The translations under genes and the position numbers were made by a program. The notes below the pieces were generated by a model that had not been told where the DNA came from, did not search any database, and saw nothing but the letters and a program-made list of their open reading frames with translations. From Candidatus Binatia bacterium (lineage in GTDB: Bacteria > Desulfobacterota > Binatia > Bin18), in the NCBI GenBank assembly GCA_963666315.2, contig CAXXHG010000035.1, positions 11,800 through 75,799 on the forward strand: a stretch of DNA of 64,000 nucleotides, read 5' to 3'. Shown here one piece after another: positions 1 to 64,000 of the stretch (position 1 is the first letter of the stretch; every line of letters begins with the position of its first letter).

Positions 1-1226
1 TAACCCCCGCCCATGATCAGCGGTGATGCACCGTCGATGCCATCCACGTGTGGGCGTCCGCCCCAACCGCCAAAGAATACGTCCATAAAAGACTGATATT
101 TACCCTCAGTGTGAGAGTTGAAGTGCAGCATGTCGGCACCCTCGCCCACCCCGCCGAGCTTTCCTGGCAGGGCCTTGGCGATGGCTCGATACACCATATT
201 GCTGAGCGCCATCATGAGCGAAGCGCGCCCGCCCACCGCCGCCGGATAACGCGGATTCAGTAATGTCCCGGACGGTACTATAACGTCAATCGCCCGTGCG
301 AAGCCGCTATTCGTAATCACGTCGCTGGGCACGATCGACTTGAACGGCGAGCGCGTCATGGCTTTGGTCGATACCAATGGTGCGTTAATGGACGCGTTGA
401 CCTGCGGGGGAGTGGACGACAAATCAATGGTGGCGTGGTCGTCTTCGATCCGGATCACCACGTCCAGCAGGACTGGACCGTCCGTCACCTCATTTTCATC
501 CTCGAATAGCAGCTCTTCCCGATACTCACCCGAAGGAATTTGTTGAATGGCTTTTCTGGTGGCGCGTTCGGCGGACTCGACCAGGTAGGCGCAGGTCGCA
601 TTGAATTGCTCCAGACCATATTTATCGATCAGCTTGGCAAGCTGCTTCTGGCCTTTCCAGCAACTGGCCACCTTTGCGTCAACGTCTCCCTCCCATTCTT
701 CAGGTGTACGTACATTCGACACGATCAGCTCAATTAGGGTGTCATTGCGTTTCCCCGCGTCATATAGCTTCAGCATCGAAATGCGGATGCCTTCCTCAAA
801 GCTGGATTGGCACAGGCTGGAAATACCCCCCGCAAAGCGACCGCCGACATCGGTATGGTGCGAGTACGAAATCAAAAAGCCGGCGAGCTGTCCGTTCCAA
901 AAGGCCGGCGCGATCAAGGTGATATCCGGCATATGGGAAATACCGCAGTAGGGGTCATTGGCAATGATGATATCGCCAGGCTGAAGTGTATCCCCGTGCT
1001 TGGCCAGAACATTCTCCATGGTGTCGATAAAGACACACATCTGATACGGAGAGCCTCCCTCTCCGACGAGGCGACCGTGACGATCGCACACCGCCGTGGC
1101 GAAATCGCCGACTTTACACATGCCCGAGCGACCGGTCCGATACACGGTCAGCGCCATCTCCTCGGTGATCGCCGCAATTTGGTTTCTGATGACTTCGACT
1201 AAAATCGGATCAAACGGTCGCGCCAT
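1..1226 (-). CDS. Hydantoinase B/oxoprolinase family protein (runs off the left edge)
   Basis: Not in the ORF track. Manual minus-strand translation from ATG 1226 (GGAGG upstream) gives MARPFDPILVEVIRNQIAAITEEMALTVYRTGRSGMCKVGDFATAVCD, the typical HyuB N-terminus. Confidence 0.85.
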   Translation of the reverse strand, partial: MARPFDPILVEVIRNQIAAITEEMALTVYRTGRSGMCKVGDFATAVCDRHGRLVGEGGSPYQMCVFIDTMENVLAKHGDTLQPGDIIIANDPYCGISHMPDITLIAPAFWNGQLAGFLISYSHHTDVGGRFAGGISSLCQSSFEEGIRISMLKLYDAGKRNDTLIELIVSNVRTPEEWEGDVDAKVASCWKGQKQLAKLIDKYGLEQFNATCAYLVESAERATRKAIQQIPSGEYREELLFEDENEVTDGPVLLDVVIRIEDDHATIDLSSTPPQVNASINAPLVSTKAMTRSPFKSIVPSDVITNSGFARAIDVIVPSGTLLNPRYPAAVGGRASLMMALSNMVYRAIAKALPGKLGGVGEGADMLHFNSHTEGKYQSFMDVFFGGWGGRPHVDGIDGASPLIMGGG

Positions 1227-1254
1227 GCATCCTCCCTGGCTCGTTCCTGTACCG

Positions 1255-1704
1255 CTAGCCCTCATTCTCCGGACCAGAAGAGTCGGTCGTGATCCGGCGT
1301 GACTTGAACTTCCACTCCCCATCGACTTTGGCGTACTCGTCGTTATACCAACCTCTCATTTCCCACTTTTTGCCCTCTCGTTTCATGTGGACCTCCACAT
1401 AACACGTCCCCTTGGCCTGATCTGGCCCAAGCAGCTCGATCACATGGTTATGGATGAATGGCCGCGGCTTCATTTGGTCCAACCCACTACTGATCATCTT
1501 GCGCAATCCCTCTCGTCCCTGCGCGCCCGGCAGGTTGGGATCGTCGATCGAGAACGAGCCGTCTTCGGTAAAGAGGTTGACGTATCCGTCCAAGTCTTGT
1601 TGCCACACGCAGTGGCAATACTGCAGGGGCAGATTGCGAATCGCTTCCCGATCAATCATGTCCCGCAATTCTTGCATTTGGGCTTCAGTACTCTTGTCTG
1701 CCAT
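1255..1704 (-). CDS. SnoaL-like/NTF2 family protein
   Basis: DREAIRNL..YC...DLDGYVNLFTEDG and Y.DEYAKVDGEWKFKSR pattern; GGAGG RBS before ATG 1704. Confidence 0.85.
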   Translation of the reverse strand: MADKSTEAQMQELRDMIDREAIRNLPLQYCHCVWQQDLDGYVNLFTEDGSFSIDDPNLPGAQGREGLRKMISSGLDQMKPRPFIHNHVIELLGPDQAKGTCYVEVHMKREGKKWEMRGWYNDEYAKVDGEWKFKSRRITTDSSGPENEG

Positions 1705-1745
1705 ATGGTCCTCCTTTTTGGTTGGCATCGTATTGTAGTAGTAGC

Positions 1746-1776
1746 GTAGGTCGGATTAGCGTAGCGTAATCCGACA
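1746..1776 (+). repeat. GTAG-type REP-like palindrome
   Basis: GTAG GTCGGATTA-GCGTAGCG-TAATCCGAC; related copies at 7443, 56176 and 58635. Confidence 0.75.
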
Positions 1777-1786
1777 CCACACTCCG

Positions 1787-2614
1787 TCACTCCGGCATAA
1801 ACGAAGGACTGCCCGTCTTAGCGGTTTGACCACCGTCGGCAACAAACGCAGCGCCCGTCACAAACGAAGCCAAGTTAGAGGCCAGGAACAGGATGACATT
1901 TGCCATTTCTTCCGGCTTCCCCAGCCGGCCCATCGGGATGACCTGATCGAATTTCTCCGCAAATCCCGGCTGCTCCAACGCGGGCGCAATCAGCGGTGTG
2001 TCTATTGCACCGGGACAAATGCAATTGGCCCGGATGCCGTGGCGCGCGTATTCTATAGCAACAACACGGGTGAGATTGATCACGCCGGCCTTGGCTGCGT
2101 TATACGCGGCAATACCGTAGTCGGCTCGCAGGCCAGAGATCGACGCGGTGTTCACAATTGCGCCACCGCCGTTTTGACGCATGACCGGGATGGCCTTTTT
2201 CATAGCGCGAAAGACAGAAGATAAACCTAGACCAATCATATGATCCCAGATGTCGTCAGCTAGGTCGGCTACGCGTGCGGCCACTTCGTTAGTTCCCTGC
2301 GGACTGGCCAGACCAAAGGCGTTGTTATGCAGAAAATCGAGTCGGCCAAACTCGTCCGTAATCCGTGCCAGCATCATGTCGAGATCAGCTTGCTTGGTGA
2401 CATCGGCGATGATGGCAATAGCTTTTCCGCCTGCCGCAGTGATTTCAGACACAACCTTGTTTGCATTCGCCTCATTAAAATCAGCAACTCCGACCGCGCC
2501 ACCACGCTGGGCGAACCCAATTGCGGTCGCGCGTCCAATGCCAGAGGCGGCTCCAGTCACTAATCCAACTTTGCCAGTAAAATCCATTTCTCTATTCCCC
2601 TGATCAATCGCCAC
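1787..2614 (-). CDS. SDR family oxidoreductase
   Basis: TGAASGIG, NNAFG and YNAAK motifs. Confidence 0.92.
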   Translation of the reverse strand: MAIDQGNREMDFTGKVGLVTGAASGIGRATAIGFAQRGGAVGVADFNEANANKVVSEITAAGGKAIAIIADVTKQADLDMMLARITDEFGRLDFLHNNAFGLASPQGTNEVAARVADLADDIWDHMIGLGLSSVFRAMKKAIPVMRQNGGGAIVNTASISGLRADYGIAAYNAAKAGVINLTRVVAIEYARHGIRANCICPGAIDTPLIAPALEQPGFAEKFDQVIPMGRLGKPEEMANVILFLASNLASFVTGAAFVADGGQTAKTGSPSFMPE

Positions 2615-3732
2615 TATGCTAAATTGAAGACGCGGGCGCCATTATCCCAAAACAGCTTTCGCTTAGACTCTTCCGGAATAGGCTGGTCGAGCATGGCTTT
2701 CACTCCCCACGGAAAAGTGCCGTCCGGATGCGGATAGTCGGAATCCCAGGTGAAATTATCGTCGCCGACCAATTCGACTGCCGCCTTCATGGTCGGTTCG
2801 TCACCACGGAAGGCCACACATATATTGCTACGAAAGTATTCGGTCGGCCGCCGGGTGAGGTATTCGTGCTCAGCGTTCCCGCTGAAGTCCCAATGCTGCT
2901 CCATACGTTGCAGCCAGTACGGGGTCCAGCCGCCGTCTCCCTCGACGTGAATGACTTTGAACTGAGGGAACTTCTCGAAAATGCCAAACCAGATCAGGCC
3001 TGCCATGGCGGCCATGGCTTCAAACGGATGTGACAGAATATGGCCGCTGGTATGCGTATCCATACGGTCGCCAAACGACGGCACAGACGAAGACGCCGAG
3101 TCGTGGGTTGAGATGGGTTTACCGATCTTCTCAATCTCGGCCCACAGCGGGTGATAGTCTTCGTGCCACAACGTGCGGCCGCCGACTGGGTTCGGACGCA
3201 TATAATAGCTGACACAGCCTTTCTCAGACGCGCGCTGCGCTTCTTTGATGGCTTCTTCTGGTTCCTGCATGGGCAGGGCGGCCGCCCAACGCAACCGCTC
3301 GGGCGCCTCGGCCGTATAGTCAGCCGCCCAGTTGTTATAGGCGCGACAGCAGGCGGCCAGCAGCTTGGTGTCACGGAACTCGCGGCCCAGCATCTGACCG
3401 GTGAAGGTCGGATAGAGAATTTGGACGTCCACGCCTTGCTCGTCCATATCCTGGATACGACTCTTGGCATTAAAGCCAGTGCCTTTGGCTCGGTCAAAGC
3501 GGTCCATGGCCTTATACGCAGCCTTGAGAAATGCTTTGGCGGCCATGGGGTATTTGCCCTTTTCACGCGTAAACGACTCACCCTCGACGAGAAAGGTGCG
3601 GCGTCCCGACCCCGGCGCGTCACCCATCCTCGGAGCCTCTGACTTGTAGGCGTCCTCCATGTGACGCTCCCATAACCAATCGGGTTCCATCATGTGCGAG
3701 TCCGTATCAACAATTTTGAATCCGTCGCGCAT
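2614..3732 (-). CDS. Amidohydrolase family protein (Amidohydro_2)
   Basis: D.DSH, DMDEQGVD..ILYPT and WDSDYPHPD motifs. Confidence 0.9.
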   Translation of the reverse strand: MRDGFKIVDTDSHMMEPDWLWERHMEDAYKSEAPRMGDAPGSGRRTFLVEGESFTREKGKYPMAAKAFLKAAYKAMDRFDRAKGTGFNAKSRIQDMDEQGVDVQILYPTFTGQMLGREFRDTKLLAACCRAYNNWAADYTAEAPERLRWAAALPMQEPEEAIKEAQRASEKGCVSYYMRPNPVGGRTLWHEDYHPLWAEIEKIGKPISTHDSASSSVPSFGDRMDTHTSGHILSHPFEAMAAMAGLIWFGIFEKFPQFKVIHVEGDGGWTPYWLQRMEQHWDFSGNAEHEYLTRRPTEYFRSNICVAFRGDEPTMKAAVELVGDDNFTWDSDYPHPDGTFPWGVKAMLDQPIPEESKRKLFWDNGARVFNLA

Positions 3733-3822
3733 AGTCTATTCCCTCCGATTTTGGTTGCCCTTGTTAATATCCGTTCAGGGAGTCGTTTGTCATCACCTGT
3801 GCCATCACCTTGGAGTGCATGT

Positions 3823-5010
3823 TCAGCCTTTAGGCAGCCTGAGCACCCGTTCGCCGATGATATTATGCTGAATTTCGTTGGTGCCGGCCGCGATCGTACT
3901 GCGCCGTGCCGCCAGCATTCGGTGTGACCATTTGCCGCGGTCAATGGCGCCACTGGCCTGATATTCGAACTGGCTATAAGGCCCCAACAGCTCCATGGCA
4001 AACTCCTGCATACGCAGGTTCAGACCACTCGTGCCCAGTTTCATGATGGACCCTTCCGGCCCAGGTGGGAGTCCTTTGAGCTGGCTGGTGAGCTGACGAA
4101 AACTGGTGTACTTGAGGGCCGCAGCCTCGCACGCAAAGCCGGCCAGACTTTGCCGCACATAGCTATCCTCCCAAGCTGGGCGGCCGCCACGGTCCACTTT
4201 TTTTGCTAATTCGGCCAGCTGTCTGACCTCGACCATCATGTCGGTGCGTCCGCCGTGTATCGTCCGCTCGAACATCATGTTGGTCATGGCGACCCTCCAG
4301 CCCTCGTTTTTCCGGCCAACGAGATTGGCCATCGGGACCTGGACGTCGTCAAAAAATACTTGGTTGAAGCCACTCTCCCCGGTCATCTGCACCAGCGGCC
4401 GCACGGTGATGCCCGGGCTCTTCATATCGACCAGGAGATAACTGAGTCCTTTATGCTTAGGCACATCAGGGTCGGTCCGACACAGCAGCGTGCTGAAGTC
4501 AGCCCGGTGGGCGTTTGAGGTCCAGACCTTGGCGCCATTGACGAGGAAGTGGTCGCCCTGGTCGACGGCGCGTGTCTGGACTGCGGCGAGGTCGGAGCCG
4601 TGGTCTGGCTCCGACAGGCCCTGGCACCAGATTTCCTCAGCCGGTGGAATCTTGGGGATATAGCGCTGCTTCTGCTCCGGGGTGCCCCATTGCATGAGGG
4701 TTGGACCCACCCGCGCGATGCCCTGAAAATTGACCGTCGGCGGTGCTTTGGCGCGGTCGAGTTCCTGATTGTAAATAACTTGCTGTATCAGGCTCGCGCC
4801 GCGGCCACCAAACTCCTGGGGCCAGTGGATACACATCCAGCCATTGTCGTATAGCTGGCGATGCCAGGCACGACGGCGCTCGAACTCCTCCGTGGTGTCA
4901 GGATCGTGTAATTCTTCGTCGTCCCGCCAGTCGTGGGGGATGTTCTTTTCGAGCCAACTTCTAAATTCCTGCCGAAAGGCCTCATCTTGTGAGCTGAATT
5001 TGAAATCCAT
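3823..5010 (-). CDS. Acyl-CoA dehydrogenase
   Basis: WCQGLSEPDHGSDLA, NGAKVWTS and TIAAGTNEIQ motifs. Confidence 0.93.
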   Translation of the reverse strand: MDFKFSSQDEAFRQEFRSWLEKNIPHDWRDDEELHDPDTTEEFERRRAWHRQLYDNGWMCIHWPQEFGGRGASLIQQVIYNQELDRAKAPPTVNFQGIARVGPTLMQWGTPEQKQRYIPKIPPAEEIWCQGLSEPDHGSDLAAVQTRAVDQGDHFLVNGAKVWTSNAHRADFSTLLCRTDPDVPKHKGLSYLLVDMKSPGITVRPLVQMTGESGFNQVFFDDVQVPMANLVGRKNEGWRVAMTNMMFERTIHGGRTDMMVEVRQLAELAKKVDRGGRPAWEDSYVRQSLAGFACEAAALKYTSFRQLTSQLKGLPPGPEGSIMKLGTSGLNLRMQEFAMELLGPYSQFEYQASGAIDRGKWSHRMLAARRSTIAAGTNEIQHNIIGERVLRLPKG

Positions 5011-5024
5011 ACCGGCTGCCTTTC

Positions 5025-5417
5025 TTATCCGATCTTGAAAGCGCCTTCGCTATCGAGCTGGGTGAGGATTTGCATCCAAAAACCAAACGTAACGCCTCCG
5101 CCAGGAATCGCCGCAGATTGTCCGGCTTCGAACAATTCACGCTTTGTGGCGCCATGCTCTAATGCCCGTTTGAGATGGGCTACAGCTCCTTCCTTGCGTC
5201 CGGAGAATGCCAGAATGCCGGTCATAATCATCTCGCGGTATTTGACTGGGAGGGCCTGTCCTTCTTTGGTGCCTTGCTCCGTGTACGCCCTGAATGCCTT
5301 GAAATAGTCCGCATCTTGTTGCGCCATCCAATCGAGAAACGCATAGAGTTGCGGGTCAGCTTCTGTATACGAACTCGTTGCGGTCTTCACGGCTGAATAA
5401 TTCTGCGATGTACTCAT
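5025..5417 (-). CDS. Carboxymuconolactone decarboxylase (CMD/AhpD-like) family protein
   Basis: LPVKYREMI...HLKRALEHGATKREL; start moved to ATG 5417 after AAGGAG. Confidence 0.75.
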   Translation of the reverse strand: MSTSQNYSAVKTATSSYTEADPQLYAFLDWMAQQDADYFKAFRAYTEQGTKEGQALPVKYREMIMTGILAFSGRKEGAVAHLKRALEHGATKRELFEAGQSAAIPGGGVTFGFWMQILTQLDSEGAFKIG

Positions 5418-5570
5418 CGTGTTCTCCTTGTGTCCTCCCTTTTCTTCCGCCATACCATCTCGCGTCGCTGTGGCCAAGAGATTGGCTTTCATCTTACCCA
5501 GCATTGAGATCAACGTTTCGTTTGATATTCCCCCGCTGCCTGCTACGGTATGCCCAGAGAGGGAGGTAAT

Positions 5571-5999
5571 ATGCGACTCTGTACTCATCATCAGCTATGG
5601 CTTTGGAGCAGTTTTCTGCTGATTCTCTTTGGGTTGAGTGGCGGTGTGGCGGCAGCCGCGGGACAGGGCTGGGAGCGGTATAGCCATGAGTCAACGCTGG
5701 AAGTGCTGACCATTGATTCCGAGGGGGAAGAGCATTGGTCCGCATTCTGGCTGGTGGTGCTAGACGGCCAGTGCTACCTACGGCTGGGGACCCGCGGCGC
5801 CGAGCGCATCGAGAGGAATACCAAGCAACCTCACGTCTCTATCAAGATCGCAGGACAGAGATCCGATCAGGTACTGGTCATTCGAGCTCCCGAGATGGCC
5901 GAGGCAGTCGCCGCAGCCATGGCGGAGAAGTATTGGTCAGATCTGTACGTACGATATTTCCCACATCCGATGACCGTCCGGCTCGAAATGGGAGAGTAG
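5571..5999 (+). CDS. Exported DUF2255-like split-barrel protein
   Basis: Signal-like N-terminus; W.V.LDGQ.YLR and AM.EKY pattern; GGAGG RBS. Confidence 0.55.
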   Translation: MRLCTHHQLWLWSSFLLILFGLSGGVAAAAGQGWERYSHESTLEVLTIDSEGEEHWSAFWLVVLDGQCYLRLGTRGAERIERNTKQPHVSIKIAGQRSDQVLVIRAPEMAEAVAAAMAEKYWSDLYVRYFPHPMTVRLEMGE

Positions 6000-6027
6000 G
6001 GAGAGGCGTTGCTTAAGGAAATGCTCG

Positions 6028-6330
6028 GTGAAAAAGTCTAAATCAATCGTTGCAAACGACGCGGCTGAGCTTGCCGATATCCTTGGCCTTTCTTCAGTTG
6101 ATGGTGTAGAGATTCAGCTCAGGGGTGATCTGGACGACAAGATTTGAGGCTGTAAATAAAGCGGGGCTCACCCATGTGCAGGTTGCCAAACTGGCACGGA
6201 CGTCTCGTTCGCGGACTACCGCTATCCTCAACCGTAATACGAAAGACGTTTCCACGGATCTGATGTTGCGTATCCTGGCGAGCTTAGGCTACCGGGCCAA
6301 GGTGACCTTTTCACGGGCAGCGAAGAGCGG
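6028..6330 (+). pseudogene. XRE/HigA-like HTH antitoxin, frameshifted
   Basis: MKKSKSIVANDAAELADILGL..LDDKI, frameshift near 6145, then EAVNKAGLTHVQVAKLARTSRSR..STDLMLRILASLG. Confidence 0.7.
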
Positions 6331-6341
6331 TCGATCCTGCG

Positions 6342-7427
6342 TTACCCATCCTCCCGCCACTCCAGCCAGCGCCCGTGGGAGTGAGCGTTGGCAACATGTC
6401 GTTTGCTATAGCTGCCTTTGTTGAAGTCCCGGATGAGGAGCTGGCTCCAGCCTTCTGGGAGTTCGTCCATAATGATGACGGATACGGGCCGGGAGGCTGA
6501 GAACTCAGTCAGCAGAGTCCACAAAGCTTTACGCGCTTCGGGTGTGAACTGGTTAAGCACCCTTGACGCGTACAGGCATAAGCACGAATCGGCTGGGGCC
6601 TGTGACAACAGAGCTGGCAGATGGGTCAGTGCATCGCCCGTGACGATAGGGACAGGATGTTCCCGTGCGACGCGAGCGGCGGCTTCAATTGTTTGCTGTC
6701 GATGTAGATGTTCCGGAAAGATGAGCGCGCGTAGCCAGCGCATGGCATCCGTATCGGTCACGTCGATAGGATTAAGGTCGATACCCGTACGCCACTCGAT
6801 ACGCAGATCTTCGGGCAGGGGAGGGAGCGGAACTGTTCCCCGGACTTGTGTTGAAAGATGAACGGGCGAGTTCTCATCTCCCCACTCCGTGTGTTGGCCC
6901 GACGGATACTCATAGCGATGATGGTAGCGATCCCAATGTAAATTCAATCCCGCGCTTGTTCCGATTTCAATTAATGACAGCGGCAGATTTCCTGCCTCCC
7001 TCGCTATGAGGGCGAAGATGGGCAATAGGCAAGTCGTGCGACGGACGACGTTTGTTTGGACTAAACGTGTGGCAATCAGCTTTCGGATCGTATCGACATG
7101 GGTCCGGACAAAATCTTGAAAGAGGGGATATGTCTCTTGGGCTGGTGTGCGTGGTGTCTTTTCCGATGCAACGACGTCCGGGTAGAAATCACGCAAAGGA
7201 TGCTGAATCCCACCAAGCAGTAGGTAATGTACGGACGCAAACAATATGTTTGCCGATAGCTGTGAGGGCGGACAGCCGGCGGCTAGCTGCAGCATGTCGG
7301 GGTCATCAAGTACGCCCAAGCATAGAGTGTGGTAGACCGGGGAGCCGGCTTCGGGTGCCTGGCGGAGGCCGAAGTTTTGGAAATAGGCGCGGACCTTGTC
7401 GAGATCGCTGGTTGGCTGAGCAGGCAT
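6342..7427 (-). CDS. DUF2332 family protein
   Basis: QTNVVRR, LIEIGTSAGLNL.WDRY and GIDLNP motifs. Confidence 0.85.
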   Translation of the reverse strand: MPAQPTSDLDKVRAYFQNFGLRQAPEAGSPVYHTLCLGVLDDPDMLQLAAGCPPSQLSANILFASVHYLLLGGIQHPLRDFYPDVVASEKTPRTPAQETYPLFQDFVRTHVDTIRKLIATRLVQTNVVRRTTCLLPIFALIAREAGNLPLSLIEIGTSAGLNLHWDRYHHRYEYPSGQHTEWGDENSPVHLSTQVRGTVPLPPLPEDLRIEWRTGIDLNPIDVTDTDAMRWLRALIFPEHLHRQQTIEAAARVAREHPVPIVTGDALTHLPALLSQAPADSCLCLYASRVLNQFTPEARKALWTLLTEFSASRPVSVIIMDELPEGWSQLLIRDFNKGSYSKRHVANAHSHGRWLEWREDG

Positions 7428-7442
7428 GAGTGTAACATTGAT

Positions 7443-7473
7443 TGTCGGGTTACGCTCCGCTAACCCGACCTAC
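7443..7473 (-). repeat. GTAG-type REP-like palindrome
   Basis: Reverse-oriented relative of the 1746 copy. Confidence 0.75.
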
Positions 7474-7497
7474 GGTTTACGGTTTGTACGATGATAA

Positions 7498-8469
7498 TTA
7501 GCCGCCAAAATAGCTCTTCGGATTTTTGACCATCATGGTATGAATGGTCCCTTCGCTCACGCCGGCTTTGCCGAGGGTGGGAATGATATTCTTCAGAATA
7601 TGAGAGTAATTATTATTCGGGCAGGCTTCCATGAATTTGTCCCAGGCCGGGCTGGGCCGTCCCATCAGACAGTGCACAGCATCGTGCGAGAGCATGATCC
7701 GGTCATAGCCGACGGCGAGTAAGCCTATCAGCGAGGCCAGACGCATTTTATCCGGGGCAATGATGTCGATCCCGAACCGATCAAAGCCTATCCATGCGCC
7801 CCGATCCAAAATGTCAAAGTAATAGCGCATATCCCCCACACCACAGGCATGGCCGATCAGCACGCGGTTAAAATCAACGCCTTCCTCCTCAAACACGTCC
7901 AAGGTCTCTCGGCCAAACGGACCAAGCTCATCGTTGTGACACAGGATAGGCATCCCCGTGGCCTTGTGGGCCCGGGCCGCTGCCCGCAGACAGGTTTCCT
8001 CATGTTTCCCAATAGACGTAGCAGTCTCGGTCATGCCCGGAATTCCACCCGTGGCGGTTTTGATGAGGCCGGCTTTAATGCCGGTCTTACCGATCCCCTC
8101 GGTGATCTCGCGCACATAGATCTCGGCGATATCGTCTGCGGCTAGGCTGCGAAAGTGGGGCGGAATGCCGAGCGCTTCGTTGTACAGCCCGGTGGCTACT
8201 ATGACGTTGAGGCCGGACTTGTCGGCACATTCAGCGGCAAACTCGGGGTCACGGCCCAATTCCATGGGGCAGGGATCAACAAAGGATGTAACTCCTAGTG
8301 ATTTAATCTCTTTGAGCTTTTCTACTGCTCCAGCGATTTCTTTTTTGCGATCAAAGCTCGTATTGTCCCACTCGTAGCCAGGAAAGCCGACCGTCAAATG
8401 CTCGTGGATCAGCGTAAACCCTAGGTCATCGGTTGAACGGTCTCCCAGTACTGTCTGAACGTTTGCCAT
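7498..8469 (-). CDS. Phosphotriesterase-family metallohydrolase
   Basis: TLIHEH, GLIK, CH, IGH and LSHD metal-ligand motifs. Confidence 0.9.
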   Translation of the reverse strand: MANVQTVLGDRSTDDLGFTLIHEHLTVGFPGYEWDNTSFDRKKEIAGAVEKLKEIKSLGVTSFVDPCPMELGRDPEFAAECADKSGLNVIVATGLYNEALGIPPHFRSLAADDIAEIYVREITEGIGKTGIKAGLIKTATGGIPGMTETATSIGKHEETCLRAAARAHKATGMPILCHNDELGPFGRETLDVFEEEGVDFNRVLIGHACGVGDMRYYFDILDRGAWIGFDRFGIDIIAPDKMRLASLIGLLAVGYDRIMLSHDAVHCLMGRPSPAWDKFMEACPNNNYSHILKNIIPTLGKAGVSEGTIHTMMVKNPKSYFGG

Positions 8470-8575
8470 ACGTGTATCTCCTTTTTGGTGAGTATAGGGT
8501 TCTCAAATCACAACCCAGACACGGCTGCAAGGAGGCCGTATCCGAATACTCGCTCTTACCCCCGGCGAGCGCTCA

Positions 8576-9448
8576 TCAGCGGGGAGCAAAGGCCTCAAGA
8601 GCCCGCTCGTCGGGCAAACTATTATCGTCGCAGCGGAGCGGCATGAGGCAGACGTGGCTGGCTCCTGCCGCCAACTGGGCGTCGATCTTGTCTTGGATCT
8701 GCTCTTCACTGCCCCAGGCCACCATGGTGTCGATGAGCCGATCGCTGCCCCCGTTCTCAAAATCTGTATCTGCGAACCCTTGCGCCCGGAGAATCCGTTG
8801 GTAGTTCTCCTGGGAGGCATAAAAGCTCAAGTGCTCGCGGGCGCGGGTACGAGCTTTGACCGCGTCCCGCTCTAGAATCACAATCAGACTGGGGCATACC
8901 CATGCCTCTGGCCCCATGAGCGCCCGCGCGTTTTCCGTATGATCCGGCAGGCACAGATAGGTATGCGTACCGTGCGTTTCGCGGGCGGCGAGACCGAGCG
9001 ATTTTGGATGCAGCGCTGCAAGAACCAAGGGTGGCTCTGCTTCAGGCGCGACAGCTTTGTACAGAGCATCTTTCATTTTTGTAATGTATTCGCTCAGATA
9101 GCTAAACGGCTTGGTGTAGTTGTGTCCGCGCCAGTCTGCAACCAAAGAGCGGTGACTGACACCAATGCCCAGGATGAACCGATTTGGCGCAAACTCGGCC
9201 AGCGTCTTTGCGGATGCCGCCATGGTCACGGGATCGCGGACCCAGATGTTGGCGATCCCGGTCGCGTAAATCAGGCTGTCGGTGTTGGCCAGCAAATAGG
9301 AGCCGTGGGCAAAGGGCTCGCGGCCCCAGGCCTCAGGGGACCACACAACCTTATAGCCCATCTTCTCGATTCTGCGACAAAACGCGATACTTTCCTGGGC
9401 TGACATCGCGTCCATGAAAGCAAAGGCACCGACCTGACCAAGTTCCAT
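8576..9448 (-). CDS. LLM class F420-dependent oxidoreductase (TIGR03620-like)
   Basis: ATGIANIW.RD, RFILGIGVSH and LAALHPK motifs. Confidence 0.88.
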   Translation of the reverse strand: MELGQVGAFAFMDAMSAQESIAFCRRIEKMGYKVVWSPEAWGREPFAHGSYLLANTDSLIYATGIANIWVRDPVTMAASAKTLAEFAPNRFILGIGVSHRSLVADWRGHNYTKPFSYLSEYITKMKDALYKAVAPEAEPPLVLAALHPKSLGLAARETHGTHTYLCLPDHTENARALMGPEAWVCPSLIVILERDAVKARTRAREHLSFYASQENYQRILRAQGFADTDFENGGSDRLIDTMVAWGSEEQIQDKIDAQLAAGASHVCLMPLRCDDNSLPDERALEAFAPR

Positions 9449-9471
9449 TTTATCTTCTTCCGATTCGTTCT

Positions 9472-10368
9472 TTAGGTGCCGCTCGCAACGGCCGGCTGCT
9501 CAATATCGTAAGGGATATCCAGTGTGGTCACACGCCGTAGCTCGCGACGATGCTTAGTGTCTTCGAAGGGTCGGGCACGATGCATGGTGGCGCGATTGTC
9601 ATAGATGACGAGGTCGCCGACGTGCCACGAATGACGGTAGACAAACTCTGGTTGGGTAGCATGCTCCATTAATTCGAGCAGCAGGAGTCGCCCTTCGGGT
9701 ACCGGCCAGTCGATGATTTTCGATGCATGCGCCGCAACATAGAGTGACTTGCGATTTGAGCCGGAGAGGGTGCGGATGAGGAGATGGACGGCGCCTTTTA
9801 AGATGTCTTGCTCATCCTTGGAAAATTCAAAACCGAGTATTTCCCGTGAGTGCGCAATCGAGTGATGGACGCGCAGTCCCTCAATCCGGGCTTTCATCTC
9901 CAGAGGTAGCGCGTCATACGCCGCTCGCATGTCAGCGTATTCTGTATCTGCTGCAACAGGAGGGACGACTCTTGCAAAGAGCATGGAGTAGCGTCCGGGT
10001 GGATCTTGGAATGACGCATCAGTGTGCCACAATCGATTACCTAGTCCGTACATGCGTCGGCGGTCGTCGGACTTCTGTACTTCCCCATTTGCGTCGAGGT
10101 TGGAGACATCGGCCAGCGCCTCGTTGCCGAAGCGGTTTTTCTGGAAGGCGCTGATCCCAGTTTTTGTGTGCAACTGGCCGTCCAGTCGCTGGGCAAAGGC
10201 GAGGTGTTCGTCGTCACTAAAAGCCTGGTCGCGGAAAATAACGATGGCATACTCATCCATCCCGGCTCGAATCTGAGTCAGCGTCTCGTAATCATATACC
10301 TGGCGAAGATCTAGCGGACTGACCTCTGCGACGAAGTGTGGATGCAGTTTGCGGAATGTCAGGGTCAT
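9472..10368 (-). CDS. TauD/TfdA family Fe(II)/2-oxoglutarate dioxygenase
   Basis: WHTDASF (HxD) and DNRATMHR motifs. Confidence 0.92.
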   Translation of the reverse strand: MTLTFRKLHPHFVAEVSPLDLRQVYDYETLTQIRAGMDEYAIVIFRDQAFSDDEHLAFAQRLDGQLHTKTGISAFQKNRFGNEALADVSNLDANGEVQKSDDRRRMYGLGNRLWHTDASFQDPPGRYSMLFARVVPPVAADTEYADMRAAYDALPLEMKARIEGLRVHHSIAHSREILGFEFSKDEQDILKGAVHLLIRTLSGSNRKSLYVAAHASKIIDWPVPEGRLLLLELMEHATQPEFVYRHSWHVGDLVIYDNRATMHRARPFEDTKHRRELRRVTTLDIPYDIEQPAVASGT

Positions 10369-10388
10369 GGGAGAGTGCTCCTCCTTGC

Positions 10389-10541
10389 TAAGAGTGCCTA
10401 ACAGAACTACCTAGAGCCCCTTGTCAACGCCCCAGCCTCTCCCTTCCCGTTTCCACGGGAATGACAGCCCTTCTGTGTCATACCTGCGAAAGCAGGTATC
10501 CAGGCCGACAGGATAAGATGGAGTTTTGTTAGTGGTTCTAA
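10389..10541. mobile_element. MITE-like element, family B copy 1
   Basis: Flanked by TAA/TAA, with imperfect terminal IRs and internal hairpins TTCCCGTTTCCACGGGAA and ATACCTGCGAAAGCAGGTAT; homologous to 36479-36628. Confidence 0.65.
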
Positions 10542-10556
10542 ACAATTTTCTTGTCT

Positions 10557-11428
10557 TCACGCCATGAGTGTGTTTGCAACCTCTTCCAACTGCGCCAGCG
10601 TCTTATCCGTGTCTAGAGCCGTCATAAACAGCACCATTTCTTGCACCCCGAGTTCGCTCAGTTCCGCCAGCTTACCCGGGTTTTCTCGGAGGTCTTTTGG
10701 ATCGCCAGCATAGAGATCGACAACTGCGAAAAATCCCGATCACGTTCAGCCATGAGCTCCTTCAGCTGGCCCATCCGCTCTCGCAACGTCTCAATCGGAA
10801 TCGGGCCGGGCTGCCAGCCATCGCCTAAATCGGCCACGCGTTTAAGGGCAGGCATACTCTCGCCACCAAAGATTATAGGCGGGTGGGGCTTTTGAATCGG
10901 CAGGGGCATGGCATACAGGTCGGGAAAAGAGAAATACTTGCCTTCAAAGCTGGCGGCTTCCTCCTGCCAGACGGCTTTCATGACCTGTAAATACTCTCTG
11001 GTGCGGCTGCCCCGTTCTGAGAACTTTTCTCCCAATGCTTCAAATTCTTCCGCCATCCAGCCAACACCCACACCAAAAAGATAGCGACCATGAGTGGCCA
11101 TATCGACGGTCGCCACCGCCTTGGCCACGGGGAGCGGATTACGGTAGGGAACGACAATCACGCTGGTGCCCAGCTTGATTGTTGTGGTGTGGGCACCAAG
11201 CGCTGCCAATAAGACAAAGGTATCTGGAAAGGGCAGACGACGCGGAAAGCTGGTCGAGCCGTCAGGTGTATATGGATAGGTGGATTCAATTTTTTCCGGG
11301 ATGACAATATGGTCACCCAGCCACGCCGAGTTATAGCCGAGTTCTTCCGCCTTTGTGGCCACGCGAACATAATCATCGATGGTTGGATTCATGCCAACAC
11401 CAAGAGAATAATGGATGCCGAATTTCAT
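10557..11428 (-). CDS. LLM class F420-dependent oxidoreductase (TIGR03619-like), 1-nt frameshift near 10706
   Basis: WLGDHIV and FGVGVGWMAEEF motifs. Adding one G restores ..LGDPKDLRENPGKLAELRELGVQEMVLF..LMA* ending at 10557. Confidence 0.85.
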
Positions 11429-11594
11429 ACGCGCCTCCTTTCTTGTTCCTACCGGATCTCTCCCTGCTCGATGCTATAACACATACTGACGAGTCCTGAC
11501 GAGGGAGACGGCGGCGAAACATTGACAGTTCGACAATGCGCGGCATATGGTGCGGTTCGTTATGAATAATTGATTTCTGCGTAAGGAGGTCTTC

Positions 11595-12473
11595 ATGGAT
11601 ATCGGAAAAGTAGGCGTATGGTTTTTTCTTGATGGAATGCCGGCTCCGGAAAGTGCGGAGTTTGCCCAGACGGTTGAGAAGGCGGGCTATAAAGCGTTGT
11701 GGATACCTGAGGCAGTCGGACGTGAGCCGTTTGCGCATGCCGCGTATCTGCTCAGCAACACGGAGCGTCTGTCTATCGCAACCGGGATTGCCAATATCTG
11801 GGCGCGTGACGCGTATACCATGGCAGCTGCGACGAATACGGTCGCCGAGCTGTCAGGCGGTCGTTTTGTGCTCGGCATCGGGGTAAGTCATAAACCGATT
11901 GTGTCCAACCTACGTGGGCACGACTATAACAAGCCGTATAGTTATATGAAGGAGTACCTGCCCAAGCTCAAGGATATCTTCTATCAGGCACCTAAACCCA
12001 GGACGCCCGCCCCCATCGTCCTTGCGGCGTTGCATCCCAAGATGCTTGCGCTGTCTGCAGAACAGGCTCAGGGCACACATACGTATTTCGTACCGCCGGA
12101 ACACACAGCAAAAGTTCGTGAGCAGATCGGTCCTGAGCCATGGATCTGCGTAGCGCAGGCTGTGGTTCTTGAGAGCGATGCAACCAAGGCGCGTGACGCA
12201 GCACGTCGATATATGAAGACCTACGTCCCCAGGTTACCCAACTATACAAATAATTTGAAAAATCTAGGCTGGTCGGACGCTGATTTCGAGGATGGCTGTA
12301 GTGATGCTCTGGTTGACGCCATTGTTGCCTGGGGCAGCGAAGAGAAGATTCGCGATCGTTTTGATGCGCAGCGCAAAGCCGGTGCGACCCATGTGTGCTT
12401 TTTACCGATCCGGACGGATAATGAGTCGTTGCCTGATCTGCGCGCGGTGGAAGCTTTCGGGCCTGGTGCGTAG
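11595..12473 (+). CDS. LLM class F420-dependent oxidoreductase (TIGR03620-like), paralog of 8576-9448
   Basis: Same motifs and colinear similarity over its full length. Confidence 0.88.
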   Translation: MDIGKVGVWFFLDGMPAPESAEFAQTVEKAGYKALWIPEAVGREPFAHAAYLLSNTERLSIATGIANIWARDAYTMAAATNTVAELSGGRFVLGIGVSHKPIVSNLRGHDYNKPYSYMKEYLPKLKDIFYQAPKPRTPAPIVLAALHPKMLALSAEQAQGTHTYFVPPEHTAKVREQIGPEPWICVAQAVVLESDATKARDAARRYMKTYVPRLPNYTNNLKNLGWSDADFEDGCSDALVDAIVAWGSEEKIRDRFDAQRKAGATHVCFLPIRTDNESLPDLRAVEAFGPGA

Positions 12474-12540
12474 ACCACACTGAGGAGGGTGAGCCCCCGC
12501 CCACCCTCCCAATCCGATCTCAGCCTAGAGCCGTGAATCT

Positions 12541-12840
12541 GTGACTCACAATGAATTGAAACGAATAGCACTGAAACGGCCGAAAGTGAGAGCTGTTTAT
12601 GATGAGTTAGGGCCGGAATTCGAGCTTCTGCGCCAAATGGTGGGAGCACGCCAGGAAGCAGGTCTCACTCAAGCGCAAGTCGCTGAGCGCATGGGCGCAA
12701 AGCCTCCTGCTGTGACGCGTCTCGAATCGTCCCTGAGCAGTGGCAAACATTCGCCTTCTATTGCGACGTTACGGAAATATGCTGAGGCAGTTGGCTGCCG
12801 TCTTGATATTCATATGATCCGAAATCAGCGAGCAGCTTAA
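12541..12840 (+). CDS. XRE family HTH protein (orphan antitoxin-like)
   Basis: ARQEAGLTQAQVAERMG..VTRLES..PSIATLRKYAEAVG. Confidence 0.85.
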   Translation: MTHNELKRIALKRPKVRAVYDELGPEFELLRQMVGARQEAGLTQAQVAERMGAKPPAVTRLESSLSSGKHSPSIATLRKYAEAVGCRLDIHMIRNQRAA

Positions 12841-12842
12841 TA

Positions 12843-14024
12843 TCACCGCCGCAAAATCGCCAAACTGCCATCTCCAAAGTCACCCCAGCCGGTTACCAGG
12901 CCGAGTTGCGCGTCTTGGACCTGACGTTTGCCGCAGTCATGGCGCAGCTGGCGGGTGGCTTCGACGATGTGATTCATGCCGGAGACGTGTGCTTCGGAAT
13001 GCAGCCCGCCATGCGTGTTGATGGGCAGCTCACCTCCGAGTTCCAAACGCCCGTTTTTTACATAATCGGCGACTTCGCCCCGCGCGCAGAGTCCGAGCGC
13101 TTCGAGTTGCAGCAGTACGACATAGGTGAAGCAGTCGTAGACTTGCATGAAGTCGAGATCCTTGAGATCGATGTCGGCCATTTGCAAGGCTTTGGGTGTG
13201 GCGAAGCTCAGGCCAATTTTAAAGGGATCCGGCCGGGCGGGAATATCATCTGCGGGGTAAGGGTGTCCTTCGGCAAGGCCGGACAGATAGACTGGCGTCT
13301 GGCGCAGATCTGTGGCCCGTTCGGTACAGGACACAACAACCGCACACGCCCCGTCGGTTTCCAAACAGCAATCAAAGAGACGGAAGGGTTTGGCGATCCA
13401 ACGCGCATTTAAATAGTCTTCCATAGTGAGCGGCCGGCCGCGCATATAGGCTTTGTCATTCAGCTGGGCGTGCTTGCGCGCGGCGAGGGCGATTGCCCCG
13501 GTAGCCTCGTCTGGCACGTTATAAATCTCTTTGTGTCGCGTGGCGATCCAGGCGTACCACTGCACCGGAACCGATGCACCAAAAGGCAGATAATACTCAT
13601 TCACAGTGTTCATGAGTGTCGCCAGCGCTCCGCCGATGTTGTCTCCCTCGTCGCTGCCAAGACTTCGCACGCGCGCGCCCGAATAGCCTTTCCAGCCAAA
13701 GGGACTCAAGACGTGGTTTGCCACCCCACAGGCGACGGCTAAGGCGGCGCTTTGCAGTGCCGTGACTGGACTGGCGCCGCCCATATGAACCGTGGTGGCG
13801 TAGCGCAAGTCTTCAATACCCAAATTGGCCGCAAAATGTTCAGACGTCGCATGGGGCGTAGGCGGCGGAATGACACCATCTATGTCGTGTGGGCTGAGAC
13901 CTGCATCGGCAATAGCGTTTATAGAGGCTTCCAGCATGAGGGCGAATTCGGTTTTGTCCGTACCGCGTGTAAATGCAGTTTCGCCAACGCCGGTGATACA
14001 GGCTTGATCTTGGAGTGAGGACAT
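12843..14024 (-). CDS. Thiolase-like protein (SCP-x/Ltp2 type)
   Basis: Reverse complement from 14024 gives [15 protein letters not shown] and ends [18 protein letters not shown] at 12843, so the track's + label is wrong. [12 protein letters not shown] and NTHGG motifs. Confidence 0.9.
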
Positions 14025-14132
14025 TGTTTTCTCCGAGTTTGCTTCGATAACCTTGAGGACAGCAGATAAAGTGGCGATGCCGGGAAACCCACCCCGGCGC
14101 TACGCGCCACCCCTCCAGGGAGGGGATTCTCT

Positions 14133-14684
14133 TTAGAAGCCTTTGACGCCCTTGTCTAATTGCACGCCGAAGGTGTTGAGAGCCATGGACACCATATTGT
14201 ACTGACCGACGGTGAAGACCACGTCCATGAGCTGCCGGGTATCATAGCGCTCGCTCAGGGCTGCCCAAGTGGCATCGCTGATAAGCGCGTCTGCGTGCAA
14301 CTCGTTGGCTGCGCGTAAGAGAGTGGCATCGAACGGGTCCCAGCCCCCGGCGTCTGGGCCCTCTTTGATCCGTGCGATCTCTTCGTCGGTCAGACCGGCT
14401 CCTTTGCCGAAAAAGACATGCTGGCCCCACTCATATTCAGCCTGACACAACCAGCCGATACGCAATATTAATAGCTCACGCTCGCGTGGCACTAAAGTCG
14501 AGGTGTCGCCCATAATGTGATAGGCCCAGACCTGGAATTTCTTTGACGCCTCCCAATGCCGGGCCAGAGTACCAATCACATTGTATACGCGTCCCTCACG
14601 ATAATGGGGCTCCAGCGTCTCGCGTTGTTCGTCGGTCCATTCGTCTTGTGTCAGCGGCGTAATCCGTGCTTGTGAGAGTTTCAT
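14133..14684 (-). CDS. CMD family protein
   Basis: RERELLILRIGWLCQAEYEWGQH; GGAGG RBS before 14684. Confidence 0.85.
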   Translation of the reverse strand: MKLSQARITPLTQDEWTDEQRETLEPHYREGRVYNVIGTLARHWEASKKFQVWAYHIMGDTSTLVPRERELLILRIGWLCQAEYEWGQHVFFGKGAGLTDEEIARIKEGPDAGGWDPFDATLLRAANELHADALISDATWAALSERYDTRQLMDVVFTVGQYNMVSMALNTFGVQLDKGVKGF

Positions 14685-14793
14685 TCGTATTCCTCCTGTG
14701 AACACGTTCTATAGAAGAGACAGGGAAAGACGCAAGTCTCGTATTGCCTTTGACAGCTTGCCTTGTGTCTCAGGCTTGGTCTATAGAAAGAGT

Positions 14794-16503
14794 ATGCAAT
14801 ACGATCTGATTATTAAAAACGGTACCGTTGTTGACGGTTCAGGACTGCCCCGTTTTCAGGCTGACGTGGGTATCGTCCAGGGCAAAATCGCCGCGATTGG
14901 AAGAATCCGCGATAGCGCTCAAGAGGTCATCGATGCTGAAGGTTATGTCGTAGCCCCGGGATTTGTCGACGTTCACACCCATATGGACGCCCAGGTGTTT
15001 TGGGATCCACTCGGGACCTGTTCCTGCTGGCACGGCATCACCAGCGTAGTCATGGGAAATTGCGGCTTTTCTCTTGCGCCGTGCGCCGAGAAGGACAAAC
15101 TCCTAGTGATGCGGAATCTTGAGCGGGCGGAAGATATCGCGCCTGAAGCTATGCAGGCGGGCATTCCGTGGAGTTGGACGACCTATCCTGAGTACTTGGA
15201 TGCCGTTGACCAACTTCCCAAAGGCATTAACTACGCCGCCTATATCGGTCACTCCGCGCTACGCACCTATGTGATGGGCGAACGAGCGTTCACACAAGAA
15301 GCGAGTTCGGAAGATTTGGAGGCGATGAAGCACGAAGTCGGCGGTGCTATTCAGGCTGGTGCGATCGGCTTTACTACTTCACGTACCCATAACCATCAGA
15401 CCCCGGACGGACAACCTGTTGCCAGCCGTCTGGCCACGTGGGAAGAAGTCCGGCAATTGGTCGGCGTCATGGGTGAGTTGAATGCCGGCGTATTTGAAAT
15501 CGCGAACGAAGACGCCCGGTTCGATCCCGAACGGATTGACGAATATCTTGGTCGGCTGAAAGCACTAGCGGTCGATACTGGCGTACCGGTCACATTTGGC
15601 ATGTTCAGCAGCCGCCAGGCGCCAAATATGTGGCAGCCGTTCTTTGCCCTGGCGGACGAGACCGCGTCAGGTGGCGGACGTATCTTTATTCAAGTGCACA
15701 GCCGTCCGCTGAATGTGGTGCTATCGTTCGAGACTGCCACGCCGTTTGACAAACTGCCGGTCTGGCGCGATATCCGTAAGCTACCGTTAGCGGAACAGGC
15801 AGCCGCCCTGCGTAATCCAGAAACGCGCAGCAAACTCATCGAAGCGGCCCATCATTCTCCACGAGATCAAAATCGTGGAATCGGAGCTGAACCGCGTGCG
15901 GCTAATTTTAAGTGGCTGTTTGTCATGGATTCTGCCCTCCCGCCGTACCGTTCGATTGCCGAGATAGCCGCTGAGCGCAATCAAGACCAAGTCGCGGTGT
16001 TTATCGATCTCGCGCTGGACAAGAACCTCAAACAATTCTTCCTTCAACCTTTGGTTAACCAAAATCAGGATCATGTGCTGGAAATGATGCGGCATCCGCG
16101 ATCTGTGGTTACCTTTTCAGATTCCGGTGCGCATGTGTCGCAGATCATGGACTCCTCGCTGCAGAGGCATGTGTTGGGCCATTGGGTACGAGAAAAACAA
16201 GCACTGACATTAGAAGATGCGGTGCGGCAGCTCAGCTTTGTGCCAGCCTCCCACTGGGGGTTGACTGGTCGAGGCCTGTTACGTGAAGGGTGGAATGCGG
16301 ACGTAGTAATCTTCGATCCTGAGACCGTTGCACCGCAGTTGCCAGAACTCACCTATGATCTGCCGGCAGGCGCCCGGCGGCTCAAGCAAAAGGCCGATGG
16401 CTTTCTTGCTACAGTCGTTAACGGTGAGGTTGTGTTGCGTAATAATGAACACACAGGCGCGTTGCCTGGTCAGCTGCTGCGCGGTCCGTTGGCCTCTGGC
16501 TAA
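14794..16503 (+). CDS. N-acyl-D-amino-acid deacylase family amidohydrolase
   Basis: APGFVDVHTHMD, GNCGF and SDSGAH motifs. Confidence 0.9.
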   Translation: MQYDLIIKNGTVVDGSGLPRFQADVGIVQGKIAAIGRIRDSAQEVIDAEGYVVAPGFVDVHTHMDAQVFWDPLGTCSCWHGITSVVMGNCGFSLAPCAEKDKLLVMRNLERAEDIAPEAMQAGIPWSWTTYPEYLDAVDQLPKGINYAAYIGHSALRTYVMGERAFTQEASSEDLEAMKHEVGGAIQAGAIGFTTSRTHNHQTPDGQPVASRLATWEEVRQLVGVMGELNAGVFEIANEDARFDPERIDEYLGRLKALAVDTGVPVTFGMFSSRQAPNMWQPFFALADETASGGGRIFIQVHSRPLNVVLSFETATPFDKLPVWRDIRKLPLAEQAAALRNPETRSKLIEAAHHSPRDQNRGIGAEPRAANFKWLFVMDSALPPYRSIAEIAAERNQDQVAVFIDLALDKNLKQFFLQPLVNQNQDHVLEMMRHPRSVVTFSDSGAHVSQIMDSSLQRHVLGHWVREKQALTLEDAVRQLSFVPASHWGLTGRGLLREGWNADVVIFDPETVAPQLPELTYDLPAGARRLKQKADGFLATVVNGEVVLRNNEHTGALPGQLLRGPLASG

Positions 16504-16509
16504 GAAGTA

Positions 16510-16692
16510 CAGTTTCAGGGCACCTCCTTGGGAATAGGAATTCCCTCGCCCCTTTGGGGAGAGGGCGGCGACCACGTAGTGGACGCGGGTGAGGGGAATG
16601 GAATGAGATTTTACCCACCATCACCTCAATCCTCGCCCGCCAGCGGGCGAGGAGGCCAATCGGATTCCCAAAGAGGTTAACTGTTTTTGTCC
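16510..16692. repeat. ~180-bp dispersed palindromic element, copy 1
   Basis: Colinear with 51137-51312; subterminal IR ACCTCCTTGGGAAT / ATTCCCAAAGAGGT plus internal hairpins. Confidence 0.75.
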
Positions 16693-17999
16693 TAGCCAGC
16701 CTGCGGCTCCGGAGCCATCGCCGCGGCACCTGCGCCTACGAAAAACACACCAACGCAAGATAGAAACGCCCAGTCGTAACTGCCAGTGTTATCGTAAATC
16801 GCGCCGGCAATGATCGGTCCCAACGCTCCCCCAAGACTGAGTCCCAACATACCCAGTACACCGGCAATCGCCCCAAAAGACTGCTGACCAAAATTATGCC
16901 CGACCGTCAAAGGCCACAGCACGATCATGCCTCCATAGCCAAGTCCAAAGAGCGGCACAAACAGCGCCAGCGCCCAAAACCCGAGGCTATCTAGATAGGG
17001 TAAAGCTCCGATGCCGACTGCCTGCAGGCAGAGACACCCGGCCAGGATAGAGTGTGGATGGCGAACGTGTTCGCTGACCCAACCTGCCACAAACCGCCCA
17101 GCCATACTCATGCCTAAGGAGATTCCAGTAATCGTTGCAGCACGCTCGAGGGTATATCCGGCATCCTGTAAAAATGCGACCTGGTGAGCGTGCACGGCCC
17201 CCGCCGCCATCAGCCCCAGACCGAATGCGACCGCCAACAGCCAAAAGGTCGATGTGGATAGCGCCTGCCTGAGTGTCCAATCTTGAGACCTCGGCTCTTG
17301 CTTTTGCTCCGGCGCCATTGGCGCAGTTGTCTGTGCAGGGCTGTCCTGCCCTAAAGGTCTCAGTCCCTTTTCCTCTGGGGTATTGACGACAAAAAACCAC
17401 ACCAGGGGCAGCATTCCGCCCAGCGATAATGCGGCTAAGACCTGATACGCCACTCGCCAACTGTATTCGGCGATCAAAAAACCGCACAGCGGTACGAGCA
17501 CAAGTCCGCCACCGCTCGCGCCGACCAAGGCGATGCCCATTGCGCGGCCGCGCTTGGCCACAAACCATCGGGTAACGACCTTGCCGACGGGCATGGGTCC
17601 GATCCCCGCCAATCCCACGCCCAAAAATAGGTATAAGGAATAGAAGCCGGTTAGGCTGTGTACCGTGCTGAGCAACAGCAGGGCTACCCCGTCGATGAGG
17701 GCGCTTAGTAGAAAGACCCAGCGGGCACCAACATGATCGATGAGCCAACCCCAGAAGGGCAGGACCAGGCCGGCAACGAGCAGATACAGAGAGAAGGCGG
17801 TAGCCGTCTCGGCCCGCGACCAACCAAACTCCTGAGTGAGGGGTTTGAGAAAAGTCGAGAAGGTATAGGTGAACCCACCGTCGATGATGGAGATAAAAAA
17901 CAGGATGCCAACAATCAGCCAGCCATAGAAGAAACGTTCATCGCGGTCTGCTGTCCCGCCATCTATGTTGGCGTCGTCCAAAGGACTTGGCTCTCGCAT
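16692..17999 (-). CDS. MFS transporter
   Basis: About 12 hydrophobic segments; GWLIDHVGAR motif A; WF..KRGRAMG. Confidence 0.92.
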   Translation of the reverse strand: MREPSPLDDANIDGGTADRDERFFYGWLIVGILFFISIIDGGFTYTFSTFLKPLTQEFGWSRAETATAFSLYLLVAGLVLPFWGWLIDHVGARWVFLLSALIDGVALLLLSTVHSLTGFYSLYLFLGVGLAGIGPMPVGKVVTRWFVAKRGRAMGIALVGASGGGLVLVPLCGFLIAEYSWRVAYQVLAALSLGGMLPLVWFFVVNTPEEKGLRPLGQDSPAQTTAPMAPEQKQEPRSQDWTLRQALSTSTFWLLAVAFGLGLMAAGAVHAHQVAFLQDAGYTLERAATITGISLGMSMAGRFVAGWVSEHVRHPHSILAGCLCLQAVGIGALPYLDSLGFWALALFVPLFGLGYGGMIVLWPLTVGHNFGQQSFGAIAGVLGMLGLSLGGALGPIIAGAIYDNTGSYDWAFLSCVGVFFVGAGAAAMAPEPQAG

Positions 18000-18040
18000 C
18001 AGCCGCGATTAGATAGGCGAAGGCTTGGTCTGTCAATCTG

Positions 18041-18080
18041 AACAAAAAGAAAGGGCTGAGAAGGAAACCTCTCTCAGCCC
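18041..18080 (-). terminator. Probable intrinsic terminator
   Basis: GGGCTGAGA/TCTCAGCCC stem followed by a T-rich tract on the minus strand, downstream of the gene ending at 18145. Confidence 0.55.
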
Positions 18081-18144
18081 CGAAGAGTGTTGTAAAATCC
18101 GCTCACCCTTCGACAGGCTCAGGGCGAACGGCCTGAGTCGTTTC

Positions 18145-19894
18145 TTATACGACCGCCTGACCACTCCGCAGCAGCGTACCTGGCGTAGCGTTGGTGCATG
18201 CGCCGTCTTCGAATGTCACCTCACCGTTGACCATGGTCCAGCGATAGCCTTCCGCCTTCTGCACGCGCCGCCACTCACCGGCTGGCAGATCATGGACAAC
18301 TTCTGAAGGCAAGATCTTCAAGTTGTCTAGATCATACACGATGACATCGGCCGCCATGCCTGGACGCAGACAGCCGCGGTCCTTAATGCGTGCCGCCCAG
18401 GCCGTCAGGTAGCTCAAGCGATAGTGGGCTTCTTCCAGCGTCATGACTTCTGAATCGCGGACCATCCAGGTGATCATATCCGCGGAATAGGTGCTTGGAG
18501 TGATGAACTTGATGTGCGCCCCACCATCCGACACCCCAGGCAGGGTGTAGGGAGAAGCCATGATCTCGCGGTAGTTTTCCACATCATTGTTGAGTAGAGG
18601 TCCGGCCCACTCGGTTTTGAGATTGTCAGCCACGGTCAGATCCAACATGGCATCAATGACGTGCTTGCCTTCCTGCTCGGCAATCTGCTCGACCGACAAA
18701 CCCTCATATTTTTCCTTGAGGTCTGGCGTGCGGACCTTGCGGGCGATAAATTCCGTGAGTTCGCCAAATAAGAAATCACGGGACTTTGTGCCGGCATCAT
18801 ACTCTTCGCGCATGGCCGCGCGGATACGCGGATCGGCCAGCTTGGTCCTCTTCTCTTCAACCGTTCCCGTGGTCGCCTCACGCCAGGCCTCGCTGTCATC
18901 AAACAGGTTCCAGTCTTCGAAGTTGATGCGGTTGGGCGCCCGCGCCGTCGCGGCCTGTCCAAAGATCTGGATGCCCTTTTTGTTGGCCTCGGCCAGCCAG
19001 CGTAGCTGGGCTCGAAAGACATGCGGGAATTTGTCATTCACCGCCACAGCGTTGAACAACACCGAGCAGCCACTTTCTTCGGACAACCGGGCGTTGAAAT
19101 TAAAGTCGTTGTGCATGCCGGCCTTGGGATCGTCGACGCCGACACTCGACCGGGTAAACTGGATGCACCCCTCACCACCCGCTCACCAAGCCCCCGGGCC
19201 ATGGCGATATAGAAATCGTCCGGCAGCATGTCGGTGATCATCGGCGTGCCGTCAAAGTCACGTTGAACAGCGGACGAGCCGCCGGGCACCAGCTGCTGAG
19301 CCGACCAGCCGTTCGCACCAGCATCCATGGCTCATGCATCAGGCGGACAATCTGTTGCGTTTCCTTCTCGTTTGGCAAGCGTTCCTTGGCCTCTGCAAAG
19401 CTGCCCAAGGCATAGGCCACGGCCGGTCCGAGGGGGAGGAAGTGGGAAATATTGATCCCCTTGGGTAAGGCATCGATGCGGTCCATGTATTGGGGAAAGG
19501 TTTCCCAGTCCCATGCCATTGAGACCTACATCGGCTCCATGGGGATAGCCTCGTTGCGGGATAACGACAGCATAGCTCGCTCGGTATCCTTGGGGTGGAC
19601 AGGGGCAAAGCCAAAGCCACAGTTCCCGACGGTGACCGAGGTGACCCCATGCCCGCTGGAGATGGTCAGATACGGGTCCCAGTGAATCTGGGCATCATAG
19701 TGGGTGTGCAGATCAATGCCGCCCGGCGCGACGATCAGCCCACGCGCATCCAAGACCTTTTCGGCGTCGCTGGTATTCAGGCGGCCGATCTCGGCGATCT
19801 TGCCATTCTTAATGCAAATGTCGCCTCTATAACGCGGGACACGGGTGCCATCGACAATCGTGCCATCTTTAATAATCGTATCGAACTGAGCCAT
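18145..19894 (-). pseudogene. N-acyl-D-amino-acid deacylase family amidohydrolase, disrupted
   Basis: Four colinear fragments (DLHTHYD, GNCGF, SDGGAH); in-frame TAG at 19526 and frameshifts near 19330 and 19180. Confidence 0.85.
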
Positions 19895-20002
19895 AATCCC
19901 TCCTCCTTTTGCTTTGCAGTCTCTACGATGCGTCAGCATGGAATATCTGGGCGCGCGCTGTCAATGGTTGGGTAAGAAACGGTCCTAGGCGGATTTTAGG
20001 GT

Positions 20003-20059
20003 GTAGGGGCGGGTCTTGTGCCCGCCCGAGTTCGGGCACCCACAAGAGGTGCCCCTACG
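20003..20059. repeat. REP-like inverted doublet
   Basis: GTAGGGGCGGGTCTTGTGCCCGCCC ... GGGCACCCACAAGAGGTGCCCCTAC. Confidence 0.65.
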
Positions 20060-20060
20060 G

Positions 20061-20589
20061 TTAGACAACCGGATCTGCTTGGCAAGCTGCAAGCAGATCA
20101 CATACATCCTCAGGCTCGGCATTGCCCCAATCGGCGGCTTCATGTGGATTGCGGCCCATCTCTTTAACCGCGTCGATGGCGTCTTTGACTGGTAATCCCC
20201 GACCGAAGACTAACCATGCCGCGAGTACCTGACCCGCGCCCTCTGCCGCCGTAACAATGCACCACAACAGGCGCTTGTTTTTCGGCGGCTTCTTTTAAAA
20301 AGGGCAGAATGCGTTTTTTCATGGGGTCGATATCACACAGATGATAGTCGGGTATCGGAGCCCAACAAATATTGTCTGGCCCAAACTCTCTCTTGTAGAC
20401 TTCTAGGAGGTCTTCTTTATACGCACACAGCTGCTCTTGAGGCAGCAAACAGCAGACACGTTTGACGCCGTGTTTCTGCATATAGGCGACCCATTCGTTA
20501 ATGCGAAGCTTAGAAAAGGCGGGACCCCGAGCCCCAAAGACAAGCGGCTCATCTTGTGCGGCTGGACTGAAGCGGAAATTTGTCGGCAT
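20061..20589 (-). pseudogene. Dual-specificity/tyrosine protein phosphatase, frameshifted
   Basis: VVHCYGGRGR (CX5R motif) continues in another frame as GQVLAAWL. Confidence 0.8.
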
Positions 20590-20597
20590 GCTGTCCT

Positions 20598-21101
20598 TTA
20601 CGCTTTCTTGAACTCCATAAATTCTAAGACTGTGCCGTCCGGATCGGTGCAGCAGAAAAACGTTTGCCTTGTGCCACCCAAGCCGGTTTCGTGCGGTTCG
20701 GTGAATGGCTCGACCCCGCGGGTCTTCAGTTCTTTATACGCCTGCCAGGCATCTTTGACTTTGAAACAAATGCGGGCAATACCGAGATGGGCGAGGTGGG
20801 GATAAGGTTGGCCTTCGGCTTTGGGGTCGATCCACTCAATCAAGTCGAGCCGAGTCGCGCGTGGGTCATCGCCAAGGACGAGCAGCCGCGCCCGCCCACG
20901 ACTCTCTTCGGGCAGACCCAGGGCTGGGCCCAAGCCCGGCTCAACCGGCGCCTTTTTTTCGTCGATCTTTTTGGTTGCCAGTGCATTCGTCTTTTTATTG
21001 AAATCCAGCAGCTCCTTAAACCCGATCGCTTTGTAAAATTCCAGCGACCGGTCCAGATTTGAGCAGTTCACATTGATGTGAAAGATTTGCAGATTTTCCA
21101 T
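20598..21101 (-). CDS. VOC (glyoxalase-like) family protein
   Basis: FHINVNCSNLDRSLEFY and DPDGTVLEF motifs. Confidence 0.88.
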   Translation of the reverse strand: MENLQIFHINVNCSNLDRSLEFYKAIGFKELLDFNKKTNALATKKIDEKKAPVEPGLGPALGLPEESRGRARLLVLGDDPRATRLDLIEWIDPKAEGQPYPHLAHLGIARICFKVKDAWQAYKELKTRGVEPFTEPHETGLGGTRQTFFCCTDPDGTVLEFMEFKKA

Positions 21102-21232
21102 TACGAGGCCCTCCTGTGTTGTTTTTCTTATCTGCCACACCGTCGTCAACACTGTGCTGTCAAACTGAAGCGCGTCACACATATTGCCTTACGTGTCACT
21201 AGGGTTCATTTTGTAACAAAGGGGGACTAACA

Positions 21233-21856
21233 ATGAGCGATCTGACATTACCAAAAGATAAAACCGCCATCCTGGTGATGGACTGCCAAAACGATATTGT
21301 GCATGAAGACGGCAAAGTCGGCGGTCACCTGACCGACGGAGCCATGCCGAGGTTGATCAAAGAAAAGAATATCCTCGGCACGATCAGTAAGCTGGCCGCC
21401 GTGGGCAGAGCGGCCAAGGTGCCGATCATTCATGTGCGGCATGCGTATCGGCCGGATTACGCCGACCTGCCGGAAAACTTCAAGATTTTTCGAAGCATGA
21501 AACAGATGCAGGCCCTGCAAGATGGTACATGGGGCGCTGAGATCCATGCCGACGTCAGTCTTGAGCCGCAAGATATCGTTCTTACCAAAACGCGCGTCAG
21601 TTCTTTTTATGCGAGTCCGCTGGAAGGCATCCTCAACGCCCAGGGCCTCACCCACCTGGTGCTGACTGGAATTGCAACCGATGGCGTGGTTGAGGGAACG
21701 GCGCGCGATGGCGCCGACCGGGGCTATACCATCATTATTCCCGACGACTGCTGTGCCGCTACGACCGAAGAGGCCCATCGGGTGATTTTGGGCGGCATTC
21801 TCGCCGCCCTGACTACGGTGTGTACGGCTGATGATGTGATCCAGGCGTTAGGGTAG
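21233..21856 (+). CDS. Isochorismatase/cysteine hydrolase family protein
   Basis: ILVMDCQND, K.RVSSF and GIATDGVVEGTARD motifs. Confidence 0.88.
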   Translation: MSDLTLPKDKTAILVMDCQNDIVHEDGKVGGHLTDGAMPRLIKEKNILGTISKLAAVGRAAKVPIIHVRHAYRPDYADLPENFKIFRSMKQMQALQDGTWGAEIHADVSLEPQDIVLTKTRVSSFYASPLEGILNAQGLTHLVLTGIATDGVVEGTARDGADRGYTIIIPDDCCAATTEEAHRVILGGILAALTTVCTADDVIQALG

Positions 21857-21903
21857 GAGCGCAACGATAGGGCGAGGGAACCTCGTCCCTACAGCACGCG
21901 TTG

Positions 21904-22326
21904 CTACAGCTCGGGGGGGGCCAGGATCGTCAAGCCAAAGAACGACTCGTTGCCCGTACGCAGTGAGTGCGGGGCGCCGGCCGGAATCATGAGCACGTCG
22001 CCTACTTTGAGATCCTGCTCTTTGCCGGACACTTTGGCTGTCGCGCACCCCTCAACGACATAAATAATCTGGTCGCCCTTGTGGGTGTTCTCTGTGTCGT
22101 TGCTATAGCCTGCCGGCAGGGTGAATGCGACTGTCTGGCTCATAGGGGTTTCTTGCAACTTGGCCACCGGGCTGCCTCGATGCTCAAAGACGTTGGCAAC
22201 ATCAAGCCCGCCTGCCGCACCGTTTGCCCCAAGTTCTTGCATCTGTTCTGCAAACAGTGCATCTGAGATCAGCCCCTGCCGATACGCCTTAAGGATTTGT
22301 TTCACTTCAAAATCTTTGTGCGCCAT
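21904..22326 (-). CDS. Cupin domain protein
   Basis: HKGDQIIYVVEG and GDVLMIPAGAPH motifs. Confidence 0.85.
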   Translation of the reverse strand: MAHKDFEVKQILKAYRQGLISDALFAEQMQELGANGAAGGLDVANVFEHRGSPVAKLQETPMSQTVAFTLPAGYSNDTENTHKGDQIIYVVEGCATAKVSGKEQDLKVGDVLMIPAGAPHSLRTGNESFFGLTILAPPEL

Positions 22327-22465
22327 ACTGTTACTCCCTTCTTTAATGAGTTTTCGATACGCGTGCCTTTGGCCATAGCGCTGGGCTGTACGGAAAGCAA
22401 GACGTTGGCGATATTAATCGGAAGTGTTGCAGGTGGCAGGACCGGCGCGTATGCTCTGGCCCTGC

Positions 22466-23407
22466 ATGCAATACACCACCCTAGGACGGACTGGTCTCAA
22501 GGTCAGTGTCGCTGGCCTTGGTTGCGGCGGCCACAGCCGGTTGGGGCAGAGAACCGGAAAAACTGAGCAAGAATCTATTGGAATCGTCCACCAGGCGTTA
22601 GATCTTGGTGTTAATCTCATTGATACTGCCGAGGCATATAAAACCGAAAAGATCGTAGGCAAGGCCATTCAAAGCATCCGGCGCGATCAGATTGTCATCT
22701 CAACAAAAAAACTGTGTTCGTCGTCCGATAGTAAGAATCCAAGCGGTGAACTCCGGCGTGGAGTTGAACAAAGCCTCAAGCGGCTGCAGACCGACTACGT
22801 AGATGTCTTCTATCTCCACGGCGTGCGGCCCGAGCAATACCAGTATGCACGCGACACGCTTGCGCCGGTGCTGGTGCAGCTGCGTGAGGAGGGGAAGATC
22901 CGCTTCATCGGTGTGACCGAGGCCTTTATTCCCGATCCGCAACACGCCATGCTCAAACAGGCTCTGGAGGATGACTGTTGGGATGTGATGATGGTCGGGT
23001 TTAATCTGCTCAATCAATCCGCACGCCAGCGCGTATTTCCAAAAACCCAAGAAAAAAATATCGGCATCATGGATATGTTTGCGGTGCGTAATGCGCTCAG
23101 TCGGCCGGATCACCTTCAAAAGCTCTTGACCGAGTTAAGAGACAATAAACAGATCAATCCAACGCTGTGTGACAGGAAAGAGCTTCTTGGCTTTCTGACC
23201 GAAAACGTAAAAGCCGAGACGATTCCTGAAGCCGCCTATCGGTACTGTCGGCATGAACCGGGGATCGATACGGTCTTGATCGGAACCGGCAACGTCGGTC
23301 ATCTCAAGGAGAATGTTGCTGCTCTCCTGAAGGAGCCTTTGGTGCAGCAAGATAGGCAGCGGCTGGGAGAGATGTTTGGGCAGGTGGATTCGGTGTCGGG
23401 GAATTAG
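22466..23407 (+). CDS. Aldo/keto reductase
   Basis: LGRTGLKVS..GLG, IDTAEAY and SLKRLQTDYVD motifs. Confidence 0.92.
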   Translation: MQYTTLGRTGLKVSVAGLGCGGHSRLGQRTGKTEQESIGIVHQALDLGVNLIDTAEAYKTEKIVGKAIQSIRRDQIVISTKKLCSSSDSKNPSGELRRGVEQSLKRLQTDYVDVFYLHGVRPEQYQYARDTLAPVLVQLREEGKIRFIGVTEAFIPDPQHAMLKQALEDDCWDVMMVGFNLLNQSARQRVFPKTQEKNIGIMDMFAVRNALSRPDHLQKLLTELRDNKQINPTLCDRKELLGFLTENVKAETIPEAAYRYCRHEPGIDTVLIGTGNVGHLKENVAALLKEPLVQQDRQRLGEMFGQVDSVSGN

Positions 23408-23526
23408 TTTTGTTGTGGTGTGTCTAGGGCGAAACGTACGTCTAGGTGAAAAACAGGCCATGCTAACAAGTAGTGTATGCCTAGCCCCTCCTCGGAGGGG
23501 AAGGTAGACCGTAAAAGGAGACTCCT

Positions 23527-25269
23527 ATGGGCGAACCAACTTTCGTTGTCGAAAAAGACGTAGCCGTTCCCATGCGAGACGGCGTTGTTCTACGGGCTGA
23601 TGTATTTCGCCCTGCGGGAGCAGGCTCGTATCCGGTCATCCTGCAGCGGACTCCGTATAATAAGAGCCTCACCATGATTTCCATGCTCATGCTTGATGTC
23701 ATGCGTACAGCCAGTGAGGGCTACGTTGTCGTTATTCAAGACTCGCGTGGTCGATACGCCTCGGACGGAGAGTTTTACGCCTTTCGAGATGACATTGCGG
23801 ATGGTTATGACACGGTGGAGTGGTGTGCGGTGCAGCCGTGGTCAGACGGCAATGTCGGCATGTATGGCGCGTCTTATGTTGGCGCTACACAGTGGTTGGC
23901 CGCCATAAGCAAACCGCCCCATCTCAAGGCTATTTTCCCACTGATTACGGCCTCCGATTATCACGAGGGCTGGACGTATCAGGGCGGAGCCTTTGCGCTT
24001 GGTTTTAACGCAAGCTGGACCATGACCGGCCTGGCGCCGGATACGGCCATGCGCCTTGCCAAACAAAATCCCGAACTACGAGACGACGCGGGACAACTGC
24101 TGACCGGGATTGACGATATGTGTGATGTCTTTCGTCATCTCCCGCTGAAAGATTTTCCGTTCTTCAGTAAGTCTGCGCCGTACTTCTACGACTGGGTGGC
24201 GCATCCGGACGATGACGACTACTGGGCACGGCTCAATATTGAAAACCGGCATGATTCGATTACCGTCCCGGCTTGCAATGTCGGTGGCTGGTACGACATT
24301 TTTTTGGGCGGTACGATTCGTAATTATGTGGGTATGCAAGAACGAGCGGCCACCCCAGAGGCTCGCAGCGGTCAGAAACTCGTCATAGGTCCGTGGCACC
24401 ATACACTGCCTCTCAGCAATATCGTGGGCGAGGCGAATTTCGGGCTAGCGAGTACACCCCTGGCTGCAGATCTGGATGGCCTGCACATTAAATGGTTTGA
24501 CTACTGGCTCAAAGGCAAACGGAACGGTCTGTTAGAAGAACCGCCCGTCCGCATTTTTGTGATGGGCAAGAATGTATGGCGGAATGAAAACGAATGGCCG
24601 CTGGCTCGGACCCAGTACACAACGTACTACTTGCATAGTGACGGAAAAGCGAACAGCCTGCGTGGTGATGGAATACTGAGTCCTGAGGTCCCGCGTAGCA
24701 AACTTGCCGATGCGTATGTGTCTGACCCGCGTAATCCCGTTCCAACCAAGGGCGGAGGGTTGTGCTGCTGGCCCGCGGCTGTACCAGGCGGCGCGTTCGA
24801 TCAACGATCCGTAGAAGAACGGGAAGACGTCCTGGTATACACTACCCCGGTATTGGAACAGGATGTCGAGGTCACCGGACCGATAACGGTTACGCTGTAC
24901 GCGGCAACCAGCGCGGTCGATACCGACTTTACGGCTAAGCTGGTAGATGTCCATCCAGCAGGGTACGCACGTAATCTGACTGACGGTATCATTCGTGGTC
25001 GCTATCGTGCATCAAAAGTAAAAGCAACGCTGCTCAAACCGGATGAGGTTTACGAGTTTACGATAGACCTGTGGGCGACCAGCAATGTCTTCAAAGCCGG
25101 GCACCGTATTCGTCTCGACATCGCCAGCTCAAACTTCCCACGTTTTGACCGCAATCCGCAAACGGGTGAGGCAAGTGGCGAGGCAAGCATACTGGAGCCC
25201 GCCCTACAGCACGTCTTTCATGACGAAGCGCATCCTTCTCACGTGGTGTTGCCGATTATTCCGAAGTGA
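23527..25269 (+). CDS. CocE/NonD family hydrolase
   Basis: MRDGVVL.AD, RTPY, GASYVG nucleophile, GWYD and IGPWHH motifs. Confidence 0.93.
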   Translation: MGEPTFVVEKDVAVPMRDGVVLRADVFRPAGAGSYPVILQRTPYNKSLTMISMLMLDVMRTASEGYVVVIQDSRGRYASDGEFYAFRDDIADGYDTVEWCAVQPWSDGNVGMYGASYVGATQWLAAISKPPHLKAIFPLITASDYHEGWTYQGGAFALGFNASWTMTGLAPDTAMRLAKQNPELRDDAGQLLTGIDDMCDVFRHLPLKDFPFFSKSAPYFYDWVAHPDDDDYWARLNIENRHDSITVPACNVGGWYDIFLGGTIRNYVGMQERAATPEARSGQKLVIGPWHHTLPLSNIVGEANFGLASTPLAADLDGLHIKWFDYWLKGKRNGLLEEPPVRIFVMGKNVWRNENEWPLARTQYTTYYLHSDGKANSLRGDGILSPEVPRSKLADAYVSDPRNPVPTKGGGLCCWPAAVPGGAFDQRSVEEREDVLVYTTPVLEQDVEVTGPITVTLYAATSAVDTDFTAKLVDVHPAGYARNLTDGIIRGRYRASKVKATLLKPDEVYEFTIDLWATSNVFKAGHRIRLDIASSNFPRFDRNPQTGEASGEASILEPALQHVFHDEAHPSHVVLPIIPK

Positions 25270-25287
25270 AGGAGCAAAGGAGAAACT

Positions 25288-26064
25288 ATGTCCCTGAAAA
25301 TTGAAGATCACGGCCGGGTCCGAAAACTTACCCTGAACCGCCCCGAGCAATTGAATGCGTTTAATAATGAACAGTATGCTGCGGTGCGGGATGCACTGAA
25401 ACAGACCGAACAAGACCCTGGCATTGCCGTTGCGGTTTTGACAGGCGAAGGTCGGGCGTTTTCCGCCGGCCAAGACTTAGCCGAGATGCAGCGGATGATC
25501 GACAGCGGCAGTGAGGGCTATCAGTTTCCGAGCTTTCTTGCTCAGCTAACGTCATTCAAAAAACCGCTCATCGCTGCAGTCAACGGTGTGGGCGTGGGGA
25601 TCGGTATGACCATGCTGTCTCACTGTGACCTGGTACTGATATCGAGTAGGGCCAAGTTGCGTACGCCATTTCCGCAACTCGGCCTTGCACCGGAAGCGGG
25701 CAGCAGTGGTCTTTTTCCCATGCGTATGGGCTGGCAGAACGCTGCCTACACGTTGCTATCCGGGAAGTGGATGTCAGCAGAAGAAGTATATCAAGCCGGC
25801 TATGTCTGGAAAATGTGTCCTCCGGAAGAGTTGATGGATCAGGCTATGGCCACGGCAGAAGAGATCGCCGCTAACCCCATTTCCTCTCTTGTCGCAACCA
25901 AGGAACTCATGCTGGCGGGTGGACGGCTTGCGTTGGCGAAAGAGTCTCATGCGCGTGAAATTGAAGCGTATAAAGACTTGGTCGGCGCGCCGGCCAACCG
26001 TGAGGCAATTGCCGCCTTTCTAGAGAATCGTAAGCCGGACTTTTCGAAAATTCCTGGGGCGTGA
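25288..26064 (+). CDS. Enoyl-CoA hydratase/isomerase family protein
   Basis: FSAGQDL, AAVNGVGVG and GLAPEAG motifs. Confidence 0.9.
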   Translation: MSLKIEDHGRVRKLTLNRPEQLNAFNNEQYAAVRDALKQTEQDPGIAVAVLTGEGRAFSAGQDLAEMQRMIDSGSEGYQFPSFLAQLTSFKKPLIAAVNGVGVGIGMTMLSHCDLVLISSRAKLRTPFPQLGLAPEAGSSGLFPMRMGWQNAAYTLLSGKWMSAEEVYQAGYVWKMCPPEELMDQAMATAEEIAANPISSLVATKELMLAGGRLALAKESHAREIEAYKDLVGAPANREAIAAFLENRKPDFSKIPGA

Positions 26065-26166
26065 GGGGTTGGGACCCTTCTTCTTCGTCAGGACTGACCT
26101 CGTGCATAATAAACGGTATATGGCCGCCTTGGTTAAGCGAGTTTCAGGGCAACTCCAGACAAGCAT

Positions 26167-26433
26167 GTGGGAAAGATCTTACATATCATACACATGTTGG
26201 AGGAATTTGGGCCAGGTCTTCCCTTCCCCTACTCCAGCCAGATCGAAGGAAAGATGCGAGAGCTAAGGGCACACTACGGAAAAACGCATTATCGACTGCT
26301 GTACTACGGAGATGTACGGCGAGGCTTTATTCTGCTGCATGCGTTCATGAAGCGGACGGAGCGTATACCAGAGAAAGAGAAAAGAATCGCCCGGCAGCGA
26401 CTCCAGGCGGATGAACAGCGAAAGAAGGGCTAA
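26167..26433 (+). CDS. RelE/Gp49-like toxin (5' end probably degraded)
   Basis: LEEFG..L.FPY..QIEGKMRELR..YRLLY..FILLHAFMKRT. Confidence 0.8.
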   Translation: MGKILHIIHMLEEFGPGLPFPYSSQIEGKMRELRAHYGKTHYRLLYYGDVRRGFILLHAFMKRTERIPEKEKRIARQRLQADEQRKKG

Positions 26434-26438
26434 ACAAG

Positions 26439-26789
26439 ATGAAGAAGAATAGGTACACGGCATTCAACCAGCGCGCCTTAACCAAGCCCGAGATTAGGAA
26501 AGCCTTTGACGCGGGGTTGGACGAGCTCCGGTTTGCTGTTCGCTTGGCAGAACTACGAGAAAAGCGTGGACTGACGCAGACTCAACTCGCTGCTCAGATT
26601 TCCACCAGTCCCGCCGTGATTTCCAGAATTGAGAACGGCGGTAATGCACAGCTGAAGACGCTGCAGAAAACCGCACGGGCTCTGCAGGTCCAGCTCAAAA
26701 TTGACCTTGTCGAAGCCAGACAAGCCCCAGATGCAGTCAGACCAGCTTCTCCAATAACGCTTTGGCGTCCTTTATTGCCCAAATCCTGA
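26439..26789 (+). CDS. XRE HTH antitoxin
   Basis: LREKRGLTQTQLAAQI..ISRIENG, directly downstream of the toxin. Confidence 0.85.
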   Translation: MKKNRYTAFNQRALTKPEIRKAFDAGLDELRFAVRLAELREKRGLTQTQLAAQISTSPAVISRIENGGNAQLKTLQKTARALQVQLKIDLVEARQAPDAVRPASPITLWRPLLPKS

Positions 26790-26841
26790 CTAGCACGCGT
26801 CCGTATCCTTCGCCGGGAAGAGCAGACTAACCTTAAAGGAA

Positions 26842-28256
26842 TTGACTGTGCAGCGTAATCCGCGTGTCTCAATTGGTATTTTCTCTGGGCTCATTATCCT
26901 TTGCACCTCATACTGGATGCCGGTTTGGGCTGCGTCTCCGCTCATTACTTTGAATCCGCCGAGTCGATTGTCCTTTACTGGTTTTGCCACGTCGCTCGCT
27001 ATTGTCGGCGATGTTGACGCGGACAGCATGCCTGGTTACCTGGTCGGGGCGTACCAGCATGGTTTGAATAATACGGAAAAGCAGGGTCGGGCTTTTCTCT
27101 TTAGCGGGCGCGAGGGCCGGTTTTACTGACGTTGGACAATCCATTTCCCCAGGCAGACGCCGCCTTTGGCTGTGCTGTCGCTGGGGCTGGTGACGTGAAT
27201 CAAGACGGGGTGCCCGACCTCATTATTGGTGCCTTTGGCCAAGGAGAGAGAGGCAGTGCACGCGATCTTGTTGGCTGGCAAGAGCTGCTGGGCGTGGGAG
27301 GAGTGCGCAATCTTTCCCAAGATGCCGGGAGTGGCCACGGGTTTGTGTTCAGCGGCAAAGACGGACAACTCCTGTACACGCTCCTCTCACCTCAACCGCA
27401 AGCCGGGGCTGCGTTTGGCTGGGCGGTTACGTCTATGGCCGACGTAACCCAAGACGGCATTAACGAACTTGTTGTCGGTGCGCCCGCCCAAGATGGTGTA
27501 GGCAGAGTGTTTGTGTTTAACGGGCGCAGCGGCAGCTTACTGAGGACCTTGATGCCACCGCCCGAGTCCTCTGGCATGGCGTTTGGCTGGGCGGTTGCCG
27601 CGATTAGTGATCTGAATACAGACGGGGCTCCCGAGATCTTGGTGGGAGCTCCGCACTCCAACTAAAGGCGAGCAGGCCACGGGGCAGGGCCGAGTCTACG
27701 TCTTTAGTGGTCAAACTGGGACGCTGCTTTACAGCATTGATGACCCTCAGCCTCAAGCGGGCGCGACCTTCGGCTGGCATGTTGCGTCAGGCGGAGACCT
27801 CAACCAAGACGAGGTGCCGGACATCCTGGTAGGAGCCCCTCACAAGGATGTTAATTCTCGCCGCTGGGAGGGCGCAGCCCTTGCCTTTAGCGGGCAGGAT
27901 GGCTCGCTTCTCTTTGCCCTCAACAACCCAGCGCCTCGACTCGATACCGGTTTCGGCTGGGTCGTTGGGAAGAGCATGGACCTCAATCAGGACGGGGCGG
28001 CTGAAATCTTTGTTGGTGCTCCGTACCAAAGAGTGGACGAATTGCACGTACAGGGTGAGGTTTTTGTCTTCAACGGCCGTGATGGCGGGCATCTGACCAC
28101 GCTTGATAACCCCTCTCCGCACTAGGGTTCAGCCTTTGGCTATGCGGTGGTCTCACCGGGGGATGTGGATGGCGACAAGCGGCCTGACTTTGTCATTGGC
28201 GCGGCAGGTCAAGGGACGCGAGACCAGATTGCCGTAGGCCGCGTATATTTTTGTAT
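26842..28256 (+). pseudogene. FG-GAP (integrin-alpha) repeat exported protein, disrupted
   Basis: Repeated FG..V...GD.N.DG.PD..VGAP units over several frames; stops at about 27663 and 28123. Confidence 0.8.
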
Positions 28257-28496
28257 CCCGCCCGCAACCGGCGGAAAGATACTGACCTGATCTCCATCCG
28301 TCAGCGCCCGCTCAAATTCGCGCGTTTGCTCACCGTTGACCAATACCATTTGAGCCAGCTCGAGAGGAATATCCAGATGTTGGATCAGATCGCTGATGGT
28401 CACATTATCCGCCAAGTCCAGCGTCGCCTTGCCCCTGGATGAATCCGGCGGCAATTTTTTACGCAGTGTGGCAAAGAGCTTGAGATTGATCTGCAT
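28209..28496 (-). CDS. MoaD/ThiS family sulfur carrier with read-through past the GG motif
   Basis: MQINLKLFATLRK...GDQVSIFPPVAGG followed by 15 extra residues. Confidence 0.85.
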   Translation of the reverse strand: MQINLKLFATLRKKLPPDSSRGKATLDLADNVTISDLIQHLDIPLELAQMVLVNGEQTREFERALTDGDQVSIFPPVAGGIQKYTRPTAIWSRVP

Positions 28497-28509
28497 GGAT
28501 AGCTTGCCC

Positions 28510-29937
28510 TTAGTTGGCCTTTCCAATGCCTGGAGTCGGGGTCCGAGGAAGTTCGTCAAGTCTATCCGGACGTGTGCCGATGAGCGGGGCGTGCGATCCT
28601 TTTTTCCACGTCTGGGGGGTTTTGCCATTCAGCCGATAGGCGCGGTCTTTTGCTGGTGCACCTAACAGCGTCTGGCTGATCAGTTTCTGGGCCGTGCCCG
28701 TCGCCACATAGGCCCGGCGAATGTCCGTCGGATTTTTCTTGATATAATCAGCCCAGTTGCCGAGTGTCTGTTTAGTCTGAATCAGTCCTTTGACCATGCC
28801 CACGTCGTTGAGCATGGTCACATCATCAATACGCCCGACGAATAGTGCGCCGACCATGCGGTCGCCGTCCCAGACGTATTTGCGATAAATCGGCCGCGTA
28901 GGGTTCGACACGATTGTGGTCTCTTGGCCTGCCTCATGCCACTGGCCAAAGCTGGCACAGTGCAGATTAATGACATCCAGTACGTTCAGTAGCAGGCTGC
29001 CTGGATAATGAGTTTCTTTGCCTGCCATATTGACGCCGGCAATACGGCCATGATCGACAGCTGTGGGCTGAATGGCATGCACGGCCGATGAGCCATTCAG
29101 TAGATCTGGTCCAGCCGCAACATCGCCCGCCGCATAGATGCCGGGAATATTGGTTTGCATGCGGTCATCTACAACAATGCCGCCATCCACGGTAATGCCG
29201 GAGCCATCGAGAAAGCTCAGATTAGGTTGAATGCCTGTGGCCAGAATGACAATATCCGCGTTCAGGCTTGAGCCTGTGCTGAGCGATAGGCTGAGCTTGT
29301 CGCCCTGGCGCGTAATACTCTGCACTTGGGCGCCGGTGTGAACGGTCACGTCCCGATTGCTCAGCCAGCCTTCAACCGCCTCAGCGCCTTTTGTGTCGAG
29401 CATGCGCGGCAAGACTTGTGATTCGGTTTCTACAACTGAAAGATTCCAGCCCAACTTCGCCATGGCGTTCAATACAATGAAACCGATGAAGCCCGCGCCA
29501 ATGAGCACGGCTTGTGGGGTACCTTGGACTTTGGCCATGACCTGCTTGGCGTCGTCTAAGGTCCAGAATGTATACACACCTTCTTGGTCGATGCCGGAGA
29601 TAGCAGGACGTTGGGCCGAGGAGCCGGTGGCAATCAGCAAGGTGTCAAATGAATGAGTAGAGCCGTCGCCGAGTGTCACCGAGCGTATTTGGGTATCGAC
29701 TTTCTCGACTTGGCCGGACACGGATTCAATGCCGTGCTTTTCGAAATAGGACTGATCACCCGTCAGGACATGCTGCTCTGGAATCTCATTGGCCAAATAG
29801 TACGGTAGGACCATGCGCGAGTAGGCTGGTTCGTTGGAGATCAGTGTAATCTGTGCATTCGCTCCAGCTGTGGCACGGATGGTCTCAGCCGCCGCCACGC
29901 CGGCAGGTCCAGCGCCAATAATGATGTGTTGTGCCAT
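28510..29937 (-). CDS. FAD/NAD(P)-dependent oxidoreductase (AorC-like)
   Basis: GAGPAG, ATGS, GAGFIG and IYAAGD motifs; lies in the AOR operon. Confidence 0.88.
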   Translation of the reverse strand: MAQHIIIGAGPAGVAAAETIRATAGANAQITLISNEPAYSRMVLPYYLANEIPEQHVLTGDQSYFEKHGIESVSGQVEKVDTQIRSVTLGDGSTHSFDTLLIATGSSAQRPAISGIDQEGVYTFWTLDDAKQVMAKVQGTPQAVLIGAGFIGFIVLNAMAKLGWNLSVVETESQVLPRMLDTKGAEAVEGWLSNRDVTVHTGAQVQSITRQGDKLSLSLSTGSSLNADIVILATGIQPNLSFLDGSGITVDGGIVVDDRMQTNIPGIYAAGDVAAGPDLLNGSSAVHAIQPTAVDHGRIAGVNMAGKETHYPGSLLLNVLDVINLHCASFGQWHEAGQETTIVSNPTRPIYRKYVWDGDRMVGALFVGRIDDVTMLNDVGMVKGLIQTKQTLGNWADYIKKNPTDIRRAYVATGTAQKLISQTLLGAPAKDRAYRLNGKTPQTWKKGSHAPLIGTRPDRLDELPRTPTPGIGKAN

Positions 29938-29960
29938 GGCTCTTCTTCCTTTGAATCCTA

Positions 29961-31829
29961 CTATTCTAACCCTAACTCTTTTTTCTTCTCGGCAGTGATG
30001 ATCCCGTTTTTGTCCCAGCCGCGCAGTTCATAATATTCGGGCAGCATTTCACCAAGGCGATTGACCTCGCCTTTGGCTGGTCCGGATGGAATAGGCTCTT
30101 CCAGAATACGTTTGGGCAAAGTATCGTCCTTGCCCGTGAAGCCGGCCCGCTCGTTCCACAGCCGTTCCAAGTTCCAAATGCGTTCGCCGATTAACATCAA
30201 TTCTTCGAGCGTGTAGGGCACTCCTGTGGCTGCCGACAACTGGGGCAGCATTTCCTCAAGACCTACCCCAAAGGTGAGGAATTGACACAGGCCGAGAGCA
30301 TCCACGGTTGAGGTGGCGTCTTGGAAGATCTTGGTGATCTCAGCTTTCTCTTCTGTGGCTCTGGGGTCCATCTGACGTGGCAGACCCAGGATTTCAGCAG
30401 CTACGGTATACGCCTTCAAATGGCACGCGCCCCGGTTCGAGGTCGCATAGCCGAGGCCCATGCCCTGAATGGCGCGGGCTTCATACGCGGCAAATTCTTG
30501 GCTGCGTACGCCCATAAAGAACTCGGGCCGGCCCAGCGTCTCCGTCATGCGTCTGGAACCCTCGGCAATGACATCGCCAAAACCCTGACGGTAGGCGGTC
30601 TTTTCAGCCATAACGATCAGGGCTTCAGCGTTGCCAAATTCGAGCGGCAGCTCGGTCTCGTTTTGGGTCACCACGCCTTTTTCAAACAGCTCCATGGCGG
30701 CCGCCACACTAGCGCCGAAGCTGATCGAATCCATCCCCAGGTCGTTGCACAGCCAGTTGGCTTTGATGAGAGCATCCAGGTCTCCGATGCCGCACTCGGC
30801 ACCCATAGCCCAGGCGGCTTCATACTCCGGGCCCTCGCCCGCGATTTTCCAATTGCGCGGGTTAGTCGTCACGGAGTATTTCGAGGCTGCTTCTCCCGGC
30901 AGGGTGCTGACCCTGCCGCAGGCGATAGTGCAGGCAAAGCAGGCTTTGTTGGCAACCAGGCGCGTCTCGGTCAGGGTCTCGCCGCTAATGTTTTCAGCCT
31001 CTGCAAAGACGGTTTCTTGGTGATTGCGCGTGGGCAGCGCGCCGTGTTCGTTAATCACGTTGACCAAGACTTCCGTGCCGTACATGGGGAGACCCTCAGC
31101 TGTTACCGGAGCTTCGCGCAATTTTGCCTTCATCGCCCACTGGCCTTCCATATAGGCCTGTGGGTCGGCCAGGCTGACACCGCCCGTACCCCGCAGGGCG
31201 ATGGCTTTGAGATTTTTCGAACCCATGACCGCGCCTACGCCGGACCGACCGGCGGCACGATGCAGGTCGTTCATAATGCAGGCAAAGCGAACCAGCTTTT
31301 CTCCTGCCGGACCGATGCTGGCGATGATAGTGTCAGGCACGCCGAGTTCGCTCCGTAACTCCTCTTCGGTTTGCCACACCGTCTTGCCCCACAAGTGCGT
31401 CGCATCACGGAGTTCGACCTGATCATCATAGATCCACAGATAAGAGGGCTTTTCCGCCTTGCCTTCCAGGATGATCATGTCGTAGCCGGCGAACTTCATC
31501 TCCGGTCCCCAAAAGCCGCCTGAGTTCGAGGTCGTGATAGCATTGGTCAGTGCGCCTTTGGTGATGACCATATAACGCGAACCGCACGAGGCGTTAGTGC
31601 CGGTGAGTGGACCGGTGGCAAAGATCATTTTATTGTCCGGGCTGAGCGGATCGACCGTGGGGTCCATCTCTTCAGACAGATATTTGACTCCAAGCCCGCG
31701 ACCACCGACGTAGTCTTTGGCCCATTCGGCATTGAGCGGCTCTTTGGTGATCGTGCTGGTGGTGAGGTTCACGCGCAGAACTGTTCCGATCCAACCATGC
31801 ATGCCATTCATATCAGTCTTGCCGCTCAT
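29961..31829 (-). CDS. aor: Tungsten-type aldehyde:ferredoxin oxidoreductase
   Basis: GGRGLG, SNSGG, AAGRSGVGAVMGSKNLKAI, CFACTIAC, EGPEYE, RGACH and DDTLPKR motifs. Confidence 0.93.
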   Translation of the reverse strand: MSGKTDMNGMHGWIGTVLRVNLTTSTITKEPLNAEWAKDYVGGRGLGVKYLSEEMDPTVDPLSPDNKMIFATGPLTGTNASCGSRYMVITKGALTNAITTSNSGGFWGPEMKFAGYDMIILEGKAEKPSYLWIYDDQVELRDATHLWGKTVWQTEEELRSELGVPDTIIASIGPAGEKLVRFACIMNDLHRAAGRSGVGAVMGSKNLKAIALRGTGGVSLADPQAYMEGQWAMKAKLREAPVTAEGLPMYGTEVLVNVINEHGALPTRNHQETVFAEAENISGETLTETRLVANKACFACTIACGRVSTLPGEAASKYSVTTNPRNWKIAGEGPEYEAAWAMGAECGIGDLDALIKANWLCNDLGMDSISFGASVAAAMELFEKGVVTQNETELPLEFGNAEALIVMAEKTAYRQGFGDVIAEGSRRMTETLGRPEFFMGVRSQEFAAYEARAIQGMGLGYATSNRGACHLKAYTVAAEILGLPRQMDPRATEEKAEITKIFQDATSTVDALGLCQFLTFGVGLEEMLPQLSAATGVPYTLEELMLIGERIWNLERLWNERAGFTGKDDTLPKRILEEPIPSGPAKGEVNRLGEMLPEYYELRGWDKNGIITAEKKKELGLE

Positions 31830-32318
31830 GAGTTGCCTCCTTCGCCGTCTTGCATGCGCTGATATCCTGTATCAACTTTTTTCAGCCCAGCTGGCCAGCC
31901 AGTCGGGTTGATCCATATCAACATACTCGAGTGCGCCTGTCGGACACGACTTCACACAAGCCGGATCACCACCGCATAGGTCACACTTGAACGCTTTATG
32001 CGTATCGGGATTGTAGAACATGGTTCCGTAAGGACAGGCGACTGTACACACAGCACAGCCGACACACACGTCGTCCATAACGACTTTTGCGCCGTTGTTT
32101 GGGTCAATGGCAATTGCGTTGACCGGACACGCGGTGAGACACCAGGCTTCGTCGCACTGAAAGCAGGTATACGGCGCGTAGACGGCCTGCTCGTCAAAGA
32201 TATGGACTCGAATGACCGAACGGGACGGCTGAAAGGTCCCAGTTTGGACAAACGCACAAGCCAGCTCACACTGGAGACAGCTTGTACATTTATCGGTAAT
32301 CACGCGTAGCTGCTTCAT
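31826..32318 (-). CDS. 4Fe-4S dicluster protein (AorA-like), probable homopolymer frameshift at the 3' end
   Basis: Four Cys clusters. Removing one A at about 31877-31882 extends it to a TGA overlapping the aor start (ATGA). Confidence 0.88.
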
Positions 32319-32439
32319 AAGCGTTTCCCCTTCTCTGTGTCATCTAACAGATTCGGGCACAGAATTCCAGAAAAGCAAGCAGATGAGATGGTAAGGTAGT
32401 GAGAGAGGTGAAAAAAGTAGCCGGCCCCTCTTTTCTGTG

Positions 32440-32575
32440 TTGGGCACATCATCATCATTCAGATCGCGGAAGCTGCGCTTGTAGATGACATACCACCGTA
32501 CCACAGGATGATAATTGCACGGTCGAAATGGCGACCTTTAAACAAAGCAAACGCGTAATTGCGAAACAGCTCCAT
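32440..32575 (-). mobile_element. IS6-family transposase 5' relic
   Basis: Translates FKGRHFDRAIIIL / VRWYVIYKRSFRDL, the IS6 N-terminal signature, with a frameshift. Confidence 0.7.
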
Positions 32576-32935
32576 GCCTCTGCCTAACATGGTCATCCTC
32601 TGTTTACACCAGAACCCCCGTGGAATGGGTAGCCAGGAGGGTACGCTAATTCAGAGGCGACGCCAGATTTGGAAATGGCGAAAACTTGGACTTTCAAATC
32701 TGCCATATTCTCTATGTTGAGGGTAAAGGCGAAGCCTGGGTGGCGTACGTCATCTTCAGGACTGTCGTCACATCAAGCCGGGGAATCGTGGTGGTCCCCA
32801 CGTGGGCTAATTGGCCATTTTACGAACACCCATATGGCTGCGGCTGGTTGTGCCTTCTGGACATCTGCGGCCCAGCCTTTGAGTACAAGCTGGTTGTGCT
32901 GAAGCGTCGCTCGATCCACCCATCCTTTGAGATAG

Positions 32936-34996
32936 TCAGGATCTACACGCAGTTTCTCCCCTTGCCCTGAAATGACCCATTACTTCAGCTCCTGGATCGT
33001 ACTCTGGCAGTTCCTGAAAAATCCCGATGGGTCGAAGCAATGTAATGCCACGATCGGCTTTGGATATAAGCATCGGGAGACACGGCATTATCTCCTGATC
33101 GAAAGGATGTCTCATTAACAAGAGCTCCCCACCGACCATGTTGTTCCTTCAGTGGGAAGGTCCAGGGCTGTGTTACGGCCTGAATGGTACCGTTGATCGC
33201 TATGGCAATGGGGTATGAAGAGCCTGCCTGTCGAGACCGCAACTGACCAGAGATGTATACCGGCAGAACCGTTCCGCGAAGATCTATGTGCTTATATGCC
33301 ATTGGTGTGTCGAGCCTGATCGCCAGGTCCTCCGCGTCCTCAATGGGAAACCGCGTTTATGGGTAATCCCAAGAGGTGAGCATAGGGGCCAATCTGGTAC
33401 AGTCCAGCGGGTCTCGTGCGTCCGGAGCCGAAGAGTTCAAGTTTCCGATTGACGGTGGTCCACTCCTCACCTTTGGCAACGGCTGCCGGAAAGGAAAACC
33501 GGGTATGAGCGTTTGTTACGGTTCCCCCAAAATATGTCTTGTGTGGCCGTTGGGGACCGGACTCAAAGATAGACTGGCCATTCGCTCACGGCTGCTATGG
33601 TCTGATCCGGACGTTTTATAAAAAGAGGAATCCGGAGAATCTCTTCCTTGTTCGTATCCGACAGCAGCCTTCGAAAGTCGTTCGGTCGAAAACTCACACC
33701 ATGATCGGCTGTGATAACAATTTAGGCTTGGTCGTATAGCCCCTGGTCCTTCAATCGGTCGATGAGCTGGCCAAAGAGTTTGTCCACAAATCCGATCTGT
33801 AGAAGCGCTCTTTGATAACCTTGATTCGGTGCCCATTCATCCGTCTGCCATCTCCCTGAAGTATAACCGGGGAGAGATGGTACTGCGTGGTACCGCTTTC
33901 CGGACGGCAACCAGAGATACGGAATATGCGGGAGGAGGGTATGCATAAAATAAAATGTCGGTTGCGTAGGAGGCCGAAACGTATCGAGAAAACGCAGGAA
34001 ATACGTAGCGCGATCCTCTGATTTTTGAGTGCGGATCTGGTTGTTTTCCCAGCGGAGACGAGCGAGAGTAATCGCATCAGAATAGGCCTGCTCCGGGGTA
34101 GCAGCAAAATTGCGCCAGTCCTGAGAGATATTAGGCAAATGCTCACGGAAATCGTGGGGGAGAAGGAGATGGAGATAAAGGATGGACACATCGCTAGCGA
34201 GTTCAGAGAGGCGGGAGATCAATCCCAACGGCTGAGTAATGCCATAACCACACAGGCGCTCGGGACAGAGCTGCGTACGCGACTCCTGAACTTGCAGATC
34301 ATAGGTCCCTCCTAAGAGCCGTGAACAGATTCCGTGGATGATCCGTCCATCGGTGCTCGCGAATGATCGGGATATCTGTCCGTCAGAATACTTGGAGGAG
34401 CGAGAACCGTTTCACCGCTCACCGTCGTCGCATTACGAAACCACGTCGCGTCTTGTGCAAACGCCGCCAAAATGGGGATACCGGACCGCATCAATTTGCT
34501 GATTTTCATCCATGAGTGCCGCCAGCGGGAACTCATCGAACACGACCAGCACAATCGGAAACGTGGCGGTGATTGGCGGCGGTGACAGGGTCGCGATCTG
34601 CCCGCGAACGGTCAGTTTCGCGATCGGCGAAAAGGACAAAAAAACGACCGGAAACACCAGCAACGCTGGGGTGAGAAACGTCAGGAACAGCCGGACGAAG
34701 GGAAGACGATGATACATCCCTGTGGCACCGGCACTGATAACGACTGCCCCGACGACGAGGGCACTGCCCGGCAGGCTCGAGACCTCTCGGCTGGCTAGAA
34801 GGACGAGGGTCGTACCCAACCCACCGATGAAGATTCGGTGCCATAAAACGTACGCGGGACGACTCAGCTGAGCGAGCGTCCACAGAATCAGGCTGACACT
34901 GCTGGGGACCAACAGGCTCAGACCAAGCACCAACATAACAATGTCACTGGGTGTGGACCGACGGGCAATAAAAAACTCGGGGGATCGGGACAGCAA
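32936..34996 (-). pseudogene. Membrane-anchored sulfatase-like hydrolase/transferase, heavily fragmented
   Basis: TM helices, VVFDEFP, ATWFRNATTV, HTLLPHIPY and LIDRLKDQGLYD motifs spread over at least five frames. Confidence 0.7.
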
Positions 34997-35193
34997 ACGC
35001 TAACAGCACCCACCAGTGACATTGCTCTTCGAGAAAACCTTTACCTGTCCTCTGCATGTTTGTTCATACTCACTGGGAGACGATGGGGTGACAAGTGATA
35101 CACGGCGGCGTCTCAAACGCGACCCCGTCTATGCACAGTGCCCGGTTCTGTGGTTGATGCCGACAAGGGCAAGTTTCAGGCCGCAGGGAGCTC

Positions 35194-36225
35194 GTGGTGG
35201 TTTCGATATACGGACTGGCAAGCGTTCCAGGTCTCGCGTTGGAGCTTCTATCATTAGGCAACTCGCCCAATATTTCAGCTTTGCGTACCATTCAGTTTGT
35301 GGGATCAGCGCACTATTTGTCTTGCCTGCATGCACTGCGTTTAACAACCATCAATCAACATCCGGATTTTTATGGTGATGGCTTAGCTCTGGGCAATGGG
35401 GAGGTCAGTTTACGTGCCTTAGTCTAAGCTTATGCAGCCTTGGCAAACCAAGGGACGTTCTTGCCTATCACGTTGCTGATGGATGATCCTGCCCCGCCCA
35501 AAAAAGATCGTGTATTTTCGCCTGAGGTCAGTTCGCTGATTGGGCATATCCTGTCAGAGCCGGAGGCCAAGCGGCTCGAATTCGGTGCGGGCGGAATTCT
35601 GGATTTCCCGGTCCAAACCGCGGTGAAGGCGGGGACGTCGAGTGACTATCGAGTTGCCTGGGCGGTGGGTTTTAATTATCGCTACACCGTTGGGGTGTGG
35701 ATGGGGAATCTGAGCCAGCAGCCGACTAAAAGCGTGAGCGGAGCACGAGGTCCGGCGCTGGTGTTGCGGAGTGTGTTCGCTGAGTTGAATAAGCATCAGC
35801 GTACGACGCCCTTGTATCTAAGCCCTCGACTCGTGTCACAAACGCTGTGTCGAGAAAATGGAGCCCTGCACCGTGAAGATGAGAACTGCTCACGCTATAC
35901 GGAATGGTTTCTGCCGGGAACGGAGCCGAATAAAAGGCAGCGTATTATTCCTCCAGAGCCACTGCGCTGGCGCTGGCCAACAAACGGTTTGCAACTCGCT
36001 TCCGATCCCCGCATTCCCGATGATCTCGAAGTCTTTCCTTTTGAAATCCAAGGTGTCGCTGAAGATGCTCGAGTCGAATGGACCCTCAACGGTGTCACGC
36101 TTGCCCAAACGACTGGCGGCTCCTATGCGTGGTTGGTGAAACGTGGGGCACACCGACTCCGGGCTCGGATTCATACACGGGAGACCATCGCTGAGGTGCC
36201 GGAGATCAAGTTTATAGTGAAGTGA
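35194..36225 (+). pseudogene. pbpC: Penicillin-binding protein 1C, 3' remnant
   Basis: LGNSPNISA, LALGNGEV, in-frame TAA at 35425, KAGTS (degenerate KTG), VGVWMGN and a C-terminal beta domain. Confidence 0.75.
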
Positions 36226-36298
36226 ATGAGAAGAAGCCTTGCAGTCTCCATAATGAAGGCGTTACGCTGCGGGCACTAACAATACAGGAGGTATAATC

Positions 36299-36481
36299 AT
36301 GGATGTCAATTGGGACGAGAACGTCTGCAATCACTCTGCGAATTGTGTGAAGAGCTTACCCCAGGTTTTCAAAGTTGAAGGCGGAAAGTTTGTCATTGAT
36401 ACGAGCGCCGGCTCAGAGGATGATATCCGGGCTGTGGTGGCCAAGTGCCCGTCCGGCGCGCTGTCAGTTCAGGAAGATTAA
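36299..36481 (+). CDS. Small (4Fe-4S)-binding protein (YjdI-like)
   Basis: CNHSANCVKSLP.VF...CPSGAL; AGGAGG RBS. Confidence 0.85.
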   Translation: MDVNWDENVCNHSANCVKSLPQVFKVEGGKFVIDTSAGSEDDIRAVVAKCPSGALSVQED

Positions 36482-36628
36482 GAGGACCGACGTTTGAAAC
36501 TCCGATGGTCCTGGCCTCTCCCGCCTGGATTCCCGTTTTCACGGGAATGATAGGCAGTGTTGTGTCATACCTGCGCATGCAGGTATCCAGGCCTATGGAA
36601 TAAGACGGAGTTTTGTTCGTGTCTTTAA
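36479..36628. mobile_element. MITE-like element, family B copy 2
   Basis: Homologous to 10389-10541; starts at the TAA stop codon of the upstream gene. Confidence 0.65.
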
Positions 36629-36786
36629 GAGCCTATCCGAATAACGGTTTCAAGGTGTCATGTTGAGCCCTTCGTCTACGCTCAGGATAAACTCCGGGAA
36701 ACATCTCAACTCCACGACAAAGACAGAGATTCTTCGCTTCGCTCAGAATGACAGAACCAAGCACTCATGGTTATTCGGATACTCTC
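36629..36786. mobile_element. MITE with 17-bp terminal inverted repeats
   Basis: GAGCCTATCCGAATAAC ... GTTATTCGGATACTCTC, flanked by TAA/TAA. Confidence 0.75.
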
Positions 36787-36817
36787 TAAGTGAGCCTCAC
36801 CAAGGTTCAGGAACCAT

Positions 36818-37372
36818 ATGGCTGAACATGTCTTCCTCAACGGTCGTGTGTCTGTCCTCGTCGGTGACATTACCCAGCAGCAGGTTGACGCGGTAGTCAA
36901 CGCGGCCAACTTAACCCTGTTAGGTGGCGGGGGGGTGGACGGTGCGATTCATCGAGCCGGCGGACCCAAAATTCTGGCTGAATGCCAGGAGCTACGCCAC
37001 ACGCGCTATGCCGATGGTTTGCCCCCAGGCGAAGCGGTCATAACGACAGCGGGCAATATGCCGGCTCGGCATGTGATTCATACTGTAGGACCCGTCTTCA
37101 GTGCTGCAGGGGAGCAAGCTGCCGACCTCCTATCGGCGTGTTACCGAAACTCGCTCTCACTCGCAGTTCAACATAACCTCAGCACTATTGCCTTTCCTGC
37201 GATTTCAACTGGAGTCTACGGTTATCCACGCGGAGAGGCCGCTGCGGTTGCCTCACAATCGATTGCCGACTTTTTGGCGACTGACTCGTCCCTCAACCAA
37301 GTCTTCCAAGTCCGTTTAGTCTTTTTCGCCCCGCAAGACGCAGCGGTTTTTTTGACCCACCAGACGTTCTAA
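36818..37372 (+). CDS. ymdB: Macrodomain O-acetyl-ADP-ribose deacetylase
   Basis: GDIT, VNAAN..LGGGGVDGAIH and FPAISTGVYGYP motifs. Confidence 0.9.
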   Translation: MAEHVFLNGRVSVLVGDITQQQVDAVVNAANLTLLGGGGVDGAIHRAGGPKILAECQELRHTRYADGLPPGEAVITTAGNMPARHVIHTVGPVFSAAGEQAADLLSACYRNSLSLAVQHNLSTIAFPAISTGVYGYPRGEAAAVASQSIADFLATDSSLNQVFQVRLVFFAPQDAAVFLTHQTF

Positions 37373-37390
37373 TCCGTCAGTTTATTTTCA

Positions 37391-37425
37391 GCTCAAGCAG
37401 ATCGGTCCTACTGATCTGCTTGAGC
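37391..37425. terminator. Perfect 13-bp stem-loop after the macrodomain gene
   Basis: GCTCAAGCAGATC-N9-GATCTGCTTGAGC. Confidence 0.55.
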
Positions 37426-37536
37426 CAGGGTTTTCCAGCCCGAACTTGGGAAGACGAAAAAAAGAAAAACTAGTCTTATGCCTGCTTGTCGTGTACAAGG
37501 ACAGCCTAGCTCTTTGTGCATCTCTTGAGGACGAGC

Positions 37537-38886
37537 ATGCTGGTCGGAAAAAAACTGCACACCTTTGGAATCATTGTAACGGGCCTGCTCATCTGTACTT
37601 CTGCTGCATTGACGGCTGTATCTGAGGACAATGACAATCGTCCTGAACGGACTTGGCGTCTAATAGACGAACTCTCAGAAGAAGAACGGGCGCGTATCGA
37701 CTTTTCGACCGACACGCCACGGGATGCAAATGTCCCCTACCTGCCGGCTGAGCCGTATCCGTTTGAGCCGCCCTATACGGCGGAGGAGATGGGCTATCGA
37801 ATCATGGAGTTCCCGCATATGCCACGCTGGGACTGCGTGCAAATAGAAGACTCCGGAACACTCACGCCGACCGGCTATCTCTACATCAATCAAATCATTA
37901 CCCTTATCCAGCATAGAGACCCAGAGGGACTGGTAGGCCAGTTAACCGCCAAACCCGGTGAGGTCTATTCGCGCTGGCTGGCCCAAGATATCGCGCCCCC
38001 AGAAAATCGGGGCAACCAGCTGCTGTTCATCACTTCCCGCACCGATCAGCAGACCACAAAAAAGGCCGACCTTTTCGGCTACTCGCCTGCGCTCCGCCGG
38101 GTGCGGCGTTTTCCCCAGCCGCGCCGTCAGGATAAATTCCCCAACCAGCCTATGGCCTATGACGACTTTCTCGGTCGCGATGCCTGGGAGTTTTCGTGGC
38201 GCATCATTGGAACAGACGTGTTGTATGAAACCGCTCGCTTTCCGAAAACGCGCCAGTTTATCACCCTCAGCAACGACGACGGGTCTTTTCGCGATGTGCC
38301 TGCAAGCGAGCTGAAACTTATGGGTGATGAGTACCCGCACTATAGGGCAGATGGCGGCGTAGGCTGCTATCTCATTGAAGCTACGGCCAAGGACGACTGG
38401 ATTCCGGATTACTACGTGCCTCGCCTACTCTTTTGGGTAGATCAGCACTATTTCTTTCCGCTTCGGACGGAGCTGTATGGCAAGGAGGGCGAACTCGTCT
38501 TACTTGAAGAACGTATGGCGAAACTCCTAAATCCACGCCTCAAGGAGCGTGGCTATCACAATCTCATTACGCTGTGGTGGGATCCTCAGCAAGACTTTTA
38601 CTCTTACGGGGTGCATGACGGCATGCAGCTTCGGGACTGGTCTCAAGAGGATAAGGACGTGTTCTTTAATCCGGATTTTATGCGTCGAACTTGGTTCCCC
38701 GCTCCGCTCAAGACGCAGTCCGGGATCAGGTTGCCCGAGGAATTTTTTCTCCGCCCGCACCTGTATCGGGACAAGTTCCCTGGGGAACGCAAGATCGTTT
38801 TGTCGGATGACCTCGAAAAACGTATCGCGGCTCAAGAAAAAGCGGGCTATATTGTCTTCACTGGGGATACGGCCGGTGCAGAGTAG
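37537..38886 (+). CDS. Exported DUF1329-like (LolA-fold) protein
   Basis: Signal peptide; YSPALRRVRR..RQD motif; WVDQ..F.PL..E.Y. Confidence 0.7.
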   Translation: MLVGKKLHTFGIIVTGLLICTSAALTAVSEDNDNRPERTWRLIDELSEEERARIDFSTDTPRDANVPYLPAEPYPFEPPYTAEEMGYRIMEFPHMPRWDCVQIEDSGTLTPTGYLYINQIITLIQHRDPEGLVGQLTAKPGEVYSRWLAQDIAPPENRGNQLLFITSRTDQQTTKKADLFGYSPALRRVRRFPQPRRQDKFPNQPMAYDDFLGRDAWEFSWRIIGTDVLYETARFPKTRQFITLSNDDGSFRDVPASELKLMGDEYPHYRADGGVGCYLIEATAKDDWIPDYYVPRLLFWVDQHYFFPLRTELYGKEGELVLLEERMAKLLNPRLKERGYHNLITLWWDPQQDFYSYGVHDGMQLRDWSQEDKDVFFNPDFMRRTWFPAPLKTQSGIRLPEEFFLRPHLYRDKFPGERKIVLSDDLEKRIAAQEKAGYIVFTGDTAGAE

Positions 38887-38918
38887 TGTTTGGTGGTAGT
38901 CCTAGAGTGGTTTGCCGC

Positions 38919-39063
38919 TTACTTGCCTTCTCCCTCCGACAAGGCATCTAAGAGCGTTTTGGCATCTTTGAGGTCCGCCGTATCAAACCCTTCGGTGAGC
39001 CAGTTGTAGACCGGAGCTAGGAGGTTGCGAGCTTCGGTTGTCTTGCCTTGCGACTGCCACAGC
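38919..39063 (-). pseudogene. Orphan C-terminal tail of an adenylate cyclase/AAA-ATPase-TPR protein
   Basis: [36 protein letters not shown]. Confidence 0.75.
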
Positions 39064-39319
39064 GGCGCCGCCGTGAGGAGAAGGGGCTCATCCACCTCCC
39101 ACCTGATCGTCACAGGCAGCTCTTTCAGCAAGGCATAGCGCAGATTTGCCTCAGACTCACCCTGCTCTGTCGGGTAATATAGGTCACCTCAAGCAGGACA
39201 ACCCAAAGAAGCCAGACCTGTCCCTCCCTGAGAATTGTCTGCACGCGGTCAGCGCCCGACTCATCCTCGATCAATGTGAGGATGGCCGATGTATCGAGCA
39301 CATAACGCTTAGCGTTCAT
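39064..39319 (-). pseudogene. vapC: VapC/PIN toxin, frameshifted and truncated
   Basis: YVLDTSAIL..LLEVTYITRQ / ..LLKELPVTI..EPLLLTAA, then joins the TPR tail. Confidence 0.75.
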
Positions 39320-39527
39320 TATCGCGGTCAGCCTGTCTAGTCGCCAGCAACCGCTCCCCTTTTCCCCGCCGACGCAACGCATGGATAGGATCGGCCGCGG
39401 TGGGTACGACCCGAATCGTCATGCAGTCGTCGAGCCAGATGATCTGGTCGCTTTCGTGGATGTGGTAGCGTTTGCGAATGGCTGCTGGGATGACAGTCTG
39501 TCCCCGCTTCGTGACCGACGTCTGCAT
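39309..39527 (-). CDS. AbrB/MazE family antitoxin
   Basis: VTKRGQTVIPAAIRKRY motif. Confidence 0.88.
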   Translation of the reverse strand: MQTSVTKRGQTVIPAAIRKRYHIHESDQIIWLDDCMTIRVVPTAADPIHALRRRGKGERLLATRQADRDNER

Positions 39528-39549
39528 TACAATTCCTCAATATTCAGTT

Positions 39550-39582
39550 TTTGCAAGGCAAATTATATCTTTGCAAGACAAA
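39550..39582. promoter_or_regulatory. Probable TA autoregulatory operator pair
   Basis: TTTGC-AAG-GCAAA and TTTGC-AAG-ACAAA, 20 bp apart, upstream of the AbrB gene. Confidence 0.55.
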
Positions 39583-39620
39583 ATGAATAGATCACCGCGA
39601 GATACTGATGGTAGAGGGCG

Positions 39621-39820
39621 CTATGAGGTCTTTTCGATTTCTGGGATGGCTTGTTCGAATGGGGCGGCTTCGTCCTGGGATGCTTTCGCCGGTTATAGGC
39701 TTTGAGGGAATCGAGTTCCTCCAAACCTTGAAGCAACTTCTGGTATTCTTCTACATCCAGCAACACTGCGGTCCGCTTTCCATTTTTGTCGACCACAAAA
39801 CGTTCATGGATGGCACTCAT
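39621..39820 (-). pseudogene. Small antitoxin, frameshifted; toxin largely missing
   Basis: FVVDKNGKRTAVLLDVEEYQKLL..LEELDSLKAY / ..DEAAPFEQAI.EIE. Confidence 0.65.
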
Positions 39821-39916
39821 ACAGACCTCCCCCATGAACTCCTCCTTGATAGGATAGCAAGCATTCTATCCCCTCCGAGGGAGGGGATAATGATAATAAG
39901 GAGGCAACTTGGGTCT

Positions 39917-42211
39917 CTACGACCGGCCTGATCCATTTGTCCCTGAGCCGTTCGTTCCATTGGGGCCGTTCCCGTGTATGGCCCAGAAGACGCGTTCGGG
40001 ATTCATGGGCAATTCATACAGCCGTTTGCCTGTGGCGCGGTAAATTGCATTTGCCAGGGCTGCGCCCGGTGGCACTATGGGTACTTCGCCTACGCCGCGC
40101 AGTCCATACGGACCTTCTGAGGCTGGGACTTCGGTGAGTACAGTCTCAATCATGGGCAGGTCGAGGGCAACCGGACAGCGATAGTCGAGCAGGCTTGCGT
40201 TTTTCAGCTCGCCGTTGTCAAAGATATACTCTTCATTCAGCGCCCAGCCGATGCCCTGCACAGCTCCACCCTGGATCTGGCCTTCAACCTGCATTGGATT
40301 GATCGCTTTGCCGACATCTTGGAAGCAGGTGTAGCGCAGAATTGTCGCCTTGCCCGTATCTGGGTCGATCTCAACATCAGCCACATGGGCGGCATAGGAG
40401 TGGGCCGGCTGCATGCGGGTTGTGCTGCCCTTACCGATGATCGGCCCGCTGCCCCAGGCCACACTCTCGCGCGCCAGGTCTGCCAGGCTGACCTCGTTCT
40501 GCGTGTCGTCTTTGGCCCAGAAACGCTTTTGTTTATATTCAACGTCGTCTACCGAGACCTTGAGCTTTTCGGCGGCGCGTACGCGCAGCTGGGATAAAAC
40601 GTCGTGGCTGGCCTGATGCGCCGCAGCGCTCATGGTGTAAGTAATCCGGCTGCCGCCGCTCAGATCGGCAAAGGGGGCGGTGTCGGTATCGCCCACGGTG
40701 ATGGTGATCTCTGTCGGATCAAGCTGCAGTTCGTCCGCCACCATTTGTAAAATAGTGGTCCGAGTGCCGGTCAGATCAACCGTGCCGACAAAGATAGAAG
40801 CAGTAGCATCTGGATTGATTTTGATTTCAGCACTCGAGGTAAATGAACCACCGATCCAGTAACCCAAGGCTAAGCCACGACCACGATTGGCGCCTTCTAG
40901 CGGCGTCGTCCAGCACGAATGCTTTTGAATCTCCCCCAACATCTCGGTCAGACCGATGCGGTTGAGCGGCATGCCGAGCGGCAGTGTATCGCCTTCCTCA
41001 GCTGCATTTTTCTGACGAAACTCCAGGGGATCTACACCGATCTCCTCAGCCAGCGCATCCATGAGGGATTCAACCGCAAAAGCCGCCGGCGTTCCACCAG
41101 GAGCTCGGTAGGCCTGGACCCGAGGCTTGTTGGTCAGGACGTCAAACCCTTCGGCTAGCATATTGTCCAATTTGTACGGAGCTAAGCCCACGAGCAGTCC
41201 GCGGGAGACTGGCGAGCCGGGGAAGGCTCCCGCATCATAGCGCATGGTCGTTGAAATCGCGGTGAGTTTGCCGTCTTTTTTTGCCCCGGCTTTGACCGTA
41301 ATGACCGCAGGGGCACCCGGACCCGTTGCACGCAGGACTTCCTCGCGAGAGACGACCAATTTGACCGGGCGGCTGGTCTTCTGGGCCAGGACGATGGCCG
41401 TGGGTTCAAACAGTGCCAGCGCTTTGCCGCCAAATCCGCCGCCGATCTCCATGGGGATAACGTTGAGCTGGTTCGCCGGTAAGCCCAGCAGGGTGACAAG
41501 CTGGGTCCGCACGGTGAAATGCCCCTGAGCCGAGGTCCACAACGTCACCTTGCCACTCGGTTCGACCCGCGCGGCACAGGCTTGGGGTTCCAGATACCCC
41601 TGATGGACCATCTGGGTCGTATACGTTTTCTCGATGAGTACGTCGGCTTCTTTAAACCCAGCCTCCACATCGCCCCGGGTATAGACCATATGCGTGGCAA
41701 TATTGCTGGGCTGGTCAGATTTTTCTTGGGTGGCCTCTTCGAGCGTGTGCAGATCTTCGTGAACCAGAGCGGTACCAGGTTGCATGGCCTGTAGCACGTC
41801 TTCCACGACAGGCAGGACTTCGACCAGCCCGGCTGCTTCCTCGGCAATAAAGGGATCAGTCGCAGCCACAGCGGCCACGACCTGACCATGATAGCGCGCT
41901 TTATCTGAGGCCATGACAATTTCTCGGATGGCGCTCATGTCTATGCTGACTTCGCCGACCAGTGGCGCAGTCGCGCCTTTTGGCAGGTGAGGCAGGTCGT
42001 TGGCGGTAATAACGGCCTTCACGCCGGGCAGGGCTTTCGCTTTGCTGGTATCAATCTTCTTGATGCGCGCGTGTGCATACGGGCTACGGACTAATTTGGC
42101 CCACAGCATACCGGGCAGATCGAGGTCTGCCCCATAGACCGCTTTGCCCGTGACCCGTTCCGGGGCATCAACCTTGGCTAGAGACGTTCCGATCACACTA
42201 TACTCAGCCAT
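39917..42211 (-). CDS. Xanthine dehydrogenase family molybdopterin-binding subunit
   Basis: HQGYLEP, IGGGFGGK, AYRAPG, GQIQGG and RGVGEVP motifs. Confidence 0.93.
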   Translation of the reverse strand: MAEYSVIGTSLAKVDAPERVTGKAVYGADLDLPGMLWAKLVRSPYAHARIKKIDTSKAKALPGVKAVITANDLPHLPKGATAPLVGEVSIDMSAIREIVMASDKARYHGQVVAAVAATDPFIAEEAAGLVEVLPVVEDVLQAMQPGTALVHEDLHTLEEATQEKSDQPSNIATHMVYTRGDVEAGFKEADVLIEKTYTTQMVHQGYLEPQACAARVEPSGKVTLWTSAQGHFTVRTQLVTLLGLPANQLNVIPMEIGGGFGGKALALFEPTAIVLAQKTSRPVKLVVSREEVLRATGPGAPAVITVKAGAKKDGKLTAISTTMRYDAGAFPGSPVSRGLLVGLAPYKLDNMLAEGFDVLTNKPRVQAYRAPGGTPAAFAVESLMDALAEEIGVDPLEFRQKNAAEEGDTLPLGMPLNRIGLTEMLGEIQKHSCWTTPLEGANRGRGLALGYWIGGSFTSSAEIKINPDATASIFVGTVDLTGTRTTILQMVADELQLDPTEITITVGDTDTAPFADLSGGSRITYTMSAAAHQASHDVLSQLRVRAAEKLKVSVDDVEYKQKRFWAKDDTQNEVSLADLARESVAWGSGPIIGKGSTTRMQPAHSYAAHVADVEIDPDTGKATILRYTCFQDVGKAINPMQVEGQIQGGAVQGIGWALNEEYIFDNGELKNASLLDYRCPVALDLPMIETVLTEVPASEGPYGLRGVGEVPIVPPGAALANAIYRATGKRLYELPMNPERVFWAIHGNGPNGTNGSGTNGSGRS

Positions 42212-42222
42212 GCTGTCCCTCC

Positions 42223-42699
42223 TTATGCATGCTGCGACAGCGCCTGTGACGCGGCCTGAATCGAACGGACAATTTTGTCATAGCCTGTGCAGCGGCACAG
42301 GTTGCCAGAAATCGCTAAACGAATCTCTTGTTCACTCGGGTTTGGGTTCCGTTCCAATAATGCCTTGGCCGACATAATGAAGCCCGGAGTGCAGAAGCCA
42401 CACTGTAAGCCGCCGTGTTCAATAAACGCTTGCTGTACGGGGTGGAGATTGCCCTCGGCCGCCACGCCTTCGACCGTTGTGACGTCTGCGCCTGCGGCTT
42501 CCACTGCGAACACGAGACAGGCATTGACGACGGAGCCGTTCAGGACGACCGTGCAGGCTCCGCAGTTGCCGTTTCCACAGCCTTCCTTCGGGCCCATGAA
42601 ACCCAGCTTGTAGCGGAGGGTATCGAGCAGCGTTGTGCGTGTATCTACAATGGTGGTGTGCGGCTCGCCGTTTATGTTCATTTCGATAGGCTGTTTCAT
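42223..42699 (-). CDS. (2Fe-2S)-binding small subunit (CoxS/CutS family)
   Basis: GCGNGNCGAC, QCGFCTPG and NLCRCTGY motifs. Confidence 0.94.
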   Translation of the reverse strand: MKQPIEMNINGEPHTTIVDTRTTLLDTLRYKLGFMGPKEGCGNGNCGACTVVLNGSVVNACLVFAVEAAGADVTTVEGVAAEGNLHPVQQAFIEHGGLQCGFCTPGFIMSAKALLERNPNPSEQEIRLAISGNLCRCTGYDKIVRSIQAASQALSQHA

Positions 42700-42704
42700 A
42701 CTGT

Positions 42705-43574
42705 TTACCCCCTCGTCCTTTCCAGCGCCCTTGTCAGCGTTCTGCGCGTCAGGACCTTCACCAATTCAATCCGATACGTGGCTGAACCACGCACATCAGA
42801 GATCGGGCTGGCGGCCTGAGCGGCGAGTTCGCCGGCCTGTGCAATAGTCGTTACATCCAATGTTTTGCCTGCTAAAAATGCCTCCGCCTCTTTTGCCCGG
42901 AGAGGAGTAGGGGCAACTGCGGCTAGTGTGATACGAGCCTGCTCACAGGTTTGCTTGTCTGGGCTGAGCTGGACAAACGAGCCTACTCCAGCAACTGCGA
43001 TGTCCATCTCTTCGCGGGGAATGAACCGCAGATAGGCTGCGCCGGAGTTTGGTGGGGGAACAGGCAGAATAATCTCAACCAGGATCTCTCCTTTTTCGAG
43101 CACGGTCTGTCCCGGTCCAGTAAAAAGATATTCCGCAGGCAGCTCGCGTCGTCCGTTTGGTCCTTCGAGCAGCAGCGCTGCGCCGTACGACAGTGCGGGC
43201 GGGACGGCGTCAGCCGACGGAGCCGCATTACAAAAATTGCCGCCCAGCCCAGCGCGGTTCTGTATTTGATACGAACCGACTAAGGCGCAGGCTTCGGCCA
43301 AGGCAGGGTAGTGGTCGCTGGCCGGATCGAAGCTGGCGATCTTGGTGCACGAGACGGCCGCTCCAATATGGAGTCCGGAGCCGGTGTAGGACAGAACGTT
43401 TAATTCAGAAATTCTTTTGATATCAACGACCAGGGAAAGGCTGCGGCGGTTTTCTTTCATCTGGGTGACGAGATCCGTTCCGCCTGCGAGTGGGCGGGCC
43501 TCGCCATTCGCCTCAGACAGCAAAGCCACGGCTTCTTGTAAACTTTGGGGAGCCGCGTAGTCAAATGCGTGCAC
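42705..43574 (-). CDS. FAD-binding medium subunit (CoxM/CutM family)
   Basis: LAGGTDL, QIQNRAGLGGN and PISDVRGS motifs. Confidence 0.93.
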   Translation of the reverse strand: MHAFDYAAPQSLQEAVALLSEANGEARPLAGGTDLVTQMKENRRSLSLVVDIKRISELNVLSYTGSGLHIGAAVSCTKIASFDPASDHYPALAEACALVGSYQIQNRAGLGGNFCNAAPSADAVPPALSYGAALLLEGPNGRRELPAEYLFTGPGQTVLEKGEILVEIILPVPPPNSGAAYLRFIPREEMDIAVAGVGSFVQLSPDKQTCEQARITLAAVAPTPLRAKEAEAFLAGKTLDVTTIAQAGELAAQAASPISDVRGSATYRIELVKVLTRRTLTRALERTRG

Positions 43575-43758
43575 GATTCGAGCCTCCTTTTCTCAGACAA
43601 GAGTATTTCTATCCCCCAGTGCAGGGGAAGATCAAGGGAAAGGGAGTGTGGACAAGTCGGACCGGGCCTGATTAAGTACCCCGATTACTAAGGGGAGTGG
43701 GCGGTGGGATAGACGGGGGCGCTCGGACGCGCAAACTCTGAAGAGGGAGGAAATATTC

Positions 43759-44544
43759 TTGGCAAACCGGACTGAACATAAGATTACCGTAGCCGAATCT
43801 GAATTGACGCTCATTAAGGCAGGTTCGGGTAAACCGCTGTTAATGCTGCATGATGAGCTCGGATTTCCGGGCTGGCTGAAATGGAATGACGAGCTCGCCG
43901 CGGACCGTGGATTTGTGATTCCGCTGCAGCCGGGTTTCGATAAAACACCCCGCATAGACTGGATTCGCAGTTTCCGTGACTTGGCCAGCTTTTATAGTAT
44001 GGCGGTCCGAGAAATGGGTCTCGGCCCTGTGGATGTGATTGCTTTCTCGGCTGGTGGATATATTGCCGCCGAGATGATCGCGTCTGACCCCCATATATTT
44101 AGCCATATGATTCTTGTGGGTCCTATGGGCATCAAGCCGGAAAAAGGGGAGATCTTTGACATCTTCCCGGTGACGATTCGCACCCATCTGCGAGCAACCG
44201 TAGCAGATCCGAGCAATCCCGAGTTTGGCACTATCTACGGCGGAGAGATGACGCCGGAGCAGTTCGAGGCGTTTGAAGACGCACGGGCCGAGAGCGCGCG
44301 GATCGGTTGGGAGCCGTATATGCACAATCCCAGCTTGCCGCATTTGCTGCGTGGAGTGAAAAACGTAACAACGCTGCTGATCCGAGGCGCTCAAGATAAG
44401 ATCGTCCCGCAAGGCTGCATTGATGCCTACCAACAGGCTATTGATGGAGCCCGGACAGCGCAGATTACCGATGCCGGCCACCGTCCGGAAGTAGAAAACT
44501 CGGCTGAGTTCGTGAAAATCGTCACAGAGTTCCTGGCATCCTAG
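43759..44544 (+). CDS. Alpha/beta hydrolase
   Basis: AFSAGG nucleophile elbow, GAQDKIVP and AGHRP; GGAGG RBS before TTG. Confidence 0.85.
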   Translation: MANRTEHKITVAESELTLIKAGSGKPLLMLHDELGFPGWLKWNDELAADRGFVIPLQPGFDKTPRIDWIRSFRDLASFYSMAVREMGLGPVDVIAFSAGGYIAAEMIASDPHIFSHMILVGPMGIKPEKGEIFDIFPVTIRTHLRATVADPSNPEFGTIYGGEMTPEQFEAFEDARAESARIGWEPYMHNPSLPHLLRGVKNVTTLLIRGAQDKIVPQGCIDAYQQAIDGARTAQITDAGHRPEVENSAEFVKIVTEFLAS

Positions 44545-44566
44545 GAGCACAAGAGGAAGAGTCACC

Positions 44567-45895
44567 ATGCAATTTTCATATTTTACGGAACGCCCTTACC
44601 GTGGGGTGGATGAAGACGCAGTCCTCAAAAATAGAGCCTTCTTTGCCCTCCCTAACGAACAGTTCGATCGTGAGATAGCAGCGAACGATTTCAACTATTA
44701 TCTGGACGAAAACTGCTATGCGGAAGAACTTGGCTTTGATGCGGTTGCGCTCAATGAGCATCACGGCAACCCGTTCTGTATGGGCAGTGTCATGAACGTT
44801 GAGGCGGCGATTCTGGCCCGGATTACAAACAGGGTCAAAATCGTCCTGATCGGCAACCCTCTGCCCGTCCTGAAACATCCGCTTCGGATGGCAGAAGAAC
44901 TCGCTGAGATTGATCTGATCTCGCGCGGACGTTTGGTCACTGGTTGGGTGCGCGGTGCCGGCAGTGAACAGTTCTTTAATAACGCCAACCCAGCTTATAA
45001 CCGTGAGTTGTTCAACGAAGCCCACGATTTTATTATTCAAGCCTGGACCAAGCCTGGGCCGTGGCGTTACGAGGGAAAACATTTCCACTACCGGCATGTG
45101 AACCCTTGGGTGTTGCCGTACCAGAAGCCGTATCCGCAAATGTGGATTCCGGGCGTGTTGAGCCCTGAAACCGTACGCTGGTGTGCACAGCACAAATACC
45201 CCTATATCGGTCTTGGGACTGCGTTGGGGCCAACCTGCGAGCTGTGGAATGTGTATGCCGATGAAGCGGCTAAACTAGGATACCAAGCGGGTCCGGAGAA
45301 TTTTGGTTATCTGATTCCAACCTTTCTGGCTGAAACAGATGCAAAGGCCCAGGAAGTGGGGAAGAATTTTATCTTTGGCGGTGGGCAAAATGCCTTCTCG
45401 CGGCCTGAACACACCCTGCCGCCGGGGTATAATTCTAAAAGCGCGATTCGTATGCTGGCCAAGCATCCGGGCGGGAGTTGGTTGGGCGTAAGCCCCGAGA
45501 AGCTGCGGCAGCAGCAGGAGGACCAACCCGAGGAAGTCGATTATGATGAGGTCCGCCAAAAGTTGCTCAAGGGATATGAAAAGACCCAGCGCAACCACCA
45601 GCTCATCATTGGCTCGCCCAAAACGGTGCTTCCCAAACTCAAGGTCCTGCTGCGCATCCTGCGACCTGGCATCTTCACTTTCTTCAACATCCAGGGCAAG
45701 GTGAGTAATGAAGACCGGATGACGAGCATGCGGCTCATTGCTGAAGAAGTCATGCCTGATCTCCGCGAGTATGCCAACGAGTTGGGCCTCAAGGACCCGT
45801 TCGAGCGTACGCCCGGCTCAGTCCCGTATCGGAATGGCGTGGCGCGCGATCCTGTGATAGACCGCGGACCTTTGGACGAGTTGGGCCTTAAATAG
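44567..45895 (+). CDS. LLM class flavin-dependent oxidoreductase
   Basis: AEELGFD..LNEHH and AEELA.IDLISRGRL..G.VRG motifs. Confidence 0.9.
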   Translation: MQFSYFTERPYRGVDEDAVLKNRAFFALPNEQFDREIAANDFNYYLDENCYAEELGFDAVALNEHHGNPFCMGSVMNVEAAILARITNRVKIVLIGNPLPVLKHPLRMAEELAEIDLISRGRLVTGWVRGAGSEQFFNNANPAYNRELFNEAHDFIIQAWTKPGPWRYEGKHFHYRHVNPWVLPYQKPYPQMWIPGVLSPETVRWCAQHKYPYIGLGTALGPTCELWNVYADEAAKLGYQAGPENFGYLIPTFLAETDAKAQEVGKNFIFGGGQNAFSRPEHTLPPGYNSKSAIRMLAKHPGGSWLGVSPEKLRQQQEDQPEEVDYDEVRQKLLKGYEKTQRNHQLIIGSPKTVLPKLKVLLRILRPGIFTFFNIQGKVSNEDRMTSMRLIAEEVMPDLREYANELGLKDPFERTPGSVPYRNGVARDPVIDRGPLDELGLK

Positions 45896-45928
45896 GGTCA
45901 TCTAAACTTGCATAACTGGCTGTTTCTG

Positions 45929-45958
45929 AGGGGCGGGTTTTAAACCCGTCCTTTTTTT
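45929..45958 (+). terminator. Intrinsic terminator
   Basis: GGGCGGGTTT-T-AAACCCGTCC stem followed by a T7 run. Confidence 0.7.
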
Positions 45959-46023
45959 GTTGTGTCAATTGTTTGACTCGGTTGAGAGCCCGCAGTACCG
46001 TGTCACCCAGAAAGAATCTCACC

Positions 46024-47070
46024 ATGAGCGACCAGCACGACGAGAAACAACTCCGGCATGACTCTGAGTCCTTCCCGCAACGAACACTCACGTCTGCCCA
46101 GAACCGGGAACGGGAGATCCGGGTCAAGGCAATTGAGGCATTGTTAGTCGAAAGAGAGCTGGTTTCCGACGAATTGCTCGATTCCGTGCTGGACTCGTAT
46201 GAGAACGATATCGGTCCACTGAATGGCTACCGAGTCGTTGCCCGCGCGTGGGTCGACCCTGCGTATAAAGAACGCCTTCTTGAGAATGGAACGGCCGCCA
46301 TCGCAGAGCTTGGTTTTGGCGGCTTGCAAGGCGAACGCCTTGTTGTTGTAGAGAATACCCCAGAGACGCACAATGTCATCGTGTGCGCCTTGTGCTCGTG
46401 TTACCCCTGGCCTGTCCTGGGCCTGCCGCCATTTTGGTATAAGAGTCGATCGTACCGATCGAGAGTGGCGGGCAAGCCGCGCGAGGTGCTCCACGAGTTT
46501 GGTCTCGATCTGGATGAAGAGGTGCAGATTCAGGTCTGGAATAGCAACTTCCAGACCCGCTATATGGTTCTGCCTGAACGACCGCAGGGTTCGGAACAGC
46601 TGACAGAAGAGGAACTCGCGGCCATAGTCACGCGGGACGCCATGATCGGCGTGGCTAAAGTCGAGCGTAAGAAAAAACAGCAGCCCGGTCTCTCCCAACG
46701 ACAAGTATCCGACATGCAAGGCACCGCCGCCCTACCGCGGAAAAGTGGAGAACTCCAGTTCCAAGATCCCTGGGAAGGTGAGGCGTTTGCCATGGCTGTC
46801 GCCCTGTGTGAGCGTAGGCACTATCAGTGGCAAGAATTTCAGGAGCACTTGATTGCTGAGATTGCGAGAGCAGATCAAACAGCGCCTGATGTGAGATCGA
46901 CGTATTATGAAAGCTGGCTCGCGGCATTTGAAAAGCTGCTCGATACGAAAAACATTCTGGCCCAAACAACGCTCAATCGACGCGTCCGACAAATACAGCG
47001 CGGCATTTCTATGCGCCGCACTCGCCTGCCATTTGGCATCGCCATGTGGGAAGACGATGAGGATGAGTGA
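46024..47070 (+). CDS. nthA: Nitrile hydratase alpha subunit fused to a nitrile hydratase accessory (P14K-like) domain
   Basis: [37 protein letters not shown] and RYMVLPERP, then in frame [23 protein letters not shown] and [13 protein letters not shown]. Confidence 0.88.
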
Positions 47071-47265
47071 GTTCTGTTGAGAGCGGGTACACTTTTCTGC
47101 TCCACTGCATAACAGAGAGCGTCCAAAGCGACCTCATGGATGGGGAAAAAACATCTTTCTGGCGTATTGCTGCTGAAGCCCTAGCTCACTAGAAGTGGCG
47201 TGGACGAGGTCCACGGGATACAAAGCGAAAGAGTGACGCGTAGTGACGAAAGGAAAAAGAGCAGT

Positions 47266-47731
47266 ATGAAACATCGCTTCATCCATATCTGTCTTGCTGG
47301 TCTGCTTGTCTTTCCTTGTCTGACCTGGGGCTACGGAGTTCCGCCAATACCCCCGCCAGAAAATCCCCAGAGCCCGGGTGCCCTGGAGGTCCCACTGGCC
47401 AACGCACTCCGTTCAGAGCGGGATAGGCTATGTCTCTGGCTGGTATTGTGACTTGCTAGCAACAGACACGCTGACCGTCCTCTTTAACGGTGGCGAGCCT
47501 AATACCGTGCTGTATGGCGCGAGCCGTAACGATACAGTTGCGGTTTGCGGCGATGCCGACAACGGTTACGTCATGCCGCTGAACTGGAATGATTTGGGGG
47601 ATGGTCTGCACCTGGTCGAAGTCTTTGCCGGAGACGCCCTCATTGCGAGTGCCGGGGTGTGGGTCAAGACCTTTGGGACAGCGTTTCACACCGGCGCTGC
47701 GGCGACCGTCGTGATTCAGGATTTTCTCCCA
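47266..47731 (+). pseudogene. Exported hypothetical protein, frameshifted and truncated
   Basis: Signal peptide; SGIGYVSGWYCD and YGASRNDT..VCGDADNG..NWN.LGDG.H continue in a second frame. Confidence 0.55.
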
Positions 47732-47812
47732 GGAAGACCGGAAGAGCAGCTCGTATCGATACACTTGCTGGTGTTGATCTAAAATTGGTTGACGAGCAAC
47801 GAAGGTCTCCAT
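47732..47812 (-). pseudogene. 5' stub of an EAL/HDOD-type protein
   Basis: METFVARQPILDQHQQVYRYELLFRS; only about 27 codons remain. Confidence 0.7.
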
Positions 47813-47915
47813 AATTCCCCCGGTTTTTCCCTGTAAAGGAATTTTCGGCCTATTTGGGGGGATCTATAGTCCAGATCGGCTAGAAGTGGAGGGCGTAGCC
47901 TGGAGAATTCCGGCC

Positions 47916-48566
47916 TTAGCCCGTCCGAAGCTCGACCTCAAAACACGTCCCGCCGCCTTCGCGCGGCACACAGCGGACATCGCAGCCGTGACGGCGAGCG
48001 ATTTGGTGTACGAGCGCCAGCCCAAGACCAACGCCGTCGTCACTGCTCTCGCGCATTCCAGGCAGACGATAGAACGGCTCGAAGATGCGTTCTCGCTCCT
48101 GCTCCGGAATGCCGGGGCCCCGATCTGCAACCCGCAGCCGAGCGCCCGTATTGAATGGAGCAACGGTCGCCTCAATAGGCGAGTCGGCCGCATAGCGCTG
48201 GGCATTTTCGAGCAAATTGCGCATTAATCTGCGCAACATATGCGGATCGCCGTGAATGCAGACGGACTCCCCGCCGACCTCTGCCTGGGTTCGTGTCGCT
48301 TCTTCCGCCAGCAGAGCGAGCAGATCCACTGCTTGTGGGTGCTCAATGCTGTCGAGGGTATCCAGGCGGCTGGCTAAAAGAATTTCGCCGATCAATTCGT
48401 CCAGCTCGGTGATATCTTGCGCAATCTGGGTGTGTAACTCTGGCCGCTCTGTACTCGGCAAGAGCTCAACCGCCATGCGTATGCGTGCCAGCGGGGAGCG
48501 GAGTTCATGCGAGGCTCCGCTGAACATCGTGCGCTGCGCAGTGACCAGACGCTCGATGCGAGCGGC
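47916..48566 (-). pseudogene. Sensor histidine kinase, 5'-truncated
   Basis: SHELRSPLAR, NLLENA, DRGPGI and GLGLAL boxes; no sensor or TM part. Confidence 0.85.
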
Positions 48567-48586
48567 CAGGCAGCAGGGACTTGTGC

Positions 48587-48841
48587 GTGGCTAAGTTTAT
48601 TTTTGCTCGACGTTCTTTGCGGGACGTTGCGGATTGGAAGAAAGGCGCTTCGCCGCGTGATCGTGACGCCTTGGATCAAGTATTGAGTGCCATATCTGCT
48701 GATCCGACCTTGCCAGGCCGTGCGCTGAGCTTTCACGATCCGCAGCGGCCGAGCTATTCATATCGGGCTGGCCCTTTTCTCATCCGTTATCGGGAGACAG
48801 ATGATGGAGGAGTGGAGTTCCTCAACCTTTTCCACCGCTGA
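48587..48841 (+). CDS. Small RelE-like toxin candidate
   Basis: 84 aa; YRAGPFLIRY..VEFLNL; overlapped by the tail of a lost upstream gene (QQGLVRG*). Confidence 0.45.
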   Translation: MAKFIFARRSLRDVADWKKGASPRDRDALDQVLSAISADPTLPGRALSFHDPQRPSYSYRAGPFLIRYRETDDGGVEFLNLFHR

Positions 48842-49245
48842 GGCCCAGCGCCGAAGAGGGTCGTAGGGGCAGTCGGCAGTCCGCCCGACCCCAATCCGTC
48901 CACGTTTGGCGGCGGACCGGCGATCATGGGACCGACGGCGGGGACTCTGTTTAATTTTCTGAAGGTCACCATAGACACGCGGATATCGGGTTTGGACACG
49001 ATCCGGCTGGGCGGATATGTGGGGCTGGCCGAGACCGGCAGCAGGGTGCCGCTGTGTACGACCGGTTACGCTTTGGCTTCTATGCTGATCTGCGTCGCCG
49101 TCGGCTGAGAGTCAAAGAAGTCTCCCTTCTCCATTACCGTTCTGCCGTTCGGTTAATATTTTGATGCCGAATGATGATGAATCCTGATAATCAAAGCACC
49201 GCTCCAAGCGGTATGGCAGGGGCGATAAACTGAAAAGACTCTCTC

Positions 49246-50283
49246 CTACCGACAGTGTGGAATGACTTCTGTGGCAAACAATTCCATTGAGCGCTTGATG
49301 ATAGTGTGATCGACCAGCCCGCCTTGGTTGAAATAGCCGATATATTCGGCCATGGGAAATTCTCGCTTGAAGTGCTGAATGCGCTCAATGCAGTGATCAG
49401 GATCGCCAAACGCGCCCATAGTCCTATCCAGCCCTTCGTAGGTAACGCGCTCTAGTCGCTCTAACACCTGCTTGAAGGCTTGGTAGCTTTTGATGGTTGT
49501 TTCTTTCAGCGGCCGGAGACGCTCCCCGGCCGCCTTAAAAAAATTCATCAGACTGGCCTCACATTCCTCACGCGCTTTGTCTCGGCTGGTTGCAACGTGA
49601 ACGGGAAACATGAGCGCAACATCAGGCTGCACGCCGGGTTTCATGTGTTCCTGATAGTCCGCAATATAGCCCTGTAGTTTGTCAGGCGGATTAATGAGCG
49701 GTGAGGCAAAGATGGATAGACCCAGCAGTCCGGACAGCGCAAAGGTATCCGGACTGTTGGCCGCCATACGTATGGGAGGGTGGGGCTTCTGAAGAGGGCG
49801 CGGGACGACGGCGAGATCCTCAGCATGGAAATACTTACCCTGATAGGACAACCGATCGTGTGTCCAGGCCGTCCGAATCACGTCAAGTGCTTCTGCAAAT
49901 CGTTCCCGACTTTCTTCCATAGACACATTATAGCCGGTGTAATGGATCGGAGCGCTGCCGCGTCCCACACCGAACTCGAGCCGCCCGCCACTCAGTATGT
50001 CCGCAGTAGCCGCTTCTTCCGCAATTTTCAGTGGGTTATGCAGCGGCAAGAGTGTGACGGCGGTTCCCAGCCGAATGCGCTCGGTATGTTGTGCGGCGGT
50101 TGCCAGCACCATGAGTGGTGAGGCCATGATCGAGGTGTTCGGCCCAAAGTGGAGTTCGCCCAGCCAGACGGTATCGAAACCGACTGCATCGCCGAGACGA
50201 ATCTGGGCCAAAATATCCTGGTAGCGTTGCCGTGCAGACTGCGACGACGCGCACGGCAGCTGATCGAAAAACCCAAAGCGCAT
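49246..50283 (-). CDS. LLM class flavin-dependent oxidoreductase
   Basis: GFDTVWLGELHF and AEEAATADILSGGRLEFGVGRG motifs. Confidence 0.92.
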   Translation of the reverse strand: MRFGFFDQLPCASSQSARQRYQDILAQIRLGDAVGFDTVWLGELHFGPNTSIMASPLMVLATAAQHTERIRLGTAVTLLPLHNPLKIAEEAATADILSGGRLEFGVGRGSAPIHYTGYNVSMEESRERFAEALDVIRTAWTHDRLSYQGKYFHAEDLAVVPRPLQKPHPPIRMAANSPDTFALSGLLGLSIFASPLINPPDKLQGYIADYQEHMKPGVQPDVALMFPVHVATSRDKAREECEASLMNFFKAAGERLRPLKETTIKSYQAFKQVLERLERVTYEGLDRTMGAFGDPDHCIERIQHFKREFPMAEYIGYFNQGGLVDHTIIKRSMELFATEVIPHCR

Positions 50284-50321
50284 GTTTCCCTCCTTTTGCT
50301 TGGGCGTATTGTCTGCTCTTT

Positions 50322-51071
50322 TTATTGGGCTGTATATCCTCCGTCGATAACCAATTCTGTCCCGGTCACATACGAGGACTCATCCGAAGCAAGATAGAGC
50401 ACGCCATACGCGACTTCCTCGGGCTTGCCGTCTCTGCCCAGCGGAGTGAGGCGTAAGACCATCTCGCGTCGCTCTGGGGCTAAGGGCGTCGTCATGGGTG
50501 TTTCGATGCGACCCGGATGGATAGAGTTGGCCCGGATCTTATCGGCGGCATATTGCACGGCGGCGTTTTTGGTCAGCAGCCGCACCGCGCCTTTGCTGGC
50601 TTGGTAAGCCGGAATATTGGACAACCCGATGAGACCGGCTATAGACGAAATATTCACAATCGAGCCACTGCCTGCCCGGCGCATGGCGGGGATCGCGTGC
50701 TTCATGCCAAGGAAGACGCCGGTTTGATTTACACTGATGACGGCATTCCAGTCGTCAAGGCTGGTTTCATCCAGAGGGGCCATGCGGACTATGCCCGCAT
50801 TGTTGACCAAGATGGCAAGTTGGCCATAGGTCTGTTCAGCGGTCTCAACTGCCTGCTGCCAGTCGCTTTCTTTGCTGACATCAAGAGGGACGAAGGTGGC
50901 AGCTCCACCTTGCCGGATAATATCCTGGACGACGGCTCGGCCCTGCTCCTCAAGTACATCGCCCAGAATAACCTTTGCCCCCTCGCGCGCGAATAATCGT
51001 GCTTCGCTTTCTCCCATACCGCGGGCCGCCCCCGAGATGAGCGCGACTTTTCCTGCTAAACGTCCTGGCAT
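50322..51071 (-). CDS. SDR family oxidoreductase (3alpha,20beta-HSD-like)
   Basis: SGAARGMG, NNAG, YQASK and NSIHPG motifs. Confidence 0.92.
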   Translation of the reverse strand: MPGRLAGKVALISGAARGMGESEARLFAREGAKVILGDVLEEQGRAVVQDIIRQGGAATFVPLDVSKESDWQQAVETAEQTYGQLAILVNNAGIVRMAPLDETSLDDWNAVISVNQTGVFLGMKHAIPAMRRAGSGSIVNISSIAGLIGLSNIPAYQASKGAVRLLTKNAAVQYAADKIRANSIHPGRIETPMTTPLAPERREMVLRLTPLGRDGKPEEVAYGVLYLASDESSYVTGTELVIDGGYTAQ

Positions 51072-51136
51072 ATGCGGCCTCCTTTATCTGCTCTCCCTAT
51101 CTTTCCTTACCCCTGCGGGGAACTCCCTTACTGGTG

Positions 51137-51312
51137 CAGCTTCAGGGGACCTCCTTGGGAATAGCAGTTCCCTCGCCCAGTCGGGGCTCCAAAGGGGCGA
51201 GGGCTAGGGCGAGGGGAATGGAATGAAATTTCAACCCCCCTCACCTCTTTCCTCTCCGACCAGCGGGAGAGGAGGGGAATTGGACTCCCAAAGAGGTTGA
51301 CTGTTTTTGCCC
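51137..51312. repeat. ~180-bp dispersed palindromic element, copy 2
   Basis: Colinear with 16510-16692. Confidence 0.75.
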
Positions 51313-51725
51313 GGGGTAATATCAAAAAGTGTGGGAAACGAGCGACAGGTGGCATATCCTCATGGGTGACCTAACCCACCGGACGGAGTCCGGGGAGAGC
51401 AGGAGGAGTTGCTATGGCGCAGAAGGATATTACCTCAGAGCAGAAGGGAAACAGCACGTGGGACCACCTAGAGGGGTTTGTTCGGGACCACGTTCGACGA
51501 TTCATCCCAGCCCTGTTAGAAGAAGTGGTGACCGAGTTGTTAGGGTGGGCCAAGTCGGCGCGGTGCGAAGCCGTTGAGGCCCTCTAAGGGTATCGGAATG
51601 GCTATGGAAAGCCGCGCCGCTTGAGTATGACGAGCGGAACGATAACCGTCCGGCGGCCCCGAGTCCGGGACTTACCCGAGCGGTCTGAAAGTCGGGTACT
51701 CCCCATGTTCAAGCGCCACACCAAG
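51313..51725 (+). mobile_element. IS256-family transposase 5' relic
   Basis: From ATG 51414: LLEEVVTELLG..*GYRNGYGKPRRL..GTITVRRPRVRD..ESRVLP, with an in-frame TAA. Confidence 0.8.
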
Positions 51726-51736
51726 CCGGTCGAGTC

Positions 51737-51838
51737 GAAGCCCGGGAACTGCTCGCTCCCGTCTACAACTGGTTCACCGAAGGGTTTGATACGGCAGATT
51801 TGAAAGAGGCAAAAACGTTGCTGGAGGAGTTAAGCTGA
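51737..51838 (+). pseudogene. Second orphan adenylate cyclase/ATPase-TPR C-terminal tail
   Basis: [33 protein letters not shown]. Confidence 0.75.
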
Positions 51839-51999
51839 AGAGACAATCGTCACCTGAGAGTATTGCTGCCTGGCTTTATTTACACAACTATCGCAAAGAC
51901 CTCTTTTGCCTTTGGGAGAGGGAAAAGAACGGATCCCAAAAAATCCGGAAATATTTCTTGAGCTGAGACTCCTACTACGCAACGCATCTTAACGCAACG

Positions 52000-52416
52000 T
52001 TAGGGCGTGTGGGGTCGGGACTCGTGGTAGTGAATGACTTTCCACTGTCCATTGTGGCGGCGCAGAATAAATGTATTCCGCCCAGCGGTGACAAAGGTCT
52101 CAGCCAGTCTCTTGATATCACCCTCAAAATGAAAATTGCAAAAGGCATAGGCTGTGTCGCCAAACACGTCGATGGTGATGTCCCGCAGCCGCATGGCTCC
52201 CACACGAATGACAGACTCGGCCGCGTGGCGGAAATACGCCTCGACTTCGGCCCAGCCGCGAACGGGCTGAGCCCGCTCTTCGGGAATATAGAGGATATGC
52301 TCGTATGCTGAGTCCCAAATGCTTTTGAGTCCTTCCCAGTCCATGGCCTGCCAGCTTTTGGAATACTGATCAAGGACCGCCCTGATTTGTTGTATATCGT
52401 GTTCCTTGGTCGGCAT
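52000..52416 (-). CDS. SnoaL-like/NTF2 family protein
   Basis: GDTAYA..R.TFILRRHNGQWKVIHYHES. Confidence 0.85.
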   Translation of the reverse strand: MPTKEHDIQQIRAVLDQYSKSWQAMDWEGLKSIWDSAYEHILYIPEERAQPVRGWAEVEAYFRHAAESVIRVGAMRLRDITIDVFGDTAYAFCNFHFEGDIKRLAETFVTAGRNTFILRRHNGQWKVIHYHESRPHTP

Positions 52417-52545
52417 AGGGGTGCTCCGTTTCTCATCGTCCGTGTAGTGTATTCGGGTGTGCGTGTCAATAAAAATATGCTCGCGCTTATAGCGATACGC
52501 TTTGAACTGCGCTATGAAGAAAAAGATACTCGGAGAGGTAAAAGT

Positions 52546-52941
52546 ATGCGTTCCCTACTGTTCGTATTCTTTCCGACCGTGCTGATCGTGCTCATTCTGC
52601 CAGCGTTTCTCCTGGCGTGTGATATGATGCGCATTACGGGCGTATTCGTGAGTGCCGAAGACGATCCTGGGCAGTACTCCCCCAGCCTGAATGTGAGGAT
52701 CGCCGGTCAGCCCTGGACGCTGCATATCCGAGAATCCCGCCATCTGTCTGACGGCCGGTCCGGTCGGAAGACCCTACGCTCCGTGCGATCGTTATCCTTG
52801 GTGGGCTCACCCGAGCTGCTGGACTATATCCAGAGCCCCGAGACGCGCGGTCAACCTCTCAAAATTGAAGGCGATTTCGCTCGCAGAGGCGGCATCTTTC
52901 GGCTGATGACAGTGGAGCCCGCACTGGGGTCGTTCTGGTAA
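52546..52941 (+). CDS. Hypothetical exported protein
   Basis: GAGG RBS and a hydrophobic N-terminus. Confidence 0.5.
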   Translation: MRSLLFVFFPTVLIVLILPAFLLACDMMRITGVFVSAEDDPGQYSPSLNVRIAGQPWTLHIRESRHLSDGRSGRKTLRSVRSLSLVGSPELLDYIQSPETRGQPLKIEGDFARRGGIFRLMTVEPALGSFW

Positions 52942-53063
52942 GGCCCGTAGGCTAGCAGCACTATCCTCAATTCCCGTTTGAGCAGCACTCGCCCTTTTTG
53001 CTCCTGCACTGTCTAACCGCAGGGGAGAAGTGTTACGTTCAAGACGTGCGACGGCAGACGTAT

Positions 53064-53846
53064 ATGAGTGCGGGCGGTATTGTGGTCTTGCTATGCTTTG
53101 CCGGCTGGCCGATGACGTGGTTCCTTCCCGGTGGCATGCTAGTCGTCGCTGTGCTTCACGCAGCTGACAGTACTGCGGACGCTTTGCTCGACACAGCCAA
53201 CCAACTCCGGGCAGCGGGACAAACCGATCGGGCCCGGAGCAGGTATGCCGAAGCGCGCAAGCGCTATCAGCAACACGCAGATCTACTTGGCCAGGCGCAC
53301 GTCTTGCTCGAACTGGGGAATTTAGAGCGGGCGGCTGGACAGGACAAGCGGGCGCATGAAGCGTATACGCAGGCGGAAGAGTTGTATAAACGCAGGGGCG
53401 ACCGCCGTGGCCAGGCGCACGTGCTGCTTGGCCTGGGCGATGTCGAACGTCGGCTGAAAAATGCGCAGAAGGCGCGTGGATTGTATGCCCATGCGTATAA
53501 ACTATACCAACTTGAACGCGACTCGTTCGGCCAGGCGCACGTGCTGCTTGGCATGGGGAATGTCGAGCGGAGTCTTGATCGTATTGATCAGGCGCATGAT
53601 TTTCTCTTTCGGGCGCTGACGTTGTATACCATGCAGGGCCAGAGTCTGGGCCGCGCTCAGGTGTTTTTTGCGCTCGGGCAGCTCTATTCCAGCACTGACC
53701 AGGCACTCGCCCAACGCTATTTCGAGCAAGCGGCTGAGCAGTACCGCATCGTACACATGTCTGACTGGGCACAGCGTGCAGAGCAGCGTGCGCAACGGCT
53801 GGGCGGACAGTCCAACCTGGCCTCGGAGTCCGCCGACCCAGAATGA
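53064..53846 (+). CDS. Tetratricopeptide repeat protein
   Basis: 40-aa repeats of the form GQAHVLLGLG.VER; start uncertain. Confidence 0.8.
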   Translation: MSAGGIVVLLCFAGWPMTWFLPGGMLVVAVLHAADSTADALLDTANQLRAAGQTDRARSRYAEARKRYQQHADLLGQAHVLLELGNLERAAGQDKRAHEAYTQAEELYKRRGDRRGQAHVLLGLGDVERRLKNAQKARGLYAHAYKLYQLERDSFGQAHVLLGMGNVERSLDRIDQAHDFLFRALTLYTMQGQSLGRAQVFFALGQLYSSTDQALAQRYFEQAAEQYRIVHMSDWAQRAEQRAQRLGGQSNLASESADPE

Positions 53847-53882
53847 CCTACTAAAGTGCGGGACTCGGCCCGCCAAGTGTTA

Positions 53883-54972
53883 CTACTGACTCCTGCCTCG
53901 TGCGGCGAAAGGCCGAATTGCCTCCACTCGGCTGTTCCGCAGGCAGTAGTAGGCATCGTGTATGTTTAGAGTGGTGTCGCCGTGGGAAGGAATGAGTTCG
54001 AGTGTGTCACCGGGCTGCAGCTGGACGGATGGGTCTGCGAGCCGCACGGTGCCGTGTTCTTCTGACAGGCCGAGTAGCTCCAAGTCGTCCCTATTTTTGA
54101 AACATGGCAAACCAAATTCACGCGAAATCGTCTTCACCCCAGTGTCAATGATAATACGGTCTGGAATGGGGCGACTAACCACCGTCGTCAGCAGACTCAG
54201 CGCACACGCAAACTCTACCCCTTCAATGGTTTGATAGCGGCCATCCATAAACACATATGAGCCGGCTTGAATTTCGGTAATCCGAGGGAGGGTGCTTGTT
54301 ATCATGGTCGTGCCGGTCCCGCCCGCGCTGACAATTTCAACTGAGAGGCCGTTGGATTTCACAAACTCCACGGTGTCAATTAATGCCTGCAAATCGTTGC
54401 GTACGCGCTGGACGCGTTTCTCCAGGCCGGGTACAAAAACGAGATGGCCCTCATAGCCCATGAGACCGGCGAAAGTGAGATGAGGCGCGTGGTCGACTGC
54501 TTGGGCGAGGTCTAACGCCGGCGGTCCCGGCTCGACCCCGCAGCGATGCATGCCGACGTTCACTTAGACAAGGATGCGGAGCGACGCTCCCGCAGCCTGT
54601 GCTGCCTGAGACAGCGCGCCAACATTGCGCGCATCGTCCACAGCCACAATCAAATCCGCATGGCGGGCAAGAGACACCAGGCGTTCGATTTTTCGCCTGC
54701 CGACTATCTGGTCGGCGATCAAGACATCGCGCACGCCGCCGGCGACCATGACCTCGGCTTCCCCCAGCTTGGCGCAAGTGATGCCGATGGCGCCCGCGGC
54801 AAGCTGTTTATGGGCTATAATCGGGGTCTTATGTGTCTTGGCGTGGGGGCGGAGTGCGACGTATGAGATCCGCCATGGCGGCAATGTTTTGCTCCATGAT
54901 ATCTAGGTCGAGTAGGAGCACGGGCGTGTCGACATCTTCTCGGACCATCCCGATTTGCGCGGCTGCTATCAT
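53883..54972 (-). pseudogene. DSD1/D-threonine aldolase family PLP enzyme, disrupted
   Basis: DTPVLLLD, LRPHAKTHK, GLMGYEGH and LSEEHG motifs; frameshift near 54860 and in-frame TAA at 54564. Confidence 0.85.
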
Positions 54973-55088
54973 ACGAGTTCCTTTTTGAAACCAAATGACG
55001 TGTATCGGAATTATATATACTGAAACACATGGAGATAGTGAATCATGAGGACTTGTCTCTCACGATATACGGGCCAGGAGGCTGCTGG

Positions 55089-56102
55089 ATGCCATTACAC
55101 GTCAGAGGGGGTCTAAAAAGTCCATTCTGGGCGTCGCCCGGCTACAACCAGCGTGTCCAGCGTGGCCCTGCATCGCCATATCCCAGCGGATATGGCTGCT
55201 TCGGCCGCCTCGGTCACACCGTTTTCGTGCGGGCTTTGGCCACAGAGACACTTATTAGACACCCTCTAAAACACTGGCTTGCCGCTCTACTCGCGATTGT
55301 CGGACTTTTGGCTGGCAGCGCTGCCCAAGCCGCCGAGCTGAATTATCAACACTTTGCTGCTGCTCTTGAACAGTATGTGGATGACACCGGACTCGTCTAC
55401 TACCACGGGCTGAAAGCCCACCCTCAGGAACTGCAGGCCTTTGTGACACAGCTGGATCAACTGGACCGGACCGTTTATGAACAGTGGGGCGATCAAGCAA
55501 AGATTGCTTTCTGGATCAATGTCTATAACGCGCTTACGCTCCAAGCGATTATCGATCACTACCCGATTCAATCATCTTTTTGGAAAGCTGTGCTTTATCC
55601 TAAAAACAGCATTCGGCAAATTGGCGGCGTATGGGACGAGCTACAGTTTGGCGTGATGGGCAAGCAGATGACGCTGGATGATATTGAACATGCAGTCTTG
55701 CGTACAGAATTTAATGAGCCGCGCATTCATATTGCGCTTGTGTGCGCGGCCATAGGCTGCCCACCGCTGCGCAACGAACCCTATAGCGGAGAACGACTCG
55801 ATGCGCAGCTCAACGATCAGGCCCGCAAGTTTCTCAACAATCCGCTCAAGTTTCACCTTGATACACAGACCACCGCCGTCGGGCTGTCTCCGATATTCAA
55901 ATGGTTTGGCGCTGATTTTGTGAAAACATACGGGACGGACAAGAAGTTTAGAGGCCGGAGTGACCCGGAGCGGGCGGTCCTCAATTTTATCAGTACTTAT
56001 CTCGACGACGGCGACCTGCGCTATCTCGCAACCGGCGCGTACAGTATCGATTATCTCGACTATGATTGGTCCTTGAATGAACGTACGTCTGGGTTGAGCT
56101 GA
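55089..56102 (+). CDS. DUF547 domain exported protein with an in-frame element insertion
   Basis: AFWINVYNA, EPRIH.ALVCAA.GCP.L and YDWSLN motifs; AGGAGG before ATG 55089. Confidence 0.85.
   Translation: MPLHVRGGLKSPFWASPGYNQRVQRGPASPYPSGYGCFGRLGHTVFVRALATETLIRHPLKHWLAALLAIVGLLAGSAAQAAELNYQHFAAALEQYVDDTGLVYYHGLKAHPQELQAFVTQLDQLDRTVYEQWGDQAKIAFWINVYNALTLQAIIDHYPIQSSFWKAVLYPKNSIRQIGGVWDELQFGVMGKQMTLDDIEHAVLRTEFNEPRIHIALVCAAIGCPPLRNEPYSGERLDAQLNDQARKFLNNPLKFHLDTQTTAVGLSPIFKWFGADFVKTYGTDKKFRGRSDPERAVLNFISTYLDDGDLRYLATGAYSIDYLDYDWSLNERTSGLS
55105..55266. mobile_element. MITE/palindromic element inside the DUF547 gene
   Basis: TIRs GAGGGGGTCTAAAAAGT / ACTTATTAGACACCCTC, flanks TCA/TAA, internal hairpin GCCATATCC..GGATATGGC. 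Confidence 0.75.
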
Positions 56103-56175
56103 AAAACGATTGACATCAAGTATGCAGTCGTGAGGGAAGATCCACGCCCTCCTAGCAGCGGACTAAGCCCGGTGG

Positions 56176-56205
56176 TGTCAGGTTACGCTCCGCTAACCTG
56201 ACCTA
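56176..56205 (-). repeat. GTAG-type REP-like palindrome
   Basis: TGTCAGGTTACGCTCCGCTAACCTGACCTA, a compensatory variant of the 7443 copy. Confidence 0.7.
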
Positions 56206-56369
56206 AGGTTGCTGCAAAATTATTGTGTCGTTTATCCTTAGACATACTCCTCTGCCCACCACCGTATTTCGTAGCCGCCACCACATATCGTAGGGACGCA
56301 GTTCTGGTGCGGAAGAAAACAGTCTGTGATTCTTGTATATCCTTGTCAGCATAGGACTTTCCCGATCGG

Positions 56370-56641
56370 TGATGAGAGCGCTGGTCACGGTCAACTGTGC
56401 TGCCCTCCCGGCAGGCCTGATTGAAAGTGAACTGTTCGGCCACGAGAAGGGTGCATTTACCGGAGCGGTGAACAGCAAGATTGGGCGCTTTGAACTCGCT
56501 CATGGCGGAACGATCTTTCTGGATGAGATTGGAGAGCTTCCGCACGAGCTTCAACCCAAGCTCCTACGTATTCTCCAGGAACAGGAATTTGAGCGGGTCG
56601 GGGGATCCCAAGCCATTCGAGTGGACGCCCGTGTCATTGCT
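56370..56641 (+). pseudogene. Internal fragment of a sigma54-dependent activator AAA+ domain
   Basis: [24 protein letters not shown] and [11 protein letters not shown] motifs. Confidence 0.85.
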
Positions 56642-56644
56642 AGA

Positions 56645-56752
56645 GGTCGGGCCGAAACTGTCCCGCTTGGGTTGCCGTCTGCCAGACCGGGATAAAAGTA
56701 CGGCACTAATGAGTACGTTGGTATCGAGAACCACTCGTGATTCACTCGTCAT
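56645..56752 (-). pseudogene. PIN-domain toxin 5' stub
   Basis: RVVLDTNVLISAVL motif. Confidence 0.7.
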
Positions 56753-56983
56753 TCACTCGTCATGCCGCAAGGTCTCCAAGACCTCCGGGGTCGTGCCACG
56801 CGCCTCTACTTGCTTCCCAATGTCATCCATCACAGCTTTCAGCGGTCTATGTGAGCTGAGAGTAAGGTCTTGGAGACGAAGACGGAGGAGGAGCTCCATC
56901 ATACACTGTTCCTCCGTGGATGCCGCCGCATATGCTTTCGCGGTTTCTTCATCGACTGAGATTGAGATTGTTGCAGTGGTCAT
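56753..56983 (-). CDS. Putative antitoxin
   Basis: 76 aa with AGGAG RBS, directly upstream of the PIN stub; ends ARGTTPEVLETL. Confidence 0.65.
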   Translation of the reverse strand: MTTATISISVDEETAKAYAAASTEEQCMMELLLRLRLQDLTLSSHRPLKAVMDDIGKQVEARGTTPEVLETLRHDE

Positions 56984-57097
56984 GGCAATTGTCTCCTAAC
57001 GACTAAGGGCAGAGAGAATATGATCGTTGACAACCCGTATCTTCTACAGACGTCTTCCCATCTCTTAACCATACTTTCCAGGGGAACTATGATCTTG

Positions 57098-58468
57098 TCA
57101 ATCTTTGAGTTCTGTAGATGAGGATGGAAGCGAAGTGTTACCCACCGGGCCAAATTGTCTGACACCGAGACAAACCTGCTCCGCCGCAAAGAACCGCCGC
57201 AAAATCCGGACCAGATTGAACGCGTCCGCAGTGCCGGCCACTTCTCGGATGGAATGCATGGCCCATTGGGGTACACCCACGTCCAAAGTCCGCACACCGA
57301 TTTCAGCCGCGGTGAGTGGCCCGATAGTGCTGCCGCAAGCCATGTCGCTGCGCACGACAAATGATTGTACTGGTGCGTCTGCATCTGCTGCCAGCTTGCG
57401 AAAGATAGCGCAGGTTTCGCTGTTGCTTGCGTAGCGCTGATTGGCGTTGAGTTTGATGACGACGCCGTGGTTAAGAAGTGGTCCGTGGTTGTCATCGTGC
57501 CGGTCGGAGAAATTCGGGTGTACGCCGTGGGCATTATCCGTCGAGATCAGCATGGAGCGAGATATGGTGCGGCCGCGTTCTTCCGAATCGGGCAATACGC
57601 GCTCCAGCATCTGTTTCAGCATGGGGCCGCTTGCTCCGGAAGCCGACGTACTGCCGACTTCTTCATGATCGTTACACACGAGTAACGTGCCCTGGTCAGT
57701 ATCAGTCTCCAACAATGCCTGCAGGCCAATAAAGCAGCTCAGTAAGTTGTCCAGCCGTGCCGCGGCGATAAATTCGTTAGCGAGTCCGACGAGACTCGGA
57801 CGCTGAGTGGCATAGAAAAAGAGTTCATAGTCCAGCACCTGACCGACATCGGACACACCGTCCGTCTCAAGCCGTTGAGACAACAGCGCTTTGAAGTCCA
57901 GCTTGTCATCTTTCTTGTCGGTTTGTCCTAAAATTGGCGGGAGATAGGTCTGGGCGTTGATCGAACGGCTCTTGTTGGCCTCTCGGTCGAGGTGAATGGC
58001 TAGGCTGGGAATGATGGCCACGGCCTGACAGAAATCGATCAGCCCATGCCTGATATCGCCACCCTGATTCAGATAACTGACGCGTCCGGCGATTGACAAA
58101 TCGCGATCAAACCAGGGGTTGAGCAAGACCCCGCCGTACACTTCAACACCCAGTTGCACATATCCGTGTCGATGCAATTCGGGCTGTGGTTTGACCTTCA
58201 GACATGGTGAGTCGGTATGGGCGCCGGCCATGCGAAAACCACTCTCGGCCAGCACGCTCCGGGTCGGCATGGTCCAGGCAATAATAGATGAGTCGTTGCG
58301 GGTGATAAAATAGCGTCCGCCCGGCACTATCTGCCACGCATCGGCTTCGTGTAAGCGTTCAAACCCGGCGTCCGACAGCCGGACCGCCATCTGATCGACG
58401 GCATGAAAAGGGGTGGGGGATGAGGCTAAGAAATCGATCAGCTTTTGGTTGAATTGGTGTTGATCCAT
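57098..58468 (-). CDS. apeB: M18 family aminopeptidase
   Basis: [33 protein letters not shown] and MHSIRE motifs. Confidence 0.92.
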
Positions 58469-58584
58469 CGCTACTCCCATATGTGTACTGTCTCCCCATA
58501 CCATGAAAGTAGGCGGCGCCCAATTCGATGAATTGATACAAGTGGGAATCCTTACGAGGAGAGGCTGGCATGGTAGCAAAGGAG

Positions 58585-58810
58585 CCCTGGACTCCGCTTC
58601 GCTGTCTCCAGGCTACATGACTAGGGAAAATTGCGTAGGTCGGGCTCGCGTAGCGTAACCCGACCCGACACTATATAGCCGAACTCAACCAGACTCCGCC
58701 GTGGGATGAAGTCCCCCGGCTACCTAACAGCGCCCCATGAATGGGACTTAAAGCCGGCTTTAGCCGGCGCCGTTACGTAGGCCGGACATTTATGTCCGGA
58801 CGGAGCTGAA
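58585..58810. repeat. Cluster of REP-like palindromes
   Basis: CCCTGGA..TCCAGGCTAC, GTAGGTCGGG..CCCGAC, GCCGGCTTTAGCCGGC and CCGGACATTTATGTCCGG. Confidence 0.65.
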
Positions 58811-58832
58811 CCGCATGATCAATTTGTATTCG

Positions 58833-58880
58833 TCTTAATGAAACGTTCTTCCTTCTTCCGCCAGTTTCTTGAGCAGTGGC
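58833..58880. repeat. 48-bp direct repeat of the 3' end of the FadB-like gene
   Basis: Matches 59668-59715 with 3 mismatches. Confidence 0.85.
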
Positions 58881-58980
58881 TTAGAGCCACTAACAAAACT
58901 CCACCTTGTGTTCTCCCTTTCAGAGCCCCCGTCCGAGAGTACTCCTTGACTAGCAGACTATATATGGTCAGGATAAGACT

Positions 58981-59238
58981 ATGCAGCAAGCAATGGTTTC
59001 GGAACTGAAAGCCAAACTCAGCAATTACTTGGCGGCCGTGCGTAAGGGAGAGACTGTGATCGTTTGTGATCGCAAAACACCCATCGCACGCCTCATCCCG
59101 TACGAAGCGGAACCAGACGCGCTTGGAATCGAAGAACCGTCAATCCCAGGTAGTGCGCTGCTGCGACGCAGACCCGTCCGTCTCCGCAAGCAGGTTGACG
59201 TGGTCAAGCTACTTCAAGAGGATCGTGATCGCCGTTGA
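58981..59238 (+). CDS. Phd/YefM family antitoxin
   Basis: VSELKAKLSNYLAAVRKGETVIVCDRKTPIARLIP. Confidence 0.9.
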   Translation: MQQAMVSELKAKLSNYLAAVRKGETVIVCDRKTPIARLIPYEAEPDALGIEEPSIPGSALLRRRPVRLRKQVDVVKLLQEDRDRR

Positions 59239-59651
59239 TCGTCTATTTGGATACCAGTGTTGTGCTTCGAGTCCTTTTCGGGCAGACGGAACGCTTGAGT
59301 GGATGGGGAAGGTGGCAGCGTGCCTACTCCAGCGAGCTTCTGGGTGTGGAGGCGCGCCGAGTTATTGACCGGCTTCGACTCGAGTCTGCCCTGGATGACG
59401 AGGGGGTGGCGCAGGCGCAGGAAGCCCTGGCCGGGATCGAACAGGGTATTGGATCCATCCGGATGGCGCGGATTGTCCTACGGCGTGCTTCCCTACCCAT
59501 GGCCACTGTGGTGAAAACCCTTGACGCTATTCACCTGGCCAGCGCGTTACTTTTTCAGGAGCGTCGCAGTCAAGCCGTTATTTTTGCTACGCACGACCGA
59601 CAACAGGCTATTGGCGCTCGGGCGTTAGGTTTCACGGTCATAGGTGTTTAA
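59235..59651 (+). CDS. vapC: VapC/PIN toxin
   Basis: YLDTSV, TLDAIHLASA and ATHD motifs; 4-nt overlap with the antitoxin. Confidence 0.9.
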   Translation: MIVYLDTSVVLRVLFGQTERLSGWGRWQRAYSSELLGVEARRVIDRLRLESALDDEGVAQAQEALAGIEQGIGSIRMARIVLRRASLPMATVVKTLDAIHLASALLFQERRSQAVIFATHDRQQAIGARALGFTVIGV

Positions 59652-59669
59652 ATGCTCCCGGCTCTAATC

Positions 59670-61760
59670 TTAATGAAACGTTCCGCCTTCTTCCGCCAGT
59701 TTCTTGAGCAGCGGCGCAGGCTGCCAGGACGCCGGGTCCTGTTCGGCTAAGAGGCAGACTCTCTCATAGACTTTCTTGAGACCGACGGTACCAGCATAAA
59801 ACATGGGACCACCAAGATAGGCGGGAAAGCCGTAGCCATAGACGTAAATGACATCGATGTCACTGGCGCGCTGGGCAATCCCTTCTTCCAGGATCTTGGC
59901 CCCCTCGTTAATAAGCGCGTACATCAAACGCTCGATAATTTCCTCAGGACTGATGGCGCGACGTTGGATGCCTTTCTCTTTGGAATAATTGATGATCAAT
60001 GCCTCAATTGCGGGATCGGGATGGGGCGTGCGATCGCCTGTCTCATATCTGTAATAGCCAGCGCCGGTTTTTTGGCCGTAGCGTCCTAGCTCGCAAATAC
60101 GATCGGCAATAGCACTATACCGCGCACCTTCGGGCAGACTGCCTGGCTGCCCCTTACCTTGTCGAATGCGCCAACCCACGTCGAGTCCGGCCAGGTCGCC
60201 CATGGCCATGGGGCCCATGGCGAGGCCTAGCTCGTATACCGCGCTATCAACATCCTGCGGCAAGCAGCCTTCCTCAAGCAGGTACTGGGCTTGGGCACCG
60301 TATTGATGCAGCATGCGGTTGCCGACAAAGCCGTCACACACGCCGACGACAACGCCGACTTTCTGGATGGCTTTGGCCACGGCTTGGGTCGTCACCAGCG
60401 TTTCGAAGCTCGTCTTCGCGCCGCGCACGATTTCGAGCAAGCGCATGACGTTTGCCGGGCTGAAGAAGTGCGTACCAATGACCTTGTCGGGACGCTTAGT
60501 GACAGAGGCAATTTCGTCAACGTCGAGTGTGGACGTATTCGTCGCCAGAATGCATTCGGGCTTCGCAGCCACATCCAGCATGGCGAACACTTCCTTTTTA
60601 ATGTCCATGTTCTCGAATACGGCCTCGACGATAAGGTCGACATCGCCGAGACCGGCATAGTCCAGTGTCGGCGTGAGGAGACCCATCCGTTGTTCGACTT
60701 GTTCCGCAGTGAATCGACCTCTCCTGGCGCTGCGTTCATAGTTGCCGCGCACGACGGCTACGCCCTTATCCAGAAACTCCTGGCTGGTTTCGAGGATGGT
60801 TACAGGGATCCCGGCATTCACGAAGTTCATAGCAATGCCACCACCCATAGTCCCCGCACCTATAATCCCGACTTTCTTGATGCCGAGGGTCTTGGTGCCT
60901 TTGGGCATGTCGTTCACTTTTGCTGCGGCCCGTTCAGCGAAGAAAATGTGGAGTTGGGCGGACGATTGATTGCTGCTCAGCACTTGTTTGAATAATTCCT
61001 GCTCCTTGGCTAGACCTTCGTCAAACGGCAAGGTGCAAGCGGCTTCAATACAATCAATGCAACGCTGCGGTGCTTCGAATCCACGCCGCGTTTTATTGGC
61101 TTGTTTACGGGCGGCATCAAAGATAGCGAGGTCTACACCCGTCACCTTGTCATTCAGGTCGCGTACTTTATTGAGCTTTGCACCTTCGGCAACGAGTTCA
61201 CGAGCAAAGGCTTTTGCACCTTCGAGGAGATTGCCTTCGTCTATGATCTCGTCTATCACACCCACGGCATGAGCCTGACTCGCTTTCATCGGCGTTCCTG
61301 AGGTAATGGCCTCAAGTGCAGCCTCAGGACCAATCAGACGCGGCAAACGTTGTGTGCCACCGCCGCCCGGTAAGAGTCCGAGAGTGACTTCGGGCAGCCC
61401 AACTCGGGCGGAGGGGACTGCGACACGATAGTGGCAGCACAGCGCGGTTTCGAGTCCGCCGCCCAGGGCGGTGCCGTGAATGGCGGCAACAGCGGGCTTG
61501 GACAGGCTCTCGATAATCTCCATAGTTTCGAGAAAATGCGGTGGCTGAAGCGGTTTGCCAAATTCAGTGATATCCGCACCTGCAATAAAGGTTCGGCCAT
61601 CGCAGATGAGGACAGTGGCGATGGTGGCGTCGTTGTGGGCTTCGGTAAAGCTCTCGAGCAAGCCTTGGCGCACGTGCTGAGTGAGCGCGTTCACGGGTGG
61701 ATTGTTGACGGTGATGATACCGATATCGCCGTCTTTGGTGTAGGTGACTGAATGACTCAT
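59670..61760 (-). CDS. Bifunctional enoyl-CoA hydratase/3-hydroxyacyl-CoA dehydrogenase
   Basis: FIAGADI, GGGLE, GAGTMGGGIA, HFFSPA and GFVGNR motifs. Confidence 0.93.
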   Translation of the reverse strand: MSHSVTYTKDGDIGIITVNNPPVNALTQHVRQGLLESFTEAHNDATIATVLICDGRTFIAGADITEFGKPLQPPHFLETMEIIESLSKPAVAAIHGTALGGGLETALCCHYRVAVPSARVGLPEVTLGLLPGGGGTQRLPRLIGPEAALEAITSGTPMKASQAHAVGVIDEIIDEGNLLEGAKAFARELVAEGAKLNKVRDLNDKVTGVDLAIFDAARKQANKTRRGFEAPQRCIDCIEAACTLPFDEGLAKEQELFKQVLSSNQSSAQLHIFFAERAAAKVNDMPKGTKTLGIKKVGIIGAGTMGGGIAMNFVNAGIPVTILETSQEFLDKGVAVVRGNYERSARRGRFTAEQVEQRMGLLTPTLDYAGLGDVDLIVEAVFENMDIKKEVFAMLDVAAKPECILATNTSTLDVDEIASVTKRPDKVIGTHFFSPANVMRLLEIVRGAKTSFETLVTTQAVAKAIQKVGVVVGVCDGFVGNRMLHQYGAQAQYLLEEGCLPQDVDSAVYELGLAMGPMAMGDLAGLDVGWRIRQGKGQPGSLPEGARYSAIADRICELGRYGQKTGAGYYRYETGDRTPHPDPAIEALIINYSKEKGIQRRAISPEEIIERLMYALINEGAKILEEGIAQRASDIDVIYVYGYGFPAYLGGPMFYAGTVGLKKVYERVCLLAEQDPASWQPAPLLKKLAEEGGTFH

Positions 61761-61905
61761 AAAACAAACCGTCCTTTATTTCTGTTTCTCTCTTCCGCAG
61801 GGGAGAGAGTTCCTCTTAGATGAATAAACTAACGTCGCGTGGTTCCCTGTGTCGATCCCCCAAACTCGCGTTCTCATAGATTGGGCGGGAACTACAGTCC
61901 GGACT

Positions 61906-64000
61906 CTAATCTTTAATTTGAGGCAGCTCGAACGGCGTGAGGTCGGCAAAACGGCGGACGACGTTGGTCGTGATCTGGGCGATATCGTTGTCGTAGCCGT
62001 TGCGAGCGAGTGCGCCGAACCACGAAATCGAGCCGACCGAGAATACGGCACCGCCAGCCGGTGTCTCGAAAAATACGATATCGGCGCGTACCACCGGATC
62101 GGGCGAAGGCACGACGGTTGCCGCTGTGAGTTCTTCCTTGGTGCGAGTCATGTCAGGCCCGAACTCAGTGGCTGAGGCGAGTACGACAGCGTGTGTGGGT
62201 GAGCCGAGCGACGGGTTATAGCGGTCGACTTCCTGACCGGCTGCGCCGCCGCCGAGGCCCGAAGTACCAATATTTTCGTCTGTGACGTTTTCAAAGATCC
62301 ACGTAGCGCGAGAGGTATAGCTTTCTGGGTTACGTTTATACCCGATCGCCCGTTCAAAACCCTGGGCAGCAAACCCGACACCTACGAGCGTGTTCGGCGC
62401 CCGACCCAGACGCCGCCACAGTCCGCCATACTCGCCGTTAAACGCGTGATAGGATTCGCCCGATTCGGTTTCCCAGTTACGCACGCCGTCCTCGGCGCGC
62501 CGCAATTCAATCGCTCCCGGCCAGGCAGCACTAAAGGCCACGCGCCAGTAAAACCCGTTACCGCCCAGATACATCAACCGCCCTCCGCGTCGCAGCCATT
62601 CTTCAAGGGCGTCGAGCATGGCTGTTGACCAGTACTCGGGGTGGGTACCCGTCACGATGAGCCGGTACGGCGCTAGCGCCTCAATGCCTTCGGTATGCAC
62701 GTCCTCATCGGCGATAATGTCGTGGCCAATTTGAAGATGGTCGAGGAAGGCATTGAGGTCTGTATCCGGCGTGAAATTCCAGCCGTCCGCGCCAGGTCGC
62801 AGTTGTAACACCGGCCGACGGCGAGAGCTGAACATCACCCCGCTGCCATCGGTATGCTTTTCGTAGCTAGACGGGCCGACCTCAGGATGCTGACGCAGAT
62901 ACTCATGCTCGGGCCGCAGCCGGGATCGCGCGGTGAGAAAGTCCGCGCCTTCGAACAGCATCCGGTGGTTGGCATAGGCCATATACGTACACGACGGCAT
63001 GAGCAGCGCGATATCGGCCGTTGATGCCCCTTTGGCCGGGCGAACGAAGAACGGAACGCGATCCTCGCCGTGTTCTGTTCGCAAGCGAAAAGCGTAGATA
63101 CCGCTGTCGAGATTAGTAGGCAAAGACAGCTCTGCAGTGGTGGGCCAGCCGGCATCATACAAATCGTCGCTGTGAAAATGCACGGCGTCGTAGTGTGCGG
63201 GTTTTGCCGTCCAGGCATGGTGACTGCCGTCCCAGCCGGGGCCGGTGACCGCCCGGGCGGGAAGCTGATGCAGCAGCCCGTGGCGCTCATTGCCGCTGAT
63301 GTCAACGATTTGTTTACCCGACATGTCTTTGGAGAAATCCCATTCCAAGGTTACATCGTCCACTGTGAGCACTGGCCGAGCCAAGCGCCCGTCGAAGTGA
63401 TCACCGTCCGGCGAGGCGGCAAGCAGACAGCGTTGTAGCGGTTCTGCTAGCGCTTTGCTTATCTGGGTGCTGGCTGTGTGTGGCTCGAATCGCTCGAAGA
63501 CATCCTGGCCTGGCGAACGGGTGGGCTCTGGAGTAAGTGTCCCGGCTACGATCCCAGCGTCCGTCAGATTAGCGTCCACCTCGACTTGATACCAGCGCTT
63601 GGCCTGGAGGGGTTGCTCCCGGAGTGATAGAACGGTCTCTCCAACACGAGCAATAAGATGGCCGTTCGACATCGCAAGCGCCAACATCGGTCCGGCATTG
63701 CTGACGACTGAGAGCAGAGTTTGATCCAGACCTGGCCGTGTGGCAAAGAGGTGAACCTTGACCTTGATCTGTCTCGTCGCCGAGAGCCCAGATAGATCAA
63801 TCTCACCGTAAGAGCCGGGCAGCAATGGCTGCTCATCAAGCAGGACCTCGGTAGGCAGCTCGCTTGGCACCCCTCCTTCTTGAAACCCCGGCCCACTGCG
63901 TGTTGGATCACCACAGATAATCCGAACGAGATCGAGCTGGGCCGGGCCGGGTGTATGGCTGGAGGCCATCAAGTGAATCGACTCTCCCGCACGCAACGAG
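61906..64000 (-). CDS. N,N-dimethylformamidase large-subunit family protein (5' end outside the window)
   Basis: HFHSDDL.DAGW, TYMAYAN, GTHPEY, YLGGNGFYW and GGAVFSVGSI motifs. Confidence 0.88.
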   Translation of the reverse strand, partial: SLRAGESIHLMASSHTPGPAQLDLVRIICGDPTRSGPGFQEGGVPSELPTEVLLDEQPLLPGSYGEIDLSGLSATRQIKVKVHLFATRPGLDQTLLSVVSNAGPMLALAMSNGHLIARVGETVLSLREQPLQAKRWYQVEVDANLTDAGIVAGTLTPEPTRSPGQDVFERFEPHTASTQISKALAEPLQRCLLAASPDGDHFDGRLARPVLTVDDVTLEWDFSKDMSGKQIVDISGNERHGLLHQLPARAVTGPGWDGSHHAWTAKPAHYDAVHFHSDDLYDAGWPTTAELSLPTNLDSGIYAFRLRTEHGEDRVPFFVRPAKGASTADIALLMPSCTYMAYANHRMLFEGADFLTARSRLRPEHEYLRQHPEVGPSSYEKHTDGSGVMFSSRRRPVLQLRPGADGWNFTPDTDLNAFLDHLQIGHDIIADEDVHTEGIEALAPYRLIVTGTHPEYWSTAMLDALEEWLRRGGRLMYLGGNGFYWRVAFSAAWPGAIELRRAEDGVRNWETESGESYHAFNGEYGGLWRRLGRAPNTLVGVGFAAQGFERAIGYKRNPESYTSRATWIFENVTDENIGTSGLGGGAAGQEVDRYNPSLGSPTHAVVLASATEFGPDMTRTKEELTAATVVPSPDPVVRADIVFFETPAGGAVFSVGSISWFGALARNGYDNDIAQITTNVVRRFADLTPFELPQIKD

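Follow-up and report, generated by a model that had tools for sequence, protein, structure and literature searches.

The question raised by this locus is what an alpha subunit of nitrile hydratase (NHase) does when it is joined, in one polypeptide, to its own activator and encoded with no beta subunit at its side. Is such a gene real or a product of misassembly, and if real, does it specify an enzyme in its own right, a subunit that uses a beta partner made elsewhere or a device for maturing other NHases? The gene lies in a stretch of 64,000 nucleotides, hereafter the window, from a Candidatus Binatia genome. NHases are major industrial biocatalysts (acrylamide, nicotinamide), and by what route cobalt enters their centre and the cysteines there become oxidized is a standing problem.

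An NHase alpha subunit joined to an activator

The open reading frame (ORF) of the fusion gene (table 1) runs without an in-frame stop, and its ATG at 46024 coincides with the N-terminus of the family, where no fewer than 90% of 112 sequences have M1. NHase_alpha (PF02979) is matched by residues 30–211 over profile positions 3–184 of 184 (E 8e-84; 280.1 bits versus a cut-off of 27.2), the curated cut-off of NCBIfam nitrile_alph (TIGR01323; 249.85 bits) is exceeded with 279.4 bits, and in the PDB the domain matches Co-type alpha chains by sequence with E-values down to 1e-80 and, in a Foldseek comparison, alpha chains with TM-scores of 0.72–0.75. The following domain is recognized by Pfam NHase_beta_N (residues 229–324, E 1e-11) and by the accessory model nitrile_acc (TIGR03889), which it passes with 73.5 bits (cut-off 46) and residues 246–316 on profile positions 1–72 of 74, whereas the beta model TIGR03888 is failed by the ORF (37.7 bits, cut-off 152.2), and PF02211, the C-terminal SH3-like beta domain, has no match in it. 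With 48 stand-alone accessory proteins the fused domain has in common LPR, F246, W250, F255, W269 and YYExWL. A helix is predicted by AlphaFold2 at residues 314–334 of the tail (mean pLDDT 94 for 311–320 and 83 for 321–330); among the matches listed, R334 is present in 114/120 fusions, and at least four D/E lie within the final 12 residues in 101/120.

ORF and profiles thus agree with the first-pass annotation, which had described one ORF with a full NHase alpha subunit, a linker, a P14K/NhlE-like domain, an Arg-rich stretch and a WEDDEDE tail. It had also seen no ribosome-binding site for a second gene, and indeed no Shine–Dalgarno-like purine run can be made out by eye before the internal Met231, and this Met is itself conserved within the domain (M in 20/20 fusions and in 89% of 56 beta subunits). 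Measured against the Co-type signature CTLCSCY and the Fe-type signature CSLCSCT (PMC2667541), the variant CALCSC site that it had reported reads CALCSCY at residues 121–127, i.e. the Co-type Tyr is present and Thr is exchanged for Ala. Taken by its sequence, the gene encodes a natural single chain in which a Co-type NHase alpha subunit is fused to an activator of its own, of the P14K/NhlE class, with the metal itself not readable from sequence.

Table 1. Features of the fusion gene and its upstream neighbourhood, with positions in the window; dN/dS values are medians.
Feature	Position	Strand	Basis or detail
Fusion gene, 348 aa + stop: NHase alpha, linker, accessory (activator) domain, charged tail	46024..47070	+	Uninterrupted ORF, homologues
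N-terminal extension, residues 1–29, with His and acidic residues; His-rich in family consensus	46024..46110	+	pLDDT <50 at residues 1–18 (predicted disordered), dN/dS 0.20
Co-type NHase alpha domain, residues 30–214	46111..46665	+	Pfam E 8e-84, TIGR01323 279.4 bits, dN/dS 0.08
Metal-ligand motif C-A-L-C-S-C, residues 121–126	46384..46401	+	Three Cys and Ser kept, Ala for Thr of Co-type motif
Asn173, equivalent of P. putida alpha-Asp164, second-shell residue of axial Cys ligand	46540..46542	+	Alignment numbering
Gln177, equivalent of P. putida alpha-Glu168	46552..46554	+	Alignment numbering
Linker, residues 215–235, ending in conserved R-x-x-x-D-M-x-G	46666..46728	+	pLDDT <50 at residues 219–243, dN/dS 0.23
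Accessory (P14K/NhlE-class activator) domain, residues 236–316, homologous to beta N-terminal domain	46729..46971	+	TIGR03889, dN/dS 0.16; Gln273 at beta-Arg52 column
Tail, residues 317–348: Arg-rich predicted helix, then acidic end (WEDDEDE)	46972..47067	+	dN/dS 0.17
Terminator-like hairpin and T-run between monooxygenase and fusion genes	45928..45954	+	12 pairs, 6 G-C, then TTTTGTTGTG
Luciferase-like monooxygenase gene, 442 aa, directly upstream of fusion	44567..45895	+	Pfam PF00296
Alpha/beta-hydrolase gene, upstream of monooxygenase	43759..44544	+	Pfam

The AlphaFold2 model of the fusion is only moderate (pLDDT 71.6, pTM 0.56). Its confidence is low in the invariant LPRxSGEL stretch and in one loop, and the linker and interface loops are too uncertain for the activator domain to be placed on alpha; a Foldseek search of the PDB gave no chain spanning both domains. 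The profile for NHLP leader-peptide RiPP precursors (TIGR03793) also responds, to residues 141–201 (58.9 bits versus 50.9), an assignment rejected for a protein with a full-length alpha domain and an intact metal motif; the score is attributed to the homology of the leader to alpha.

A conserved fusion rather than an artefact

A frameshift or assembly error that joins adjacent alpha and activator genes, or a gene on its way to decay, would be easy to imagine here. In the canonical NHase operon of the same genome, which lies on another contig (C40), the stop of alpha and the start of the activator share 4 bases, so a small indel could fuse the two genes; an A6 run lies within the linker in the window; and broken copies exist in relatives, in pieces in genomes G017 and G019 and frameshifted at locus L028. 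However, both domains are found in 120/120 homologues among the matches listed. Linkers differ in sequence, and their lengths differ by multiples of three in 19/19 loci. In four public runs from four studies, contigs (not raw reads, with one run possibly being the source sample) cross the linker without insertion or deletion. In addition, some residues are invariant and particular to the family, and purifying selection acts over the whole length of the fusion, the linker, activator domain and tail included (median dN/dS in table 1). The search for full-length homologues proposed in the first-pass annotation, and contigs across the linker in place of the reads that it had asked for, uphold the fusion: the assembly-error reading is refuted by these results, and to the broader idea of an artefact or dying gene we assign a negligible probability.

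Besides Candidatus Binatia, a small number of other uncultured lineages have the fusion. It is intact in 17/24 same-genus Candidatus Binatia genomes, closed chromosomes included, and seven more fusion loci come from other MAG lineages; among 400 genomes drawn evenly from the phylum, it occurs in the window's own genome only. In a phylogenetic tree, the alpha cores of 131 fusions form one clade (support 0.913), in which the only other tip is a frameshifted copy; the fusion thus arose once. Three loci picked up by tblastn as distant fusions (L027, L045 and L073) turned out to have separate genes or, in L045, an alpha–beta ORF, and were left out of the fusion counts; the proteins P0132, P0177 and P0237, which look like frameshifted translations, were likewise not counted.

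A metal site with changed surroundings

The first-shell ligands Cys121, Cys124, Ser125 and Cys126 are kept, with the cysteines invariant in 131/131 fusions. The substrate-side residues Tyr127 and Trp129 are present in all 131 as well, position 128, which is variable in canonical alphas, is Phe in every fusion (131/131), and altogether the fusions retain 58 of the 71 positions conserved in canonical alphas. It is in the surroundings of the ligands that the family has its own signature (given here in P. putida numbering, offset by −9 according to the alignment to 3qz5_A with query residues 29–211 on chain residues 20–202). The alpha-Asp164 position is N in 131/131 fusions versus D in 73/73 canonical alphas. 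At alpha-Glu168, the six commonest residues in the 131 fusions are Q (67), A (21), E (20), K (11), R (6) and S (4), and the canonical alphas have E (55) or D (14), i.e. this position is acidic in at most about 22/131 fusions versus 69/73 canonical sequences. The motif threonine, Thr113, is T in 73/73 canonical alphas and V (51), A (50), T (26) or M (4) in the fusions.

These positions have been altered in the laboratory, too. According to the accessible part of PMC4420525, Asp164 and Glu168 have both been mutated, D164 of the P. putida enzyme contacts Cys112 via a water molecule, and the exchange D164N cuts kcat/KM 20-fold; PDB entry 1ugr is a T109S mutant. A fixed Asn at the Asp164 position could point to low nitrile hydratase activity or to some other role. 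Fewer acidic residues would be expected, as we infer, as a charge compensation for missing beta arginines, since with two such arginines no longer there a second-shell acidic residue would have nothing to balance; a pairing of D164 with a beta arginine is not stated in the accessible part of PMC4420525.

With Thr113, Asp164 and Glu168 altered, the beta arginines absent and neighbouring genes that give no nitrile-specific clue, one may ask whether the protein is a hydratase at all. It might instead bind metal for cobalt storage or sensing, or carry out some other reaction at a Cys-sulfinate/sulfenate centre. The intact first-shell ligands, the retention of most conserved alpha positions and a score above the equivalog cut-off for NHase alpha all speak against this, and we regard a non-hydratase role as very improbable.

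No beta subunit beside the fusion

A beta gene is missing from the vicinity of every fusion locus examined: none was found in 11 same-genus loci, for which about 1.5 kb of flank was examined, or in seven loci outside the genus (0/18 in all). The fusion is always encoded without an adjacent beta. In the window's genome, the sole PF02211 match lies on contig C40, in the canonical beta–alpha–accessory operon, and 0 of 28 amidase-family matches are on the window's contig, in line with the first-pass annotation, which had seen neither a beta gene nor an amidase next to the fusion and had suggested searching the genome for a beta subunit; there is one, on C40 and not beside the fusion.

Could the second domain itself stand in for beta, as the first-pass annotation had proposed, by supplying the arginines that beta normally provides? 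A column-wise comparison of the fused domain with 48 accessory proteins and 56 beta subunits argues against this. The beta-Arg52 column is Arg in 56/56 beta subunits and Gln273 in the window's protein, and the 120 fusions among the matches listed have Gln (94), Arg (24) or His (2). The second catalytic Arg of beta is located in the beta C-terminal domain, which the fusion does not have. In those fusions among the matches listed that do have Arg at the beta-Arg52 column, alpha-168 is acidic in 15/24, and in those without it in 8/96; the members are phylogenetically clustered and this is not a statistical test, but it suggests, weakly, that the fused domain occupies the position of beta-N.

Nor does the fusion look like one part of a split enzyme of the thiocyanate hydrolase (SCNase) type, another of the earlier suggestions. 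No beta-C or SH3-like gene is found beside any fusion locus, no SCNase alpha or beta subunit genes adjoin the fusion in the window, and its score with the SCNase gamma model TIGR03887 (185.9 bits) stays below the cut-off of 291.45. Short beta-C ORFs do exist in three genomes (G042, G044 and G045), but were rejected as partners of the fusion because they sit in separate three-subunit operons of the type beta-N/beta-C/alpha, which have their own alpha.

Beta may instead be provided in trans, by the canonical beta on C40 or, in other genomes, by split beta halves. The fusion would then be an alternative alpha isoform whose activator serves maturation only and swings away, giving an (alpha–activator)–beta enzyme with altered properties. 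We consider this the main rival. Every checked fusion-bearing genome has beta genes or a canonical-type alpha elsewhere: in the genus, 17/17 such genomes have canonical alpha and accessory genes, and outside it a beta-C match is present in 6/7 and a canonical-type alpha in the remaining genome. An activator tethered to the alpha C-terminus is compatible with beta, since an engineered beta–alpha–P14K chain is dimeric and fully active, and most of the canonical-alpha positions are kept. Moreover, the two NHase loci of the window's genome may have related roles, as both lie beside paralogous monooxygenase/hydrolase pairs; on C40, a hydrolase 35% identical to that of the window is located, together with the monooxygenase paralogue, downstream of the canonical operon. 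However, that operon encodes its own alpha and, overlapping with it, its own activator (a 108-aa ORF), and no spare beta is evident. The fusion has a second shell unlike that of every beta-partnered alpha compared, most strictly at Asp164, and the terminator-like hairpin upstream, which the first-pass annotation had already reported, suggests separate regulation. On balance, we hold the use of a beta in trans to be unlikely, though it is the alternative that deserves most attention.

A putative self-maturing, beta-free hydratase

As the best reading, at somewhat less than an even chance, we favour a hydratase that works without beta and matures itself. The tethered activator, a homologue of the beta N-terminal domain, would stay bound to alpha and so form a permanent, covalent version of the alpha–activator maturation complex. 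In this complex, the bound activator domain would aid cobalt insertion and the oxidation of the two cysteine ligands, and the product would then act as a beta-free hydratase instead of handing its alpha over to beta. The metal site would keep its first-shell ligands, with its surroundings re-tuned by the exchange of Thr for Ala and of Asp164 for Asn and by a residue at Glu168 that is mostly not acidic. It is these family-specific changes around the metal site that make us favour a single-chain enzyme over an alpha donor.

The genomic setting fits such an independent enzyme insofar as the gene seems to be transcribed as a separate unit: within the window it follows a hairpin, and at two loci from other lineages (L021 and L022) the fusion gene, coming after an MFS transporter gene, overlaps an alpha/beta-hydrolase gene, with a NIPSNAP gene that overlaps it in L022 or lies 45 bases downstream in L021. 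A luciferase-like monooxygenase gene is directly upstream in 11/11 same-genus loci (L008–L018). Monooxygenase and hydrolases have generic NCBIfam/Pfam names only. With a monooxygenase, a hydrolase and, in other lineages, an MFS transporter as neighbours, the fusion may take part in a catabolic route, with a small nitrile-bearing or similar compound as its substrate.

The same polypeptide might, however, be no enzyme itself but a dedicated maturation device, a cobalt-loaded alpha–activator unit that donates cobalt or alpha to other apo-NHases, i.e. a covalent counterpart of the alpha(P14K)2 or alpha-e2 mediators. Precedent exists in that holo alpha(P14K)2 activates apo-NHases, subunit-fused ones included, by cobalt transfer (accessible parts of PMC4709657 and of a 2020 review). 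The fusion does co-occur with other NHase systems, and a donor would be less affected by an Asn at Asp164, a change that reduces catalysis in the P. putida enzyme. Yet canonical operons keep their own activator genes, which would make a second donor seem redundant; a tethered alpha could not be swapped without carrying its activator along; the alpha domain, including the substrate-side Tyr127 and Trp129, is the most constrained part of the protein (dN/dS 0.08); and the operons that hold the gene in other lineages look catabolic, with a transporter and a hydrolase. Taken together, this makes a pure maturation device a distinctly unlikely explanation.

Returning to the self-maturing hydratase, we propose, a little more tentatively still, that the family may represent an uncharacterized class of minimal beta-free NHase-type metalloenzymes, with the activator turned into a lasting second domain in place of beta and the active site re-balanced for want of the beta arginines (Asp164 to Asn, Glu168 to neutral or basic residues, Thr113 to Ala, Val or Met).

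Significance and comparison with known systems

A full-text literature search returned no description of a natural alpha–accessory NHase fusion, and the strings CALCSC, CVLCSC and CMLCSC were found in literature text only within unrelated words such as ‘calcschist’. What is new here, at the level of sequence comparison, is a single clade of fusion alphas with a changed second shell. A PDB sequence search gave alpha and SCNase-gamma chains only, with no activator chain, and in the Foldseek search of the PDB alpha chains alone appeared at E-values up to 0.001, with beta chains matching weakly and again no activator chain. A natural, selected, covalent 1 : 1 alpha–activator protein could thus be tractable for solving this interface, and the family as a whole amounts to a natural experiment on Thr109, Asp164 and Glu168, the residues mutated in the laboratory. 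If the family is such a class of beta-free metalloenzymes, the fusion would also be a natural and stable version of the alpha–activator maturation complex, and the enzyme may differ from classical NHases in substrate or chemistry. Should it prove active without beta, a single gene would suffice for an NHase that matures itself, to the benefit of engineering. The fusion may represent an industrially important enzyme in a minimal form that carries out its own maturation.

The closest natural counterparts are the mediators of NHase maturation by ‘self-subunit swapping’, alpha(P14K)2 of Pseudomonas putida NRRL-18668 and alpha-e2 (NhlA–NhlE) of Rhodococcus rhodochrous J1. They consist of the same partners, a Co-type alpha and a beta-N-like activator, and the P14K C-terminus is positively charged (accessible text of the 2020 review), as is the tail of the fusion. 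In the known mediators, however, the partners are separate proteins in a 1 : 2 ratio and their alphas have a canonical second shell, whereas the fusion is one polypeptide with a ratio of 1 : 1 and a changed one. As far as the accessible sources go, the mediators are also transient and encoded in beta–alpha–activator or alpha–beta–activator operons, in contrast to a fusion unit without a beta gene. Activators of this class are ordinarily small proteins of about 14 kDa with a gene of their own beside those for alpha and beta, whereas the activator here is joined in frame to alpha.

In being natural single-polypeptide NHases, the eukaryotic beta–alpha enzymes of Monosiga brevicollis and others resemble the fusion, but what they join is beta to alpha, in that order, both of them catalytic subunits, and they have no known activator, whereas here alpha is joined to an activator and beta is missing. 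The accessible text of the 2020 review, in which they are described, lists no natural fusions other than beta–alpha ones, in line with the first-pass annotation. The SCNase of Thiobacillus thioparus has a gamma subunit homologous to NHase alpha and a beta that is divided between two proteins. PDB chains of SCNase gamma match the fusion at E 1e-44 to 1e-46, yet the fusion stays below the cut-off of the gamma model and has no adjacent beta-N or beta-C partner genes.

In toyocamycin nitrile hydratase, the alpha subunit ToyJ offers a precedent for catalysis without beta (Nelp et al. 2014), since on its own it is catalytic and fully modified (accessible parts of PMC7329996 and PMC11672702). Unlike the fusion, however, ToyJ belongs to an enzyme of three subunits in which beta is split, and it carries no fused activator. 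A precedent for the tether is the engineered P. putida enzyme NHase-(BAP14K) (Xia et al. 2016, PMC4709657), in which the order is that of the fusion, with the activator attached by its N-terminus to the C-terminus of alpha, and which is cobalt-loaded (0.82 Co), Cys-oxidized, dimeric and fully active (452.5 U/mg). That chain is man-made, contains beta and has the canonical CTLCSC (in the peptide VCTLCSCYPW...), whereas the fusion described here is natural, has no beta and carries a changed second shell.

Domain composition of the fusion

[quoted passage not shown] Among NCBIfam models, the alpha half passes the NHase alpha equivalog cut-off (279.4 versus 249.85) and the C-terminal half that of the NHase accessory protein, TIGR03889 (73.5 versus 46), whereas the ORF fails the thiocyanate hydrolase gamma model (185.9 versus 291.45) and the beta model (37.7 versus 152.2). 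The C-terminal piece is thus a P14K/NhlE-class activator rather than half a beta subunit. The sequence details reported in the first-pass annotation, i.e. CALCSCY, the linker, [10 protein letters not shown]...[10 protein letters not shown], the Arg-rich stretch and WEDDEDE, were all found, and the terminator it had placed upstream corresponds to a terminator-like hairpin separating the preceding gene from the ORF.

An AlphaFold2 model from a 112-sequence alignment (pLDDT 71.6, pTM 0.56) is confident for the alpha core, four activator-domain helices and a tail helix (residues 314-334), with residues 219-243 and 130-140 below pLDDT 50. Foldseek retrieved alpha chains of both metal types, Co and Fe (TM 0.69-0.75 by target), and, for the second domain, weak matches to beta chains (E about 0.2), but no chain spanning both domains.

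Coordinates of the fusion, its neighbours and related loci
Feature	Sequence	Position	Strand
Fusion ORF	window	46024-47070	+
NHase_alpha match	fusion protein	residues 30-211	+
NHase_beta_N match	fusion protein	residues 229-324	+
Terminator-like hairpin	window	45928-45954	
Molybdoenzyme genes	window	39917-43574	-
134-aa ORF	window	47378-47782	+
Histidine kinase ORF	window	47916-48527	-
Canonical Co-type NHase operon and downstream paralogues	C40	17425-23773	-
Span of fetched locus L005	C40	20611-23907	
Broken fusion piece	G017, C1	729257-730331	
Broken fusion piece	G019, C1	3385916-3386679	
Frameshifted fusion	L028	6001-6908	
Split-beta three-subunit NHase-type operon	L099	1317-2608	
Split-beta three-subunit NHase-type operon	L100	3745-5025	
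Split-beta three-subunit NHase-type operon	L101	3869-5317	
Conserved gene order with fusion	L021	788-7460	
Conserved gene order with fusion	L022	813-7391	
Apparent alpha-beta single ORF	L045	5932-7173	

Authenticity and origin

The window's gene is a natural, monophyletic and selected alpha-activator fusion with no cognate beta and a re-tuned second shell. At least 120 homologues share the full-length architecture for which the first-pass annotation had proposed a search: of 8000 scored candidates, the 120 that ranked best all carry both Pfam domains, with 61-100% identity (a range that counts the query) and lengths of 331-427 aa. Intact full-length fusions occur in 17 of 24 same-genus genomes (76-85% identity), the bearers being labelled Candidatus Binatia and including single-contig chromosomes, and in seven further loci (L020-L026) from MAGs labelled Binatia/Binatota, Deltaproteobacteria, Proteobacteria, Methylomirabilota and Klebsiella pneumoniae, the last of which we take to be a mislabel.

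Linker lengths differ by multiples of three in 19/19 loci. The indel in the linker that would have split the gene in two is absent from the contigs of four public runs, each belonging to a different study; one of these runs may be the window's source sample. In this region, X1 and X2 match the window base for base, and X4 and X6 differ from it by six and four substitutions. Among nine same-genus copies, median pairwise dN/dS is 0.08 for alpha, 0.16 for the accessory domain, 0.17 for the tail, 0.20 for residues 1-29 and 0.23 for the linker. Homologues, in-frame linkers, run contigs and dN/dS together exclude an artefact or a decaying gene for the window's copy, and an artefactual fusion is hardly credible as an explanation. 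Elsewhere the gene has been damaged: a same-order genome (G025) has a copy interrupted by one TGA, and the broken copies in three related genomes (G017, G019 and L028, the last on a closed chromosome) indicate that the gene is dispensable in some lineages. The X4 and X6 contigs are 90-99% alike; most of the partial near-identical matches (sharing 0.2-0.55 of sampled words) are to runs labelled as marine sediment, marine or seawater metagenomes.

A FastTree phylogeny built from the alpha cores of 131 distinct fusions, the 73 canonical cores of fetched loci and the C40 alpha unites all fusion alphas in one clade (support 0.913). Besides the 131 cores this clade holds only L028, itself a frameshifted fusion. 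Clustering at 50% collapses the whole family to one representative, P0066. Within the best 150 of 4460 matches, the only other full-length protein matched over both halves is P0122 (45% identity, 351 aa), which is very acidic, has a His/Asp-rich N-terminus and keeps CTLCSC, VWDSSSE, Asp164 and Glu168; by its acid-rich sequence and retained CTLCSC and VWDSSSE it is apparently a second, independent alpha-activator fusion.

Beta subunits and the canonical operon

A search of the genome for beta, as had been proposed, gave a single PF02211 (beta C-terminal) match, which lies away from the window's contig in the canonical operon of C40. This operon encodes beta (219 aa), alpha (CTLCSCY) and activator (108 aa), the alpha stop overlapping the activator start. 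The early observation that neither beta nor amidase adjoins the fusion holds more widely: beta is absent from 11/11 same-genus loci (about 1.5 kb of flank viewed) and 7/7 loci outside the genus, and none of the genome's 28 amidase-family matches lies on the window's contig.

Canonical alpha and activator are also present in 17/17 same-genus genomes that carry the fusion. Of the seven bearers from outside the genus, six have one or more beta-C matches; in G043 a canonical-type alpha was found and beta-C was not (all MAGs, completeness not given). Three fusion-bearing genomes have split-beta operons, in which a beta-N of ~104 aa and a beta-C of ~96 aa are encoded with an alpha of ~220 aa, and the sole beta-C of G042 is the 96-aa ORF of such a separate operon (beta-N 104 aa, alpha 220 aa). 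By these counts the bearers are NHase-rich genomes in which the fusion is in every case additional to other NHase genes, never encoded with beta and never demonstrably a genome's sole NHase. A third group of alpha paralogues (47-54% identity, ~210 aa) occurs in most same-genus genomes and was not found in the window's own.

The constant co-occurrence of beta genes elsewhere in the genome counts against a beta-free hydratase, as does an engineered beta-alpha-P14K chain that works well (PMC4709657), and separate transcription units count for it; that the fusion uses beta in trans seems to us rather unlikely.

Active-site shells and the fused domain

Residue numbers follow P. putida; the offset of -9 from the window's residues is taken from an ungapped match to 3qz5_A and reproduces C112, C115 and C117. 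The first-shell C, C, S, C are invariant in fusions (n=131) and canonical alphas (n=73) alike, whereas Thr113 (T in 73/73 canonical alphas) is V in 51, A in 50, T in 26 and M in 4 fusions, Asp164 (D 73/73) is N in 131/131, and Glu168 (E 55, D 14) is most commonly Q 67, A 21, E 20, K 11, R 6 or S 4. Position 128, variable in canonical alphas, is F in 131/131 fusions. In canonical alphas 71 positions reach a conservation of 93% or more, and fusions keep 58 of them; the canonical set is taxonomically narrow (mostly Acidobacteriaceae and Binatia), which inflates such conservation. According to PMC4420525, alpha-D164 is a second-shell residue reaching ligand Cys112 via a water, and D164N and E168Q lower kcat/KM 20-fold and 3.7-fold. 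Selection has thus fixed in all fusions an Asn at 164 that impairs the P. putida enzyme, which contains beta.

That the fusion is instead a maturation or cobalt donor we consider improbable, and another metal-protein role very improbable.

The first-pass annotation had suggested that the fused domain supplies arginines normally given by beta. In an alignment of 20 fusion domains, 48 stand-alone activators and 56 beta N-domains from fetched loci, the column of catalytic beta-Arg52 is R in 56/56 betas, R in 23 and A in 22 activators, and Q in 19 and R in one of the fusions (Q 94, R 24, H 2 in the 120-protein family). The window has Gln273 there, so its fused domain does not give that arginine. 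Near-invariant in the family are R226 (119/120), R239 (120/120; 45/48 in activators generally) and the family-specific R334 (114/120). Alpha-168 is acidic in 15/24 members with Arg at column 273 versus 8/96 without, and sixteen members combine Lys/Arg at alpha-168 with Gln273. Because members with like states group together on the tree, the pairing does no more than hint at spatial proximity of the two positions, a closeness to be expected if the fused domain occupies the beta-N place.

Genomic neighbourhood

An alpha/beta-hydrolase gene, a 442-aa luciferase-like monooxygenase gene and the terminator precede the fusion, the monooxygenase being immediately 5' in 11/11 same-genus loci. Paralogues of both (monooxygenase 45-46%, hydrolase 34-35% identity) lie 3' of the canonical operon in 12/14 loci (L030-L043) and on C40, there after ~2.6 kb with a low-complexity ORF (>377 aa). 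Such pairs occur about nine times in the genome (C1, C2, C8, C15, C17, C22, C35, C40 and questionably C38), so their link to NHase loci is suggestive only. The monooxygenase family is much expanded there (dozens of tblastn hits).

Two distant fusion loci, L021 and L022, conserve the order rhodanese, GFA, two unknown ORFs, MFS transporter, alpha/beta hydrolase, fusion, NIPSNAP. The fusion overlaps the haloalkane-dehalogenase-like hydrolase gene; NIPSNAP overlaps it in L022 and lies 45 bases downstream in L021. Rhodanese converts cyanide to thiocyanate, a reaction that could bear on these loci or be incidental to them. No nitrile-specific partner was seen in the window, same-genus, canonical or L021/L022 contexts.

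Divergent from the hydrolase-monooxygenase-fusion block is a xanthine-dehydrogenase/CO-dehydrogenase-family molybdoenzyme of three subunits (large 764 aa, 2Fe-2S 158 aa, FAD 289 aa). The 134-aa ORF 3' of the fusion has no Pfam/NCBIfam match and at least eight paralogues in the genome (36-44% identity). A 203-aa ORF carries HisKA and HATPase_c only, no sensor or transmembrane part being found within it; it may be truncated or mis-started.

Function and comparison with known systems

We tentatively favour a self-maturing, beta-free hydratase, in which the activator domain would remain on alpha. Acidic second-shell residues are lost where the beta arginines are also absent, a parallel that points this way, as does the precedent of ToyJ, an alpha active alone according to PMC7329996 and PMC11672702. 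For natural alpha-activator fusions, the openly searchable literature yielded engineered fusions and natural beta-alpha fusions only. In an alphaproteobacterial MAG (L045), a 413-aa single ORF appears to encode alpha then beta, with a separate activator after it; eukaryotic beta-alpha fusions have the opposite order.
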